NCBI GenBank assembly: GCA_963733745.1
Contig: CAVTFE010000088.1
Location: 79,266 to 143,265 of the forward strand
Direction of reading: 5' to 3'
Length of the DNA stretch: 64,000 nucleotides
Source of the DNA: an uncultured bacterium
GTDB taxonomy: Bacteria; Chloroflexota; Ktedonobacteria; Ktedonobacterales; JADMIN01
Shown: piece by piece, positions 1 to 64,000 of the stretch
How the letters are laid out: each line of letters begins with the position of its first letter
How positions within the stretch are numbered: position 1 is the first letter of the stretch
The notes under the pieces: generated by a model
The model's database searches: none
Seen by the model: only the letters and a program-made list of their open reading frames with translations
What the model was told of the DNA's origin: nothing
Program-made: the position numbers and the translations under genes

Positions 1-87
1 CATCCGCGCTCGCGTGTCATCCGCCTGCGCGCCATCCTCGACTGGTTCCAGCGCTACCTGCCCACCAACGCGCAAGCCGCGGAGTAA
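1..87 (+). CDS. 3' end of an upstream gene (partial, last 28 codons ...IRLRAILDWFQRYLPTNAQAAE*)
   Basis: Frame 1 is open from the window edge to TAA at 85-87. Too short to assign a family. Confidence 0.3.
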   Translation, partial: HPRSRVIRLRAILDWFQRYLPTNAQAAE

Positions 88-98
88 TAGCATTTCGC

Positions 99-1250
99 TC
101 AGCACGTGGCGTTGAACGGGACGTCGAGAGTGGTCTTGCCCACTGTGATGGTGATTGTCCCGGTGGTAGAGCGCGCAGCGGTCAGATGCGCCTGGAGCGT
201 GGCGCTCTGCCCGGCGGGGATGGTTCCTTGCGCCGGGGTGATGGCGACCGTCGTTGGAACCTTCGCCTGCCAGGTGACAGGCGCGGCGCTCTGGTTCTTC
301 AACGTCAGCGCCGCCGTTTTCCTCGTGGAGCAGAGCAGAATGAGCGAGGTTGGGTTGGCGACCACCGCCGGAGGAGGCGTCGCGGTCGGCGTCTTCTTCG
401 CTCCGGCGAGAATCGGAGAGCGCACAACCAGGAACGCGACCAGCGCGCCGACGAGTAAGGCTCCCGCCACGCCCAGCACCCAGCGGTTACGCAGCAGCGC
501 TGGAGCTTTCGGGATATCGAATTGTATCCACAGCCCACCAGACTTGTTGGCGCGTACTGACTCGCCAGCGCCGCCCACTGGGGCGTAGTCACGTAGCAGT
601 CCTCGCGACTGGTTCTCTGATGGACTAGACAACTCGTCGCTTGCTGGGGATGAGGCGAAGGCCGCGAACCCCTCTTTAGCGGCGTCGTCCATCGCTGGTC
701 TTGCCCAATCTCCTGGCGAGATCGGCGCCATGAAGGGTCCCAGGGCGTCGAGCGTCTCGAGCAGGAGCGCGACACGGTCCAGTGGCGCACCGATTCGCGC
801 ATTGCTGAAGGCGCGCTCGAGCTGGCTCTTCCCGCTGCCGCCACTCATACGGAACCGTTGCGCCGTCACGCGCAGGGCGTGCATCACATCGTAGAGGATG
901 CGCGCCTCATCGCGGAACGCCGCCAGATCAGCCATGCTCCCGCGCAGCCACGCCGGGCCGCGCTCAGAGGCAAACTGCGAGAGGCGGGTAATCAGTTCGT
1001 CGACGGTGATGAGCGGGAAGATGTCGCCCAGCGCGGCCAGGTCCGCCTCGTCCGAGCGCCAGAGCTTCCCCGGCATCCCGCCCTGCTCGATGGCATCGCC
1101 CAGGCGGATGACTGCGCCCTGCAACTCTTCGAGATACCCCCCCGCTGACCGCATTACAGCGGGCGTATCGCGCAGCGCCGCATACTCGCCAGAGAGGCGC
1201 TCGTCCAGATCGGTCATGTCATCGTTCATCATCCCTGCCCTCGCGTCCAA
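99..1250 (-). CDS. hypothetical single-pass membrane protein with a beta-rich C-terminal domain
   Basis: 383-aa ORF. Central TM helix (WVLGVAGALLVGALVAFLVV), a Pro/Thr linker, then a Thr/Ala-rich C-terminal domain. No family recognised. Confidence 0.6.
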   Translation of the reverse strand: MDARAGMMNDDMTDLDERLSGEYAALRDTPAVMRSAGGYLEELQGAVIRLGDAIEQGGMPGKLWRSDEADLAALGDIFPLITVDELITRLSQFASERGPAWLRGSMADLAAFRDEARILYDVMHALRVTAQRFRMSGGSGKSQLERAFSNARIGAPLDRVALLLETLDALGPFMAPISPGDWARPAMDDAAKEGFAAFASSPASDELSSPSENQSRGLLRDYAPVGGAGESVRANKSGGLWIQFDIPKAPALLRNRWVLGVAGALLVGALVAFLVVRSPILAGAKKTPTATPPPAVVANPTSLILLCSTRKTAALTLKNQSAAPVTWQAKVPTTVAITPAQGTIPAGQSATLQAHLTAARSTTGTITITVGKTTLDVPFNATC

Positions 1251-1270
1251 CTACGCCCGTTGCACGGCAA

Positions 1271-2550
1271 CTAGGCGGGCGGTTGGACTACGACCAACCG
1301 GTTTCCACGGAGCGCTGGTGGCGCGCATCCAGAAGCGCCGCAAGTCCTGCCGACTTCGGACAGGCTCGTATGTCTTGGTCCCCCACCCGTAGAGGCGATG
1401 TTTACCGCCGCGTTGTGGTCGGCGTGCGCCTGCCAGCCACAGACCCCGCAGCAAAACGTTTGCTGCTCTCGGCGGTTGCTCCTGGCGACAAAATGGCAGC
1501 GCGGGCATTCCTGTGAAGATATAGGCGCTTGTGATCGCGGTCGCCTTGAGCGCGTTTGCGGCACCCCAGGCCAGTTGCTTGGGAATGTGTGCAGATTGAG
1601 GCGTACAAATACGCATTCATCCGCCGCGCCTTGAAGCGCATGGTGGCGACATTGAGCTGCTCAAAGGCGATCTGAGCGGTTAGGATGCTCCCTATAGAGC
1701 TCGTTTACTGCGCGGTTGATTTCCTGCCGCACCGTGCGCGCCAGCTTGTGGTTGCGCGTCGAGGGCAGGCACTCGACGCCCTTCTTCTTCAAGCACGCGC
1801 GCAACTTGGCCTTGCGTCGGCGTTTCTGCTGGTCGCGCTGATGGCGCTTGGCGAGCTTGCCCTGGAAAGAGCCGTAGCGCTTGCCCGTCGAGGTGGTGAG
1901 GAAGTGGGTGATCCCCGCATCCACCCTACCACCAGCGCTTCGGGCGGTGTCTGAAGCGGGACCTCCTCCTCATAACTCAAGGTGAGCCACCAGCCATCCG
2001 CCTTCCGAGTCAGTGTCACGCTGCCGTCAATGCGCTTGCCCGCCAGACAGCGCGCGTGATATGCCGCCAAGGTGATGGGAAGAAAGATCGTCTGGCGCGG
2101 TTCCAAGGTGGAGATCCGCAGCCAATAGGCAAACGAGGTCTCCTGACCCGGCTGCAAGAGGGCGACATTGACGTTTGCCTGGATGACCGTCTTGCGCAAG
2201 GTTGGTATCTGCCAGTGCTTCCACGCGGGTTGCTCCACATCCGCGGGATGCTCTTCTTCGTGCCACAGCGCCACGGTTTCGGCAAATGCCTCCTGTGCGC
2301 GCTGGTGATTCGTCCGCCAGGATTTGGCGATGCCTGCCGCCTGCTGGATGGCGACCCGGTGCCAGCGCTGCGAGAGCGGGCTAAGGAAGCAGGGATCAGC
2401 ATAGCCATTTGGGTCGGCCTCGGCGCAGAAGTAGGTGACGTACTGCTTACACAGCGCCATATACTCAGTCGCCAGCGCATCGAGAGCCATCACCTTGGCG
2501 TCGTTGACGGCACAGAGGCGGATGTGGGTTACGGCGCGGGTCAACTTCAT
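1271..2550 (-). pseudogene. tnpB: TnpB (IS200/IS605 OrfB-type RuvC nuclease), broken by at least 4 frameshifts
   Basis: Minus-strand fragments lie in different frames. They are the N-terminal OrfB-like part (2550-1925), VDAGITHF (RuvC-I Asp, from GTG 1924), AQIAFEQLNV (RuvC-II Glu, about 1660-1640), and the zinc finger CPRCHF..CCGVCGW plus HADHNAAVNI (RuvC-III Asp, 1564-1271). The first break looks like a lost G in the run at about 1922-1927. Confidence 0.8.
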
Positions 2551-2766
2551 CTGCTCGCCTCAGCTTGTCTCGTCTCCACCAACCGACAAGGCGCTATCTC
2601 TGGACGCTTCCTATCCACAACATGCTACTATCGCTACCATCTCTGCAAGGGATGACTAGCAGTGAATAAGGGATGGAGATAATTTGGGAGTCTGCTAATA
2701 ATACCGTGTCGCGCGCCGGGAAGGAAGTGGCGGGACCCTGTAGGCCTATCCGCAGCCGCTACTGGC

Positions 2767-3435
2767 TCAGGGTGTGACCGGCGTGGGATCATCTTCGACC
2801 ACCTCGATCTGCCACCATTCGTTGACCCACAATCCGGCGACGCGCACCGGCAGCCCCCAGGAGCGTATGACCTCGACGGCGGCGCGAATCTGCTCTTTGT
2901 GCTCATCGTCGGAGACCTTATTCGCCGCGCAGCCATAATGTCCCGCGACGACGACGGCGCCGCTCTTGTGCGCGTTGACCGAGACTTCGACGGCCTCGCG
3001 GACGTGATCCACCTTGCTGTGTGGACCGCTGCTCAGGAGCTTGTCAGGTCCGGGCGTCGTGATCGTATCCACAAAGCTGGCCTGGCAGTGAATCTTGATC
3101 CAGTCCGAGACCGGCCCCTGCGCGCGCCCATCGATACAGTTCACGACGGTCGCAAAGGTTCCAGAACCCATGTGCGCATCCTCCAGCGGCGGCGCGGCGC
3201 CGTTACGAATATCAGTCGTGGCTGCGCCATGAATGGCCGGCGTGAGAGGCGAATGCGTCAGCGGCGCTCCAGTTGGGCGCGCTTCCTCGCGTGGCGAGCG
3301 TATACGCCAGATGACCATGAAGGCGGTGACCAGCGCCAGCGCGAGTCCACCGCCCCAGGCTGCCGTGACCAGCGTATCCGGGCTTGTCAGGACGCTCCAG
3401 TCCATGCCACGTCCTTCTATGTTCGCCGCAGACAT
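2767..3435 (-). CDS. membrane-anchored protein with a beta-carbonic-anhydrase-like CxDxR / HxxC motif pair
   Basis: ATG at 3435 is preceded by GGGAG. N-terminal TM helix (GGGLALALVTAFMVIW). The C-terminal ~125 aa carry VNCIDGR, and 66 residues later VVAGHYGCAA, matching the beta-CA zinc-ligand pattern and spacing. Confidence 0.55.
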   Translation of the reverse strand: MSAANIEGRGMDWSVLTSPDTLVTAAWGGGLALALVTAFMVIWRIRSPREEARPTGAPLTHSPLTPAIHGAATTDIRNGAAPPLEDAHMGSGTFATVVNCIDGRAQGPVSDWIKIHCQASFVDTITTPGPDKLLSSGPHSKVDHVREAVEVSVNAHKSGAVVVAGHYGCAANKVSDDEHKEQIRAAVEVIRSWGLPVRVAGLWVNEWWQIEVVEDDPTPVTP

Positions 3436-3484
3436 ACCACTCCCGCCCACATGGTACCGCACGTGGTCAACTAGCGCCGAGGTA

Positions 3485-3510
3485 GGCTGCGATGCGACGA
3501 AGTGGCTGCG
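3485..3510. repeat. solitary copy of the GGCTGCGATG / GAAGTGGCTGCG motif
   Basis: ggctgcgatg-cgac-gaagtggctgcg. This is the same motif as the tandem array at 4042-4126 and lies on the other side of the low-GC gene 3553-4020. Confidence 0.7.
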
Positions 3511-3552
3511 GTTTCCTGCTCGGTGCGGGCGCGTTGCTCTTCGAGCAAGAGT

Positions 3553-4020
3553 CTATCCTGAACGTGTCTGCGCAATGGCCCGCTCTAATCCCTGAAGATC
3601 GTCGTCTATCCCGTGGACAAACTGTGTCCAACCAGCATGTAACGCCTCGAGGTTCTCATAGAGCGCGCTATTGATGTCACCTCGATTGATGTCACCTCGA
3701 TTGATGTCACCTCGATTGATGTCACCTCGATTGATGTCACCTCGATTGATGTCACCTCGATTGATGTCACCTCGATTGATGTCACCTCGATTGATGCTAT
3801 CGCGATCTACCGCCTCATTAAGAGATCGCTCGATATTCTTGATCAGCGGCATCTTCGAAGCGAAGTACCTGATATAACCGCGCAATTGCGCATCGTTGAC
3901 ACCATCAATGTTATCTTGATAGTCAGGAGCTGCGGTCTGAGTGAGGGGCTGTCGCCGATGTGCGTTCTCGAGCATCCCAGACAACAACACGCGACTGCTT
4001 CGCTCGATCCGCGATTTCAT
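3553..4020 (-). CDS. hypothetical protein with 8 perfect DINRG pentapeptide repeats
   Basis: ORF in a lower-GC stretch (about 48-50%). The 15-bp tandem repeat is in frame (cga ggt gac atc aat = RGDIN). The start is uncertain: ATG 4020 was chosen, the ORF track extends to 4092 into the 14-bp repeat array, and no clear SD is present. Confidence 0.5.
   Translation of the reverse strand: MKSRIERSSRVLLSGMLENAHRRQPLTQTAAPDYQDNIDGVNDAQLRGYIRYFASKMPLIKNIERSLNEAVDRDSINRGDINRGDINRGDINRGDINRGDINRGDINRGDINRGDINSALYENLEALHAGWTQFVHGIDDDLQGLERAIAQTRSG
3671..3805. repeat. 15-bp tandem repeat ttgatgtcacctcga, 8 perfect copies plus 1 degenerate
   Basis: Units start at 3671, 3686, 3701, 3716, 3731, 3746, 3761 and 3776. 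A degenerate unit spans 3791-3805. Confidence 0.95.
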
Positions 4021-4041
4021 GACGCGCAGGACGTTTGTTAC

Positions 4042-4126
4042 GGCTGCGATGAAGTGGCTGCAGATCATGTGCGATGAAGTGGCTGCGATCAAGTGGCTGC
4101 GATGAAGTGGCTGCGATGAAGTGGCT
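4042..4126. repeat. 14-bp tandem repeat ggctgcgatgaagt, about 5.5 units, non-coding periodicity
   Basis: Units at 4042-4055, 4056-4080 (with an 11-nt insertion), 4081-4094, 4095-4108, 4109-4122, and a partial unit 4123-4126 touching the permease stop codon (4126-4128). Confidence 0.9.
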
Positions 4127-7100
4127 CAGTCCTCGCCGAGTCGAAGTGTCCGCCCAAGGCCGACCGTCGCCGCCACACGCGCCGCCAGCACCAGCGAAAG
4201 AAGGAACGCGACTGCGAGCGCGCCGTAGAAGAGCGCCGCGCCAGGTGTGTTGAAGACAAAGAGGTAGGCGGGGATGTTTGCCTGGTCAGGATCGGCAATC
4301 GAACTGCTGAACTGGAGGTAGGGCAGCGTCGCGGAGGAAAGCGCCAGGCCGAGCGCCGTGCCGCCGAGCAGGCCGAAGCAGTAGACAATTGTCTGCTCGC
4401 TCAAGAGCATGCGCACGAGCTGCCCACCGCTCATGCCGAGCGTGCGCAGGATGGCGAATTGCTGCGTGCGCTGCCGCGCCGTCAGCGCCGATTGCGCGAT
4501 GGCGCCGAGAATGGCCAGCGCCGCCGCCGTCAGCGCGCCAATCAGCAGCAGTCCCGTCATGCCCGCCGTCAGCGGATCCTGCTGGTACTGGGTCTGCAGC
4601 GCGCGCCGCGCGGTAACGGAGGTGACCGCGAGCGCCGCATCGCTAAGCGCCTTCGTTCGCGCCGCCGCCGCGCCTGTGTCCGCCGTCGTGCGCAACCAGT
4701 ACTCGTTGGGTTGCTGGCCAGAGCCGCCGCCAATGGCGGGGGTGACAATAGCGGTAAAATAGTCGCTGATGGGGGCGATCATGTAGCCGTCGGGGAAGGT
4801 GCCGTACATGGTCGGAAACTGCGCGACCACGGCGCCGACGACAAAACTGATCGGTCCAGGGGACTCAGTCGGGCTGCGCTGAAAGCGGTCGCCTGGGCGC
4901 AGATGATAGGTATCCGCAAAGGTGGGATCGACGAGCGTCCAGATCGGATGATCGGTATCGCCGGCGTTTTTCCCCTGGGCGTGCGCCACCATCTCCCGCA
5001 TCAGCGTGTCCAGCGACTGCGCGGCGTAGTCGTCGCGCCAGCTCGACACACCGGCGAACGTCGCGGGATCGACGGCCAGCGTCCCAACGATGGCGCCTGG
5101 ATCATCGGCTGAGCTGGCCTGGCTGCGGAATACCGGCGTCACCTTCTGAACGCCCGGCATGGCGGCGAGGCGCTGATTCATCTTCGCCAGTGGTTGCGCG
5201 CCACTTCCAACCGCGACGAGTTCATCCGCTCCGGCGAGATATGCGGCGCGATCGGCGACGTTGCGCCCAAGCGACGCTTGATAGTTCAAGGCGAAGAGGC
5301 CCACACCGACCGAAAGCGTCAGCAGCAGCGTCAGCCGCCCAAACGCGCCGGATACGCGCGATACCTGCGAGAAGGCCAGCATGCCCGTCGCGCCGCGTCC
5401 CCACGCCGCCAGCCGCGCGCCGATCGCCGCGCCCAGCGGGAAGACCCGCAGCGTCAACAGCGCGCCGGCCAGCAGGAGCAGCGCCGGAGCCGCCAGCAAG
5501 AGCGGGTCTGGCCCGGTCTGGGCGTCCGTGGTACCAAGCTGCTCGCGGATATTTAGTCCGCCGAACTGCCCCAGTTCCAGATAGCCCAGCGCGCACAACA
5601 CCGCCAGCGCCACGTCCAGGTAGTAGCGTCGCCAGAAAGGAACCTGTCCGCCACGACCCTGCTCGCGCCGGAACGCTAGCACATCCAGCCGCGCGGACCG
5701 TAGCGCCGCGATGACCAGCGCGAGGACGCTCAGCAATGCCCCGAGCAACGCAGGCAGCCAGACGGATTGTGAGGCCACCGCGCGGGCAAGATACTGGCTG
5801 TTGACCAGCTTGGCCGTCGAGGGAATGAAGGCCGTTACCAGCGTCTGGCTCAGCGCTGCGGCGAGTATCGGCCCAAGCAGCGCCGCCAGCGCCGCCAGCA
5901 GGACGCCTTGTAGGGTATAGCTCATGAGCAATTGGGTCCCGCTGGCGCCGCGACTCTTCAATGTCGCGATCTCGGCGCTCTGTCCCTCGATCAGCAAGCC
6001 CGCCATCGCCACGACGAAAAGCAGCGCCAGGCCGACGACCTGCGCCACGATCACGTAGAGCGGCAGGCTCAGAAGCGAGAATTGGCGCTGCAGGTCGCCA
6101 AGGATCGCATCCAGCTTGGTCCCAAGGCTGACGGTGAAGACGCCACCGCTGCCGGGCAAATCGCCGTTGAGATGCGAGCGAAACGCCTTGATCTGTGCGA
6201 TGGTCGTGTCGATGGTGGAGGCGGTGACCCGGTGCGGATCGGTGAAATAGAGGTAGTGGAGCGCCATACCGAGCGGGCGCTCGTTTTGGGCCTGGGGCGT
6301 GAAGGTCAGTTGGGAGACGAATGTCGATCTGGCGAAGACGATGGGATAGACCGGGGGCGGAGGATTCACAGCGTCCGCGATGATGGTATCGAAGGAGCGG
6401 CCATTCCAGAACGGGTCGGCCTCATCCTTGGGATACCAGACGCCGACCACTTTGACGACGGTAGCCTGGTCGTGGCCGCCAAACATCGCCAACTTGATCG
6501 TGTCGCCGACATGCACGTTAGGCAGCTTGGTCGTGACGAGCGCCTCCGGCGGCTGACCGGCGGGCGTCTCCTGGGGAAGTCGGCCCGCGAAGAGCTTCAT
6601 GTGCGGGCCAGCCTGCGCCAGATCGTAGCCAAAGATCGTCGCCTGTGCGCCTGGGAGCAGCAGGGGATGCGCGGGATCGGAGGTCGTCTTGCCGTTGATC
6701 TCCGGTATGAGCATCCCCGAGGTCCCGGTGACATAGCTGGTGGAGGTGGGCGCGAAGCCGCTGTAGTAGGTCTGCGCCAGGCCGTCCATGCGCTGGTCAA
6801 TCGCGCTGGCGTTGTCCTTGGAGACCGCGAACGAGGTGACGAGCGCCTCGGTGTTGATGTCAATTGAGGACTGCGCGGCGAGGGTATGTTGCAGTTGGAC
6901 TTCGGAGGAGAGCGCGGTGTAGACCGGCGCGGTGCAGATGAGCGTGACGGCGGCGAGCATGCCCAGGCTCACTGCGATGAGCAGCGGCCAAGTCCGGCGC
7001 ACGCCGATCGCGGCCATGCGCAATGACGCGCGCGACCTGCCGCGAGCCACGGCCCAGTCGGGCGGCTCGAAAAGATCCTCGGTAGCCACCGAGGCGCGCG

Positions 7101-7134
7101 CCTCCGCGTCATCCAGCGTCGTCCTGCGCGCCAT
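4126..7134 (-). CDS. ABC transporter permease, FtsX/MacB-like with duplicated FtsX domains
   Basis: 1002-aa ORF with two blocks of multi-TM segments separated by large extracytoplasmic domains, as is typical for this family. GGAGGG lies upstream of the ATG at 7134. Confidence 0.85.
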   Translation of the reverse strand: MARRTTLDDAEARASVATEDLFEPPDWAVARGRSRASLRMAAIGVRRTWPLLIAVSLGMLAAVTLICTAPVYTALSSEVQLQHTLAAQSSIDINTEALVTSFAVSKDNASAIDQRMDGLAQTYYSGFAPTSTSYVTGTSGMLIPEINGKTTSDPAHPLLLPGAQATIFGYDLAQAGPHMKLFAGRLPQETPAGQPPEALVTTKLPNVHVGDTIKLAMFGGHDQATVVKVVGVWYPKDEADPFWNGRSFDTIIADAVNPPPPVYPIVFARSTFVSQLTFTPQAQNERPLGMALHYLYFTDPHRVTASTIDTTIAQIKAFRSHLNGDLPGSGGVFTVSLGTKLDAILGDLQRQFSLLSLPLYVIVAQVVGLALLFVVAMAGLLIEGQSAEIATLKSRGASGTQLLMSYTLQGVLLAALAALLGPILAAALSQTLVTAFIPSTAKLVNSQYLARAVASQSVWLPALLGALLSVLALVIAALRSARLDVLAFRREQGRGGQVPFWRRYYLDVALAVLCALGYLELGQFGGLNIREQLGTTDAQTGPDPLLLAAPALLLLAGALLTLRVFPLGAAIGARLAAWGRGATGMLAFSQVSRVSGAFGRLTLLLTLSVGVGLFALNYQASLGRNVADRAAYLAGADELVAVGSGAQPLAKMNQRLAAMPGVQKVTPVFRSQASSADDPGAIVGTLAVDPATFAGVSSWRDDYAAQSLDTLMREMVAHAQGKNAGDTDHPIWTLVDPTFADTYHLRPGDRFQRSPTESPGPISFVVGAVVAQFPTMYGTFPDGYMIAPISDYFTAIVTPAIGGGSGQQPNEYWLRTTADTGAAAARTKALSDAALAVTSVTARRALQTQYQQDPLTAGMTGLLLIGALTAAALAILGAIAQSALTARQRTQQFAILRTLGMSGGQLVRMLLSEQTIVYCFGLLGGTALGLALSSATLPYLQFSSSIADPDQANIPAYLFVFNTPGAALFYGALAVAFLLSLVLAARVAATVGLGRTLRLGED

Positions 7135-7254
7135 GCGCTATCCCTCCACGTCAAAGCTCAACGACCGCGCTGTATCTCCGCGGCTCTCCCAGACCTTATT
7201 ACTCTACGACGCGCGCGACGCCAGCGCTTTACCATTGGGACATATCCGCGCGTT

Positions 7255-7282
7255 AGGATGACTTCAGGATGATGTCAGGATG
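7255..7282. promoter_or_regulatory. three AGGATG direct repeats with 11-bp phasing
   Basis: aggatg at 7255, 7266 and 7277, about 120-150 bp upstream of the permease start. Helical phasing resembles a winged-helix response-regulator site. Function is not demonstrated. Confidence 0.3.
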
Positions 7283-7375
7283 GCTCAAGACGGCCACGGC
7301 TATACAGCATAGCGCATCCTGGCCCAAGCGTCACGCGCTATCGCGAAGAGGGTTGAGGCAATGAACGACCGCGCG

Positions 7376-7409
7376 AAAACAGCGCCCCGCGCGTTTGCTG
7401 GAGGCGCTG
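7376..7409 (-). terminator. hairpin plus T-run downstream of the lipoprotein gene
   Basis: Minus strand reads cagcgcc-N16-ggcgctg followed by TTTTCG. It lies about 30 nt after the stop of 7441-8466. Confidence 0.4.
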
Positions 7410-7440
7410 TCTGGACGCTATCGCAAGGTCGGCGAGCCGC

Positions 7441-8466
7441 CTACGAATACGTCACGTTGAACGAGGCGTTGGGAGTCATCGCCGCGTGATCTTGATTGAA
7501 GATGGCCCAACGCTGGGTACTCCCGCCGATGTAGTACACGCCGATGTTGTGCTTGTTGTAGACGCCGGAGCCAGCGCCCGGATTCCAATTCTGCGTCACC
7601 TGGAGTTTGGCTTCGGGATGACCGTTGAGCGCGGCGATGTTGATAAATGTGACGTTGCCGCTGATGTTGCCCGCTGTGGCTGTCTGCACAAAGCCGTTGA
7701 CGCGCGCGATGTTGAAGGTGACGTTGGTCGGCATCGCGGCGATGTCTTCGTTGAAGACGTACCATGTATTGCCGCTGTGGAAGACGCCGATCGGATGATT
7801 GTTGTAGACCTTCGCGCCGGGCGAGTTCCAGTTGGGGGTCGCGATCATGATCGTGTTGGGATTGTCGCTGCCCGTCTCGCAGCCGATTCTGGTCGTATTG
7901 CCGGAGTTAGAGGCGGCGGTGGCGGTGTGGACACAGAGCGCGGCGTCGCCGACGGGGAAACCGTAATCGACGTTGAATGCCGCGCCGTTGGGGATGGCGG
8001 CGATGTCCTGGTTGAAGATGGCCCAGCGCTGCGTGCTGCCGGCGATATAGAAGACGCCGATGGGATGGTTGTTATAGACGCCAGCGCCATTGGGGTTCCA
8101 ATTCGGCGTGACGCGCAGGATCGCGGTGGGTTGGCAATAGAGTGCGGGGAGGGTGATGATGGTGTAGTCGCCCGCGCTGTTAGATGCGTTAGCGGTATGG
8201 ATGAAGCTCCCGAATGGCGTGTCGGAGCGCGGGCAGGGGATTGGCGTCGGTGATGGAGAACCTGGCGGCGTCGTGGCGGTCGGGATGACCGGCGGCGCGG
8301 TGGGCGTGCCGTTGGTGTCGGCGGTAACGCTCGCCGTCGCGGAGCCAGACGCGACAGGTGTATTCGTTCCTGATGAAGAGGATGGGCCGATAGCGCAGGC
8401 GGCGATGACGGTGGATAACGCCATGAGCGCGACAAGAATGCCAGCGCGCGAGGAGAAGGACCGCAT
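7441..8466 (-). CDS. secreted lipoprotein with three internal ~90-aa repeats (NWNPxGxxVYNNHPIGVF...FNQDxAAMP)
   Basis: Signal peptide plus lipobox (LSTVIAAC). The three repeats are visible by eye. No family recognised. Confidence 0.75.
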   Translation of the reverse strand: MRSFSSRAGILVALMALSTVIAACAIGPSSSSGTNTPVASGSATASVTADTNGTPTAPPVIPTATTPPGSPSPTPIPCPRSDTPFGSFIHTANASNSAGDYTIITLPALYCQPTAILRVTPNWNPNGAGVYNNHPIGVFYIAGSTQRWAIFNQDIAAIPNGAAFNVDYGFPVGDAALCVHTATAASNSGNTTRIGCETGSDNPNTIMIATPNWNSPGAKVYNNHPIGVFHSGNTWYVFNEDIAAMPTNVTFNIARVNGFVQTATAGNISGNVTFINIAALNGHPEAKLQVTQNWNPGAGSGVYNKHNIGVYYIGGSTQRWAIFNQDHAAMTPNASFNVTYS

Positions 8467-8759
8467 GGGCGTCTCTTTCTAACGAGGCGCGCCGACGAGA
8501 GGGAAGAATACAAAGGAGAATCAGGAGAATGGCCGCCGGCTGGCTCGATGCAGTTCAGGATAGCAGAGCATGGGCCAATTGAACAGTGATCTGGCTCACA
8601 TTTTTGCAATAGCGGGATCAAGCGATGTCATCCACAAGGATTCTCCGCGATACCTTGTCAGACGCCGTTGCCGCATCACCGCTCATGTGCCATGATGAGG
8701 GCGGAGAATCGTGAAGGGAGAGCGCATCATCGCGTCAGCGGCGCGGAGACCCCCGGCCT

Positions 8760-10064
8760 TCAGGGCTGGGGAGGAAGCGCCGCCGTTCCTTTCTGGCTGG
8801 CATAGGTGTAGCCGTCTGCTCGATGGATCGGCCGACAGTAGCGCACGTGGATGCCCTGGATTGTGCCAGCGGCCGTCTTGAGGTTGCAGGAGCCAGTGGC
8901 ACGCACGGCCAGCCGCCCCAGGTAGGTTCCTGCCTTTGTGGAAGATGGTGGAACGACGGCGCGCACGATATCGCCGGTGCGGAATCCGCCGACCACACTG
9001 GTGGCCTTGGGCGCTTTGTCGGGGAAGCCGGACGCGTTCGTGCGACACATCTGCCGGCTGTGGCGTCCGGTTGCCGTGATGTGTAGAGGCACGATACCGG
9101 CAACCCTGAGAGTAGCAGGCGTGCTGGCCCCGACGCACGCGGCATCGAGCCAATGTGTCTTGGGCAAGTTCCGCGTGGTCCGATTCCATTTCGTCCGTCC
9201 GCCTGTGCCCGTCTCCACCGGCAATCCCCGCCCCTTGAGCCGGTGGAAGAGCGCCCAGCGGGTGGCGTTGACCGCCGCCGCGTCCCGCAACGGCTGCTTG
9301 GCCTGCGCCTGGATCTCGGGATAGCCGAATTCCGCGGCGGTGCGCGTGCCCTTGGCATCATTGCAGGGTTTGCAGGCGGTCGTGAGGTTCGAGACGCGAT
9401 TGGAGCCGTCACGCGCCTTGGGGACGATGTGCTCGATCTGCAAGGGGACATGCGTCTGGCGACAATATGCGCAGCGCCGCCCGAACTTCTCGAGCAGATA
9501 TTGCCTCACCTCGTAGCCCGCCAGTTCGCCTTGCTGGTACTCGACTCCGCTCATTTCCGCGTGTTGCAGGAGCTGCGTGTCGAATTTGACCAGTTCGAGC
9601 GAAAGCGCGCCGATGGGCGCGATGCGACGCAGGCGCTCCACCCAGGTCACCACATTGGCGATCCGGCTCTCCAGAGAGGGCGGGAGCCAGCCGTCACGCC
9701 GGCGGCGGTTGAGGAAGCGCGCCGGACGGTAACGGGTGTGGCGCTGGCGACGGGAACGGCGGACGGCCCGACGCGCCAGCAGGCGATCGCGGATCTGCTG
9801 CCCGCGATGGGTCAGTTCCGCCGCCCAGACGACCTGCCCCGTGGCGTCATTGACGACCGCTAGCCCCGTGGTCTTGCTGCCGGGATCAATTTTGAGCCGG
9901 AGCGGCGCGGGCTCGTCGGGTGTCTCGCCTTCTTTGAGGATAAGTGTGAAGGGGTATCGCCGCCACACCGCTGCTCGGTGCGCGCTGAGCAGGTAGCGCG
10001 CGCGCCCCGGCGGAATCGGAGCGCACGGTCTGCGCTTCTGGTCGATGACCAAGACAGACGACAT
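8760..10064 (-). CDS. iscB: IscB RNA-guided nuclease (RuvC split by an HNH insertion; OMEGA system)
   Basis: 434 aa. PLMP-like N-terminus (VLVIDQKRRPCAPIPPGRARYLL). RuvC-I IDPGSKTTGLAVV. Arg-rich bridge helix (RRAVRRSRRQRHTRYRPARFLNRRRR). RuvC-II LELVKFD. HNH CAYC..IEHIVPKARDGSNRVSNL..CKPCN. RuvC-III HWLDAACVG. C-terminal GFRTGDIVRAVV...RADGYTY. Confidence 0.9.
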   Translation of the reverse strand: MSSVLVIDQKRRPCAPIPPGRARYLLSAHRAAVWRRYPFTLILKEGETPDEPAPLRLKIDPGSKTTGLAVVNDATGQVVWAAELTHRGQQIRDRLLARRAVRRSRRQRHTRYRPARFLNRRRRDGWLPPSLESRIANVVTWVERLRRIAPIGALSLELVKFDTQLLQHAEMSGVEYQQGELAGYEVRQYLLEKFGRRCAYCRQTHVPLQIEHIVPKARDGSNRVSNLTTACKPCNDAKGTRTAAEFGYPEIQAQAKQPLRDAAAVNATRWALFHRLKGRGLPVETGTGGRTKWNRTTRNLPKTHWLDAACVGASTPATLRVAGIVPLHITATGRHSRQMCRTNASGFPDKAPKATSVVGGFRTGDIVRAVVPPSSTKAGTYLGRLAVRATGSCNLKTAAGTIQGIHVRYCRPIHRADGYTYASQKGTAALPPQP

Positions 10065-10336
10065 GCCACCATCCTTTCGGACTCCGCTTGCGCGGGTAAG
10101 GGTTCCCTCGTCCGTGTTTGGGAGCGGTACTGTGCTCGACGCACGGGCTGTTGTACCCCATCTGCCTGTTTAACGCCGAGCTTAGAGGGCCTGGGACTGA
10201 GAGGCCATCCCAGGGTCTGAACTGAAACACTCCTCCCAAACGGCTCCTGGCGTACAGCCAGGGGACTGGTCAGCATCGGGGCTCTTGCAAGCCCCCGCAT
10301 TCATGCGTGGGGTCGCTGACGACGACAGTTGACTTG
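10065..10336 (-). ncRNA. candidate IscB omega RNA (HEARO-type); 5' end and guide boundary uncertain
   Basis: Non-coding sequence immediately 5' of iscB on the same strand, with nested helices (plus-strand coordinates). These are ccgc-GCAA-gcgg (10084-10095), a long-range gtttgggag/ctcccaaac pair (10116-10124 with 10233-10241), cctggga/tcccagg (10190-10214), cctggc/gccagg (10246-10262), ggggct/agcccc (10278-10295) and gtcagc/gctgac (10269-10274 with 10315-10320). Confidence 0.7.
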
Positions 10337-10630
10337 CGCGGGCGTATCACCGAGAATGGCGCGCTCGAGGTTCGGTTACCAGCGGGATTGCCGTCCGGCG
10401 ATGTGTTCGTGCGTCTGCGGATTCCCGATCACGAGACAGGTCCAGAGGTTCCACGGACGGATGAGGAGGTACAGGCGCTGATGTCGCAACCGCCTATGCC
10501 CCGCGAGGACTTTCTGACTTGGCTTGCCGCCGCTCCACCTGACGAGCCGTGGGGCGATCTGGCGGGCGACGAGGATGCGGCGGAGTATGTACATGAGCGC
10601 CGTCAGCGGTCAGTGATCCTGACAGAGTAA
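10307..10630 (+). CDS. hypothetical small protein
   Basis: 107-aa ORF from GTG 10307 (alternative TTG 10334). The N-terminus ...GRITENGALEVRLPAGLPSGDVFVRLRI resembles small swapped-hairpin/antitoxin-like beta domains, and the tail is acidic. The first codons overlap the putative omega RNA on the opposite strand. Confidence 0.4.
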   Translation: MGSLTTTVDLRGRITENGALEVRLPAGLPSGDVFVRLRIPDHETGPEVPRTDEEVQALMSQPPMPREDFLTWLAAAPPDEPWGDLAGDEDAAEYVHERRQRSVILTE

Positions 10631-10631
10631 C

Positions 10632-10859
10632 TTAGGAGGCGAGGCGGGCCGTCATACCACGCGCGCTGATCCGGCGCTGCAACGCGACGTATTCGTCCAG
10701 AGCGCGCAGGTAGGTGTCGTACATCCGCTCGAGGACGGGCATCGGCTGGCCGCGCTGCTCGGCCATCGCCAGGTCGAACCAGCGGCGCTGCATGCGCTGT
10801 TCGGCGCTATGAAGCTGGGTGGAGAAGGTAGAGCGGCTGGAAGGTGATTGGTTGGCCAT
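10632..10859 (-). CDS. hypothetical small protein (75 aa)
   Basis: ATG at 10859 with AAGGAG 8 nt upstream. Helical, Arg/Gln-rich sequence. Confidence 0.5.
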   Translation of the reverse strand: MANQSPSSRSTFSTQLHSAEQRMQRRWFDLAMAEQRGQPMPVLERMYDTYLRALDEYVALQRRISARGMTARLAS

Positions 10860-10865
10860 GGTGCT

Positions 10866-10905
10866 GTCTCCTTGTGAGGAGGAATGATGCCCTCACTGAG
10901 GAGAC
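10866..10905 (-). promoter_or_regulatory. hairpin sequestering the SD of the 75-aa ORF
   Basis: Minus strand reads gtctcctcagtgagg-gcatcattcct-cctcacaaggagac. The 3' arm contains the AAGGAG SD. Confidence 0.45.
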
Positions 10906-11061
10906 ACTTCTCGCCTGGCTAGGAAAAAGCGGTAATCAGGTGCCGCTGCTCTCGTTGTGAGTGATGCGAAGCCGCTCTATTTCTCGCGTCGTGCGCGCAA
11001 AAACGCGCCCCGGCGGCGAGTAGCCAGCGGAGCGCGTGTCCAGAGTAGGTGGCTTCGATGG

Positions 11062-11769
11062 TTAGCGCGCCGCCTCGCGATGGGTCCCCGCAATGAAGCG
11101 GTAGAGCCAGGCGATGATCACGCCGCCCACGATTGGCGCGATGCCATAGACGAAGAACTCTTGCCAGCCAAAGTTCTTGATCGTGCCCTGAATCCAATCC
11201 ACCAAGTACGGACCAAGGCCGAGCGCTGGATTCACCGCCGCGCCGGTGATGGGGCCGACGACGAAGATCGCTGCGGCGAGGGCGACGCCGATCACCCAGG
11301 CGGCCCAGCCGTTGGGCAGGTTCAGGCGTGGATCGGCCGCCGCCGCTACCACCGCGATGACCAAGAACGCCGCGCCAATCGCCTCCGCGCCGAACGCGGT
11401 CCCACCGCCGACACCCGCCGCGATGGTGGGCGCGATGGAGGCGTTCTTGCCATACAGCGCCTCGACGCCGAACGCGGCGACAATCGCGCCGACGAACTGC
11501 GCGATGATGTACCAGGGAACCTGCGCCCAGGGGAACCGGCCAACACTCGCCAGCGAGAGCGTCACGGCGGGATTCACATGCCCGCCGGAGATCCGACCGA
11601 TCACGGAGATCGCCAGGAAGAGCGCGAAGCCATGCGCCAGCGCCGGAATGATCGTCCCCTGCGCCGCCGGAGCCAGGATGCCCGCTCCTCCACCGATGAA
11701 GGCCAGGAAGAACGTTCCCAGCGCCTCCGCCATCAGCGCTTCCACCTCACCTGGTTTGCGAAGCATCAT
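11062..11769 (-). CDS. MIP-family channel (aquaporin / glycerol facilitator)
   Basis: Two NPA boxes (GGHVNPAVTL, GAAVNPALGL) and six TM segments. Confidence 0.9.
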   Translation of the reverse strand: MMLRKPGEVEALMAEALGTFFLAFIGGGAGILAPAAQGTIIPALAHGFALFLAISVIGRISGGHVNPAVTLSLASVGRFPWAQVPWYIIAQFVGAIVAAFGVEALYGKNASIAPTIAAGVGGGTAFGAEAIGAAFLVIAVVAAAADPRLNLPNGWAAWVIGVALAAAIFVVGPITGAAVNPALGLGPYLVDWIQGTIKNFGWQEFFVYGIAPIVGGVIIAWLYRFIAGTHREAAR

Positions 11770-11828
11770 CCACCCCCTTCAACCTGCGCTGAGAATGTAC
11801 AGAGAATGCCGACACGACATATAGATTA

Positions 11829-11857
11829 AGGATAGCAGCGCAGCCGGTAGCTGTCAA
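11829..11857 (-). promoter_or_regulatory. sigma70-like promoter for the aquaporin gene
   Basis: Minus strand reads TTGACA (11857-11852), 17 nt, then TATCCT (11834-11829), about 60 nt upstream of the ATG. Confidence 0.45.
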
Positions 11858-11916
11858 CGGCTCTTTCCTATGTAACACCTGAATTCATCGGGTCTGGTGC
11901 AATGCTTCCCGCTCGC

Positions 11917-12345
11917 TTATGTGGAGTGATTCGTGGTCGGGAGATAAAGGGTGTAGCCATCAAGCGCGACGCGCTGAAAGGCGGCTGGCGCGCGGTCATA
12001 GACGGCCTGGAAAGAGTGCGCCTGCGATGAATCGTCGGGGAAGAGATACGCGGGATCTGGCGTGGCGGCGACTCGCTCACGATAGGGCGCGTAGCGGTCG
12101 AGATCGGGCTGTAATTCAGGGTTGAGGGTGGCGCAGATGATGTGTTCGTGACTGAGAAACGCTATGCGGTCGCAGGTCCAGTAGTCGGTGTAGAGGGCCG
12201 TCACGCCCCGTCTTTCGAGGTCGGCGATCAGGCGCTCCTGCCGTTGCGCCTCCACGCGCGCGCCGGGAATCGCCTGGAAGACACCTGCCAGACCCAGCAG
12301 GTACGCCAGCGCGATCATTCCAAGCGCGAATCGTCCAGCCCACAC
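11917..12345 (-). pseudogene. probable 5'-truncated or frameshifted remnant of a larger membrane protein
   Basis: The 142-aa ORF has one TM helix plus a soluble domain. The ORF directly upstream (12347 to about 12500, different frame) encodes TM-like segments (MLSALLTLALYVSS..LVGLTLATPVLLAPLWGW). No plausible N-terminus remains before the TnpB element. Confidence 0.4.
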
Positions 12346-12755
12346 CTTACGATGCGCCGGAGGTCGCCCACCCCCAGAGCGGCGCGAGCAGAACCGGCGT
12401 CGCCAGCGTCAGCCCGACGAGATAGCGCATAACGACCTGTGGCGCGCGCGCTGCGACCGGACTGGAGACGTAGAGCGCCAGGGTGAGCAATGCGCTCAGC
12501 ATGTAGCGCCACCCTCCCAGAGCGTGACCTGGCTGGCAATAGCGGAACCACGATGATGAGGCTAAGGCGGCTTGCGGGCGAATCAAGGAAATTATGGTAG
12601 CGAGAATCGGCGTTGCCGGAAGCCGGAGCGCCGCGCGGATAAGGTATAATGAACGTTCGGAACCAGTAGAGAACTTCCTGGGGTAGCCTTGACCTTGGTT
12701 GGCACTGCTTGCGCAGTCCGGGAGCCAGACACCATAGAGGCCAGGGAGGGTACCA

Positions 12756-13976
12756 ATGCAGTTAGTGGAACAGCACCGTATTGACCGCCACGACCCCCGG
12801 TGGGCGGCGATTGACGTAGCGGCCTTTGCAAGCAAGAACCTCTACAACGCTGCACTCTACCTTACCCGCCAGGCATACATCACGAACGGTACAGTCATTG
12901 GCTATGCCGAGCTAGACACGCTCATGCAGCCTACCGAGCAGTACCGTATGCTCCCCGCCAAGGTGGCCCAATGGGTGCTAAAGCAAGTTACCCTCGCCTG
13001 GACGAGCTACTTCGCCGCCTGTCAGGAATGGGTAGCCCATCCCGAGAAGTTCCTGGGTCATCCCAAGCTACCCAAGTACCGCGAGAAGCAGGGCCGGAAT
13101 GTCCTCACCTATACCACCCAGGCTATCAGCCGCCATCCCAGGAATGCGGGCTGGATTGTGCCGTCCGGACTGGCGATTCGCGTCGCCACCAAACATTCCT
13201 TCCAGACGATTGCACAGGTGCGCATCGCACCGCATGCCACCCATTACACGGTGGAGGTCATCTATGAACAGGAGGTATTCCCCGCCGACGTCAATCCACA
13301 GTGGGTCGCGGGTATTGATCTGGGGGTCAACAATCTGGCGGCGCTAACCGCAAACCAGCCAGGCTTTACGCCTCTTCTGGTCAACGGGCGTCCACTCAAA
13401 GCGTTGAACCAACTCTACAACAAGCGCCGCGCTCACTATCAAGCCTTGCTCCTGGAAGGGCAAACTACCTCCCATCGCCTTGATGTCCTGACCAACAAGC
13501 GCAAACGACAGGTCGACAGTTACCTCCATGTGGCAAGTCGTCGCATCGTTGATCACTTGGTTCGGCAGCGTATTAGCATGCTCATCATCGGGAAGAATGA
13601 GGGGTGGAAGCAAGAGGTCCAGTTGGGCAAGCGGACCAATCAGACGTTCGTCTTCCTCCCGCATGCCCGATTCATCCAGATGTTGACCTATAAGGCAGAA
13701 CTGGTCGGCATCCGCGTCCTCCTGACAGAGGAGAGTTACACTTCCAAGTGCAGCTTCCTGGAGAGCGAGCCACTGGGTCGTCAGGTCGAGTACGTTGGGA
13801 AGCGGGTGAAGCGTGGGCTGTTTGTGACGGCGACGAGTCGGCGGATCAATGCCGATGTGAATGCGTCCTACAACATGATCGTCAAAGTGGTCCCAAACGC
13901 CTTCGGCAATGGGAGAGAGGGTGTGGTAGTTCACCCTGTCAGGCTCAACCTGACGAACCGACGGCTGGCGGCATAG
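12756..13976 (+). CDS. tnpB: TnpB (IS200/IS605 OrfB, IS1341-like), apparently intact
   Basis: 406 aa. RuvC-I AGIDLGVNNLAAL, RuvC-II LIIGKNEGWKQE, RuvC-III INADVNASYNMI. The zinc-finger region retains only one Cys (SYTSKCSFLESE...KRGLF). Confidence 0.9.
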   Translation: MQLVEQHRIDRHDPRWAAIDVAAFASKNLYNAALYLTRQAYITNGTVIGYAELDTLMQPTEQYRMLPAKVAQWVLKQVTLAWTSYFAACQEWVAHPEKFLGHPKLPKYREKQGRNVLTYTTQAISRHPRNAGWIVPSGLAIRVATKHSFQTIAQVRIAPHATHYTVEVIYEQEVFPADVNPQWVAGIDLGVNNLAALTANQPGFTPLLVNGRPLKALNQLYNKRRAHYQALLLEGQTTSHRLDVLTNKRKRQVDSYLHVASRRIVDHLVRQRISMLIIGKNEGWKQEVQLGKRTNQTFVFLPHARFIQMLTYKAELVGIRVLLTEESYTSKCSFLESEPLGRQVEYVGKRVKRGLFVTATSRRINADVNASYNMIVKVVPNAFGNGREGVVVHPVRLNLTNRRLAA

Positions 13977-14055
13977 CGCACAAGACGATCGGATACTATA
14001 ATGCGACCATTGCGCGGCGGGTTGACGCGTCCGCGCCAGAACCGACATAACACCC
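13850..14055 (+). ncRNA. expected TnpB omega/reRNA region at the 3' end of tnpB; boundaries not determined
   Basis: Placed by analogy with TnpB systems. Hairpins are seen: gtcagg-ctcaa-cctgac (about 13938-13954) and gcgcgg..ccgcgc (about 14012-14036). Confidence 0.35.
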
Positions 14056-14083
14056 TGAAATGGTCGAAAGGAACACCAATCCC

Positions 14084-14392
14084 ATGGGATTCAACATGAA
14101 GGCCATCCAGCAGATGCAGAACAAGCTCCTCAAGTTGCAGGAGGAGCTGCAGAACACCGTCTTCGAAGGCACAGCCGGCGGTGGCGCTGTCACGGTCAGC
14201 ATGACAGGCAAGTTCGAGGTGACCGGCGTCAAGCTCACTCCTGAGGTCGTGGACCCCGAAGACGTCTCGCTGCTGGAGGATCTCATCCTCGCGGCGTCTC
14301 AGGACGCTTTCAACAAGGCGACTGAGGCGCAGCAGAAGATGATGAGCTCGGTCACCGGCGGGATGGGCCTGCCGCCGGGTATGGGCTTCTAG
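14084..14392 (+). CDS. ybaB: nucleoid-associated protein YbaB/EbfC
   Basis: MGFNMKAIQQMQNKLLKLQEEL...GGGAVTVSMTGKFEV, the typical YbaB sequence. Lies upstream of recR. Confidence 0.85.
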   Translation: MGFNMKAIQQMQNKLLKLQEELQNTVFEGTAGGGAVTVSMTGKFEVTGVKLTPEVVDPEDVSLLEDLILAASQDAFNKATEAQQKMMSSVTGGMGLPPGMGF

Positions 14393-14425
14393 CCGGCCAC
14401 AACTAAGAGCGTAGATGGACGAGAC

Positions 14426-15043
14426 ATGCAAACTACCGCGGCGTCGGTGACGGCGCTGATTGACGAACTGGCGAAGCTGCCGGGCGTGGGGCCGAAGACT
14501 GCCCAGCGCCTGACGTTCTTCATCCTGCGCAGCCCGGCGGATCAGGCGCGTCGGCTGGCCGAGGCGATTGTGCGGGTGAAGGAGAACATCATCCAGTGCT
14601 CCACCTGCTTCAACCTGACCGAGACCGACCCTTGCCCGATCTGCGCCAATCCGCAGCGTGAGCGCGGCGTGATCTGTGTCGTCGAGGAGCCGCTGGACGT
14701 GCTGGCGCTGGAGAAGACCGGCGTCTTCAAGGGGCTGTACCACGTGCTGCATGGCGCGCTCTCGCCGATCGAAGGCATTGGCCCGAAGGATTTGCGCATC
14801 GACGAACTGGTGGCGCGGGTGAAGTCGAGCGGCGGCGAGGACGGGCCGGTCCATGAAGTGATCCTGGCGACGAATCCCAACTATGAGGGCGACTACACCG
14901 CCGCCTACATCGCGCCGCTACTGGAGCGCGCTGATCTGCGCGTGACGCGCTTGGCGCGCGGTCTACCAATTGGTGGCGATCTGGAGTACGCCGACGAGGG
15001 AACGCTCAGCCGCGCGCTGGAGGGCCGCAGCAAGATGCCGTGA
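14426..15043 (+). CDS. recR: recombination protein RecR
   Basis: HhH (LPGVGPKTAQRL), C4 zinc finger (CSTCFNLTETDPCPIC) and Toprim domain. Confidence 0.95.
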   Translation: MQTTAASVTALIDELAKLPGVGPKTAQRLTFFILRSPADQARRLAEAIVRVKENIIQCSTCFNLTETDPCPICANPQRERGVICVVEEPLDVLALEKTGVFKGLYHVLHGALSPIEGIGPKDLRIDELVARVKSSGGEDGPVHEVILATNPNYEGDYTAAYIAPLLERADLRVTRLARGLPIGGDLEYADEGTLSRALEGRSKMP

Positions 15044-15079
15044 GGTGTAACGGAGGAGCGCCCCAGGAGGCAAGGGAGT

Positions 15080-15655
15080 ATGCCTATGGAGACGGCGGAG
15101 ATCGTGCAGGGCCTGCGCGAGCAACGCCTGACGACGCTGGCGCTGGCCGACCAGATCGGCGACGACCGCTGGTGGGAGCCACTGCTGCCCGGCGAGGCGA
15201 CGCTGCATGACATGCTCGCGCATCTGCTCGGCTGGGACGAGTGGGCCACCGCCGTCTTCGAGATCAGCGCCTATCGTGATCTGCCTGATGTGCTGGTTGA
15301 CGCTGCGCGCGATGTGGATGGCTACAACACGCGGACACAGACGCGCTACCGACCACTGACCCGCGACGACTTGCTCGGTGGGCTGCAATCCGCGACGCCC
15401 CGCGTAGTCGCCTCCGCGATGGGACGCGGAGAAGATGGCTGGGAGACGCGGCGCATTGCGCAATTGGCGTACGAAGATGTCGGCGGTAAGCGGCAGGAGG
15501 ACGGAACTATCCGCCCGCCAAGCGTGCGAGGCATCCTGCATCTGCTGCTGAACCACGAGCGCGAACACGACGAGGAGATCAGCGCGGCCTTTGGCGTCAC
15601 GGCGAATCTTGAGCGTTTCAGCGGCGGAGACGAGACGCCGCAGGCCAGCTCCTGA
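15080..15655 (+). CDS. DinB-like four-helix-bundle protein
   Basis: LHDMLAHLLGWDEW and HEREHDEEI motifs. GGAGG upstream. Confidence 0.65.
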   Translation: MPMETAEIVQGLREQRLTTLALADQIGDDRWWEPLLPGEATLHDMLAHLLGWDEWATAVFEISAYRDLPDVLVDAARDVDGYNTRTQTRYRPLTRDDLLGGLQSATPRVVASAMGRGEDGWETRRIAQLAYEDVGGKRQEDGTIRPPSVRGILHLLLNHEREHDEEISAAFGVTANLERFSGGDETPQASS

Positions 15656-15741
15656 AGCGAAATGACACAAGGTACCAGCGTGGTGGCGTACTATGGAGTC
15701 ATCACGTTCCAATTTCAGCATAGGCGTGCAGAATACAGTGA

Positions 15742-15770
15742 TTGACGCCACCGCGACCCTCGCGTACAAT
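15742..15770 (+). promoter_or_regulatory. sigma70-like promoter upstream of recA
   Basis: TTGACG (15742-15747), 17 nt, then TACAAT (15765-15770). Confidence 0.5.
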
Positions 15771-15868
15771 TAGATCATTCGTTCCAAATACAACTGTTCC
15801 TGATCAGGCGGAAGTGGCGCCGTCAGTGGAGACAAACAGGACGCAACAGGACGCAAGAGGAGTAGAGC

Positions 15869-16960
15869 ATGCCAGCAAGTCGTGACAACAGCGCCCTCGC
15901 CGCGATGAACGGGGCGACCGCCTCCGAGCGTGAAAAATCGCTCGACCTGACCATGTCGCAGATCGAGCGCCGCTTCGGCAAGGGCGCGATCATGCGCCTG
16001 GGCGAGCACCGCGCCCATGATAAAGTTGAGTGTATCCCCACCGGGTCCATCGCGCTGGACCTGGCGCTGGGCATCGGCGGTATTCCGCGCGGGCGTGTCA
16101 CCGAGATCTACGGGCCGGAAAGCTCCGGCAAGACGACGCTCTGCCTACACATCATCGCTAATGCCCAGCGGCGCGGTGGCGTCGCCGCCTTTGTCGACGC
16201 CGAGCACGCGCTCGATCCCGCCTACGCCGAGCGGCTAGGCGTCAACATCAACGATTTGCTGATCTCGCAGCCAGACACCGGCGAGCAGGCGCTGGAGATC
16301 GTCGAGATGCTGGTGCGTAGCGGGGCTGTGGATGTCGTCGTGATCGACTCGGTGGCCGCGCTGGTGCCGCGCGCGGAGATCGAGGGCGAGATGGGCGACG
16401 CGCACGTGGGCTTGCAGGCGCGCCTCATGAGCCAGGCCTTGCGCAAACTGACCGGCGCGATCAACAACTCCAAGACCTCGGTGATCTTCACCAACCAGTT
16501 GCGCGAGAAGGTTGGCATCATGTTCGGCAACCCGGAGACGACCTCGGGCGGACGCGCGCTCAAGTTCTACTCTTCGGTCCGGCTCGACATCCGCCGCATC
16601 GACTCGATCAAGGTCGGCACGGAGGTGATGGGCAGCCGCGCCAAGGTCAAGGTGGTGAAGAACAAGGTCGCGCCGCCGTTCCGCATAGCCGAGTTCGACA
16701 TCATGTTCAATGAGGGCATCTCGCGCGAGGGCGGTCTACTCGACATCGGCCTGGAGACGGGTACGGTCAAGAAGGCTGGCGCATTCTTCTCGTACGGCGA
16801 GACGCGGCTGGGCCAGGGGCGCGAGAACGCCAAGGAGTTCCTGCGCCAGCACCCAGAGATCGGCGACTCGATCGAGGCGCAGATTCGCTCCGCCGTCGCG
16901 CCGGTCACGGTGACGCCGGGCGTCGAGGACGACGAGCCACTCGAAGACGACGAGGAGTAG
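15869..16960 (+). CDS. recA: recombinase RecA
   Basis: Walker [24 protein letters not shown], and overall unmistakable RecA sequence. Confidence 0.97.
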
Positions 16961-16985
16961 GCCTTCATCGTCGATAGGCTAACAC

Positions 16986-17020
16986 ACGCCCCTGGACCGC
17001 AATGGTTCGGGGGCGTCTTC
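16986..17020 (+). terminator. GC-rich hairpin after recA
   Basis: acgcccctggacc-gcaat-ggttcggggcgt followed by cttc. The U-tract is weak. Confidence 0.5.
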
Positions 17021-17303
17021 ATGAGCGCTGACTTTTCACTGGATTTGACAGCGTATGGGTAAGGTGGATCACAAGCAGATTGTGACATGGTTCATAGCGC
17101 CCGTGCGCGGTGATATGGTTCGCTGGATGTATGAAAGTTAGCAGGTTGGCTCGTGCGGCATCTCGTCGTTCGTTGGCCTGATTGTGGTCATCATCATCAC
17201 GGGCGCTTGCGCGATCTCCTCACAGTCAGGAACCTCGTCTGGAGCCTCCACCAGCCCGCGCCCCTGGCGAGGCGGGCGATAATCACCGCAAAAGGGGGAT
17301 GAG

Positions 17304-18206
17304 ATGATGCGACGATCCCTGGCTCTCATAGTAATTGGTCTTTTGGCAAGTTCGTTCCTGGGTGGCTGTGACGCTACCTCTGCTGGACACACCGCAACAC
17401 CGACCGCGACTCTTTCTCCCACGCCCGCGCGGCTACCCACCGCCACAGCCGACCAATTCCATGCGGCGTGTCCATCCGGTCAGGGCTTCGGCGACATCTA
17501 TCAAAGCGGCGACTCCTATATCGCGGTCTCGCTGATTGGACTGGCGTATCCCGCGGCCAAACTCCCCGATGGCGTACCACTCGATCCATTCAAGCTCCCA
17601 TCTGATGCTGGCGATCTGCACGGCCTGCCACAGTCACCAGAGGTCAATCCAGAGCTGGAGCATACAGGGATCATGGTCGAATACTGCAACGGCGCGAAGA
17701 GCGCGTCTCACCGTGTTGAGGGGGTGAGCGTGCGGATCGACCGCTTCACGCCATACACGGGCGCGCTCAATAGCTGGCAGTTCTGCGATGGCTTCTACAC
17801 AAATGGTCAAGTCAACGGCGGCGGCTGTGGCGGCCACTTCTTCGCCGACGAGTACCTGCACGCCACCTTCGATTCAACCGCTAGCGCGGGAGCGACACGT
17901 AGCGCTGACTTTATCAAGGTTGTCTCGGACGATTCGACGCTTCCACCGCTGCCTGTGAACCTGTCATCGGGCCAGAGCGTGTTATTGGAGGTCGCGCTTA
18001 CCGCGCCGACCGCGCCGGGAACCTATGGTTTCTCGTTCAGCGTCGGCGTCGATGGCGCGCATCTGCCCTACGCCGCGCTCTCAGACGATCTGCTGCTCGA
18101 TTCCGCCACGCGCAAATGGAGCGGGCAGGCCTGTACTGTCGCCGCGATGCAGGACGAACTCTTTGGGGTCAGTACGGGCAGCTATATCTGCCCCACCTTC
18201 GCATGA
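17304..18206 (+). CDS. hypothetical lipoprotein
   Basis: Signal peptide plus lipobox (LLASSFLGGC). GGGGGA upstream. Confidence 0.7.
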   Translation: MMRRSLALIVIGLLASSFLGGCDATSAGHTATPTATLSPTPARLPTATADQFHAACPSGQGFGDIYQSGDSYIAVSLIGLAYPAAKLPDGVPLDPFKLPSDAGDLHGLPQSPEVNPELEHTGIMVEYCNGAKSASHRVEGVSVRIDRFTPYTGALNSWQFCDGFYTNGQVNGGGCGGHFFADEYLHATFDSTASAGATRSADFIKVVSDDSTLPPLPVNLSSGQSVLLEVALTAPTAPGTYGFSFSVGVDGAHLPYAALSDDLLLDSATRKWSGQACTVAAMQDELFGVSTGSYICPTFA

Positions 18207-18356
18207 GGCGAGACAGTGGTAAGTAGCGACTGCGCTGCGTAACCACCAGCGGTATCCATTAGAGGCGCCTGAAGGAGGCGGCGAAACGCGTTGCCCTGTC
18301 GCCTGTCATTGTCGTTCGCCTCATTTTCTGAGAGCTCGCGCGATGGGAGACCTGTA

Positions 18357-18443
18357 ATGCCGAATGTGCCACCTGCGCTGCAATACTTCATCACAGGCGC
18401 TGGCATCATCGTGGCTGTCGGATTCGTCGTCATTCTGATCCTA
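18357..18443 (+). pseudogene. 5' part of a small membrane-protein gene (DUF3592-like) interrupted by IS630 elements
   Basis: MPNVPPALQYFITGAGIIVAVGFVVILI, then the TA target at 18442-18443. Continues in frame at 20666. Confidence 0.6.
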
Positions 18444-19415
18444 GAGCAACTTTCAGGTAGGTTGAGCAGGCAGAGCGTACCCGGCGTGGGCGAACCACGG
18501 CGACCGCATCGCGGCGGGTAATGGCCTCGATGGCGAGGCGGACCGCTTCCTGGAGCGCCTCCTTGGTGCGGGCGCCTAGCCCGCGTAGGATCGCCTTGCG
18601 CTTGGAGAAGGCCTGCTCAATGGGCGTGAAATCGGGCGAGTACGGCGGCAGAAAAAACAGCAAGCAGCCGCGCGCCTCGATCACCTCACGGATGCTGGCC
18701 CCCTTGTGCGCGCTCAGATTGTCCAGCACCACCACCTGCCCCGGCCGCAGCGTCGGCGCGAGTTGCTTGCGGATGTACCACGCGAAGGTCTCACTGTCCA
18801 TGGCTCCCTCGATCAGCCACGGCGTGTGCACGCCGTCGGGGCTCAGCGCGGCGACCAGCGTGAGGTTCTTCCCGTGGTTGCGCGGCGCCGATCCGCTGGC
18901 CCGCTGGTCATGCGGCGCCCAGCCCCCAGCCATACACACGGGTCAGAGCCATGTTCGTGCCGCTCTCGTCGACAAAGACGAGTTGCTCCGGGTCCAGCTG
19001 GGCCGCGGCCTCACGCCAGGCAGTGCGCGCCTCCTCGTCGCGCTCACTGGCTGCCAGTGTCTTTTGTTCTGCGTCCACCCCAGCCGGCGGATGGCTCGCC
19101 ACATCGTCGCCTCGCTCAACTGCAGGCCCTGATGCTCCGCCCACCAGGCGCCGTGCTCCAGCGCCGTGGCGTCGGGAGCAGCCTCCAAGCGCGCCCGCAC
19201 CGTGGCCTCCAGCTCAGGTCCTGGTCTGGTCCAAGGCGGCGCGGGCAGCCAGGAATGGGCTTGCGCTCCAACGAGCCCGTCTCCCGCTGCTGCGCCACGG
19301 CGCGTTTGACCGTCGTCACGGCTACACCGAAGCGGCGAGCGGCTTCTCGCATGGGCTGACCGTCAGCCACCGCTCGCACCAGTCGTTCCTTCAGGTCGGT
19401 CGAATAGGCACGCAT
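18442..19415 (-). pseudogene. IS630-family DDE transposase, about 3 frameshifts
   Basis: HTH N-terminus MRAYSTDLKERLVRAV.., then VFVDESGTNMALTRVYGW and VVLDNLSAHK...LPPYSPDFTPIEQAF, spread over 4 frames. Confidence 0.8.
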
Positions 19416-19479
19416 ACGTGTCTATTTAACACAACTTAACACAACCTCTGCCTGCCTCTGCTACTCGCAAGTTGCTCTA
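18442..19479 (-). mobile_element. IS630-family element #1 (about 1034 bp) flanked by TA
   Basis: The terminal inverted repeats are gagcaactt... (18444-) and ...aagttgctc (-19477), and they extend imperfectly to about 34 bp. TA lies at 18442-18443 and 19478-19479. Confidence 0.75.
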
Positions 19480-20667
19480 AGTGCGTCGTTCCGCAAGTGA
19501 GATACAATACCTCCAGGTCCGGTGGGCAGGAGGTACTGCAGATGACGCTGCATATTGGTGAGGCGACTGACGAGGAGCGAGGCAAGATCGAGCGGCTGAC
19601 ACGCGCGCGTAGCGCGCCGGTTCGCCTCGTCGCTCGAGCGCGCATCGTTCAGCTTGCCCTGCAGGGGATGACGGTCACGGCCATCGCGCAGGAGCTGGGG
19701 GGAGCGAGAAGATGGTGCGCCTGTGGCTCACGCGGTTTGAGCAGGAAGGGCTGGCCGGGCTGGACGATGCGGCACGCTCTGGCCGACCGCGTACCTATAC
19801 GGAGGAGTACTACAGCCGGGTGATCGCCCTGGCGCGCGGGCTGCCGCCCAAGCCGGACGAGGGACCGGATGGGCAACTCCCGCCCACCGGCCACTGGACG
19901 TTGGACCGGCTGCAGGAAGAACTGGCCAAGAGTGGTGTGCCCATCAAGCGCAGCCAGATCCGCCGCATTCTCAAGGCGGAGCATATCAAGTGGCAGAAGC
20001 CCCGCACCTGGCTGGAGAGCGACGACCCGGAGTTCGCGGAAAACAGGGGGCCATTGTCGGGCTCTACACCGCTCCACCAGCGGGCAGCACGGTGATCTGC
20101 CTGGATGAACTCGGTCCAGTCGCGGCCAAGAGCTATCCCGGACCCAGCTGGAGCGATGACGCCCATCGCCCCCCTTTTCATCCCAGCTATGAGCGCCAGG
20201 GCTACCGCTGGGCGTTTGGCGCGCTCGCGCACCGCTCCGGCGCCGTCTGCGTCGAGACTGCCAGCACGCGCGATACCGCCGCCTGGCTGCATTTTCTGGA
20301 CGGTCTGGAGAGCTTCGCCCCACCGGGCGAGGCGTATCGCATCGTTGATGCTCTCCCGCTCCACTGGACCATGGACACGCTGCTGTGGAACTGGGGCCAT
20401 CCCCGCTTTCACTTCATTCCGCTGCCCAAGCGCGCCGCCTGGCTCAATCTCGTGGCTCAATGCATCGAGGGCTTTTGGAAGATCCTCCGCCAACGCGCTT
20501 TGGCTGGGCGTGTTTGCTCCACCACAGACGACGTCGATCAGGCCCTCCAGACCGGCGTGGCTGACTGGAATCGGCGCCCAACGCCGTTTCTCTGGAATCG
20601 TCCCCCCAAACCCACGCGCCTGCTCAAACGACAAGATGTCTACCGCATCTGAGGAACGACGCACTTA
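19478..20667 (+). mobile_element. IS630-family element #2 (about 1186 bp) flanked by TA
   Basis: Perfect 13-bp terminal inverted repeats agtgcgtcgttcc (19480-19492) and ggaacgacgcact (20653-20665). TA lies at 19478-19479 and 20666-20667. Confidence 0.8.
19542..20652 (+). pseudogene. IS630-family DDE transposase, 2 frameshifts
   Basis: Three frames encode the HTH region (19542-), GRPRTYTEE..HWTLDRL (19712-) and VICLDELGP...LPKRAAWLNLVAQ (19990-20652). Confidence 0.8.
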
Positions 20668-20964
20668 GTGATCGTCATGATAGTGTTCATTGTGCGGATG
20701 TTTGGCCGCATCAGGCAGGGACAAAACATCCTGCGAACCAGAGGCGTGCGCGTCGCGGCGACGATCAGCGACATGCGCGTCGAGCGCGACATGCTCTCGA
20801 AGGACCCGCTGGCGAAATGGTACGTCTATACCGCCGCCACCGATCCACGGACCGGTCCCTTGCGCACCTTCACGCAGCGGTTCCACACGCCGATGTACCG
20901 CATGGGTGACGCCATCATCGTGCTGGTCGATCCGGCGAATCCCAGCCTCTACATGTTCACCTGA
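20666..20964 (+). pseudogene. 3' part of the IS-interrupted DUF3592-like gene
   Basis: (L)VIVMIVFIVRMFGRIRQGQNILRTRGVRVAATISDM...GDAIIVLVDPANPSLYMFT. In frame with 18357-18441 once both IS elements and the extra TA copies are removed. Confidence 0.6.
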
Positions 20965-21087
20965 GTGCTGGATAGGTGTCGGGCGCATTGTGGCGCATTG
21001 TCTTGTGTGCTAGACTCCGGTCAAGCGATATTACTGGATGTACGCCACAAGGGGCTGATGGTCTCCTTACCCACGCACAAAGAAAGT

Positions 21088-21615
21088 ATGAGGGAGATGA
21101 GCGACCTCTACGTGACCTGGGATGAGTATCACACGGCGATAGAGCGCCTCGCCGCGCAGATTCATGCTTCGGGCTGGGAGTTCAACCAGATCGTCTGTAT
21201 CGCGCGTGGCGGTCTGCGCATTGGCGACACGATGTCGCGCATCTTCGACACGCCGCTGGCCATCATCTTCACGCAGTCCTACGTCGAAAACGCGGGTACG
21301 GTACAAGGCGAGATCGTCATCTCGTCGCATCTGACGATGATCACGCCCAGTCTTGGCGAGCGCGTGCTGCTGGTGGATGATCTGGTGGACACGGGGATCA
21401 CACTCGATCTGGTGAAGGCGCATCTCTTGCAGGCATATCCAGCGGTGCAGGAGATCCGCACCGCCGTGCTCTGGCAGAAACAGCGCTCGATGTGTATTCC
21501 CGACTACCGCGTCGAGTATCTCGCCGATAATCCCTGGATTCACCAGCCCTTCGAAGGCTACGACACGATGACCGCTGAGGAACTCGTCGCACGCACGGGC
21601 AAGATCAGCCGCTAG
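21088..21615 (+). CDS. purine phosphoribosyltransferase (xanthine/hypoxanthine-guanine type)
   Basis: PRPP-binding loop VLLVDDLVDTGITL and CIARGGLRIGD. The start is uncertain (ATG at 21058, 21088 or 21097). Confidence 0.8.
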   Translation: MREMSDLYVTWDEYHTAIERLAAQIHASGWEFNQIVCIARGGLRIGDTMSRIFDTPLAIIFTQSYVENAGTVQGEIVISSHLTMITPSLGERVLLVDDLVDTGITLDLVKAHLLQAYPAVQEIRTAVLWQKQRSMCIPDYRVEYLADNPWIHQPFEGYDTMTAEELVARTGKISR

Positions 21616-21682
21616 CGCGCGGAAATAGGTCATGGGACCAACCGGGCGCGTCAAGTCTTTCAACTCCATCACCAGCGCGCCG
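21606..21682 (-). repeat. decayed duplicate of the dprA 3' terminus (copy L)
   Basis: Minus-strand translation GALVMELKDLTRPVGPMTYFRA compares with the dprA end GALVMMELNGLTRLVGPMTYIRAR*. About 80% nt identity to 24111-24188. Confidence 0.8.
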
Positions 21683-21746
21683 AGCCCCTATGCCCTGATG
21701 GGTTTCTCTGGCAGCGCCATCCGCAGTTCCATCTCGGGCAGATGGC

Positions 21747-22394
21747 TCAGCGAATACTGAGCAGGTGGGAGATGTCGTTGAGCGCCAGAATCTCGACTTC
21801 GAAAGGTGGGTAGAGCGGCCCGCTTGCACGGGCTTCCGGCGAGACAAAGTGAATTGTACTGATTGTGCCGTTCGCCAGCTCAAACCATCGGGGCGCATCC
21901 TCTGGAACGCCGATAATGACGTGCAGCAGATAATTCACGAACCCTCCATGTGTCACGACAGCGACACGATCATCTATGCCGCAGTGGCTGAGCAGCAAAG
22001 CACGTGCGTGGTGGCAACGTTTGAACAGCGACTCATATGAGTCATCGCCGTGATACCAGCCATCCTCAGTGATAGATGGTGAGAGCACCGCTCGTGGAAA
22101 TCGTCGAAGCAGTTCCGTTCTGCCCAATCCACGATACTGTCCGCTGAACCCTTCACGCAGTTCCGGCCAAACAACCATCTCGGGCAAATCTGTGACCTCA
22201 ACGATAGTATTCGCTGTCTCGAGCGCGCAGATCAGAGGACTGCTGATCACACAGGTCACATCCATCTCGTTCAATCGCTCCGCGACAAGTGTAGCCTGTC
22301 GCCTTCCAAGCACAGAGAGAGGGCTGTCGGGGTCCGTGTTGCCTGGCTCACTTTGTCCCAAACATTCGCCGTGGCGCACAAGAAAGAGATGCAA
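21747..22394 (-). CDS. histidine phosphatase family protein (phosphoglycerate mutase-like)
   Basis: N-terminal LFLVRHGE catalytic motif. 215 aa. Confidence 0.85.
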   Translation of the reverse strand: MHLFLVRHGECLGQSEPGNTDPDSPLSVLGRRQATLVAERLNEMDVTCVISSPLICALETANTIVEVTDLPEMVVWPELREGFSGQYRGLGRTELLRRFPRAVLSPSITEDGWYHGDDSYESLFKRCHHARALLLSHCGIDDRVAVVTHGGFVNYLLHVIIGVPEDAPRWFELANGTISTIHFVSPEARASGPLYPPFEVEILALNDISHLLSIR

Positions 22395-22480
22395 AGCGCC
22401 CTCCCTATCGCGCTTTTCCCGCGCATAGCGCCGCGCTTGCTGGCGGCATGATCCAGGCTCGACCTACTCAGATGTAACAC

Positions 22481-22508
22481 CAGCCGCTAGCGCGGATACA
22501 AGTCAATC
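22481..22508 (-). repeat. 28-nt stub homologous to the dprA 3' terminus (copy M)
   Basis: Minus strand ttgacttgtatccgcgctagcggctg (LTCIRAS) compares with dprA atgacctacatccgtgcgcgctag (MTYIRAR*). Shares cagccgctagcgcg with copy L. Confidence 0.65.
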
Positions 22509-23792
22509 GCCGATTAGAGGCGCGCTCGTGGCGTCACTGGGCCTCTCCAGGTGGCTCCAAAGCAGACGCCCAGACTGCAAATCAAGCGCATGCAGTATGC
22601 TGCCATTGCCGGGGTGGCAACAGAGTATTGACCCGAAGGCTGCGCTGAAATAAATCGTCCCGTTCGTGATGGCGGGGCGAGACCATGTGTACCATACGTA
22701 CTCTGGATCTGTTGGAGTCTCGAAGATAGCATAGGCACGCAACAACGCGCCGCTGCTCGCGTCAAGTGTCAACATCTCTGAGCCCACGCCAACGTAGAGC
22801 CGCCCCTCTTGCAGCAGAGGGGAACTGAGGGTTCGCGTGCCCTCCGCAAAACTCCACATGACCTTGCCATTGCTTGCCCGCAGCGCCGTGATATCGCCGC
22901 CTGGGTTTAGGTAGATGATCCCGTTCGCCATCAAGGCTCCTGCTAAAGGGTCAAAGCCACTATTGATCGCAGTGGTCCACAGCTGGCGTCCGTCTGTCGC
23001 CTGAATGGCTTCTACTTTCCGTTGGAACGGAGAGACGCCGATGGCCTCGCTGCTAATGAGTATGGCTCCAGCGTCGCCGATGAGCGATACGTTACGGAGG
23101 TCGATTCGCTTTTGCCAGAGACGCGCGCCATCGATTGCCCGGAACGCGTTCAAGTATGTGGCCGCAGGCTCGGCTGGATAGTTATCGGATACCACAACAA
23201 GAATGCCATTGGTGATGACCGGCGCGGCGCTGACGACTGGTTCAAGCGCCGCCCGCCAGAGCAGCGCGCCGTCGCTCGCGCGCAGAGCCACGACATGGCC
23301 GTTCCGCTCGCAGGGAAAGCTACCATCATAATGTCCTGAGGTCGTCAGGTAGATAATGCCATCCTGGACAAGCGGTGGCGCGGTGTATTGCAGGCAAGCG
23401 GGCACGACCGTATGCCAGTGGATATCGCCAGTGCGTGGATCAATGGCGTAGAGTTTGGGCACAGCATGATCGGCGGCGATGGCTGTTGTGTAGAGCATGC
23501 CATTGACGAGCGCTGGCGCGCCTGGCCCACTGGTCATTGTCGAGCCGTTTGGCAATATGTTATCCCAGTTCCCCACCTTCCAGCGTACCTGCCTGTCGCT
23601 GGCGCGAAACGCCCAGAGATAATTTCCCTGACTCCAATACACCGTCCGCCGCGCAAGCGCGGACTCTGGCGTAGGGGAAGGTGTGGGATGAGAGGCGTCT
23701 GTAGGGGTCCATGGCAGCGCGCAGCCTGAGACTGAGAGCAGCGCCGCCATCAGCAGCGCCTGAAACAGGCGAATACGTGGCTCGGCGCGCAT
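22503..23792 (-). CDS. PQQ-like beta-propeller repeat lipoprotein
   Basis: Start moved to ATG 23792 (MRAEPRIRLFQALLMAALLSVSGC lipobox). Repeated ...G.lY..t..G.l.Al....G..lW motifs. The longer ORF in the track would overlap dprA. Confidence 0.8.
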   Translation of the reverse strand: MRAEPRIRLFQALLMAALLSVSGCALPWTPTDASHPTPSPTPESALARRTVYWSQGNYLWAFRASDRQVRWKVGNWDNILPNGSTMTSGPGAPALVNGMLYTTAIAADHAVPKLYAIDPRTGDIHWHTVVPACLQYTAPPLVQDGIIYLTTSGHYDGSFPCERNGHVVALRASDGALLWRAALEPVVSAAPVITNGILVVVSDNYPAEPAATYLNAFRAIDGARLWQKRIDLRNVSLIGDAGAILISSEAIGVSPFQRKVEAIQATDGRQLWTTAINSGFDPLAGALMANGIIYLNPGGDITALRASNGKVMWSFAEGTRTLSSPLLQEGRLYVGVGSEMLTLDASSGALLRAYAIFETPTDPEYVWYTWSRPAITNGTIYFSAAFGSILCCHPGNGSILHALDLQSGRLLWSHLERPSDATSAPLIGD

Positions 23793-24112
23793 CGCTTTAT
23801 CAATCTGCGCCAGAAGACCCCGCCCTTCAGGTGTACCGTCAGGGCTGGGGATGAATGGCGCACTGACTGGCGCACGTGACTGGTTGCCTGTCAGGTGCGA
23901 TCCTGTCCACATACCGCAGGGCCTGCGGAAATTGACGCTTGTGGAGGTGGCTTCGGGCCACGACATGACGGTGTCAGACTTGCCCAGCTTGCTGGATGAG
24001 CAGTCGTCAGCCCAAGAATCCCCCGGCTTGAGCCGTGGGGAGAGGTCAAGAGCAGACCAGCGCGCTGAACTCCACATGCCCGCCATATCCCACTCTTCCC
24101 GCTCATGAAGCG

Positions 24113-25459
24113 CTAGCGCGCACGGATGTAGGTCATAGGGCCGACGAGGCGCGTCAGCCCGTTGAGTTCCATCATCACCAGCGCGCCGGAAACCTCCGCC
24201 ACTGGCAGGCCCGTCGCGCGGCACAACTCGTCGATATGTTGTGGCTCGCCGCTCTCGTCCAGCGCGCCGAGCAGCCGCGCCTCGGTGGGATTCTCCGGTA
24301 GCGCCTCGCGCAACTCCATCTGCTGCGGGACGAGATGCAGATTCAACTCTGTGGTGATGTCCAGCGGCTCGATCACCAGTTTCGCGCCATCCTGGATCAG
24401 CCGGTTGCAGCCCAGGCTGCCGCGACTTGTGACATTGCCCGGCACGGCGAAGACATCGCGCCCCTGCTCGGCGGCGAAGCGCGTCGTGATGAGCGCGCCG
24501 CTGTTCTCCGGCGCTTCAGTCACGAGCACGCCCAATGCGAGGCCGCTGATGAGCCGGTTGCGCGCGGGGAAGTTGCTCGCCTCCGGCTGCACGCCTGGGG
24601 CAAATTCGGTCACTACCGCGCCCTGCTCGACGATCCTGGCGGCGAGCTTCGCGTTCTCCGGCGGGTAGACCAGATCGGGACCGCAGCCAAGCACCGCGAT
24701 GGTGCGCCCGCCAGCGTCGAGCGCCGCTGTATGCGCGTGCGTATCAATGCCCCGCGCCAGCCCGCTGACGATGGTGATGCGCTGCGCCGCCAACTCCTGA
24801 ACGAGCCGCTCGGTCATCTGTCGCCCATACGCGCTCGCCCGGCGCGTCCCCACGACGGCCAGCGCCCACTCATCCTCTGTCGTCACTTTGCCGCGCACGC
24901 AGAGGATCGCCGGTGGCAGCGGAATCTCGCTCAGGAGCTTTGGGTAGCCGGGATCGATGAAGCGCACGGCGCGCACGCGCAATGTGATGAGCCGCTCCAA
25001 CTCGGCGTCAGGCACGATGGTGGGCCGTTGCCGTTCCAGCGCCTCGGTCGTGCGCGTGTCGAGTCCCGCCGCGCGCCAGGCGTGAGAGTCGGCGCTCCAC
25101 GCCTCCGCCGCCGAGCCAAAGGCGTCCAGCAAGAGCCGAAAACGCGCCGGGCCGATACCCTTGACGCGGTTGAGCGCGAGCCAGTAGGGTAGATCGGGAT
25201 CAGAGAGGTCATCGCCGAGAATTGGCAGATCGTCAGGAGCGATGTAGGGGATGGCTGGCGGGATGCGCGGAATGCCGTACTGCGCGTAGAGCGTCTCATC
25301 TTCCTCGGCGATGGCGGAAGAAACGGGCTGGCGGGTGGCTTCGGCGGCAGGCTCAACGACAGCCGCTGTGCGCTTTCTGCTGCGCCTGCGCGCGCCATCG
25401 TCGGGCGCTGTTTCTAGCGCCACATCCCTCTCTCCATTCACCAGCCACGCGCCTCCCAC
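24113..25459 (-). CDS. dprA: DNA processing protein DprA/Smf
   Basis: GLARGIDTHAHTAALDAGGRTIAVLGCGPDLVYPPEN Rossmann-like core and a C-terminal winged helix. The start is uncertain. Confidence 0.9.
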   Translation of the reverse strand: MGGAWLVNGERDVALETAPDDGARRRSRKRTAAVVEPAAEATRQPVSSAIAEEDETLYAQYGIPRIPPAIPYIAPDDLPILGDDLSDPDLPYWLALNRVKGIGPARFRLLLDAFGSAAEAWSADSHAWRAAGLDTRTTEALERQRPTIVPDAELERLITLRVRAVRFIDPGYPKLLSEIPLPPAILCVRGKVTTEDEWALAVVGTRRASAYGRQMTERLVQELAAQRITIVSGLARGIDTHAHTAALDAGGRTIAVLGCGPDLVYPPENAKLAARIVEQGAVVTEFAPGVQPEASNFPARNRLISGLALGVLVTEAPENSGALITTRFAAEQGRDVFAVPGNVTSRGSLGCNRLIQDGAKLVIEPLDITTELNLHLVPQQMELREALPENPTEARLLGALDESGEPQHIDELCRATGLPVAEVSGALVMMELNGLTRLVGPMTYIRAR

Positions 25460-26076
25460 TCGTCGAGCGATGGTCGCTCACGCCCGATATTCGTCGGATC
25501 GCCGTGACCGGGGAAGACGGCTGTCTCGTCGGGCAGGGTAAAAAGTTGCTCACGGAGACTTTGCATGATGAGCGGGAAGTCGCCAAGCGGCGGCTTGGTC
25601 GCCCCTGGCCCATCCGGGAAGAGCGTGTCGCCGCTGAAGAGCTGCCCATCGCTCAAGAAACAGACACTGCCGGGCGTGTGTCCCGGCGTATGCAGCACGT
25701 CGAGTGACGCCGCGCCAAACGCGATGCGCTGGCCATCCGAGAGCGCGAAGTTGGGCGTCAGCGGCAGCATATCGGCGTCGGCCAGATGAATTCCGACGGA
25801 AGCGCCGAGGGCGTCGCGCAGCCTGCCCAGCGCGCCCCAGTGGTCGGCGTGTCCATGCGTCATCAGGATCATGCGCACACGCGCCTGCGCCTGGCGGACC
25901 TCCTTCAAGACCTGGTCGGCGTCGCCAGAAGCGTCGATGAGTACGGCGTCGCGCGTGCGCGGGCAGACCAGCAGGTACACGTTGTTATCCGTCGGCGCGC
26001 CACTGAAGATGTAGCGGTCGAAGGCGCCATGTGCGCTGCGCGTCGCGCCGACGTTGCGCCGGGAACCAGGCTGCAT
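25438..26076 (-). CDS. MBL-fold metallo-hydrolase
   Basis: THGHADHWG (HxHxDH). ATG at 26076 is preceded by AGGAGG. Confidence 0.85.
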   Translation of the reverse strand: MQPGSRRNVGATRSAHGAFDRYIFSGAPTDNNVYLLVCPRTRDAVLIDASGDADQVLKEVRQAQARVRMILMTHGHADHWGALGRLRDALGASVGIHLADADMLPLTPNFALSDGQRIAFGAASLDVLHTPGHTPGSVCFLSDGQLFSGDTLFPDGPGATKPPLGDFPLIMQSLREQLFTLPDETAVFPGHGDPTNIGRERPSLDEWEARGW

Positions 26077-26154
26077 GGGACCCTCCTGAAGATGTGGGAG
26101 TGACGCTATTGTGCCATCCCGTCGCCAGCGCGGCAAGCGAGCGCGACGAGTGGC

Positions 26155-26667
26155 CTAGATCCCCGTGAAGGTGGGGCGCTGGTACGCTGGTTTCACGCCG
26201 GTGTAACCAGGCGTGGCGCTCTCGGCGAAGATCGTGGTCTTGATGGCGCCGCGTACGTTGAACTCGGCGACCACACGCATCCAGCGCGGAGAAAGCGCGC
26301 CTGCCAGGTCGTCGAGGATCGTGTTAGCGACGGCCTCGTGGCTAATGCCGCGATCGCGGTAGCCGTTGATGTAGAGTTTCAGGCTCTTCAACTCGACGAT
26401 GGATCCTTCTGGCACGTAGTCAATCACGATGGTGGCGAAGTCGGGGTAGCCTGAGCGCGGGCAGAGGCAGGTGAACTCAGGAATCTCGAAGTGAATCATG
26501 TAGTCGCGTTCGGGATTGGGATTCGGCCACGCCTCAAGCTGGTTCTGGGCAATCGCCTCCTCGCCGTACTTCCTGCCATTTTGCCGTTCGCGGCTCTCAC
26601 GTTTCGTCGCCATCTCGTCGTATCGCTTTCCTGTGCTGCTATCGTCCTGCGATGGGTTGCCGACCAT
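26155..26667 (-). CDS. queF: NADPH-dependent 7-cyano-7-deazaguanine reductase QueF (unimodular type)
   Basis: [14 protein letters not shown] catalytic Cys region and the ELKSLKLY QueF motif. Confidence 0.9.
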
Positions 26668-26842
26668 CGCGCTCCTGATCGTCGTTTGCGCATGCCGACG
26701 TATTGTATCGCGCGGGCGCAGGCTTCGTCAGCCAGCGGAAAGCGTTTCCAATGCGATACCGATTGGACGCCGCGCTCTGCGGCCATTTACAGTAGATGGT
26801 AGATAGTAGCGGCAATTCCGGGCGTAGAAGGCAGCATCAGCC

Positions 26843-27583
26843 ATGCAGGCAGAGACACAGATTGAAGCCCTGATCCCAGGCGCGAGAGAACTCGATCCAG
26901 CCGCACGCAGGCTCACCGCGCTGGATATCGCCTTCCTCGCGCTGCTGGGGCTAATGATCGTGGGACACATCGCTGCAGCCAGGCTCGCGGTTGGTTGGAT
27001 CACCGCCGCTCTTATCGACGCGCTCGCGCTCATCTATCTCCTGGCGTTGCTGGGGCGCCCGATGTGGCGACCCTTGGTTGGGCGACTGATGCTGCTGGGG
27101 CTGATTGCGGGCATCCTGGAACTTTTCACCGATGCGGCGGGACATCAGTTCGCGCGTTCGCTTTTCTATCCGCAAGACCAGCCGCTGCTCTGGGACTCGC
27201 CGTTCTACATGCCGCTTTCATGGATGATCGTGCTGACGCAGCTTGGCTATCTCGCCTGGCGGCTGGCGGGCTTGGCGCCAGGCAGGCATCTTCCCTGGCG
27301 CGCCATCTTGCTGGCGGGGCTGGCGGGCGCGGTCAACGTGCCGTTTTACGAGGAGACCGCCTACCACGCGGGCTGGTGGCGCTATGCGCCCACTGTTCTA
27401 CATCTCGGCCACACGCCAGCCTACGTTCTGCTCTTCGAGGGGCTGGTCGCCGCGGCGCTGCCGCTGCTGACGCTTGGATTGCTCCGATTGCGCTGGCCAA
27501 TGGTAGCTGCGCGCGGCGCGATCCTTGGCCTGTGGATGCCGTGCGCGGCGTTGCTGGCGTGGCTGCTGCTCGGCGTGTGGTAG
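26843..27583 (+). CDS. hypothetical integral membrane protein (about 7 TM)
   Basis: 246-aa hydrophobic ORF with GC3-rich codons. No confident family. Confidence 0.6.
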   Translation: MQAETQIEALIPGARELDPAARRLTALDIAFLALLGLMIVGHIAAARLAVGWITAALIDALALIYLLALLGRPMWRPLVGRLMLLGLIAGILELFTDAAGHQFARSLFYPQDQPLLWDSPFYMPLSWMIVLTQLGYLAWRLAGLAPGRHLPWRAILLAGLAGAVNVPFYEETAYHAGWWRYAPTVLHLGHTPAYVLLFEGLVAAALPLLTLGLLRLRWPMVAARGAILGLWMPCAALLAWLLLGVW

Positions 27584-27618
27584 GCTGAACGGCGACAACA
27601 CGAAGGGCAAGGTGACAC

Positions 27619-28344
27619 ATGACCACGGCGACGACGGCGCTACATCTGCGCGAGCGGACGCCAGAGCAAATCGAAGAAGCGTTGGCCGCGATCTTCGCGC
27701 GGGAGGGACGCGCGCAGACGCTGCGACTCCAGGGGACGTATTCCGCCGTGCTGGGACGCCTGACCGATCCCGCGCAGGAAGCACCCTATCGTTACCTGAT
27801 TCTGCCCACGCCAACAGGTCCCCCATGGACGCCGCTGCTGGAGTTAGGTAATCGCGCCGACGGGCTGGATCGCGCGCTCTCGGCGGAACTCGGCGGCTGC
27901 GCGGTCTTCGCGCTCTTCGTCTATGGCGAGGTCGTCTCCGGCTATCGCTTCGTACGTGACGGCTTCGAGCAGGACCGTTACCTCAGCGACCCCGATGAGT
28001 TCGCGGCGATGGAGTCTTCAGAAGGTAATGACACTCCTGTGGTTGGCAATATTGAGGCGTTTCGCGGCGATCCAGCACGCTTCGCCGACCTGCTGCCGCC
28101 CGACGCGCCGCCGGAGGAGTTCACCCGCGTCGTGCTGCGTCCCGGCTGGTGGGAAGACCACGAGCGTGAAAACCAGGACGACCATGAGGCGTCTGACGAG
28201 GAGTTGGTCGATGAGACCGACCGCATGCGCTGCGTCGGCCTGGCGCTGGAGCTCTGGGGTGCAAGCGAGTATCCCTTCGCCGGTGAACTGGAGGACGGGC
28301 CGGATAAGGGGCGCAGTCCGGCGGTCGCGCTGGCCTTTGCATGA
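27619..28344 (+). CDS. hypothetical acidic protein
   Basis: 241-aa ORF with coding-like composition. No family recognised. Confidence 0.55.
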   Translation: MTTATTALHLRERTPEQIEEALAAIFAREGRAQTLRLQGTYSAVLGRLTDPAQEAPYRYLILPTPTGPPWTPLLELGNRADGLDRALSAELGGCAVFALFVYGEVVSGYRFVRDGFEQDRYLSDPDEFAAMESSEGNDTPVVGNIEAFRGDPARFADLLPPDAPPEEFTRVVLRPGWWEDHERENQDDHEASDEELVDETDRMRCVGLALELWGASEYPFAGELEDGPDKGRSPAVALAFA

Positions 28345-28692
28345 GAATTTTCCTATGCGCAGAGGCGCTTCATCCTGTTATGATGAGTGAGATGAGACGT
28401 TTAGAGCGCTCGATTCACAAAAGCGCCGCTGGCTGGTATGCTAGGCGTTACGGCTGTCTGGCCAGGTCGCCTTGCTGTCCTGGGTCATCCTGGCGCGCCG
28501 CACGTAAGGCACACAAGTGCGCGCGCCATCCCAAACCGATCAGCTATGCTATGCGTACTCTGTAGTGCGTCTGCACGCGGTGGCTCGTCTTCGTAGAAGA
28601 ACAGCGCGGCGCGACAGAGAGTATCGGAAGGAAACGATGGCCATAGCGGCTGCTCCACTGTTGGGAGGAGCCACCGGCCTCTGGAGGATGGA

Positions 28693-29295
28693 ATGGCACG
28701 ACAGATCGTAGATAGCGAACCGAACGCGTTGAGCCAGCCAGGGACGGCGGTGAGCGCTCCTGTTGAGAAGAAGATTCCCAGCTACCAGCCGACGCGCTGG
28801 CCAGTGGTGAACCGGTCGCTCGACTTTGTGGACGCCGTGACGCACGGGCGCGCGGACTGGGCGCAGCGACTGGTGAGCTATCTTTTCGTCGGCGGCTTCG
28901 CGGCGCTGATTAACCTGGCCGTCTTCTCGATCATCTACTATTGGGTGTTTCCGATTCCCCCCAATACAACCGACGAGTTCATCCGGGGACTCCACTGGTT
29001 CGTCGCCTTTGCCATCGCAACCGAGATTTCAATCCTGGCGAACTTCATCCCGAACGACTATCTCACCTTCCGTCATCTGCCAGGCCATAAGCGCACATGG
29101 CTGGAACGCTGCGTTCGCTTCCACATGACCTGTGTCGCTGGCACGCTGTTGACGTTGGGCATCTCGTTCGCGCTACATTTGGTTCACGTCCAGGCGTGGA
29201 TTGCGCAGGCGATCGCGCTGATCCTGGTGACGGCGTTCAACTTCACCGCGCACCACGTCTTCACCTATCGCCACAAAGAGCCTGCCACTGCCTGA
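28693..29295 (+). CDS. GtrA-family membrane protein
   Basis: Four TM segments, with VGGFAALINLAVFSIIY and FNFTAHHVFTY typical of GtrA-like proteins. GGAGGA upstream. Confidence 0.8.
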   Translation: MARQIVDSEPNALSQPGTAVSAPVEKKIPSYQPTRWPVVNRSLDFVDAVTHGRADWAQRLVSYLFVGGFAALINLAVFSIIYYWVFPIPPNTTDEFIRGLHWFVAFAIATEISILANFIPNDYLTFRHLPGHKRTWLERCVRFHMTCVAGTLLTLGISFALHLVHVQAWIAQAIALILVTAFNFTAHHVFTYRHKEPATA

Positions 29296-29323
29296 CCAGC
29301 CGCACAAGACGCCAGATATTACT

Positions 29324-29368
29324 AGAGGAGCTTCTTATGAGAAGCTCCTCTTGTCATTTCTGGTTTCT
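29324..29368 (+). terminator. intrinsic terminator after the GtrA-family gene
   Basis: Perfect 12-bp stem agaggagcttct / agaagctcctct with loop tatg, followed by the T-rich tgtcatttctggtttct. Confidence 0.7.
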
Positions 29369-29522
29369 ATGCGCAATCTGTTCTTAGAAGACAACCTGAC
29401 ACGACCCAGCCTAATTCGCTCGGTATGAATAGTCAGGAATCATGGGCTGGCGATCTGATACGATCGGCCTGGCTCAGAGTGGCTGAAATCACATGGACCG
29501 CAGCCGAAGAAAGGTAAGTGCG

Positions 29523-30326
29523 ATGGCGATTCGTATCTGTGTCGCCGGGGCGACTGGCTGGGCCGGAGCCGCCGTCACCCGCCAGATTCTGGCGTCCAAA
29601 GAGGTCGCCCTCACTGGCGCCGTCGCACGCAAACAGGCGGGAAGCGACATTGGCGAGGCGCTCAGCCGGGCTCCTGCTGGCGTTCTGATTGCAGGCTCTG
29701 TGGAAGACGCGCTGCGGACGCCGACGGATGTCCTCATCGACTACACCCGGCACGACGCGGTGAAGGCGCATACCCTCGCTGCGCTGGCTCAGGGGGTCCG
29801 CGTCGTCATCGGAACATCGGGGCTTACGGCGGCGGACTACGCCGAGATCGGCCAGGCGGCGACCGAGCGGGGGCTGGGCGTCATCGCGGCGGGCAACTTC
29901 TCGATCACCGCTGCGCTCGCCAAGCGCTTCGCCCTGATGGCAGCGCGTTACGTTCCGTCCTGGGAGCTGATTGACTATGCGCATGGTGAAAAAGCCGATG
30001 CGCCCAGTGGCACGGTGCGCGAACTGGCAGAAGAAATCGGGCGGGTTGCCAAGCCGCACGTGGAAGTGCCCATCGAAGAGATCCACGGGGACGCCGCGAC
30101 GCGTGGGGCGACGATCGAGGGGACGCAGGTCCATTCCCTGCGACTGCCGGGCTATGTCATCGCCTTCGAGGCGATCTTTGGCCTGCCCGATGAGCGCCTG
30201 ACGATCCGGCATGACGCAGGAGCAGGCGCAGGGCCATACGTCGCCGGGACGCTGCTGGCAGTGCGCAAGGTGATGGAGACGACAGGGCTGGTCCGTGGCC
30301 TGGATACGCTGCTCTTCGAGGATTGA
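29523..30326 (+). CDS. dapB: 4-hydroxy-tetrahydrodipicolinate reductase
   Basis: IRICVAGATGWAG NAD(P) loop, VVIGTSGLT, and HGEKADAPSGT substrate loop. Confidence 0.9.
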   Translation: MAIRICVAGATGWAGAAVTRQILASKEVALTGAVARKQAGSDIGEALSRAPAGVLIAGSVEDALRTPTDVLIDYTRHDAVKAHTLAALAQGVRVVIGTSGLTAADYAEIGQAATERGLGVIAAGNFSITAALAKRFALMAARYVPSWELIDYAHGEKADAPSGTVRELAEEIGRVAKPHVEVPIEEIHGDAATRGATIEGTQVHSLRLPGYVIAFEAIFGLPDERLTIRHDAGAGAGPYVAGTLLAVRKVMETTGLVRGLDTLLFED

Positions 30327-30563
30327 CCGGCGCAACAGAAGCCAGTCCAGCGCAGTCAATCTACGGGCTATACCGTATATTTCGCTGCAAACGGCGCGCG
30401 CTTCCCTTCCCTGCTTGCCGTTCGCTCCGTCTGGGTGTTAGGATATTCGGCACGAGTCCACTCACGCCTGAATTGATGGGACATCTGTTCGTATCCGCCC
30501 TCTCACTCGGTGTTGGGGCGGGAGCGGCGACGATGTTCTCGCGTGTTCTGGCGTGGGGAGCGT

Positions 30564-31595
30564 TCTATGCGCATCGACGAGCTTGGCGAGTTCGCGCTCA
30601 TCGAACGGCTGACGGTGAGGCTGCCCTCGCGGGCGGATGTCGCGCTGGGAGTCGGCGACGACGCGGCGCTGCTGGACCTTGGTGGCTTTGCGGCGGATTC
30701 GCTGCTCGTGGCGACGTGTGACGCGCAGGTCGAGGGTCAGCACTTCACGCTTGGCGTCGCGACGCCTGAGGAGATCGGCCACAAAGCGCTGGCTGTGAAC
30801 CTCAGCGATCTCGCGGCGATGGGCGCGGAGCCGCTCTGGGCGTTGGTCTCGCTGCTGCTGCCTCGCGCGTTGGAGGTCGCCACGCTGGACGGCGTCTACG
30901 CAGGGTTGCGTTCGCTGGCCGCGCGCTACTCCGTTGCGCTGGTCGGCGGCAATGTCTCGGCCACGGATGGCCCGCTGGCGATTGACGTGACTGCGCTCGG
31001 CCGTGTTCCCCGCGGCCAGGCGCTCACCCGCGTGGGTGGGCGACCCGGCGATCTCGTCCTCGTGACGGGAACGCTGGGCGCGGCGGCTGCGGGTGTTCTG
31101 CTGCAAGGCGGCGATGCCCGGCTGGATGCGGTCTCGGATGAGGTGAAGGCGAAGGCGCGCGCTGCGCTGGTCAGTCCGCAGCCACGTGTTGCGGAGGGAC
31201 AGGCGCTCGCGGCCGGTGGCGTCGTGACGGCGCTGCTGGATGTAAGCGATGGGCTGGCGGCGGATCTGGGACATCTCTGCACGGCGAGCAACGTCGGCGC
31301 CGAGTTGGACGCCAGCGCCATCCCGGTCGATCCGGCGGCGCTGGCGGTCGCGGACGCGCTGGGGCTGGATGCGCTACAACTGGCGCTGGAGGGCGGCGAG
31401 GATTACGAGCTGGTCTTCGCAGTCCGGCTGGATGGAATGGAGCGTGCGCTGGCGGCGGTCGCCGAGGATGGCGTTGGCGCGCGGGTGATCGGGCGCCTTA
31501 CCGAGCCTGGCTCGGACCTGCGGATGCGGTTTGCGGATGGACGGATTGAGCGGCTTGTGGCGCGTGGGTGGGATCACCTGCGCCCTCAACGATAA
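30564..31595 (+). CDS. thiL: thiamine-monophosphate kinase
   Basis: MRIDELGEFALIERL, VGDDAALL, IGHKALAVNLSDLAAMGA. Confidence 0.9.
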   Translation, partial: SMRIDELGEFALIERLTVRLPSRADVALGVGDDAALLDLGGFAADSLLVATCDAQVEGQHFTLGVATPEEIGHKALAVNLSDLAAMGAEPLWALVSLLLPRALEVATLDGVYAGLRSLAARYSVALVGGNVSATDGPLAIDVTALGRVPRGQALTRVGGRPGDLVLVTGTLGAAAAGVLLQGGDARLDAVSDEVKAKARAALVSPQPRVAEGQALAAGGVVTALLDVSDGLAADLGHLCTASNVGAELDASAIPVDPAALAVADALGLDALQLALEGGEDYELVFAVRLDGMERALAAVAEDGVGARVIGRLTEPGSDLRMRFADGRIERLVARGWDHLRPQR

Positions 31596-31616
31596 GCGTA
31601 GAAGGTTGCTGAACGG

Positions 31617-32318
31617 ATGAACATCAAGATGGATGACGAACAGGAGCAGGAATCCCGCTACGAGCAGGAGCGCGCGCGCATGCATGAGATGGATGACCTG
31701 GTGAGCGCGCTGGCCGCGCAGACGACCGACCTCGGCATCACCTCTGAGGACACCTTCAAGAATGCGGCCTCGTCGCTCTTCGGTTGGGGATTGGATGGCG
31801 CGCGTAGCGTGCTAGAGGAGACCCATCCGCCGTATCAGGACCCCATGCTTCACGAGCGTATCGTCGAAGCCATTGCCGGGGCGTCATCCTCTGGTCAGCA
31901 GTTGCGCCGCCTGACGGAGCTCCAGCAGATCGCCGCCTCCTTCGCGCGCATCGGCTCCCACGCGCGCGAGATCGCCGGCCATGCCGTCGAGATGGGTGAG
32001 ACGGTGGACCGCGATCTGCAGATGGCGTTCGCGCCGATCTATCCGCTGCTCTTTGGTCTGGTACAGCAGGCGTTCGTCGAGATTCGCGGCAGCATCATGA
32101 TCTCCAATGCGCAGGACATTGCCAAGGCGCGGCGGCTGCTGGATGAAGATAGTCAGATGGACCTGCTCTATATCCGCTTCCAGGGGACCGTGCAGCAGGC
32201 GATTGACTACATTCCGATGCGCTCTTTCCTCTTCCTGCAGGCGCTGCTCGTCGGCGCACAGATCAGGGGAATCGGCGACGATGTGCGCGCGATCTGCCGA
32301 GCGCTCCTGCACCTATAA
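31617..32318 (+). CDS. hypothetical helical protein (weak PhoU-like repeats)
   Basis: FARIGSHAREIAGHAVEM and IRGIGDDVRAICRAL resemble PhoU-type repeats. The assignment is weak. Confidence 0.5.
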   Translation: MNIKMDDEQEQESRYEQERARMHEMDDLVSALAAQTTDLGITSEDTFKNAASSLFGWGLDGARSVLEETHPPYQDPMLHERIVEAIAGASSSGQQLRRLTELQQIAASFARIGSHAREIAGHAVEMGETVDRDLQMAFAPIYPLLFGLVQQAFVEIRGSIMISNAQDIAKARRLLDEDSQMDLLYIRFQGTVQQAIDYIPMRSFLFLQALLVGAQIRGIGDDVRAICRALLHL

Positions 32319-32347
32319 GCCATTGCGACCCATTTAAGCCATTGCGG

Positions 32348-32824
32348 TCAGCGTGTCCCAATATGATCGAAAGGCGCCTCTCGCGCCGCGACCATCTGCT
32401 CTAACTCCGCCAGCGCGGCGAGCGCCTGCGTGCGAGTTGACGAGTCTATGGCGTCGTCTTCGGTGAACTCGTCTTCGTCGAGAATCAGCGTCTCCCCATC
32501 CGGCGCGACCCACAGATCGAGCAGCAAGTCGCGGCAGCGTATCTCCGTCTCAGTGATCGTCGCCGGTTCGGCGATGTTGCAGTACCAGCCCTTGAGCGCG
32601 CCGCCGCTTTCCACGATCTCGAAGATGTTGTACCAGCGGTCACGATAGAACCACTCGCGGAAGCGATCCCCTATCTCGAATGTGGTATAGCCGAGCGCCA
32701 GCCTCGGGCGTTCCCAGCGCGCGTCGAGCAGGACGCCGTTAGCAAAACGCTCGGCGATCGTCGCGGCATACGAGGTCACGAGCCGACCGCGCGTATCCAG
32801 CTTCTGCACAATGACTTGTTCCAT
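32348..32824 (-). CDS. DUF402 (FAU-1/Ntdp-like) domain protein
   Basis: RWYNIFEI..GWYCNIAEP..DLLLDLWVAPDG. Confidence 0.75.
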   Translation of the reverse strand: MEQVIVQKLDTRGRLVTSYAATIAERFANGVLLDARWERPRLALGYTTFEIGDRFREWFYRDRWYNIFEIVESGGALKGWYCNIAEPATITETEIRCRDLLLDLWVAPDGETLILDEDEFTEDDAIDSSTRTQALAALAELEQMVAAREAPFDHIGTR

Positions 32825-32826
32825 AG

Positions 32827-34068
32827 CTATGCGCCATGCTCGAAACGAGCGGGATCGAAGAGATCGGTGTCAGGATGCGTCCTGCCCTGGATCAGCGCCG
32901 TCAGCACGCGCGCAGCGGAGATGGCGTAGGCGTTGCCGTGGCCGGTGTAGCCTCCCGCCAGATAGATATGCTCGTGGCCTGGCAGTTTCCCCACCAGCGG
33001 CATACCATCCGCGCTGAAGGCCATCACACCGGCCCAGCGATGCTCTACGCGCGCGTCCAGCAGGCCGAGCGTCTCGCGCACGAAGCGCTCCAGATGCGGC
33101 TGGACCGTCTCGTTCGGCGTCTCATCCAGCCCGTACTCGCTCGCAATCGCGTGGTTGCGCCAGCCGCCGACCGCCAGCCGCCCATCGGGTAACTGCCGCC
33201 AGTATTGGTAGCCCTTGTCGGCGTAGCAGGGGCAGGAGAGTCCCAGATCGGCGACGGGCGCGGTGGTGAGCATCTGCCCGCGCGTCGGCGCGATCACGCG
33301 TGCCAGCCACTCTGCGTCAAGTAGCGCGCCGCTCTTCCCAAGCCAGGCGTTCGTCGCCAGCGCGAGCGTCGCGGCAGTGACCGCGCCTTCCGGCGTCGTG
33401 ACCTGTACACCATTGGCGTCCTCGGCGATGGCGGTGACAGGGCTGTGATCGTAGAACACCGCGCCAGCCTCGTCGGCGAGCGTCGCGATTCCGCGCACGA
33501 AGCGCGCGGGCTGGATCTCGGCGTCAAGCGGGTGATACGACGCGCCCAGGTACGTCGCGCGCAGCTGTTCCGGCAGATCAGCGCGGTCGAGGAGCTCCGC
33601 CTTCCAGCCGTCTCCCGCCAGCAGCGCGACGCTCTGGCGTATCTCCTCCAGTTCGGCCTCGGTGAGGGCAATGCGCAGGCTGCCGTTGCGCGCGAAGCCC
33701 GTCGTGATCCCGCGCTCATGCAACTCACCAGCCAGCTCTACCGCCTGCGCGTTGTTGCCGGCGCTGTAGGCCCAGATGCGCCGGGCGCGGTCGGCTCCGT
33801 AGCGCTCGCGGGCGGCGGCGTAAGCTTCGGCTGTGCCGCCGAGGAGGAAGCCCCCGTTGCGTCCGCTGGCTCCGGCGGCGATCTCGCGCGCTTCCAGCAC
33901 GACTGGACGCAGGCCCGCGCGCGCCAGCCAGAGCGCGAGCGAGACTCCCGTGATCCCTGCGCCGATGATGGCGACATCGGCGGTGATCCGCTCGCGCAAC
34001 GGATGCGCATCCGCCGCGCCAGCCTCAGTTTGCCAGTAGGAAACGCTCCCCATTGCCCAGCCTTTCAT
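32827..34068 (-). CDS. FAD-dependent oxidoreductase (DAO family)
   Basis: N-terminal DVAIIGAGITGVSLALWLARAG dinucleotide-binding motif. 413 aa. Confidence 0.85.
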   Translation of the reverse strand: MKGWAMGSVSYWQTEAGAADAHPLRERITADVAIIGAGITGVSLALWLARAGLRPVVLEAREIAAGASGRNGGFLLGGTAEAYAAARERYGADRARRIWAYSAGNNAQAVELAGELHERGITTGFARNGSLRIALTEAELEEIRQSVALLAGDGWKAELLDRADLPEQLRATYLGASYHPLDAEIQPARFVRGIATLADEAGAVFYDHSPVTAIAEDANGVQVTTPEGAVTAATLALATNAWLGKSGALLDAEWLARVIAPTRGQMLTTAPVADLGLSCPCYADKGYQYWRQLPDGRLAVGGWRNHAIASEYGLDETPNETVQPHLERFVRETLGLLDARVEHRWAGVMAFSADGMPLVGKLPGHEHIYLAGGYTGHGNAYAISAARVLTALIQGRTHPDTDLFDPARFEHGA

Positions 34069-34087
34069 ACACGCTCAACGCACGAGC

Positions 34088-35440
34088 TTATTGTACCTCT
34101 CCTATACGGATAGCTTGCGCGATGGCGCGTTCGGCGGCGCTGGCGACGGGTAGATCGGGGAAGAGCCGCTGCGCGTCGGCGTTCACGGCAAGTGACACGC
34201 CTAAACGCAAGAGAATCTGCGCTCGTGGCGGCGCGCCAGCGTTATTCTGTGGCGAGAATTCGAGGACGCAGCCGTTGGCTGATGGCGGATACTCAACAAA
34301 CGCGCCGGTATTGAAAACAGCGTCAGTCGCCTGATGTGAAATGCGCTCCAACTGCGATGGCGATATGCAGGCGTCGGTAGTAATAGATCCTCCCTCTACG
34401 AGAGACCAACTCTTATTAGAATAGGTGACGAAAGCGGTGGCAATACTGGGTTCGTCTGTGGAGCGCGCTGTGAAAGTGGCGCCACTCGCCGCCATGTATT
34501 GCCAGCGCAATCCGACCCTTACAAGGAGAATCCATCCGACCGAATTGTAGTATGTATCCTGCACGCAGAACTCGCCGCAGGGCTGGCCCTCGTCGTCGAA
34601 ATCAGTGTCAGATGCTGGCTGGCGCGCCTCAACCGTCAAGGTCACCATCATTCGCTCACGCGCGATGGCGACATTCCCTTTCTGGTCGAGGTAGTGCATG
34701 CCTGGCTCGATGGTGATCGCTGGATATGGCGAGCCATTTTCCAGCAGCGTTTGGAGTTTCGAGCGCGCGTAACTATCCATCGTGGACAATGTCGCGTTCA
34801 TGTCCAGCGCTCGCAGCCCCTCGCCAATGGGATGGCTGGCAAGCGCTCGATGGCTGGGCGCCTTGCACGTATCGCTCGCTCTGGCAGGCGCGCTCACTGT
34901 GCAATGGGTCGGATGAAAGGGCGCAGCCACATAATCGAGCGTGTGCTGTCCTGGTGGCAATCGGTAGGAATGATACCCATTGTAGCCGTCGAGGTCGGTG
35001 GCTCCATCTGTTCGCCCATCCACGCGCAAGTTGCCCCAGGGAACGGTATGCGCGAGCAAGATAATGTCTGAACCTAATGGAAGCGTCGCGGTTGGTTCAG
35101 GCGCGAGCAGCCGCAGCGGAGCCTTTAACTGGGAGGCGGCGTTGGGAACAGTCAGGATGATGGCGACGGACAGCGCCACGGCTAGACCAGTCATGGCTAT
35201 CTGGAGCAGGCGCCTGCGCAGACGCGAGCGAAGGCTACTCTCCAGAGCGTTGTGAGAGGCGACATATTGCCTGGCGTCTCCTGACTCAGACATCTCCGCA
35301 GCAGGCTCAGAAGGTGGCGTCGCCGTGCGATCATCCAGTCTGGAGACCTCAAACTCGACGTCGTTCGTGGCTTCATCGTCTCGCATGCCGGCCATGAGCG
35401 CGGATCTCCAACCTATGTGCGGCGCGCCATCACCGATCAT
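34088..35440 (-). CDS. hypothetical single-pass membrane protein with a large extracytoplasmic domain
   Basis: 450 aa. Acidic N-terminus, TM helix (IAMTGLAVALSVAIILTV). Transcribed divergently from the ECF sigma gene. Confidence 0.6.
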   Translation of the reverse strand: MIGDGAPHIGWRSALMAGMRDDEATNDVEFEVSRLDDRTATPPSEPAAEMSESGDARQYVASHNALESSLRSRLRRRLLQIAMTGLAVALSVAIILTVPNAASQLKAPLRLLAPEPTATLPLGSDIILLAHTVPWGNLRVDGRTDGATDLDGYNGYHSYRLPPGQHTLDYVAAPFHPTHCTVSAPARASDTCKAPSHRALASHPIGEGLRALDMNATLSTMDSYARSKLQTLLENGSPYPAITIEPGMHYLDQKGNVAIARERMMVTLTVEARQPASDTDFDDEGQPCGEFCVQDTYYNSVGWILLVRVGLRWQYMAASGATFTARSTDEPSIATAFVTYSNKSWSLVEGGSITTDACISPSQLERISHQATDAVFNTGAFVEYPPSANGCVLEFSPQNNAGAPPRAQILLRLGVSLAVNADAQRLFPDLPVASAAERAIAQAIRIGEVQ

Positions 35441-35618
35441 TTCCTGTGGTGCGGCTATAGTATAGCTGACAACTCCCTAGAGGATGACTGGCGATGTGGC
35501 ATGCTGTAACAGCGTCTTCATCTGGCCACGTGAGATCTCATGTGGCTCACTGCAACCATCTGGGTGTGCGCCGTGTTTGATCAGCGTAGAAGACACACGA
35601 TGCGGAAGGACAACACGC

Positions 35619-36327
35619 GTGGACGACCTGACGCTTCTCACCACGCTGGCGCGTGACCTCGACACCGGATTCGAGGCGCTCGCGCTAGCCTATCAGCGCC
35701 GGCTCTATGGGCTGGCGCTGCGATTGACTACCAGCCCGCCCGATGCGGAGGAGATCGCGCAGGATGCGCTCGTGCGCGCCTATCGCGCGCTGGCGACCTA
35801 TCCCACCGAGCGTATCGAGGCGCTCTCTCTGCGGCCCTGGCTCTACCAGATCGCCGTCAACGTCTGGCGCAACCGTGTGCGGAAAGCGCGGTTGCGCGAG
35901 GTCTCGCTGGAGGGTGACGACGGCGCGACGGCCTTCGAGGCGCCCGGCCCCAGCGGAGACACAGCCGGAACGGCAGGCGGAATCCAACGAACGCAGGCAC
36001 GAACTGGGCGCGCTCGTCGCAACGCTCGCGCCGCGATACCGCGTCGCGGTAGTGCTGCGCCACGTCTATGAGTTGACCTATCCCGAGATCGCCGAGACAC
36101 TCGAGCAGCCGGTGGGGACGGTCAAGGCAAATGTCCATCGGGGCGTGCGCATCTTGCGCGCGGCGCTGCTGGCGCGTCCCGATACGCGGGACGACGAGTA
36201 CGGACCGCAAACACAGGCGGGCACAGGCGAGATCACACAAGATGTCAGGCACGATATGGCGTCGCTTGACGTGGCGCAAGGGCGTCCGCTGGCGATGGTA
36301 ACGCGATGGGAAGGAGCGCGACGATGA
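35619..36327 (+). pseudogene. ECF-type sigma-70 factor with one apparent frameshift between regions 2 and 4
   Basis: Region 2 (DAEEIAQDALVRAY..RPWLYQIAVNVWRNRVR) is in the frame of GTG 35619. Region 4 (RYRVAVVLRHVYELTYPEIAETLEQPVGTVKANVHRG) is in the next frame. The switch lies at about 35940-35960. Confidence 0.75.
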
Positions 36328-37148
36328 CAGGTCTAACGGAGAAGGCGGACAAGACGCCTCGGGCGACGCTCGCGGAGGCGCGAACATTGACGCGCGCGCT
36401 GCGCGCGCTGGCCGATGTGGCCGAGCCGCCCACTATCGCACAGGGGGCGCTGGCGCGTCTGGGCCTGCTTGACGAGTATTTTACCGTCGAGTCGCCGCTT
36501 GGCCTCGTCTACGTCGCCTACAACGCGCATGGTGTCTCCGCCGTGCGCCGCGCGCGCGACGCCGAGACGTTTGAGCGCGACTTCGCCGAGGAGTTTGGGC
36601 GGCGTGTCATCCCGGAGAAAGAGCCTGACGCGACGCTGGCGCACAACATCGTGCAGGTGATTCAGGGCGAGCGCCGCCGTGCCCTGCGGTTCGACCTGCG
36701 TGGCGTCTCGGAATTCGAGCGCGCCGTCTTGATGAAGGCGCTGGAGATTCCGCGCGGCGAGGTGCGCCCGTATGGCTGGATCGCGCGCGAGATTGGACGG
36801 CCAAGCGCGTCGCGCGCGGTCGGATCGGCGCTCAAGCGCAATCCTGTCCCCCTCTTGATCCCCTGCCACCGCGTCGTGCGCAGCGATGGCCTGATTGGCG
36901 AATATGCGCTGGGCGGCGAGGAGGCGAAGAAGACGGTGCTGACTGCTGAATCCGTGGACGCCGATCGGCTGGAGGCGCTGGCGCGCGAGGGTATTCGCTT
37001 TTCTGCCAGCGACACTACCCATATTTTCTGCTATCCGACCTGTCGCCACGCCCGCCGGACGACCTCGGCGCACCTGATGTGGTTCGCCTCGGAGACGGCC
37101 GCGCGCTCGGCTGGCTACCGTCCGTGCCGCGTCTGCCGCCCAGCCTAA
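36324..37148 (+). CDS. ogt: methylated-DNA-protein-cysteine methyltransferase fused to a C-terminal Ada-type zinc-finger motif
   Basis: PCHRVV active site. C-terminal FCYPTCRHARR...YRPCRVCRP resembles the Ada N-terminal Cys4 domain. ATG 36324 overlaps the sigma stop (ATGA), and GGAAGGAG lies 7 nt upstream. Confidence 0.85.
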   Translation: MTGLTEKADKTPRATLAEARTLTRALRALADVAEPPTIAQGALARLGLLDEYFTVESPLGLVYVAYNAHGVSAVRRARDAETFERDFAEEFGRRVIPEKEPDATLAHNIVQVIQGERRRALRFDLRGVSEFERAVLMKALEIPRGEVRPYGWIAREIGRPSASRAVGSALKRNPVPLLIPCHRVVRSDGLIGEYALGGEEAKKTVLTAESVDADRLEALAREGIRFSASDTTHIFCYPTCRHARRTTSAHLMWFASETAARSAGYRPCRVCRPA

Positions 37149-37907
37149 CCACCCCTGACCGCCATTTTTGCCCAGCGCCTCCTTCGTATGGATGGCGGAT
37201 CCGCGGACGTATCCACCTGGGTGCGCTTCAATCTGCCCAAATCCATCGATATGCATGGTGAGTAGGCTTGACAGAAGAACGCCATTTTTTCTGATATTGG
37301 CCAGCGTGCCATCCTATCCAAGCGCAAAGAACCATCTTCTTTTCACCGTTTTGAAGCGTTAGCTGGCGGCAGATCACCATGCGTGTCCAACAATCTATGC
37401 CATAAGCATAGATGCGAGAAAAAAGGCGCATTTGCCCGGCAGGCAACGAGCCATCCCTACTAAGTCAAGGCAGCGTAATAGCGCAAGAAACGCCTAAATT
37501 CCTGGAATAATCCGCATCCACTTCAGTTCGTCCATCGCATGTGAATGAAGCATGGAGCAGAAAGTAAAGTGTGTAGCTGGCTGTAATTTGACGTAAAAAC
37601 CATGACTTACAGGGCGTGATTTCGTGATGGCTCTAGTACCTCTTTCGCGGTGAGGTGGCGCGATCAGATTGCGTTCGGTATGGTCTCCCTCGTTGCCTTG
37701 CACAGGACATCAGAACAGATGTTCGGAATTGACAGGTGGCAAGGCGTGTTGAAGGGGACATGCTCGGAATGCGTAAGACGCGGACACCGGCGGGATAAGG
37801 ACGCCTGCCCAGGACAACTTATGCGCGGCGTTCGCGCCTGCGCGGCGGCTCCAGACATGAGCCACATGAGGGGGCTTCGTGGTGGAGACATTTGGGAGGA
37901 CTATCAC

Positions 37908-38675
37908 TTGCTTTCGACCCTTCGTTCCTGTAGTTCACTTCGTTCATCGCGCGCCCTGCGGGCTGCCGTCATGTTGACGTTCGCTCTGGGGATCACCGCG
38001 CTGCTGATGGGCTTCGCGCCTGCTAAGGGCGCCAGCGCGGCCAGCTTCCGCTACCAGGCGGGCTACTCGCTCCAGAGCGGCTGGCTTTGCTATGGCTGGT
38101 CCAACGGCGCGCTGCATTGCACCCAGCGCTGGCGCCGCGACGCCAGCGGCAAACTGATCTCTGACAATCCCGCCTGGGTGCCCAATGTCGGCGCCACGCC
38201 AACCAGCAACCCTGGCAGCAACCCTGGAGGAAGCCCCAGCGGTGCGCCAGCCCCCAGCTCCAGTGGTGAGCCGTGCCGCTCCAGCGTGTACTTCAACGCG
38301 AAAGCGCCCACGCAATGGCAGATCCCGCCCGGCTGTTACAGCGGCGTCTATCACATCAACCCGGCGAACTACGTGTATCGCTCGGGCTTTGGCTGGTGCA
38401 ACTGGTGGCCTGAGGTCATGAATCCCTCGCGGCCCAATATCCTCTACGGACCATACCAGCACGGAACGACGCCGCGACCGGGCGCTGTCGTGCGCTTCGC
38501 GGGTGGCGTGCAGGGCGCGAGCAGCGCGGGCCATTATGGACGCGTTGTCGCGGTGTATCCCGGCAGCTACTGGTTCCTGATCAGCGAGATGAACTTCTAC
38601 TGGCGCGGCGCGGGCTGGCAAAAGGTGGAATACCGCTATGTCCACACTGGCGCCGGCGTGAGCTTCATCTATTGA
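37908..38675 (+). CDS. secreted CHAP-domain amidase/peptidase, paralog 1
   Basis: TTG 37908 lies 8 nt after GGGAGG. Signal peptide. Conserved N-module ASFRYQAGYSLQSGWLCYGW..HCT. CHAP Cys (FGWCNWW) and His (AGHYGRVVAV). Confidence 0.7.
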   Translation: MLSTLRSCSSLRSSRALRAAVMLTFALGITALLMGFAPAKGASAASFRYQAGYSLQSGWLCYGWSNGALHCTQRWRRDASGKLISDNPAWVPNVGATPTSNPGSNPGGSPSGAPAPSSSGEPCRSSVYFNAKAPTQWQIPPGCYSGVYHINPANYVYRSGFGWCNWWPEVMNPSRPNILYGPYQHGTTPRPGAVVRFAGGVQGASSAGHYGRVVAVYPGSYWFLISEMNFYWRGAGWQKVEYRYVHTGAGVSFIY

Positions 38676-39476
38676 TCTGCTGATCGAGCAATCGCGTCCG
38701 CGCAATCCGAGCGCGCGGTGTCTCCTGACGCAGGTCGTGGTGGACGCCACTCACCGCTTCGTGGGTGGCGTCACGCCCGGCCCTGTCGTTCTCTAGTCGC
38801 CCTCCTCTGAGTCGCAGAAGCGGCTCCTTGGGACATATGCTGATAGCATAGGCGCTGGCGCCTGCACACTTGTTCGCGGCAGACGTTCAAGCGTTCTAAC
38901 ACCCTCGAAACCGGCAAAAGCATACGGGATGCCATATACGGCAAATGCCGAAAAATTACGATAATGTCAGATAGCCCATGGATTATGACACTTTGTTCAT
39001 ATTCGACTCCAATAGGCTTGAAATGCTCACTTTACCGATTACACAACTTCATGCCAGCAACGATGGACAAGATAGTAAACTGGCTAACACTTTTCATAAT
39101 GAATAGCCCAAACACGCTATTAGCCAGTACTTTTGATAGGGCGGATAAGCGCTGAATTGGTCGCGTCAGCGTTTCTCAGGTACCCTCATCGCGTGGCGGT
39201 CGCTCGCTGAGTGATCTGTCATTTCACTACCGCGCCGTCATCGTTTTGATGGCGGTTTTGATTGTGTCTGATGGGTCCATCGGGAAGGACATATCGCGCT
39301 GGGAGATGCCAGAGGAGTGGCGTCGCGACTTCGATCGAGCGCTCATCCGGCGCAGGACGCGTCTGTCGCTCGGCTGGCGAAGCCGCAAGCAATTTACTCG
39401 GCGTCAGGAGACGCCAGCGCCTCCGGATTCGAGTGAATCCCAGGGAGGCGACACAGAGCCAAAGGAGGTCACTACA

Positions 39477-40234
39477 TTGACTCTGTACCATTTCATCACA
39501 CGCACATTCCGCTCATCCCGGTTCGCACGCACAGGCCTCACGCTTGGTGGGGCGCTGGCGCTCGTCCTGGCGATCTCAGCCTTCACGGCTGGACCAGCCC
39601 AGGCGGCGAGCTTTCGTTTCCAGCGGGGCTATTCCGTCCAGCACAGCTGGCTCTGCTATGGCTGGCCCAATGGCGCGCTCCACTGCACAGCGCACTGGCA
39701 TCGCACCGCTTCCGGTAAGCTGGTCTCGGATAATCCCGCCTGGGTACCAAATGTCGGCGGCACGACCAGCAGTGGCAGCGGAAGTGGTGGCAGCGGAGGT
39801 GCGGAGGTGGCGGCGGTGGCAGCGGCTCAGCTCCAGCCGGCGTCAGCCAGTGGGCGATTCCGCCCGGCTACCACTCCTATGCGATGGGTGACTTCGCCGG
39901 TGATCCCAATCATGCGTACTTTGGCGTCTGTACATGGTATGCCTGGGATCGGCGGAAGGATCGTGGGTTGCTAGTCGCAGCCTATCGCTGGGCGACCGAG
40001 GCGCGCGCGCGTGGCATCCCAACAGGGAGCGCTTCGGCGGCAGGCGCGACGGCAGTCTTCCAGCCAGGTGTGCAGGGCGCTGGCGGTGGTGGCCATGTCG
40101 CGCATGTCGAGCGCGTGCTTGGCGGTGGGTGGTTCCTCGTCAGCGAGATGAACTTCTACTTCAACGGCGGTGGCTGGGGCCGCGTGAGCTATCGCTACGC
40201 GCACTCAGGTCCCGGAGTCTCCTTCGTCTATTAG
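39477..40234 (+). pseudogene. CHAP-domain paralog 2 with a frameshift in the Gly/Ser linker
   Basis: TTG 39477 lies 8 nt after AGGAGG. The N-module ASFRFQRGYSVQHSWLCYGW is in one frame. QWAIPPGY..FGVCTWYAW..GGGHVAHVERV is in another. The switch falls inside the GGN-rich run at about 39775-39815. Confidence 0.65.
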
Positions 40235-40367
40235 GCTGCCTACCGTGTAGCCTAAGTCTCCACGCGCGCTTCCCGACCCTGAGTTCCCCTGACGCAAGGG
40301 AGCGAACCTACGGCTCGTCTGGCGAACTCGCCGGGCGGGCCGTTTCTTTTCTACACCTTCGGACCGC

Positions 40368-41219
40368 TCAGTGAGGGATGAGCGGCAGCAACGCAAGCAG
40401 CGCCGCAACATTGTTCAGCGTGTGCAGGAAGATGGAGGGCCAGAGCGACCGCGTCTTGTAGCGCACAATGCCGAGCAGCAAGCCGATCACGACGAGCGGG
40501 GCGAACGAGCCGAGGTCGACATGCGCGACGCCAAAGAGCAACGATGAGACGGCGATGGCGGCCCATATGGGCATGGAGCGTGCGATGCCCGGCAGCAGGA
40601 AACCACGGAAGAAGACTTCCTCGCAGGCCGGCGCGACGAGCGCTCCGGCGAGCAGCAATCCGAGTGTCGTCAGCGGCGCGATCTTGATCTGCTCGGCGAG
40701 GGCATCGGTATTCGTCTGCAGGCCAAGTGGACCCTTCACCACGTCGTAGAGCGCGCTGGCCGCATAGCCCAGAACGCCAGCAATGACGACCCAGAGCGCC
40801 GCCACACTCCAGTTGAATCGCCGGAAGCCCAGCGCACGCAGCGCCTCGACGGCGCTCGATCCCGCCGGGCGTGTTCGCAGCGCGAAGACAAGCGGCGCCA
40901 CCAGGAACGTCGCCTCAAGGATCGCTGTGACGCCGAAGCCAAGCACGCCGCCGATCGCGTCTTGCAACGGGCTGAGCGGTTGAAGTTGTGCGCTGCTGCT
41001 GGGAGTGCGCGAGGATAGCGCGAGTGTCGCCAGCGCGAGCAGCAGCCAGGGTCCGAGCGTCACGCCGACGCCGATCCAGGTTTGCCGTGGTGTCCAGGGG
41101 ACGGCTAGCGCGGCTGCGTCGCCATCTTTCACCGGGCCTGCTGCGCTGGTTGTCGGCGCCACCGGCGCCGACGGATCGTATGAGTCGCGCCAGGGCGCAG
41201 GCTCGGATGGCTGAGTCAT
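40368..41219 (-). CDS. CPBP-family intramembrane glutamic endopeptidase (CAAX protease-like)
   Basis: EEVFFRGFLLP, FGVAHV and HTLNN motifs. Start set at ATG 41219. Confidence 0.85.
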   Translation of the reverse strand: MTQPSEPAPWRDSYDPSAPVAPTTSAAGPVKDGDAAALAVPWTPRQTWIGVGVTLGPWLLLALATLALSSRTPSSSAQLQPLSPLQDAIGGVLGFGVTAILEATFLVAPLVFALRTRPAGSSAVEALRALGFRRFNWSVAALWVVIAGVLGYAASALYDVVKGPLGLQTNTDALAEQIKIAPLTTLGLLLAGALVAPACEEVFFRGFLLPGIARSMPIWAAIAVSSLLFGVAHVDLGSFAPLVVIGLLLGIVRYKTRSLWPSIFLHTLNNVAALLALLPLIPH

Positions 41220-41463
41220 CGGACGCACGCTCCTGACTGGCGCTCTTATCTCAACAAAAAGTAGCGTTGAGAAGATGGCTCTAAGATAGAATACGCCTGG
41301 CGTGTGGCCTGCGTTGCCGCCTTGCGCCATACGCGATCAGGGGCATATAATGCCGTAGACGACCGCCCCCGCTCACCGCGGAGGGAATGACACACGGCGG
41401 GGAGGTCGGGACAAACCCGGCGCATAGCTTTCTTGTTATACCACTGAGAGGCATGGCGTTTAC

Positions 41464-41775
41464 TTGGAATTTACCCTGAGCGAGCATCCAAAAGAGAGTA
41501 TCAACTGGCGGCGGTACCGCAGCGGCTGCCCTCATTATCGCGTGCGCTGGTTCATCGACGCCGATACCGAGGCTGGTGAGCCGCTCTATCAGGTCTACTG
41601 CCTGCAAAACACGCCCGCCGAGACGTGGGAAGAGCAGGAGAAGTGCCTCGTCAGCCGGACGGAATGCTGGCGACACGTCGAGGCGCGCGGCGGGACGGTC
41701 AAGATCCCGATCACCATGGACAGCATCAGGGAAAACACCAAAGCCAGCGCCCGGCGTCGCCAGCCCACCGCCTAG
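41464..41775 (+). CDS. hypothetical Cys-containing small protein
   Basis: 103-aa ORF (TTG start) with GC3-rich, coding-like codons. No family recognised. Confidence 0.45.
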   Translation: MEFTLSEHPKESINWRRYRSGCPHYRVRWFIDADTEAGEPLYQVYCLQNTPAETWEEQEKCLVSRTECWRHVEARGGTVKIPITMDSIRENTKASARRRQPTA

Positions 41776-41810
41776 CCCTCCCGCCTTCATTTCTCTTCGA
41801 TTTACTCCCC

Positions 41811-42293
41811 TTACTCCCCAGCCACAATCCACCGATCGAGCGCGCGCTCGTAGGGCGCCAGTTCATTTGCGGCGAAGAAGAGCCCAACCTCGCGCTCGCC
41901 AGAAGCCACGCTATCCGACCCGTGGACGATGTTCAGCCCGATCTCCAGCCCGTAATCGCCACGGATCGTTCCTGGCGCCGCCGCGCGTGGATTCGTCGCG
42001 CCGATCAGCGTGCGCGTGACGGCGATGGCGTCAGGGCCTTCCAGAGCGCCGACCACGACGGGGCTTGAGGTGATGTGCGCCACCAGCCCTTCGTAGAACG
42101 GCTTGCCCTGGTGTTCGGCGTAATGGCGTTCCGCGAGTTCACGCGGAATCTGCAGCAGCTTCAGCCCGACGATCTTGAGTCCCTTCGCCTCGAAGCGCGC
42201 CAGCGTCGGCCCGATCAACCCGCGCTGCACGCCCTCCGGCTTGACGATGATGAGTGTCCGTTCCACAGCTTGTCTCTCCTCTAAATCTAACAA
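41811..42293 (-). CDS. ndk: nucleoside-diphosphate kinase
   Basis: ERTLIIVKPEGVQRGLIG, NIVHGSDS active-site His region. Confidence 0.95.
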   Translation of the reverse strand: MLDLEERQAVERTLIIVKPEGVQRGLIGPTLARFEAKGLKIVGLKLLQIPRELAERHYAEHQGKPFYEGLVAHITSSPVVVGALEGPDAIAVTRTLIGATNPRAAAPGTIRGDYGLEIGLNIVHGSDSVASGEREVGLFFAANELAPYERALDRWIVAGE

Positions 42294-42301
42294 TGACTGC
42301 G

Positions 42302-42634
42302 CTACCGTGCGCCGGTCTTCACCGCGTGAGTGATCTCCAGCCGGATACGCCCCAGGCTGGTCAGGTCCGAACTGCGCACGACGATGAGCCTGTCGCCGAG
42401 ATCGCCAACCTGCACCGCGCCGCTTGCGGTCTCGAAGATCGCCAGACAGAGCTTATCCGCGCTGAGCTGGCCGGCATAGCGCACGGCGGAGTCGAAGGCA
42501 GCGGCGCCCATCGCGCCCAACGCCTCAGCCTCCTCGCCGTCGATCGTGCTGGAGATAATCGCGCCGTCTCGGCGTGCGATCACCGCCGCGCTGACGCTCT
42601 CAATGGCGAGCAGCCGCTCAAGCAGCGTCTCCAT
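42302..42634 (-). CDS. Roadblock/LC7 (MglB-like) domain protein
   Basis: 110 aa with ...GAIISSTIDGEEAEALGAMGAAAFD... and LIVVRSSD, typical of Roadblock/LC7. Confidence 0.8.
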   Translation of the reverse strand: METLLERLLAIESVSAAVIARRDGAIISSTIDGEEAEALGAMGAAAFDSAVRYAGQLSADKLCLAIFETASGAVQVGDLGDRLIVVRSSDLTSLGRIRLEITHAVKTGAR

Positions 42635-42655
42635 GATCGCCCGTTCTTTCTTGCG

Positions 42656-44557
42656 CTATCCGCGCGACTGCGCCAGTTCGACGGCGCGATTGTACGCCTC
42701 TAGCGCGCCCATGTAGTCGCCTTGCTTGAGCTTCACATCGCCCAGCAGCCGGCGCGCCTCGGGGTGATCTGGCGCAACGCGCAACGCCTCCTCGATCTCC
42801 GCCGCCACATCCGGCAGCAGATCGGGCGCCATCTTGAGCAGGACGCGATACGACGAGAACGCCTCGTCCAGCCGGCCCATCTCGCGCCACTCGCGCGCCT
42901 GCTCCAGCCGCGCGTGGTAATCGCCGCCGTCCCCTGGCGCCGCGTTCGGGTCCACATCCAATGCGCGCGCCGCCGCCTCGCCAGCGGCGATCGAGGCGAG
43001 CATGCCCTGCCCCGCCTCCATTCGCTGGAATCCCGACGAGGCGAGCTCGGCCTCCAGCGTCTCCAGCCCGGTGACGCCATCTGGTCGAGTTGCTCCAGGC
43101 TGCTGCGCCAACTCTTTGACCCGCGCCAGCCGCCCGGTCTCGCTCTCGCCGCCCGGCGTTGGTCCTAGCTCGGCGAACATCGCGCGCAATGCTCCCGCTC
43201 CATTCGGCGGTGGCTCGGCCCGCAGGACAACGTTGGTCTCATCCGTCGTCCCGTTGGGCGCTGCTTGTTGAGGCGGAGACACCTGTGTTCCCTGCGGCTG
43301 CGCGCCCTGCGACTGGAGCCAGTTCACCCAACCCATGGCGTCACGCGCCTCGGCATCCTCCAATGGGATGCCATGCTCGATCAGCGCCGGTGGCACGAAC
43401 TCTTGCGGGCGCGCGGGAGCCGCTGGGGTCAGAGTCGCCTGCGTGGGAGCCGTGGGTGGCGCTTCGGCGACAGGCGGTGTGGGGGCCGGAGGAGCCGTGA
43501 GCGGCGCGGGAGGGATGGGCAGCGTTTGCTTCGGCGGCGGTTTGACACGCGGATACTTATCAGTCGCCTCAAGGGCCTGTGTCGCCATGCGCGTGCGTGT
43601 CTCGTCGTCGGGTCCCCAGAGCATGAACTCCGTCTCGGAGAAGAGACCCTGGAACTCTTCCGGCACCTTGACGCCCAGATCGAGCGATGAAAGGGGGCGC
43701 GCCGCGACATGCGCCGCCAGTTGCGACACCTCGCGCCCAGGCTGTGAGGCGGCGAGAGGACGCGAATTAGCCCGTGGCCGCTGCGCGCGCTCGGTCTTCT
43801 CACCGTTCAGCAGCGCGCGTAGCCCCGCGTCACCTGCCGTGAGCCGGTCGGAGAACAAGGTGTTTCCGATGCGTAGCTCTGGGTCCAGGTCGCGCGCCCG
43901 CAGGGCTTGGCGCAGCGCTTCATCGTCCCGTCCGGCGTCGTAGTGGATTGCCGCCAGCAGCAGCAGCGCCTTCAGGCAGGTTGGCGCGTTGGCCAGGATG
44001 CGTTCGCAGAGCGCCTGCGCCTCGTCTGGCCGCTCCACGCGCCAGAGCGTCTCCGCCAGCCCCACCTGGACTTCCAGTAGGTCCGGCGTCTCCTGCGCCA
44101 GCGACTCCCACTCGCGCAGGGCGTGCGCATTGAGGTCGTTGCGCAGATAGAGCCGCGCCAGCCCCACGCGTGTCGGCTGATAGGCGGCCTGGCCCAGTCG
44201 GTTGGCCAGCTCGGAATAGGTCGAGCGCAAGACCTGGTCTTCCGGGCGCACATCGCAGGCGCGGCGGTACCATTGCAGCGCCGCCTGTGAATCGCCGTGC
44301 ATCTGGTAGACCAGCGCGCGTGCGCACAGGGCGCGGGCGTCCTCTGGATCGCCGGCGAGCACGCGCTCGAGCGCGGCCAGCGCCTCACGTGGCTTGCGTA
44401 GGCTCAGGTACGTCTCGCCGAGGACGCGCTGCACCGAGAGCGCGCGCGGATATTGGGTCTGCGTCTCCTGGCACTGCGCCAGCGCCGACTCGGCGCGTCC
44501 AGCGGCGATCTCGGCCTCAATCGTGCGAAGGCTCTCACCGAGGCTCATCTGCGTCAT
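42656..44557 (-). CDS. TPR-repeat protein with a Pro-rich central linker
   Basis: 633 aa with multiple 34-aa TPR-like repeats at both ends and a low-complexity middle. Confidence 0.8.
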   Translation of the reverse strand: MTQMSLGESLRTIEAEIAAGRAESALAQCQETQTQYPRALSVQRVLGETYLSLRKPREALAALERVLAGDPEDARALCARALVYQMHGDSQAALQWYRRACDVRPEDQVLRSTYSELANRLGQAAYQPTRVGLARLYLRNDLNAHALREWESLAQETPDLLEVQVGLAETLWRVERPDEAQALCERILANAPTCLKALLLLAAIHYDAGRDDEALRQALRARDLDPELRIGNTLFSDRLTAGDAGLRALLNGEKTERAQRPRANSRPLAASQPGREVSQLAAHVAARPLSSLDLGVKVPEEFQGLFSETEFMLWGPDDETRTRMATQALEATDKYPRVKPPPKQTLPIPPAPLTAPPAPTPPVAEAPPTAPTQATLTPAAPARPQEFVPPALIEHGIPLEDAEARDAMGWVNWLQSQGAQPQGTQVSPPQQAAPNGTTDETNVVLRAEPPPNGAGALRAMFAELGPTPGGESETGRLARVKELAQQPGATRPDGVTGLETLEAELASSGFQRMEAGQGMLASIAAGEAAARALDVDPNAAPGDGGDYHARLEQAREWREMGRLDEAFSSYRVLLKMAPDLLPDVAAEIEEALRVAPDHPEARRLLGDVKLKQGDYMGALEAYNRAVELAQSRG

Positions 44558-44992
44558 CCCTGGCTCCCACCTCAGTTAAAGCCGCACACCGGAGATCAGG
44601 AAAAGGCGGAAGTCGCCGGGTATCGAAAGCAACCGGGCATATCACCGCGCATCCCCCGCCATTATCGTGTGTAGCGTTCGTAGCGTCAAGCGCGATAGTC
44701 CCTGCGGTCAGACGCGGTGGTGGCCTGAAGGATGGCTCCGACTGGAAGGTTCATCCGTATACATTCTGCTACATTCCGCGCGGTAAATCTGTGGTTGAGG
44801 TTTGCGTCGTGGAGTATAGTATCCAAAGGCTACCAAAAGGGAAGTGATATCCCTTTCCCGATTTCTTAGCAAAGGACAACGTGATTGACTACCCATATCC
44901 ATAGCGGGCTGAACGCGACAGCCCAGGAGGCGGAAGCGGCGCGGGCCAGCGAGGGCCGGTGGCCGCGCATCTGCGAGAGAGCGCAGACGCCC

Positions 44993-46293
44993 ATGAAGGC
45001 GTCTGGGGAGTTTGCGACCGCGCAGAAGTCGCATGTCGCGATGATGAGCCTGCACACTTCTCCCCTCGCGCCACTTGGGCGCACTCGCGACGCTGGCGGC
45101 ATGAACGTCTATATCCGCGAGCTAGCTCGCGAGCTTGGCCGCGGTGGCGTCGAGATCGATATCTTCACCCGTCGCATTGACTGTGATACCCCCACTATTC
45201 AATATCCCGCCTACGGCGCCCGTCTCATCTCACTCCCCGCCGGACCCGCCACCCTTCTCCCGCCCAGCGAACTCCATCCCTATGTCGCCGAGTTCTCCTG
45301 CCGCCTCGCCCGTTTCGCCGAGCGCGAGCAGCGCTCCTACGATCTTATTCACAGCCACTACTGGCTCTCCGCCGCCGCCGCGCTGCCCCTGGCGCGCGCC
45401 TGGAACGTCCCGCATGTGACGATGTTTCACACCGTCGAGCGCCTCAAGAGCCAGCAGTACGGCGCGCCGGTAAGCGACAGTCCCGCCAGCCAGATGCGCA
45501 TTGAGACGGAGCGACGCATCGCCACGACGGTGGATCGCATCAGCGTCTCGACTGAGCATGAAGGCGAGCAACTGCGCAAGCTCTATGGACTTGCGCCGAG
45601 CCAGTTCCAGATCATCCCTTGCGGTGTTGATCTCGACGCCTTCACGCCAGGGACACTAGCCGAGCGTGCGGCGGCCCGGAGGCGACTCACGCCTGATGGC
45701 AGGCCGATGCTGCTCTTCGTCGGGCGGCTCGACGCCATCAAGGACCTCGACTTACTCCTCGCCAGCGTTGCGCGGATGCGCACGGACGCCGTGCTGCACA
45801 TCGTCCGCGATGCGGCGATCCCGACGGCGATCCCGACGGCGATCCCGAACTCGACCGGCTGCGCGCCCTCGCTGGCGATCTCGGCATCGCGGAGCGCGTG
45901 TGTTTTCCTGGCGCCGTCGCCCAGCGCGACCTGCCCGACTACTATCGCGCCGCCGACGCGCTGGTCGTGACCTCGCGCTACGAGAGCTTCGGGCTGGCCG
46001 CGGTGGAGGCGCTGGCCTCAGGCTTGCCGGTCGTCGCGGCGCAGGTGGGTGGCCTGCCCAGCATCATCACACATGGCGAGAATGGCCTGCTGGTACGCTG
46101 GCGCTGCCCCGAAGCGTTCGCCGAACAACTTGATTTGCTGCTGGAGGATACGGTGTTGCGCGAACGGCTCAGCGGCGCTGCGCGTTCATCAGTCGAACGC
46201 TTCTCCTGGGAGCGCATCGGCGACGAGGTCCGCGCGCTGTATCAGGAACTGACTACCGACGCGTGTCATGCCCTCGCCTGCTCCTGCCATTAG
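44993..46293 (+). pseudogene. GT4-family glycosyltransferase (MshA-like) with one apparent frameshift
   Basis: N-domain VAMMSLHTSPLAPLGRTRDAGGMNVYIREL. C-domain SRYESFGLAAVEALASGLPVVAAQVGGLP is in another frame. The switch is at about 45805-45818, just 5' of the 12-bp repeat. Confidence 0.75.
45814..45849. repeat. 12-bp tandem repeat ggcgatcccgac x3 (GDPD GDPD GDPE)
   Basis: Units at 45814, 45826 and 45838. The last base of unit 3 differs. Confidence 0.9.
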
Positions 46294-46306
46294 CGCCCTG
46301 CGCCGT

Positions 46307-47587
46307 TCAATCCACCAGCAGGACGCGCAGGGTCTCCCGGCGCGCCACCACCGTGAGCTGATCGGCCCCGTCGAGATCGGAGAGCCGGAAGGTGAGGGCG
46401 TCGGCTCCGTCGCGCTCGACTTCTGCCCCCAGACTGCTCATGCAGCGCGGATGGCGCAGGAGGAACTGCCTGGCGCGGGGGTCCGACCAGTACACCAGTT
46501 GATCGACAGATGGAAGACACGTGTCAGGGCCGAGGTCTACGCCACAATAGCGACACGCCATGTGTACCCAGGGGTGCGGAGCGACAAGTGTCGTCGATAT
46601 GTCGGTACCAGTGGTCTGGACGGTGAACAGAGCTGGTCTCCCGCATGAGAGGCAGGCATGTGTTTCGCCTCTAAGGGCCTGGATGACGCGCTCCGACAGC
46701 CCCTGCATTACCCGCTTCCAGGCTGGACGGAATGAGCGCAGCCCAGGGAGCGAGACCAGCCCCATGCTGTGCGCCGTATCTAGCCCAGTGCGCCGCGCGC
46801 AATCGGGGCAACGCAGATGAAGATTCGGCCCGTCCGCGCCGTCAACCTGCACGAAGTAGCCTTCGAGCCGTCGCCGCGCGCAGAGCGGACACCACATGCG
46901 CGTCGCCTGCCATTGCTCCGTCGGAACCTCATCCAGCGCCAGGCCGTACGCCTCCGCCTCGGCGCGCAACGGGCCATTGAGCGCCTGGCGCAGTTGCGCT
47001 CGCGCGCGATGTAAGCGCGTATCCAGCGCGCCCTGCGAGAGGCGTAACTGCGCCGCGACCTCGGCGCGCGGCAGGTCGATCAGATAGGACAACTCGACGG
47101 CTTGGCGTGAGACTTGGGGCAATGCGCCAATTGCGCGATCGAGCAGGCCGGTCAGGTCCCGCTGACTCAGTTCTTCAAATGGGTCGGAGCGCGCTGGCGC
47201 AGGAAGATCGAGCAGCGCGTCGTCGTTCTCTAGACCCACCACCTCGTCCAGTGCGCCAGTCACATGCTGCGCTGGCGCGTAATGAAGCGCATCCTGCTGG
47301 CGCGTGCGATTCACGCGACGGCAGATATTGCGGCAGATCTCGTCAACCCAGGGATGGAAGCCCGCTGGAGAGCGCAGGCGGTCCAGATGGCTCCAGGCTT
47401 CGAGCAGCGTCTCCTGGATTACGTCGTCGATGACCTGCGGCTCCATGCCGCGCGCCCGCGCGATGCGCGCCAGCCGTCTGCGTGTGGCCGACAGGACGCC
47501 GTCCTGATCGGTCAGCAACGCCGACCGCAGCCACTCGCGCTCGCCCGGCAAAGCGCCTGACGCCTCTGTTTGCTCATGCTCCCGCAT
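46307..47587 (-). CDS. ECF sigma factor with a ~230-aa C-terminal extension carrying four CxxC pairs
   Basis: Region 2 (VIQETLLEAWSHLDRL..HPWVDEICRNICRR). Region 4 (SRQAVELSYLIDLPRAEVAAQLRLSQGALDTRLHRAR). Then CPLC, CPDC, CLSC and CRYC. Confidence 0.8.
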   Translation of the reverse strand: MREHEQTEASGALPGEREWLRSALLTDQDGVLSATRRRLARIARARGMEPQVIDDVIQETLLEAWSHLDRLRSPAGFHPWVDEICRNICRRVNRTRQQDALHYAPAQHVTGALDEVVGLENDDALLDLPAPARSDPFEELSQRDLTGLLDRAIGALPQVSRQAVELSYLIDLPRAEVAAQLRLSQGALDTRLHRARAQLRQALNGPLRAEAEAYGLALDEVPTEQWQATRMWCPLCARRRLEGYFVQVDGADGPNLHLRCPDCARRTGLDTAHSMGLVSLPGLRSFRPAWKRVMQGLSERVIQALRGETHACLSCGRPALFTVQTTGTDISTTLVAPHPWVHMACRYCGVDLGPDTCLPSVDQLVYWSDPRARQFLLRHPRCMSSLGAEVERDGADALTFRLSDLDGADQLTVVARRETLRVLLVD

Positions 47588-47932
47588 CTTGCGCTCCGTT
47601 TCTCATCTACTTCCTTATCACCGCAGCGCCAAGGTTCTTACACCATTTTCTGGCGCTCATATCTAATTGTGGAGATGACACGTGCGAAGGAGAACGGCGA
47701 TCCCGAGGTCGGCGCTCGCAAATGAAACGTACCACGCCGCACGCAATGGTGGAGAACATGATGGAGCGAAAAATTGATCAAAAATTGATGTAAGAATGTG
47801 CGGCCTCGCGTGATGAGGAAGTGACGACGCGATGGAGACGCCTGTACTGGTCAAGCGCAAGTGGCGCCGTCGAGGTGGAGCGGCGATGGGCTGTTCCACG
47901 ACGCCATCACGATGAAAGAGGGCATTTGCACG

Positions 47933-49036
47933 ATGACAGACACATTTGGGAAGTCCAGTATCCTGGCGCTGCTTCACTTCGCGCGCGAGCAAGAGCAACA
48001 GATGGTCGAGCGTTTGAGCGACAAAGAGCGCAACGCTATCGGCGCGCCAGAGCGCTGGTCCGCCAAAGATTACCTGGCGAACATACTGGTTTGGAAAGAG
48101 TTGCAGACCGAGAAGCTGGCCGCCGCGCAGCGCGGCGAGACGCCTCCTGTCTGGCGAGATCCGCAGGTCGTGCATCAGATCAACAGCGACGGGTTTCTGC
48201 GCTATCACGAGCGCAACTTTCAGGAGGTACAGGACGAGGGAGCGCGCGTTTTCCAGGCGTTCATCGCGCAGGTCGAGCGCCTGAGCGAAGAGGAGTTGAA
48301 CGATCCGAATCACTTTGCCTGGCTGGATGGCGAGCCGTTGCGCGGTGAGACGATGGGGAACGGGCTGTGGCATCCCGGCAACCAGATCGCCGCCTTCTAT
48401 CTCCAGAGCGGGAGACGGCTCGCGGCGCTCCAACTTCAGGAGGATCTGCTGGCGGCGGTGCGGCGCGCCAACATGCCGCCCGAAAATATGGGGTACGTCG
48501 TCTACAATCGGGCCTGCTTCTACGCGATCAATGGCTGGCCTGAGAAGGCGCTGCAACTCCTGCCAGAGGCGTTGCGGCTCAGGCCGACGCTCGTCGAGTG
48601 GTCGCGTCACGACTCCGACCTCGACGGGTTGCGCGCCGATCCTGCCTTCCAGGCGATCTTCGACGACCCACAGCTCCAGGAGCAGACGCCAGCCGTCGCG
48701 CTTGTCAGCCCAGGTGAGTTGCGCACACTCTCGGCAGAAGAGGCGCCGCCATTTGTGATCGATGTGCGCGGCGCGTCTGAATACGCCGAGGGACACGTGG
48801 ACGGCGCAGTCAATATTCCGCTCGGCCAGCTCGAACGTCAACTCAAACGCATTCCGCGTGACCGGCTGGTGGTCACCTACTGCAACATGCATCACCGCGG
48901 CGAGTCGCGCGGAGAGCGCGCGGCGGCGCTACTCAACAAGCGTGGCGTCCAGGCGCGCGTGCTGGATGGTGGGTATCCCGCCTGGCAGGAGAGCGCTGTG
49001 CTCGTGGGAAGGCAGCCAGGCGAGTCCACCAGATAA
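47933..49036 (+). CDS. multidomain protein: DinB/ClbS-like helical N-domain, TPR-like middle, C-terminal rhodanese
   Basis: Rhodanese active-site loop CNMHHRG with flanking VIDVRGASEYAEGHVDGAVNIP. TPR-like YNRACFYAINGWPEKALQLLPEAL. The N-domain call is weak. Confidence 0.75.
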   Translation: MTDTFGKSSILALLHFAREQEQQMVERLSDKERNAIGAPERWSAKDYLANILVWKELQTEKLAAAQRGETPPVWRDPQVVHQINSDGFLRYHERNFQEVQDEGARVFQAFIAQVERLSEEELNDPNHFAWLDGEPLRGETMGNGLWHPGNQIAAFYLQSGRRLAALQLQEDLLAAVRRANMPPENMGYVVYNRACFYAINGWPEKALQLLPEALRLRPTLVEWSRHDSDLDGLRADPAFQAIFDDPQLQEQTPAVALVSPGELRTLSAEEAPPFVIDVRGASEYAEGHVDGAVNIPLGQLERQLKRIPRDRLVVTYCNMHHRGESRGERAAALLNKRGVQARVLDGGYPAWQESAVLVGRQPGESTR

Positions 49037-49207
49037 CGTTTACTTGGATTTGTCGCCAAAGGGGGCGCCTGTGATCTCGCGGCTCGTCCACGGATAGCTC
49101 CAGACACGAGCGCTCCCAGCCGTCGCCAGCATCTTGTGGCGTATTTCTTACGTTTGCGCCGCTTCGCGCGCCTTCGTGAGGAGAGTGGAAAGGATAAGGC
49201 GGACAAC

Positions 49208-50128
49208 ATGGATAGGTCGTTGAAGGGAAGAGTCGCCCTGGTGGCAGGGGCGACCCGTGGCGCAGGACGAGCCATCGCGGTCGAACTTTGCCGAGCTGGA
49301 GCCTATGTGTACGCGACGGGACGCAGCAGTCGCGTAAAGGGGCCATCAGACATGGATCGCCCGGAAACCATCGAAGAGACCGGCGACATGATGCGCGCAA
49401 CGGGAGGCGACGGCATCGCCCTCCGCGTCGATCACCTGGACCAGGAGGCGGTGGATGGCCTCATCGCTCGCATTGCGGCGGAACGTGGGCAGTTACACAT
49501 CCTGGTCAACGACATCTTTGGCGCTCACAAGTACACGCAGTGGGATAAGAAGCTGTGGGAGCATGACCTCGATAACGGCTTGCGTATACTCCGCATGGGC
49601 GTTGATACGCACCTGATTACCAGCGCCAAAGCACTGCCCCTGATCCTGAGGAGCGGTGGTGGGCTGATCGTCGAGATGACCGATGGTACCTCAGACTACA
49701 ATAAAAACTTTCGCCGCAACGTCGGCTTCTACTACGACCTGGTGAAGGCCTCGGTCGCACGCATCAGCCTCGGACTGGCCGCTGAACTCGAAGACGAAGA
49801 CTGTACGGCGGTAGCGGTCACTCCAGGCTGGATGCGCTCGGAGCAGATGCTGGAGGATTTTGGCGTGACAGAAGATCGCTGGCGCGACGCGCTTGCGAAG
49901 GAGCCGCACTTCTGCATCTCCGAATCGCCCACCTACGTAGCGCGAGGGATCGTGGCGCTGGCCGCCGACCCACAGCGACGTCAATATGCCGGTCAGGTAC
50001 TCTCCAGCGCTGATCTAGCCAGAGCGTACGGTGTCACTGACATTGATGGGACACAACCCGATTGCTGGCGGTACACGGTTGAGGTGCAAGACCTGGGTAA
50101 GCCGGCGACCGAAGCTGGCTATCGCTAG
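49208..50128 (+). CDS. SDR-family oxidoreductase
   Basis: VALVAGATRGAGRAIA (TGxxxGxG-like) at the N-terminus. Confidence 0.85.
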   Translation: MDRSLKGRVALVAGATRGAGRAIAVELCRAGAYVYATGRSSRVKGPSDMDRPETIEETGDMMRATGGDGIALRVDHLDQEAVDGLIARIAAERGQLHILVNDIFGAHKYTQWDKKLWEHDLDNGLRILRMGVDTHLITSAKALPLILRSGGGLIVEMTDGTSDYNKNFRRNVGFYYDLVKASVARISLGLAAELEDEDCTAVAVTPGWMRSEQMLEDFGVTEDRWRDALAKEPHFCISESPTYVARGIVALAADPQRRQYAGQVLSSADLARAYGVTDIDGTQPDCWRYTVEVQDLGKPATEAGYR

Positions 50129-50167
50129 TCGATCACAGTGCAATCACCTTCAGCAAGGAGCGCGCCG

Positions 50168-51445
50168 GTGAGCGAGACACGCGACACATCAGATAGGGAA
50201 GTCGATGAGACGCCGCTCGCGGAACCGGCGGCTCACTCCCCGGCGGGGAACCACTTGCTAGAGGTGGGCCTGCTCTTTTTCACGCTCGGCTGGATTGCCT
50301 TCGGCGGACCGGCGGCGCACATCGCGCTCATGCGCGAGGAGTGTGTCAAACGACGCAAGTGGCTGAGCGAGGAGCGCTTCCTCGACCTTTTCGGCGCGGT
50401 CAACCTGATCCCAGGGCCAAGCTCGACGCAACTGGCGATCTACCTGGGTTATCTGCGCGCGGGCTGGCCGGGACTCTTCCTCGCCGGCGCCTGCTTCATC
50501 GTCCCAGCGATGGCTATCGTGCTGGCGCTCGCCTGGGCATATGTCACCTATCAGTCGCTGCCGCAGGTCGGCTGGCTCCTCTATGGGATCAAGCCCGTCG
50601 TGATCGCCGTCATTGCGCAGGCGATCGTCGGGCTGGGACGGACGGCGCTGCGCGGCGCGCTGCCCATCATCGCGTTCGGGGCGCTGCTCGCGCTCTACCT
50701 ACTCGGCGTCAATATCCTGATCGTCCTCTTCGGCGGCGCGCTCGTCTTCGCGGTCCTGCGCCTCGCCCTTTCTCGCGGCAATACAACTGGTGGCGCATTG
50801 CTAGCGGTCGTGGCGCTCGACCTATCCGGTTCTTTAAGAAGGCTCCGTGTCCTGTCAACCCTGCGCGCGATGGGACGGATAGCGCTGCCTGTGGCGCTTG
50901 CCGTCGCCGCGCCGGTGACGCTGCTCACCCTCTTTCTGACCTTCCTGAAGCTCGGCGCGGTGGTCTATGGCAGCGGCTACACGCTCCTCGCCTTCATCCG
51001 CGACGACTTCGTGCTGCGGCTGCACTGGCTCACCGAACAGCAGGCGCTCGACGCCATCTCCATCGGCCAGGTGACACCGGGGCCGGTCTTCACCACCGCG
51101 ACGTTCATCGGCTATCTCGTCCTCGGCTGGCAGGGCGCGCTCGTGGCCACGCTGGGCATCTTCCTGCCCTCGTTTCTTTTCGTCCCCTTCATCCATCTCG
51201 CCGCGACCCGCCTGCGCAGCTCGCGGGTGGTCGCCGCCGCGCTCGCTGGCGCGAATATCGCCGCGCTCGCCCTGATGACGGGTGTCTCGCTGCAACTGGC
51301 GCGCGCCGCGCTCGTCGATTTCTTCACCTGGGGGGTGGCGCTGCTCTCGTTACTAATCCTGCTGCGGTTTAAGGTCAATCCAATCTGGCTGATCCTGCTC
51401 AGCGCGGCGGCCAGCGTCGCCGCGCACTTCCTGGCCCTCGTCTAA
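50168..51445 (+). CDS. chrA: chromate transporter (CHR family, duplicated domains)
   Basis: FGGPAAHIALMREE..NLIPGPSSTQL, and a second repeat ISIGQVTPGPVFTTATFIGY. GTG 50168 lies 8 nt after AAGGAG. Confidence 0.9.
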   Translation: MSETRDTSDREVDETPLAEPAAHSPAGNHLLEVGLLFFTLGWIAFGGPAAHIALMREECVKRRKWLSEERFLDLFGAVNLIPGPSSTQLAIYLGYLRAGWPGLFLAGACFIVPAMAIVLALAWAYVTYQSLPQVGWLLYGIKPVVIAVIAQAIVGLGRTALRGALPIIAFGALLALYLLGVNILIVLFGGALVFAVLRLALSRGNTTGGALLAVVALDLSGSLRRLRVLSTLRAMGRIALPVALAVAAPVTLLTLFLTFLKLGAVVYGSGYTLLAFIRDDFVLRLHWLTEQQALDAISIGQVTPGPVFTTATFIGYLVLGWQGALVATLGIFLPSFLFVPFIHLAATRLRSSRVVAAALAGANIAALALMTGVSLQLARAALVDFFTWGVALLSLLILLRFKVNPIWLILLSAAASVAAHFLALV

Positions 51446-51593
51446 TGTGAGAATCAATGGCGAGACATACAAGAATTAATGACAGGATGAGGCGCTCATC
51501 AAAGAACAACCACATGGCCGAATTAGTTCATGCGCACAATTTGCCGGCCGCTCTTATCCTCGATATTGTGCGCGCCGACACACGAATTAGCTC

Positions 51594-51621
51594 TTGTGTC
51601 CACCTGAGTGTGTGGTACAAT
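51594..51621 (+). promoter_or_regulatory. candidate promoter of the chemosensory cluster
   Basis: TTGTGT (51594-51599), 16 nt, then TGgTACAAT (extended -10, TACAAT 51616-51621). Confidence 0.35.
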
Positions 51622-51739
51622 AGTCCCGGCTTTCCCCAAGCGAGCGAGATCCGTACGAGCCAAAACAGCGTCAGCGCGCGTAGAAATGTGCAGCCGCCCA
51701 CGCGGCGCGTATCATGCTGCCAGATTCAGGGAGCGGAAG

Positions 51740-53020
51740 ATGGAGCAACAGGGGCGGATACTCGACGGCGATCTGGAGACCCTCGGGTTACAGGCCACCC
51801 TCAAGATGCTCTCGCTCGGCGGGAAAACCGGCGCGCTTCTCGTCTCGTCTGGCCAGGAACACCTCAAGATCACCCTCGAGAATGGCCAGATCCTTGCCCT
51901 CGACGAGCCACACATCCCTCCCCCTGATGTGATTGAGATCTTCTTCCTCCTCGATAAGATCGATGCTGAACTCGCGCGCCTGCTCCACCAGCAGTCCGGC
52001 AACAACTCCGCGACCGCGCTTATGCTCATGGCCCAGAGCAGGCTCATCTCCCCTGAAGACGTGCAGCGGCGGGTGGAATTTACCGTCACGCAGTCGCTCA
52101 GCCGCGCGATTCGCTGGGAGCATGGGCGCTTCGAGTTTCACCGCGATACCAGCCCAATTCAGGCGCGCGCTGGTCTCTACCGTCCGCTCAACATCGACCA
52201 TGTGCTCCTGGAGGCGCTGCGTATCGCCGACGAGCGCGAGGGGAACGACGGCGGGATGGCGCTCTCACGTTACTCGATTCCGCGCTGGGTCCAAAACGCA
52301 CATCCCTCACAGGTGGAGTTGACGCCCGACGAAGCTAGTGTCTTGCGCCTCTGCAACGGTCATGCGCCGATTTCCGCCATGTCCATCGGGCTGATGATAC
52401 CGGAATCGCAAGTCGCCCTCATGGTGCGGCGATTCGTGGACGCGGGATTGGTCGAGATCGTGGATGCGCGCCTCGAGCAGGAGTTGCGGCGGACGCTCAC
52501 CAAGCTGCACGGCTACAGCCAGCGTCAACTCGCCCTGAGCAGCCGCGTCCCGCCCGAACAACGCATGTTATTTCTCATTCGTACGATGACCGAATGTATC
52601 AATGGTTTGTTCGCGCACTACAGCCAGTTCGCGCGCACGCTACGCGGGCGTGGCGAGGTGAGCCAGGTGGAGGTGCAGCGCTACATCGAGGCGACGTTCC
52701 AGCCCGTGCTGGCGCACGTCCAGCGAGAATTCCCTCGCATGGACGAGATCATTCGCCTCGACGCTGGCCGGCTAAACGCGGAGGATGTCGAGACGCTGGA
52801 TCGTGTCGTCAAAGGAGGCGAGCTGCTCGAATGTTACCGTGATGGCGTCTACCTCTTATCGGAATTCATACAACTGGTGTTCGAGCGCATCCTTACCGAT
52901 GAAGTCGGACGCGGCCAGGCTGGCGCTCAGTTCGAAGAAATATGGAGTGCGTTCACCCACGAGATGGATACTGAGGTTACCCGTGCGCTAGGGCAGCATA
53001 CGCCGAGTCTGCGCGTCTAA
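51740..53020 (+). CDS. PATAN/DUF4388-domain protein
   Basis: N-terminus ILDGDLETLGLQATLKMLSLGGKTGALLVSSGQEHLKITLENGQI is typical of DUF4388. ATG 51740 follows GGGAG. Confidence 0.75.
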   Translation: MEQQGRILDGDLETLGLQATLKMLSLGGKTGALLVSSGQEHLKITLENGQILALDEPHIPPPDVIEIFFLLDKIDAELARLLHQQSGNNSATALMLMAQSRLISPEDVQRRVEFTVTQSLSRAIRWEHGRFEFHRDTSPIQARAGLYRPLNIDHVLLEALRIADEREGNDGGMALSRYSIPRWVQNAHPSQVELTPDEASVLRLCNGHAPISAMSIGLMIPESQVALMVRRFVDAGLVEIVDARLEQELRRTLTKLHGYSQRQLALSSRVPPEQRMLFLIRTMTECINGLFAHYSQFARTLRGRGEVSQVEVQRYIEATFQPVLAHVQREFPRMDEIIRLDAGRLNAEDVETLDRVVKGGELLECYRDGVYLLSEFIQLVFERILTDEVGRGQAGAQFEEIWSAFTHEMDTEVTRALGQHTPSLRV

Positions 53021-53160
53021 TCCATGCGCTTGGCGCGATGCTGTGTAGCGTTTACTCGTCTCGCGCGGGTATACTTTGCGAGCGTTCCTCCGAGACAATG
53101 GCGTTTCGAGGATCTGTGGACGGCGCTGTCTGCCTTTAGCTATATAGGAGGGAACAACAG

Positions 53161-53601
53161 GTGGATGAGCCGGTAGTGCTGGTTGTGGACGACAGCCCAA
53201 CGGTCCGAAAGATAGTGCAGTTGACACTGCAACGTGCGCATATGCAGGTGCTGACAGCGGCGGATGGCTTGAGCGCCCTGGCAACCGTGGCGGACGCAAG
53301 CCCCGATTTGATACTACTCGATATCATGTTGCCGCGTATGGATGGCTACAATATCTGTCAGGTTATTCGCAAGAATCTGGCGTATCGTGATCTGCCCATC
53401 ATTATGCTCAGCGGTAAAGACGGCATCTTCGATAAGATGCGTGGCAAGTTGGCGGGATCGAGCGACTACATCACGAAACCCTTCGATTCCGGCGATCTGG
53501 TACAGACGGTCAAACGCTATCTGTCCGCGCCCGCGGTGCGCGAGCGGATCGCCCAGCGCTCGGCGCAGCGCCAGATGCAGGAGCAGTTGCGCTGGCGCTA
53601 A
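53161..53601 (+). CDS. CheY-like response regulator (PilG-like)
   Basis: VLVVDDS, LILLDIMLPRMDG, SDYITKPF. GTG start after GGAGGG. Confidence 0.85.
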   Translation: MDEPVVLVVDDSPTVRKIVQLTLQRAHMQVLTAADGLSALATVADASPDLILLDIMLPRMDGYNICQVIRKNLAYRDLPIIMLSGKDGIFDKMRGKLAGSSDYITKPFDSGDLVQTVKRYLSAPAVRERIAQRSAQRQMQEQLRWR

Positions 53602-53652
53602 GGCGGAGGCCAAAGATCGCATTCACTAATCTGGAACAAGCTAGAGCTGGTT

Positions 53653-53690
53653 GCGCCTCTCATCACCCATTCGCGTGATGAGAGGTGCGC
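53653..53690 (+). terminator. 14-bp-stem hairpin between the two receiver genes (terminator or attenuator)
   Basis: gcgcctctcatcac-ccattcgc-gtgatgagagg(t)gcgc followed by tagtggttcctttctgc. Confidence 0.45.
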
Positions 53691-53861
53691 TAGTGGTTCC
53701 TTTCTGCTATTATGAACGGTGTGGAGGTTCCTTCACGCACGTCACACACGTGCCCTTGCCGATGTCGCCGTCGCGGTATGTCATGCTATTGGAGAGTGGA
53801 GCATGGCTGAAACGCTGGCGGAGCGACAGAATGGATTGCTGGGAGACGAGGGAGCGCGACT

Positions 53862-54239
53862 ATGGCGGCGCCAAAAGTGTTGGTGGTGGATGATAGCTGG
53901 ACCGACCTCGCGCTGATGGCCACGCCGCTGCGCGATAGCGGCTTCGAGGTCATCACGGCGGTGGATGGCGATGAGGCGGTCGAAAAGACGTTGCAGGAGC
54001 TCCCACAGTGTGTTCTGCTGGACGTGGTCTTGCCCAAGCAGAGCGGCTTTCAGGTCTGCCGCCGCTTGAAGCAGATGGAGCAGAGCCGTGGTATCCCCAT
54101 CATCCTGATCAGCGGCAAGAATACCCCGCTCGATATGAAGTGGGGCATGCAGCAGGGCGCTGACCTCTACCTGACCAAGCCGTTCAGCAAAGAGGAGCTC
54201 CTCAAGAGCGTGCGCGCGCTGACTGGCTACGATGCCTAG
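53862..54239 (+). CDS. CheY-like response regulator (PilH-like)
   Basis: VLVVDDS, VLLDVVLPKQSG, DLYLTKPF. Confidence 0.9.
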   Translation: MAAPKVLVVDDSWTDLALMATPLRDSGFEVITAVDGDEAVEKTLQELPQCVLLDVVLPKQSGFQVCRRLKQMEQSRGIPIILISGKNTPLDMKWGMQQGADLYLTKPFSKEELLKSVRALTGYDA

Positions 54240-54287
54240 CGCTGACCGGCGGGGTATGGGATTGCGGTGGAAGGGAAGCGGGACGAG

Positions 54288-54776
54288 ATGAGCGAGCCAG
54301 GCAGAGCTCCCGGCGCGACGCAGCAACCGCAGCATCTCCTCTTCACCATCGCTGGCGTGGACTGCGCGTTGCCCGCCGAGGTCGTGCAGGGCGTCGAGCG
54401 CACGCTGGAGATCACGCCCGTGCCCAACACCGCGCCATGGGTTTCTGGAATCGTCCAGGCCTGGGGTGGGATCGTCTCCGTCGTCGATTTGCAGATGTTC
54501 TTCGGACTGGAGCCACAGGCGCTTACCCCGCGCTCGCGTCTCATCGTCGTCGCGCGTGGCGATCTCACCGTGGGGCTGCTGGTCAACTCTGTCGTCGAGA
54601 TGCGCTCCTTTGGCGAGAGCTTCGCCAGCTACCTCGATCCGCGCGCGACTCCAGAGTGGGCGCAGCCATACGCGCAGGGTGGATTGCCGGTTGGCGACCG
54701 TACTGTCGTCGTGCTGGACGTGGATAAGGTCATCCTCAGCCAGAAGATGCGGCGGTATCGCGCCGACCAGGTGTGA
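54288..54776 (+). CDS. cheW: CheW-like coupling protein
   Basis: LLFTIAGVDCALPAEVVQGVE...GLLVNSVVEM. The start could also be GTG 54267. Confidence 0.85.
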   Translation: MSEPGRAPGATQQPQHLLFTIAGVDCALPAEVVQGVERTLEITPVPNTAPWVSGIVQAWGGIVSVVDLQMFFGLEPQALTPRSRLIVVARGDLTVGLLVNSVVEMRSFGESFASYLDPRATPEWAQPYAQGGLPVGDRTVVVLDVDKVILSQKMRRYRADQV

Positions 54777-54990
54777 TGTACGCCAGATTCCATGTCTTTC
54801 GCGTATACTGATAGATCTGCCCCCTCCCATTGTCAGGCGCCTGTACAATGGAAGCGCAACAGAACAGCGACGCCATGCCAGGTATGAGTCAGAATTATGA
54901 GTCAGGAACAGGCGCGGCGACGAGAAATACTTTCTGCGCAGACGCGCGACGGATCAATCCGGGATCAGTCTAGAGGAGGCGTCCACCACT

Positions 54991-56754
54991 ATGGAGCGAC
55001 GAGGGGCGTCACGCTCGACGCTTAATACACAGTTGAACCTGTGGATGGTTCTCTCTTTGCTGGCGGCGCTCGCCGCGATCTTTGGTCTGGGCGCCTGGAT
55101 CATCTTCCGCATTGCTCCGGACTTTGCTACCTCTCCTGAGGACGCGTCGCTCTCCCTCTGGATTGCGACGGTCGTCGCCGCGCTCGGCGCTGTGACGATC
55201 ATTGCCTTTGCGTGGCTGCGCGCGCGCGCTTCACTACGCCAGCGCATGCTCGAACTGGCCGAGACGCTGCGGCAGGTCGCCTCCGGCGATCGTCTGGCGC
55301 GCGCGCCACTCGTCGGCAATGACGAACTGGCGATCCTTGGCGCCTCGGTGAACGCGATGCTCGATGGAGCGCCGCTCCCTACCTTTGGGCGAGGGGCCAC
55401 TGCACAATCACCTGAGGCGATGGTGCTGCAACAGCAGATCGAGAAGCTGCTTACCGAGGTCAGCGCAGTGGGTGATGGCGACTTGCGTGTGCAGGCGGAG
55501 GTGACGCCTGATACGCTGGGTGTGCTCGCCGATTCCTTTAACTACATGATCGAGGAACTGGCGAAGGTAGTGGGACGCGTGCAGGCCACCGCGCTCCAGG
55601 TGACCAACGGCACCCGCCGGCTGCTGGATCGCTCGGCGGAGGTCGCCAGCGCCACCGATACGCAGGCGCTGCAGATCAACCAGACCTCAGATGCGGTGGC
55701 GCGCCTCGCCGATTTTGTGCAACTTTCGGCCAACAACGCGCTCGAAGCTGTGGAAGCCGCGCGCGAGGCGTTACGCGCCGCGCAGTCGGGTAAGCAGGCG
55801 GTGGACCAGAGCATCGAAGGCATGGATCACATCCGTGACAACGTGCAGGAGACGGCGAAGAAGATCAAGCGGCTAGGCGAGCGCTCGCAGGAGGTCGGCG
55901 AGATCGTGCGCCTGATCGAAGATATCGCCGACCAGACGAACCTGCTCGCGCTCAACGCGGCGATTCAATCGGCGATGGGCGGCGAGCATGGACGAGGCTT
56001 CACGCAGGTCGCGGACGACATTCGCGCGCTCGCCGAGCGCGTGACGGAGGCGACGAAGCAAATCACCGGGCTGGTGAAGGGCATCCAGGGCGACACGTAC
56101 GACGCCGTCGTGGCGATGGAAGAGAGCACGAAGGAAGTCGTGCGCGGGTCGAATCTGGCCGACGAAGCCGGCAAGGCCCTGCAAAGCATCTATGGCTCGG
56201 TCGAGCGCCAATCGCGGATCGTCGAGGACATTGGCTCTGCCGCCAGCGAGCGCCGGCGTACCGCCGCAGAGGTCGCCTACTCGATGAGCCAGATCGCCGA
56301 GATCGCGCGCCAGACCAACGCGGCGACGCAGGACGCCTCCCAGAGCGTGAGCTATCTCGCAGACCTCGCCGAGCAATTACGCGCCTCGGTGGCCACGTTC
56401 CGCCTGCCAGAGCGCATCGCCGAGCAGGCCGGTCTGCCAGCGCAGGCTGATGGGCAGTTCGCTGTTCCTGCTCAGTTGGGATCGGGAGCGAGTGGCGCGC
56501 GCTGGGAGGTTCCCGCCGACGCGCTGATTGGCGCCGGAATCCCCTCCGGCGGGTTCGGCGGCGCTGGCCAGTCTGGAAATCTCGGCTATGACGCATACGG
56601 TGGAACGTATGATGGCGGATATAATGGCTATGGCGCGCAGGCTGATCCAACGAATGGGCAGGGCGTCTATCCATCCGCGGGTGGGGTGGACGCTCCCTGG
56701 CCAGCGCCAGGCGAGGCTCCCTACTCGCCTGATCAGTTCGATGGACGCTATTAG
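54991..56754 (+). CDS. methyl-accepting chemotaxis protein (two TM, HAMP, PilJ-like)
   Basis: Signalling hairpin IADQTNLLALNAAIQSAMGGEHGRGFTQVADDIRALAERV. Gly/Tyr-rich C-terminal tail. Confidence 0.9.
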   Translation: MERRGASRSTLNTQLNLWMVLSLLAALAAIFGLGAWIIFRIAPDFATSPEDASLSLWIATVVAALGAVTIIAFAWLRARASLRQRMLELAETLRQVASGDRLARAPLVGNDELAILGASVNAMLDGAPLPTFGRGATAQSPEAMVLQQQIEKLLTEVSAVGDGDLRVQAEVTPDTLGVLADSFNYMIEELAKVVGRVQATALQVTNGTRRLLDRSAEVASATDTQALQINQTSDAVARLADFVQLSANNALEAVEAAREALRAAQSGKQAVDQSIEGMDHIRDNVQETAKKIKRLGERSQEVGEIVRLIEDIADQTNLLALNAAIQSAMGGEHGRGFTQVADDIRALAERVTEATKQITGLVKGIQGDTYDAVVAMEESTKEVVRGSNLADEAGKALQSIYGSVERQSRIVEDIGSAASERRRTAAEVAYSMSQIAEIARQTNAATQDASQSVSYLADLAEQLRASVATFRLPERIAEQAGLPAQADGQFAVPAQLGSGASGARWEVPADALIGAGIPSGGFGGAGQSGNLGYDAYGGTYDGGYNGYGAQADPTNGQGVYPSAGGVDAPWPAPGEAPYSPDQFDGRY

Positions 56755-56827
56755 ACGCCATGCCAGATAAGATGCGAGATGACGCCTGATAACACGCGGC
56801 GATACAGAATGATGGGTGCGGACACTA

Positions 56828-59800
56828 ATGTCAAACTCGTTCGATAGATCGGCGATCTTCCAGAGCTTTCTGGATGAGGTTGGCGCCTACCTGCCGAGCA
56901 TCCAGGCGCGGCTGGACCGGCTGCAACAGGCGCCGCAGGATCGCGAGAGCCTCGAAGAGGCGTACCGGCACGCCCATACCATCACCGGTTCGGCGGGCAT
57001 GATGGGCTTTACGGGACTGGCGCGCATCGCGCAGGGCATGGAAGAGACGCTCTACGCCGCGCTGCATGGCGGCGCGCCGCTCGACGCGCCAACCATCGCG
57101 TTGCTGCGTCGTTCCCACAGCCGCCTGGGGCGGCTTGTTGCGCTCATCAAGACAGGCTCCGACGACGCCAGCCTCGTTGCCGAGGATGACTCCGACCGCG
57201 TGGCCTGGCGTGGCGCATCTCAGACGCCATCCAACGGGCTATCCAATGGCTTCGCCAGCAGCGGCGTGTACGCGCCCGCAGCCAGCGATCCCCATGCGCG
57301 TTCAGGCGTGCGGCCAGATCCATGGGCGTCGTCTCGCGCGGACATGGAAACCCATAGCGCGCCGATGGTCTCCTCTGGCCCCGGGATGGAGTCGGCGGGC
57401 TTGCCGACGCAGGTGAATGAGGGCGCGCTCCAGTCTCCTCTGGACGACCTGCGCGCGGAGTCCGATGTGATCCGGCGGCAGGTGGGAGCGCTGCGTGAGG
57501 TCGTCTCGCGCCTGCGCGACGCCGCGCAGAAGATGGAGGGCGAGCGCGCCGAGCTACGCACCTTCCTAGACGGGTCGGATTCGGCGCTGGCGCGGCTGGA
57601 GGCATGGGTTGGGAAGCAGATGGGGCTGAATCTGGAGCAGAGCGCGGACTCCGCGCGCCGTTATCTGCCCCTCTCGGTCGTCTGGGTCATCGCCATGCGC
57701 TTGAAGAATCTCGTGGCGCTACTGTACGACTCCAGCCGCACACTCACCGTCTCGCAGGAGCAGATGGATGAGACGCTTGGCGAGCTGCAGAGCGCCGTCG
57801 AAGCCGCCTCACGCTTTAGCGGCGCGATGACCCAGGTCACGGGCGGTGCGCAGAACGGCTTCAGCGCGACTGTCGCGCAGTTCGCCTGGCAGCCAGCGCC
57901 CGCCAACAGCGCGGAGGCTCTCTCACCTGGCGCGCGCGCCGAACTCGAACGCTCCGTGCGCGAGGAGCTGCGGCGTTCGCTGGAAGATAGCGTGCGCGAC
58001 GAGATCGCCGCCGTGGTGCGGCGCGAAGAAGAGCAGCGGCTGCGCCACGAGATCGAGATTCAGGTGCGCCGCCAGTTCTTGAGTGAGATGGGTCCAGGAG
58101 GAGGCTCAGGGCCGATCTCGCAGACGCTGCCGACCGTACACACGCCGCGCGAGCAAGGCCCGCGGCAGGTGCAGGCGAGCAGCGAGCAATCATCGGAGGC
58201 GCTAGAGGTCTTCCGTGACGAGGCGCAGGAGCATCTTTCCACCATCACGGATGGCATTCGTGCGCTGGAGCGTTCGCCCGGCGACCTAGAGGCGATCAAC
58301 GCGATTCGCCGCGCGACCCACACGCTCAAGGGTGCGGCTGGCATGATGGGATTTACCGCGATCCAGACCATCTCGCACGACTCTGAGGATCTGCTGGAGC
58401 AACTGGCGGACGGGCGCATCGCCTTTGACGCGGCGATCATGCGGCTGATCCTCGATACCGCCGACGCGCTGGACCAACTCATCTCCCGGCGCGCCAACAC
58501 GCCAGAGGAACAGCAGGCGCTGCTGCGCTCGCTGAACGGGCGTTACGCCAGTCTCATCGGCGCCAGTTCGATTTCTCAGGAGAGAGCGCTCAATGGCGCG
58601 ATCGACGCCAGCCCCGCCAGCGGCGCAAACCTGTCGATTCCGCAGGCGCCGACCCGCGTCGAGACGGCGCTGACCGATCATCCTGAGGTCAACGAGGGGC
58701 CGGACCTGAATGTGCGTTTGCAGTTGAGTAAGCTGGACGACCTGGTGAACCTGTTTGGCGATATCCTCGTCAGTCGCTCTGTCGTCGAGGAGCGCATGGG
58801 CCGTCTCAACGCCTTGATCGCCGACGCCGTGCAGGCGAGTAACCGTCTGCGTGAGGTCGGCGGGCAACTGGAGACGCGCTTCGAGGCGACCACGCTTTCC
58901 AGCGGGCGCACGAACAATAACTTGCCTGACCTTTTTCCGCGCGGCGCGGCCAGCCTCCCGTTCGCCAACCGCAGCGACTCCACACACACCAGCGACTTCG
59001 ACGATCTGGAGATCGACCGCTATACCGAGTTCCACCGCCTTACGCGCATCCTGAGCGAGAGTGTCGCCGATGTCGGCACTCTCAGCCACGAGATGGAGAC
59101 GCTCGCGCGCGATATGCACAGCACCGTCGCGCGCGAGAACCGGCTCAGCTCGGAGTTCCAGGATCGCCTGCTCAAGGCGCGCCTCGTGCCGCTGGAGTCG
59201 CTAGTTCCGCGCCTGTATCGAGCGGCGCGTGGGACCGCGCTGGCGGAGGGCAAGGAGATCGAGTTCTACGTCGAGGGCGCCGACACCGAGGTGGACCGCA
59301 AGGTCATCGAGGAAGTGGAGACGCCGCTGCTCCATCTCGTACGCAACGCCGTCAGTCATGGCGTCGAGAATCCGCGCGCGCGCGAGAAAGCGGGGAAGCC
59401 ACGTGCGGGCAAGATCATCCTCTCCGCCACGTATGAGGGCAATCAGGTCGCGATCTCCGTGCGCGACGACGGCGCGGGCATTGACCCCAACCACATTCGC
59501 TCCGTCGCGATCCAGCGTGGCTGGGTTGACTCCTCGACGCAACTCAGCGAGCGCGAGGCGATCAATCTGCTCTTCCAGACAGGCGTCTCGACCGCCGAGA
59601 AGGTGACACAACAGAGCGGACGTGGCGTTGGCCTGGACGTGGTGCGCGAGATCGTGACGCAGTTGCGTGGCATGATCGAGGTGGACTCGCAGCCGGGCCA
59701 GGGCAGCGTCTTCACGATGAAGTTCCCGCTGACGCTGCAAATCGCGCGCGCCGTGCTCGTGCGCGCGGGCCCACAGATGGTCGCCATTCCCATGGCGGTG

Positions 59801-60700
59801 GTCGAGGAGATCGGGCGGCTGGATTACTACCAGCGCGCGCCCGGCGACATCCAGGCGCTGCAAGCGCAGGGGGCGCGCTATGCGCTGACCCATCTCGCCG
59901 CGTATCTGGACGGCAAGCCGGCGCCGATGGACGACCGCACGCCGGTGCTGCTGGTCAACGCGGGTGGGCGGTATATCGCGTTGATGGTGGATACCATCGT
60001 CAGTCAGCAGGAACTCGTGCGTAAGCCGCTGGGGCCGCACCTGCGCGATGTGGCGGGCGTGGCGGGTGCGGCGGCGTTGGGCAATGGCCAGGTCGTCGTC
60101 ATCCTGGAGTTGAACGAGTTGCTCGCTCGCGAGCCACATAGCCAGATTCGCGCGCCGGAGCCAGGCACGCGTCTGCCGGGCCGCGCCGAGGCGCCGAGGG
60201 CGTCGTTCGGTCCGCTGCCAGGCGCGCCACCGCCGCCACAATCCACTGGCCCAATGCGCGCGATAGACTTTGGCCGCTCCGCGTCTGGCCCTATGCCGCG
60301 CCTGGGCGCGCAGTATCAGCCCAGTGGCCCGTATCTGCTGGTGGTGGACGATAGCCCCAGCGTGCGACGCGTCGTCAGCAACATGCTGAAGGCGAATGGC
60401 TGGGAGGTCGTGACGTCGCGCGACGGCGTCGAAGCGCTGGAACAGATCGCGCGGGAGCGTCCGGCGGCGGTGCTGCTGGATATCGAGATGCCGCGTATGG
60501 ACGGCTATGAGTTGATGGCCTCGATTCGCGCGCAGGAGCAGTACCGTGATCTTCCGCTGATCGCGCTGACCTCACGCGCGGCCAGCAAGCATCGCCAGCG
60601 TGCGATGCAGCTTGGCGCCAACGAGTACATCATCAAGCCGTACCAGGACCAGGAGTTGCTCGCCATTATCAACCGGCTGGTCCAGACGCGCGCCCGCTAG
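56828..60700 (+). CDS. cheA: hybrid CheA-type histidine kinase (2 Hpt, HATPase, CheW, C-terminal receiver; ChpA/PilL-like)
   Basis: Hpt His boxes YRHAHTITGSAGMMGF and IRRATHTLKGAAGMMGF. HLVRNAVSHGVE and GRGVGLDVV. Receiver LLVVDDS..LLDIEMPRMDG..EYIIKPY. Confidence 0.9.
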   Translation: MSNSFDRSAIFQSFLDEVGAYLPSIQARLDRLQQAPQDRESLEEAYRHAHTITGSAGMMGFTGLARIAQGMEETLYAALHGGAPLDAPTIALLRRSHSRLGRLVALIKTGSDDASLVAEDDSDRVAWRGASQTPSNGLSNGFASSGVYAPAASDPHARSGVRPDPWASSRADMETHSAPMVSSGPGMESAGLPTQVNEGALQSPLDDLRAESDVIRRQVGALREVVSRLRDAAQKMEGERAELRTFLDGSDSALARLEAWVGKQMGLNLEQSADSARRYLPLSVVWVIAMRLKNLVALLYDSSRTLTVSQEQMDETLGELQSAVEAASRFSGAMTQVTGGAQNGFSATVAQFAWQPAPANSAEALSPGARAELERSVREELRRSLEDSVRDEIAAVVRREEEQRLRHEIEIQVRRQFLSEMGPGGGSGPISQTLPTVHTPREQGPRQVQASSEQSSEALEVFRDEAQEHLSTITDGIRALERSPGDLEAINAIRRATHTLKGAAGMMGFTAIQTISHDSEDLLEQLADGRIAFDAAIMRLILDTADALDQLISRRANTPEEQQALLRSLNGRYASLIGASSISQERALNGAIDASPASGANLSIPQAPTRVETALTDHPEVNEGPDLNVRLQLSKLDDLVNLFGDILVSRSVVEERMGRLNALIADAVQASNRLREVGGQLETRFEATTLSSGRTNNNLPDLFPRGAASLPFANRSDSTHTSDFDDLEIDRYTEFHRLTRILSESVADVGTLSHEMETLARDMHSTVARENRLSSEFQDRLLKARLVPLESLVPRLYRAARGTALAEGKEIEFYVEGADTEVDRKVIEEVETPLLHLVRNAVSHGVENPRAREKAGKPRAGKIILSATYEGNQVAISVRDDGAGIDPNHIRSVAIQRGWVDSSTQLSEREAINLLFQTGVSTAEKVTQQSGRGVGLDVVREIVTQLRGMIEVDSQPGQGSVFTMKFPLTLQIARAVLVRAGPQMVAIPMAVVEEIGRLDYYQRAPGDIQALQAQGARYALTHLAAYLDGKPAPMDDRTPVLLVNAGGRYIALMVDTIVSQQELVRKPLGPHLRDVAGVAGAAALGNGQVVVILELNELLAREPHSQIRAPEPGTRLPGRAEAPRASFGPLPGAPPPPQSTGPMRAIDFGRSASGPMPRLGAQYQPSGPYLLVVDDSPSVRRVVSNMLKANGWEVVTSRDGVEALEQIARERPAAVLLDIEMPRMDGYELMASIRAQEQYRDLPLIALTSRAASKHRQRAMQLGANEYIIKPYQDQELLAIINRLVQTRAR

Positions 60701-60719
60701 CTTTCGCAGGGGGCAGACC

Positions 60720-60935
60720 ATGAACATGGGACGTGAGCGCGGCATTCTGCGCTGGGAATTACATCATTCGCTGTTGGCGCAACGGCTGGCGCGTGTCGAG
60801 GAGACGCTGGAGGGGATGGCCGAGCCGAAGGGCGCGCGTGAGCGTGAGCGGCTGGAGCAACTCACCCGCGAGCGTGAAGACCTCCAGCGCAAACTCCAGG
60901 CCCTCGGTCCCTCACCCAGCGCCAAGATGGGATAG
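60720..60935 (+). CDS. hypothetical small coiled-coil protein at the 3' end of the chemosensory operon
   Basis: 71-aa ORF starting 20 nt after the cheA stop. Heptad-like, Glu/Arg/Leu-rich. Confidence 0.45.
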   Translation: MNMGRERGILRWELHHSLLAQRLARVEETLEGMAEPKGARERERLEQLTREREDLQRKLQALGPSPSAKMG

Positions 60936-60937
60936 GC

Positions 60938-61800
60938 GATGACGTCCTACCTGGACGCTACCTGATGGCGAGCATGAGCAGGTCTGGGCGGAACTCGTAG
61001 CGCTTGGCGCCGTTGTGCGCGAGGAGCGACTCTACTCCGACATCTGGGCAGTCGCCTGCGAGACGATGCGCAGGGTCAGATACAACATCGAACTCCTGAT
61101 ACCACGCCTGGAGTCGTTTGGCTACCAGTTCGGCCACTCCTGGCTGTCGCCGGATGAGCCGCATGCCCACCCTCCGGTCTTCACGCCTCCAGCGCAGGAT
61201 GTTCATGAGATTATCGCGGAGTTCGAGCGGCATGGGCGTATCCTGCCGCTCTCGCTGCGCGCTTCTTATGAGGTCGTCGGCTCGGTCAACTTCGTCGGGA
61301 CGCCGCCGGAGGCGTGGACAGATGGCGAAGCAAGCCAGATGGGCTGGACGCGCTATACCTCTACCCAGCAGATGCGGAGATGTTGAACGACGCGGAATCC
61401 TGGGAAGAACATTACGGCGGGCTGACTGAGGAAGAATGGGATTTACCTGGCGAGGATGAAGAAGACTTATGCGATCGCCGCGCCTATTACGCCTGCCACG
61501 TGATTGCTGGCTGGTCTGTATTGCTCCAGACGAATGCTCAAGTACGACATCAGCGGCTGCGGCGGATACGACATCGCCGTGCCGAATCCAGCGGCGGATG
61601 CGCGCCTGCTGACTGAGTGGCATCGCACGACATTCGTGAATTATCTGCGCATCTGCTTCCGCTACGCGGGCTTTCCCGGGTGGGAGAGGCTGGAGCGGAC
61701 CAAGACCAGATCACCGCGCTACCTGCCCTTACCGATGGTCTGCTACCACTGTAGGGCTGTTCGCCACCATCTTATCATGCCCCGCCTCATCCCAGGATGA
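60938..61800 (+). pseudogene. hypothetical gene broken by about 3 frameshifts
   Basis: Protein-like pieces lie in three frames: MTSYLDAT / LPDGEHEQVWAEL..YSDIWAVACETMRRV..SLRASYEVVGSVNFVGTPPEAW / GLDALYLYPADAEML / KYDISGCGGYDIAVPNPAADARLLTEWHRTTFVNYLRICFRYAGFPGWE. Confidence 0.5.
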
Positions 61801-62902
61801 AGTTGGCGACCGCCTCGCCGACCTCGCTCGTCGTGCTGGGCTTCCCCTTGCCGGCTATGTCCTTCGTGCGATAACCCGCCGTGACGGCCCGCTGCACCGC
61901 GCGCTCGACCGCGGTCGCCTCGCGCTTGAGGCCGAGCGAGTAGCGTAGGAGCAGCGCCGCGCTCAGGATCGTCGCCAGGGGGTTGGCGGTGTTCTTCCCT
62001 GCGTGGTGGGTCGCCGTACCGTGGATCGGCTCATAGAGGCCGAACTGGCCATGCTTCGTGCGCTTCGTCCCCAGGCTCGCCGAGGGCAGCATTCCCAGCG
62101 ACCCAGCCAGCATCGAGGCCTCGTCGGTGAGGATGTCGCCGAACATGTTCTCCGTCACGATCACATCAAACGAACTGGGACGGCGGATCAGCGCCATCGC
62201 GCAGGCGTCGACGAAGATCTGCTCGACCTCGATATCGGGATACTCCGGCGCGAGGCGATCCACCACACGCCGCCAGAGCCGCGATGAGGCCAGCACGTTC
62301 GCCTTGTCTACCGAGGTGAGCCGTTTGCGCCGCCCACGCGCCAGTTCGAAGCCGAAGCGCAGGGCGCGCTCGATCTCCGCCTCGGTGTAGGTGAGCGTGT
62401 CAATCGCCGACGCGCCGGAGGATGATTCGCGGATCTCGCTGGGTCGCCCGTAGTAGAGGCCGCCGGTCAGCTCGCGGACGACGATCATATCCACGCCACG
62501 CAGCGTCTCGCGCTTGAGCGTCGCGCCTTGCGCCAGCGCTGGAATTGTCTTGACCGGACGCACATTGGCGAAAAGTTCCAGCTCTTTGCGCAGGCGATAG
62601 AGGCCGTATTCTGGCTGCTGTGGATCGTCTGGCCGCCCGACGCCCGCGCCGCCAACCGCGCCAAAGAGGATCGCGTCGCTTTCACGGCAGCGCGCCACTG
62701 TCGCGTCGCTGATGCCTGCGCCCTCACGAGCGATGGCTTCCTGGCCGATTAGCGCCTCCTGCATCTGGAAGCTATGCCCGTAGCGCGCCTCCACAGCGCG
62801 TAAGGCCCGCAACGCCTCGGCGATGACCTCCGGCCCAACGCCATCTCCCGGCAGTACGACAATCGAAAACGTCCCCACAGCCTGCTCCTCAATACTGCTC
62901 AA
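61787..62902 (-). CDS. leuB: 3-isopropylmalate dehydrogenase
   Basis: FSIVVLPGDGVGPEV, NMFGDILTDEASMLAGSLGMLPSASL. Confidence 0.95.
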   Translation of the reverse strand: MSSIEEQAVGTFSIVVLPGDGVGPEVIAEALRALRAVEARYGHSFQMQEALIGQEAIAREGAGISDATVARCRESDAILFGAVGGAGVGRPDDPQQPEYGLYRLRKELELFANVRPVKTIPALAQGATLKRETLRGVDMIVVRELTGGLYYGRPSEIRESSSGASAIDTLTYTEAEIERALRFGFELARGRRKRLTSVDKANVLASSRLWRRVVDRLAPEYPDIEVEQIFVDACAMALIRRPSSFDVIVTENMFGDILTDEASMLAGSLGMLPSASLGTKRTKHGQFGLYEPIHGTATHHAGKNTANPLATILSAALLLRYSLGLKREATAVERAVQRAVTAGYRTKDIAGKGKPSTTSEVGEAVANFILG

Positions 62903-63069
62903 CCCGTCTGGCGCATGGCGCGCCTGCCGAGTATAGGTCCGCTATCATGCGCGGGTCAAGCAGCGCTTAGATTGTTTGGATGACGCCGCAATGGTTGACT
63001 GCCATGGTACGCTGGTCGTGCGCAACGGCGCGCGGTGGACGTACCCTAAAGTCGGAAGGGAACGATGTC

Positions 63070-63249
63070 ATGGGCCTGATCCTCACCATTATCGGCGTTC
63101 TCCTGATCATCCTCGGAGTCGTGCAGCATTACACCTTGATTCTCGGCAACAGCATCCTGCACCTGAGTCTCTACCTCGCCATCGCTGGCGCCGTGGTGCT
63201 TGTCGTCGGCGTCTTCATGTGGTTCCGCGGGCGCAGCGCGGCGGCGTAG
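63070..63249 (+). CDS. hypothetical small two-TM membrane protein
   Basis: MGLILTIIGVLLIILGVV..LSLYLAIAGAVVLVVGVFMWF. GGAAGGG upstream. Confidence 0.5.
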   Translation: MGLILTIIGVLLIILGVVQHYTLILGNSILHLSLYLAIAGAVVLVVGVFMWFRGRSAAA

Positions 63250-63421
63250 TCGCGCACCTATTTCCTTATTCAGACCGGCGACTCCAGATCAATAGCCTTC
63301 TGGAGCGCCGGTTTCCTCTTATGCGGACTCCGCTTGACCCGTTGCGGAACCAATGCTAGAAGTCTGGCCGGAAAGTGGCTGGACGTGGTCATGAGTGACG
63401 CTAGCAGGCCACGTAGCGCCG

Positions 63422-64000
63422 CTAGCGCGACCAAGCGCCGCGGTCGGTAAGAGCGTGTGCCAGTAAAAGGAGCCAGACTGCGGCCGTGAACACGACCGCC
63501 GAGGTGGCCGAACCGAAAAAGATGCCCCAGCTCGGTGGGTGGGCCAGACCTTGGCCGGCCAGCAGCGTGAGGTTGGCGACCGTAGCGGCCATGGCCAGTT
63601 GCAAGAGCGTCTTGGCTCGGCCAACGAAGCGCGCTTGGCGCAGACCGAGCTGCACCAGGCGGGCCAGGCGGTGTTCGGCGGCTTGTCGCCGGCGACGGAC
63701 TTCCCCGAAGGCGGGGCTCCGCTGGAAGGCACGCGCCGCCTGGAGCAGCCGTTCCTGGGGATGGAGGAGGACGGTGCGCCCCGTCCGGCGAGTCGTGCGA
63801 CTGTTGGGCTCCGTCAGGCACTGCGCGCGCAAGGGGCAGGCGGCGCAGACAGCCACCGGGAAGATGAAGACCTGGCGCCCCTTGCCACACGGCGCCAGCC
63901 TGGCCGTGGCCCCGCCGGCGGGGCAGGTACAGGTCGGCCCCGTGGCCGCGTCCAGATCGATTTGGAAGGCGGTCTTGGGAAAGCCGCCGTGGTTGGGCAG
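63422..64000 (-). CDS. IS1182/IS5-like DDE transposase, C-terminal part (runs off the window)
   Basis: CAACPLRAQC...LLHPQERLLQAAR..F..YRRRQAAEHRLARLVQLGLRQARFVGRAKTLLQLAMAATVANL is the typical C-terminal module of this transposase family. Confidence 0.75.
   Translation of the reverse strand: MPNHGGFPKTAFQIDLDAATGPTCTCPAGGATARLAPCGKGRQVFIFPVAVCAACPLRAQCLTEPNSRTTRRTGRTVLLHPQERLLQAARAFQRSPAFGEVRRRRQAAEHRLARLVQLGLRQARFVGRAKTLLQLAMAATVANLTLLAGQGLAHPPSWGIFFGSATSAVVFTAAVWLLLLAHALTDRGAWSR

Follow-up and report, generated by a model that had tools for sequence, protein, structure and literature searches.

Minus-strand positions 8731–10320 of the window, by which we mean the whole 64,000-nucleotide stretch of DNA analysed here, very probably constitute an intact, recently mobile and non-autonomous ISC element of the IS200/IS605 superfamily that consists of an ωRNA scaffold and IscB only (Table 1). 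It is an ordinary, complete example of a known mobile element: IscB and its ωRNA, ISC transposons, the ATGA target and the homing model have all been published. The value of this locus lies in its being fully resolved, with exact ends, a second copy, a natural guide, empty alleles that represent natural targets and a TAM predicted as 5'-ATGA(T). This 434-aa ortholog can therefore be tested with the correct RNA and target, with no guessing of boundaries. An earlier reading of the sequence (the first-pass annotation) had described the feature as an ORF plus an RNA; both are present, and the unit involved is the whole transposon rather than these two parts.

Table 1. Features of the ISC element and its insertion site, in window coordinates.
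Feature	Position	Strand	Details and evidence
Target site / predicted TAM	8726..8730	-	5'-ATGAT-3' on IscB strand (plus: ATCAT); outside the element, directly 3' of the distal end
Complete ISC element	8731..10320	-	1,590 bp; 5'-GTCAGC...GACGCG-3' termini on IscB strand; no target-site duplication
Subterminal hairpin, IscB-distal (LE-type) end	8750..8771	-	DNA fold; iscB stop codon in loop
iscB ORF, 434 aa	8760..10064	-	Pfam, NCBIfam and PDB IscB matches
ωRNA 3' extension past the Rfam model	10065..10095	-	GCAA hairpin 10095-10084, then iscB Shine-Dalgarno region (AAAGGA)
ωRNA scaffold	10096..10320	-	Rfam HEARO RF02033
ωRNA guide segment	10321..10336	-	5'-CAAGTCAACTGTCGTC-3'; flank-derived, adjoins scaffold start
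Host gene body, native 103 aa (MTTVDLRGRI...)	10321..10630	+	16 homologs; empty-site DNA alignment

Boundaries, mobility and age of the element

Two related contigs (L082 and L083) carry empty sites that align without gaps to window position 8730 joined to 10321, and the L083 empty-site sequence reads ...CAAGTCAACTGTCGTCATGATGCGC.... As both empty sites are collinear with 8730|10321, the element spans exactly the interval given in Table 1, without target duplication. On the IscB strand, the insertion point lies between ...CAAGTCAACTGTCGTC and ATGATG..., and the ATG of a small host gene is split. The same filled site is also present in a second, related strain (L001, contig_10392; 98.6% identity). 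Strains with 96–98% identity to one another differ in whether they carry the insertion, so it is young.

A second copy of the element (L084), 93.5% identical, occupies an unrelated locus and has the same ends. Similarity between the two copies is confined to positions 10320-8731 plus the ATGAT target. The 16-mer upstream of the L084 copy, CCGATGCGAGGAGAAC, is unlike that of the window, and ATGAT is again found at the distal end. This second copy, which shares both its ends and its ATGAT flank with the window copy, marks the element as mobile.

Hairpins with similar CCCC...GGGG stems lie near both ends (8751-8771 and 10292-10312), where they are subterminal and take the place of terminal inverted repeats. 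The DNA fold of plus-strand 8722-8785 has an 8-bp stem (8751-8758/8764-8771) and an energy of -19.9 kcal/mol including an outer stem, and relatives have hairpins of different sequence at the matching place of the distal end. On the plus strand, 19 nt separate the cut site from the LE-side hairpin and 8 nt separate the RE-side hairpin from the cut site. These spacings resemble the hairpin-to-cut spacings of IS608, which are 19 and 10 nt.

The ωRNA, its guide and the predicted TAM

The first-pass annotation proposed a structured omega (HEARO-type) RNA upstream of iscB, and both a covariance-model search and covariation among relatives bore this out. HEARO (RF02033) matched 10320-10096 on the minus strand over model positions 1-211 of 211, untruncated, and scored 123.4 bits (E = 4.6e-25), where the gathering score is 83. 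No other Rfam match occurred in the 64-kb window; this one ends 32 nt before the iscB ATG on the same strand, and HEARO was found upstream of iscB in 18 of 20 relatives. The scaffold helices include P1 (10320-10315 with 10274-10269), a hairpin (10312-10292) and a long-range helix (10241-10233 with 10124-10116). This last is the 9-bp pairing that had been drawn on paper, and the HEARO model has it as its own long-range helix; the GNRA-capped stem proposed alongside it is represented by GCAA-capped stems at 10295-10278 and 10095-10084. In an RNAalifold consensus of 19 sequences, 32 of the 45 pairs showed compensatory changes and the covariation term was -11.5 kcal/mol, and the fold energy of the ωRNA beat all of 200 shuffles (200/200, z = -2.78). 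RF02033 does not include the downstream elements of the ωRNA (Meers 2023, 10.1101/2023.03.14.532601); in this family the 3' hairpin at 10095-10084 is conserved and its pairs covary (alignment columns 271-280).

In 18 relatives, similarity starts exactly at GTCAG (10320), and all sequence 5' of that point is unrelated. Comparison with these relatives and with the empty sites showed that the guide predicted earlier (about 10321-10336, minus strand) was right to the base, its length of 16 nt being borrowed from work on OgeuIscB (PMC9640706). The guide 16-mer occurs once in the window, where it runs antisense to the first six codons (1-6) of the host gene that was disrupted. In the empty alleles, the guide sequence is followed by ATGATG, the predicted TAM. 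The distal end is conserved in relatives, and its flank there is ATGA, ATGG, ATGC or GTGA ([A/G]TGN), an ATGN pattern read by eye from the alignment. These flanks point to a predicted TAM of ATGA(T), which fits both the published ISC target N|ATGA (PMC4810608) and the homing model.

The disrupted host gene and the supply of ωRNA

The product of the host gene has 16 homologs with 48–95% identity and N-termini of the form MTTVDL..., and in the longer gene calls among them VKGERI is present, which is what 8711-8728 translates to. The element now separates the gene body by 1.6 kb from its Shine-Dalgarno sequence (GGGAG, 8716-8720) and from the first two bases, AT, of its start codon (8729-8730). 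In the first-pass annotation, the guide fell in the first codons of a neighbouring ORF at 10307-10630. The overlap stands and the gene is real, but its apparent GTG start at 10307 belongs to the element and is an artefact of the insertion. Codon-position GC suggested that this plus-strand ORF was a shadow of a minus-strand 72-aa gene call, a reading that is ruled out by the 16 homologs with matching N-termini. The local annotation is corrected as follows: the small neighbour is a real gene disrupted at its start codon, and the minus-strand 72-aa ORF, which was the choice of the assembly gene caller, is a shadow ORF. The window's adjacent gene points away from iscB, contrary to the usual orientation.

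By analogy with the family, transcription entering from the flank would yield an ωRNA whose 5' 16–17 nt are flank sequence. IscB and this ωRNA would recognise the guide sequence and the ATGA(T) TAM, either in an empty allele or at the donor joint after TnpA excision, and would make a double-strand cut in which HNH (H212) acts on the target strand and RuvC (D60/E157/H304/D307) on the non-target strand. Movement to a new site would need a Y1 TnpA in trans that would act on the two subterminal hairpins and, with reference to its own top strand, place the element 3' of TCAT. No Y1 (HUH) TnpA is present in cis, as within its 1,590 bp the element carries the ωRNA and iscB alone, and neither the gene calls of related contigs nor the large ORFs of the window gave a Y1_Tnp match. 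The lack of a cis tnpA is expected, as ISC elements are defined as non-autonomous. A comparison of the IscB element with the TnpB gene at 12756-13976 gave no convincing repeats of the kind that would make shared ends a sign of a common TnpA.

Upstream of the guide, a 75-aa gene (10859-10632) and an MIP gene (11769-11062) are co-oriented with iscB, and the ωRNA here would come from read-through of these genes over some 300 nt. A promoter and terminator scan based on a crude sigma-70 consensus, which is uninformative for Chloroflexota, found no minus-strand promoter-like sites before the guide and no terminator-like sites between the 75-aa and MIP genes and the guide. Given the lack of such a promoter-like site, ωRNA that bears the guide may be scarce at this locus. 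The host promoter region (8467-8730) is directed into iscB in antisense, and the host gene's own promoter now apparently fires in that direction.

The copy could thus be structurally intact yet functionally silent at this site, with the opposite orientation giving little or no guide-bearing ωRNA and leaving IscB without a usable guide, and would then be a passenger awaiting decay. We consider this unlikely. In its favour are the divergent adjacent gene, the missing promoter-like site and the antisense host promoter, and it agrees with a reported bias by which IscB elements are usually retained behind co-oriented upstream genes (Meers et al., 10.1101/2023.03.14.532601). However, the promoter scan used a crude consensus, the next two upstream genes are co-oriented with no terminator-like site before the guide, the ORF and the RNA are free of lesions, and the same filled site persists in the second strain.

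The IscB protein

Along the 434-aa minus-strand ORF, the first-pass annotation had listed all landmarks of IscB in their expected order, and every motif was located: IDPGS (residues 59-63), LELVKFD (156-162), CAYC (198-201), IEHIVP (210-215), CKPCN (231-235), HWLDAAC (304-310), GFRTGDIV (360-367) and RADGYTY (415-421), with an Arg-rich bridge helix (about 98-123) between RuvC-I and RuvC-II. The N-terminus is of the PLMP type, with a PCAP motif at 13-16 that aligns to PLMP 14-17 of OgeuIscB; P13 and P16 are conserved, and PCAP itself occurs in 10 of 56 close relatives. The ORF matched the NCBIfam equivalog NF040563 (guided_IscB) with 430.3 bits against a cutoff of 175, and Pfam RRXRR (PF14239) matched residues 4-179 over the entire profile (1-174 of 174, 222 bits). 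Pfam HNH, HNH_5 and HNH_4 matched residues 198-247, between RuvC-II and RuvC-III.

The catalytic residues are also complete, as had been claimed. Alignment to characterised IscBs gave identical residues at RuvC D/E/H/D and the HNH His in OgeuIscB and the other solved IscBs: D60, E157, H304 and D307 align with OgeuIscB D61, E193, H340 and D343, and the HNH catalytic H212 aligns with H247. The roles of these residues in OgeuIscB have been described (Kato 2022, PMC9640706). The HNH further contains N226 and the zinc ligands CxxC...CxxC (C198/C201/C231/C234). The RuvC catalytic residues and the Arg-rich segment are invariant across 56–66 relatives. We infer from this conservation that the IscB/ωRNA copy is a candidate active nuclease.

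It is very improbable that this copy is instead a relic in decay, in which a pseudogenised IscB lacks nuclease competence and has kept its motifs by chance of recent origin. Most IS copies decay in the end, and frameshifted relatives with premature stops exist (L021 and L062), but here the ORF is full length and deviates at none of the family columns that are at least 90% conserved (115 of 115 matched), the catalytic residues are all in place, the ωRNA scores above the gathering threshold across the whole model, and the insertion is polymorphic among 96–98% identical strains and hence young. We give even less credence to the view that the protein is a restriction or homing endonuclease of the HNH/McrA type that works alone, without RNA guidance, and merely has a structured 5' UTR, as might be read from the Pfam HNH matches and from the automatic JGI name of many homologs ('5-methylcytosine-specific restriction endonuclease McrA'): the HNH interrupts a split RuvC that comes with a bridge helix and an RRXRR/PLMP N-terminus, IscB is the family matched at equivalog level, the RNA upstream belongs to the ωRNA family itself, and the best sequence and fold matches of the ORF are IscB-ωRNA-DNA complexes in the PDB.

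The C-terminal, WED/TI-like region (about 344-434), the last 90 aa, which would form the beta-barrel domain that reads the TAM, has residues that are conserved within the clade (G346, F347, P348, G364, D365, D417, G418, Y419 and Y421). When the family profile was compared with PDB sequences, the alignment to solved IscBs reached about residue 343 and none extended beyond. As only this part is alignable, the TI domain is without detectable sequence similarity to OgeuIscB. The AlphaFold model of IscB had a mean pLDDT of 58, and less than 50 from residue 287, with input alignment sequences that were all at least 71% identical; the beta-strands that it places at 366-405 fall in the unreliable part (pLDDT <50). 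Foldseek with this model ranked IscB complexes on top, but with a TM of about 0.3 and an unusable C-terminus.

Many relatives have the element placed precisely on the start codon of a host gene with the same orientation, and the iscB stop often overlaps it (TGATG). One speculative and rather doubtful reading is that, in the Ktedonobacterales IscB clade, the ATGA(T) TAM is read by a C-terminal domain too far diverged from the solved IscB TI domains to be recognised by sequence, and that the choice of [A/G]TGA targets is adaptive. With such a layout, the host promoter would drive the guide, the ωRNA and iscB, while coupling would restore translation of the host gene. On this reading the window copy would be an informative exception, in which insertion into the opposite strand of the palindromic TCATGA destroyed the start codon.

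Comparison with known systems

ISC elements have 5'-GT(CA)...CG-3' termini, insert at N|ATGA and have ends in common with IS605 elements (PMC4810608). The window element resembles ISC transposons that target N|ATGA, such as ISC1-1_MA from Microcystis aeruginosa (Kapitonov et al. 2016, PMC4810608): these are non-autonomous, carry the IscB gene only, have 5'-GTCA...CG-3' termini and are inserted directly 5' of ATGA without duplication, as shown in both cases by filled and empty sites. Unlike ISC1-1_MA, it comes from Chloroflexota (Ktedonobacterales) and not from Cyanobacteria, it differs in sequence, and a partner IS605/TnpA element with common ends was not found at the window locus.

Ktedonobacter racemifer is the source of KraIscB-1, a named reference effector (PMC9755519). 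The window IscB comes from the same bacterial class as K. racemifer IscB and shares 55–58% amino acid identity with it over the full length, C-terminal region included, while about 43% of the residues differ. The layout of the K. racemifer ISC is also alike, with the stop codon in a hairpin followed by about 30 nt to the element end. KraIscB-1 was reportedly characterised biochemically by Altae-Tran in 2021, and the numbering of E157 and H212 in the window IscB presumably coincides with that of the KraIscB mutants.

The order of PLMP, RuvC-I, bridge helix, RuvC-II, HNH and RuvC-III is that of the OgeuIscB-ωRNA complex (PDB 7xht, 8csz, 7utn; PMC9640706), and the two also have in common a HEARO-type ωRNA that begins with a guide some 16 nt long at its 5' end. 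The protein is shorter than OgeuIscB (434 against 496 aa), and its predicted TAM, ATGA(T), differs from the NWRRNA of OgeuIscB. Meers et al. (10.1101/2023.03.14.532601) described a scaffold at the RE, a guide outside the element, cleavage of the donor joint and a TAM common to TnpA and IscB. As in GstIscB/ISGst, the scaffold here lies at the transposon RE, the guide lies past the boundary and the predicted TAM is the transposase target motif. The natural empty sites carry a guide match and the TAM, as in the GstIscB homing model. Unlike GstIscB, the window element has a predicted ATGA-type TAM in place of the AT-rich Gst motif and an oppositely oriented upstream neighbour, and no TnpA partner was found in the searched ORFs.

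The protein shares with Cas9 a split RuvC, an arginine-rich bridge helix and an HNH insertion, but unlike Cas9 of type II CRISPR it has no REC lobe, CRISPR array or tracrRNA. It is extremely improbable that it is a CRISPR-associated miniature Cas9 or a CRISPR-linked IscB that takes its guides from an array and not from the transposon flank: sequence similarity to Cas9d and YnpsCas9 is weak (Cas9d model 41.6 against a cutoff of 375), and CRISPR-associated IscBs do exist (PMC12660989), but no CRISPR repeat family (Rfam) or array was found in the 64-kb window, tandem repeats within 22 kb are limited to 14–15-nt units without spacers at least 4.6 kb away, and the guide is flank-derived and changes with the insertion site. 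The ISC-borne IscB also shares the split RuvC with its arginine-rich bridge helix, the PLMP domain and an ωRNA with IsrB, from which it differs by the presence of the HNH. Close homologs number at least 8,000, and near relatives are already named 'RNA-guided endonuclease IscB' by NCBI.

Element boundaries and target site

A comparison of 18 relatives of the IscB locus places the onset of sequence similarity exactly at GTCAG (10320), with only unrelated sequence upstream of it. The guide proposed in the first-pass annotation lies directly beyond this boundary and is derived from the flank. Downstream of the iscB stop, the relatives have in common a hairpin, in whose loop the stop codon lies, and a GGGGTCTCCGCGCC-like box, followed ~9 nt on by an ATGA, ATGG or GTGA motif. 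Fusing the flanks at 8730|10321 restores a Shine-Dalgarno sequence and, after a spacer, ATG ACG ACA GTT…. Two contigs with empty sites, L082 and L083, retain the gene order FtsX, DUF7452, small gene, 75-aa gene and MIP. Both align with the fused flanks without gaps over the junction, and BLAST matches to the window (92-98.5% identity) break exactly at 8730|10321. As they are collinear with the fused flanks, the element, a whole transposon, spans 8731-10320 (1,590 bp), without target duplication and with termini 5'-GTCAGC…GACGCG-3'.

A second copy was reached via a cluster-mate protein in a different neighbourhood (L084, ENA ERZ25039556: TetR, MFS, IscB, methyltransferase, GcvP). This element of 1,588 bp is 93.5% identical to that of the window, and its similarity has identical limits, GTCAGC at the start and GCG at the end. 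The 16-mer upstream, CCGATGCGAGGAGAAC, is unrelated to the window's, and ATGAT again opens the downstream flank. The ends and flanks of both copies match the ISC elements described by Kapitonov et al. 2016 (PMC4810608), which have 5'-GTCA…CG-3' ends and insert at N|ATGA. The boundaries, the flank-derived guide position, the conserved target motif and the filled/empty polymorphism are established.

The [A/G]TGA target appears often to be a host start codon. In 40/73 relatives (L002-L081), an ORF of 100 or more codons in the same orientation begins -5 to +75 nt from the iscB stop, a rough tally in which spurious ORFs in GC-rich DNA are uncontrolled; the commonest starts are ATGA (18) and ATGG (10). 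Several relatives have an iscB stop that shares bases with the host start (TGATG or ATGA); examples are those whose translated host N-termini read as a lipoyl-domain E2 (L005), a deformylase-like protein (L009), a DNA methylase-like protein (L012) and a Fur-like protein (L020).

Features of the element, its surroundings and the empty sites
Feature	Location	Strand	Remarks
iscB ORF	8760-10064	minus	434 aa
GCAA-capped hairpin	10095-10084	minus	conserved; between Rfam model and iscB start codon
LE side	TCAT, cut site, 19 nt, LE hairpin 8751-8771	plus	folds on presumptive TnpA top strand
RE side	RE hairpin, 8 nt, second cut site	plus	folds on presumptive TnpA top strand
Small host gene	10321-10630 plus 8711-8730	plus	conserved 103-aa product
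DUF7452 gene	7441-8466	minus	341 aa, secreted-looking
TnpB-type gene	12756-13976	plus	406 aa
Tandem repeats (15 nt; 14 nt)	3670-3796; 4042-4126		just 3' of FtsX-family gene
Empty site L082	JGI 3300047089
Empty site L083	ENA ERZ25039520

The IscB protein and its ωRNA

All IscB motifs listed in the first-pass annotation were found in the ORF, in the order claimed. Pfam assigns the protein an RRXRR/PLMP domain at full length (residues 4-179, 222 bits) as well as HNH domains (198-247), and with the NCBIfam equivalog model 'RNA-guided endonuclease IscB' it reaches 430 bits, the cutoff being 175. Its top matches among PDB sequences are IscBs (TbaIscB 8e-35, HfmIscB 8e-27, OgeuIscB 2e-25). In residue-level alignments D60, E157, H212, H304 and D307 lie opposite OgeuIscB D61, E193, H247, H340 and D343, which Kato et al. 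2022 (PMC9640706) identify as catalytic in RuvC and HNH; the proposed catalytic set is complete. Aligned with 65 relatives translated from genome contigs, the protein carries the consensus residue at 115/115 columns with a conservation of 90% or more. The PLMP equivalent is PCAP, a common variant among the closest relatives (10/56). The final ~90 residues, the expected TAM-interacting domain, are conserved within the clade; they gave no alignment to the TI domains of solved IscBs and a structure model of low confidence.

The suggested omega RNA was matched by the Rfam HEARO model (RF02033) over its whole length at 10320-10096 (minus strand; 123.4 bits against a gathering score of 83), the sole Rfam family detected in the window, and the long-range helix folded by hand is that of the model. 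Of the 20 closest loci that were searched, 18 have HEARO at the equivalent position; L007, which is among the other two, has no upstream sequence. In a 19-sequence ωRNA alignment, changes on both sides preserve pairing in 32 of 45 consensus pairs. The additional hairpin outside the model agrees with the report that RF02033 lacks 3' elements of the ωRNA (Meers et al., 10.1101/2023.03.14.532601). The reading as an IscB-ωRNA system is supported.

The disrupted small gene

The neighbouring ORF of the first-pass annotation (10307-10630) is a real plus-strand gene, but its GTG start at 10307 lies inside the element and the native ATG is split. The frame is otherwise intact. The predicted fused-flank product, MTTVDLRGRI…, has 16 homologs (48-95% identity) with exactly that N-terminus, and some longer homolog gene calls include VKGERI, the translation of 8711-8728. 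The protein (MTTVDLRGRITE…WGDL…AAEYVH…) has no match in Pfam or NCBIfam, and occurs in Ktedonobacterales MAGs and soil-type metagenomes. The in-frame GTG could yield an N-terminally altered product, MGSLT….

The assembly's gene caller instead placed a 72-aa minus-strand ORF at 10376-10594, which is an antisense shadow of this gene; codon-position GC there (0.63/0.48/0.79) favoured the wrong strand. The divergent DUF7452 gene encodes three such repeats (234 bits), and the 264-bp region between it and the small gene (8467-8730) would carry both promoters.

Proposed mechanism

By analogy with the family, ωRNA transcription would start outside the element, and the 5' 16-17 nt would therefore be CAAGTCAACTGTCGTC. 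The complex would recognise CAAGTCAACTGTCGTC followed by ATGA(T), a combination expected only in an empty allele or the donor joint left by excision; in the filled locus the scaffold, not the TAM, adjoins the guide match. HNH and RuvC would together make a double-strand cut, and the element would be restored by recombination with a filled copy. As the element has no space for a TnpA gene, transposition would require Y1 TnpA in trans. The 19-nt and 8-nt hairpin-to-cut spacings resemble those of IS608. The small gene adjoining the guide points away from iscB. Transcripts that carry the guide would have to start in the 75-aa and MIP genes, which are co-oriented with iscB, and read through. A scan of the ωRNA strand found neither promoter nor terminator, which is weak evidence either way.

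Family context and other features

The family comprises at least 8,000 proteins at E ≤ 1e-30, and near relatives carry NCBI 'IscB' labels; many are mislabelled McrA by JGI. The window IscB is an uncharacterised member of a well-known kind, and the gain is a base-exact anatomy, a natural target/TAM pair (TAM predicted) and a correct rereading of the neighbouring gene. Its closest genome relative (77% identity) is in a Ktedonobacterales MAG, and Ktedonobacter racemifer IscBs are 55-58% identical. IscBs 54-67% identical to it are present in bins assigned to Proteobacteria, Poribacteria, Peptococcaceae and several cyanobacteria (L012, L019, L042, L044, L051, L053, L067, L075, L078-L080), a distribution that speaks for horizontal spread of the clade or for misbinning.

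No CRISPR array or cas gene was found near the IscB element. In the related locus L013, a single repeat-length CRISPR-DR28 match (437-460, minus strand; 35.8 bits against a gathering score of 35, E = 0.019), ~2.3 kb upstream of its IscB, is marginal and probably due to chance.

The TnpB-type gene (Pfam OrfB_IS605, Cas12f1-like TNB) is separated by 2.4 kb from the IscB element, and a search for ends common to the two found none. As it is syntenic in L083 (6443-7663) and absent from a related JGI contig with P0010, it is a second OMEGA-type insertion, polymorphic independently of the IscB element. Of the two tandem repeats, the 15-nt unit ATTGATGTCACCTCG is perfect over 8.5 copies and the 14-nt unit has 6.3 copies with 81% matches; ~3495 to 4092 is missing in L001, a 98.6% identical contig.
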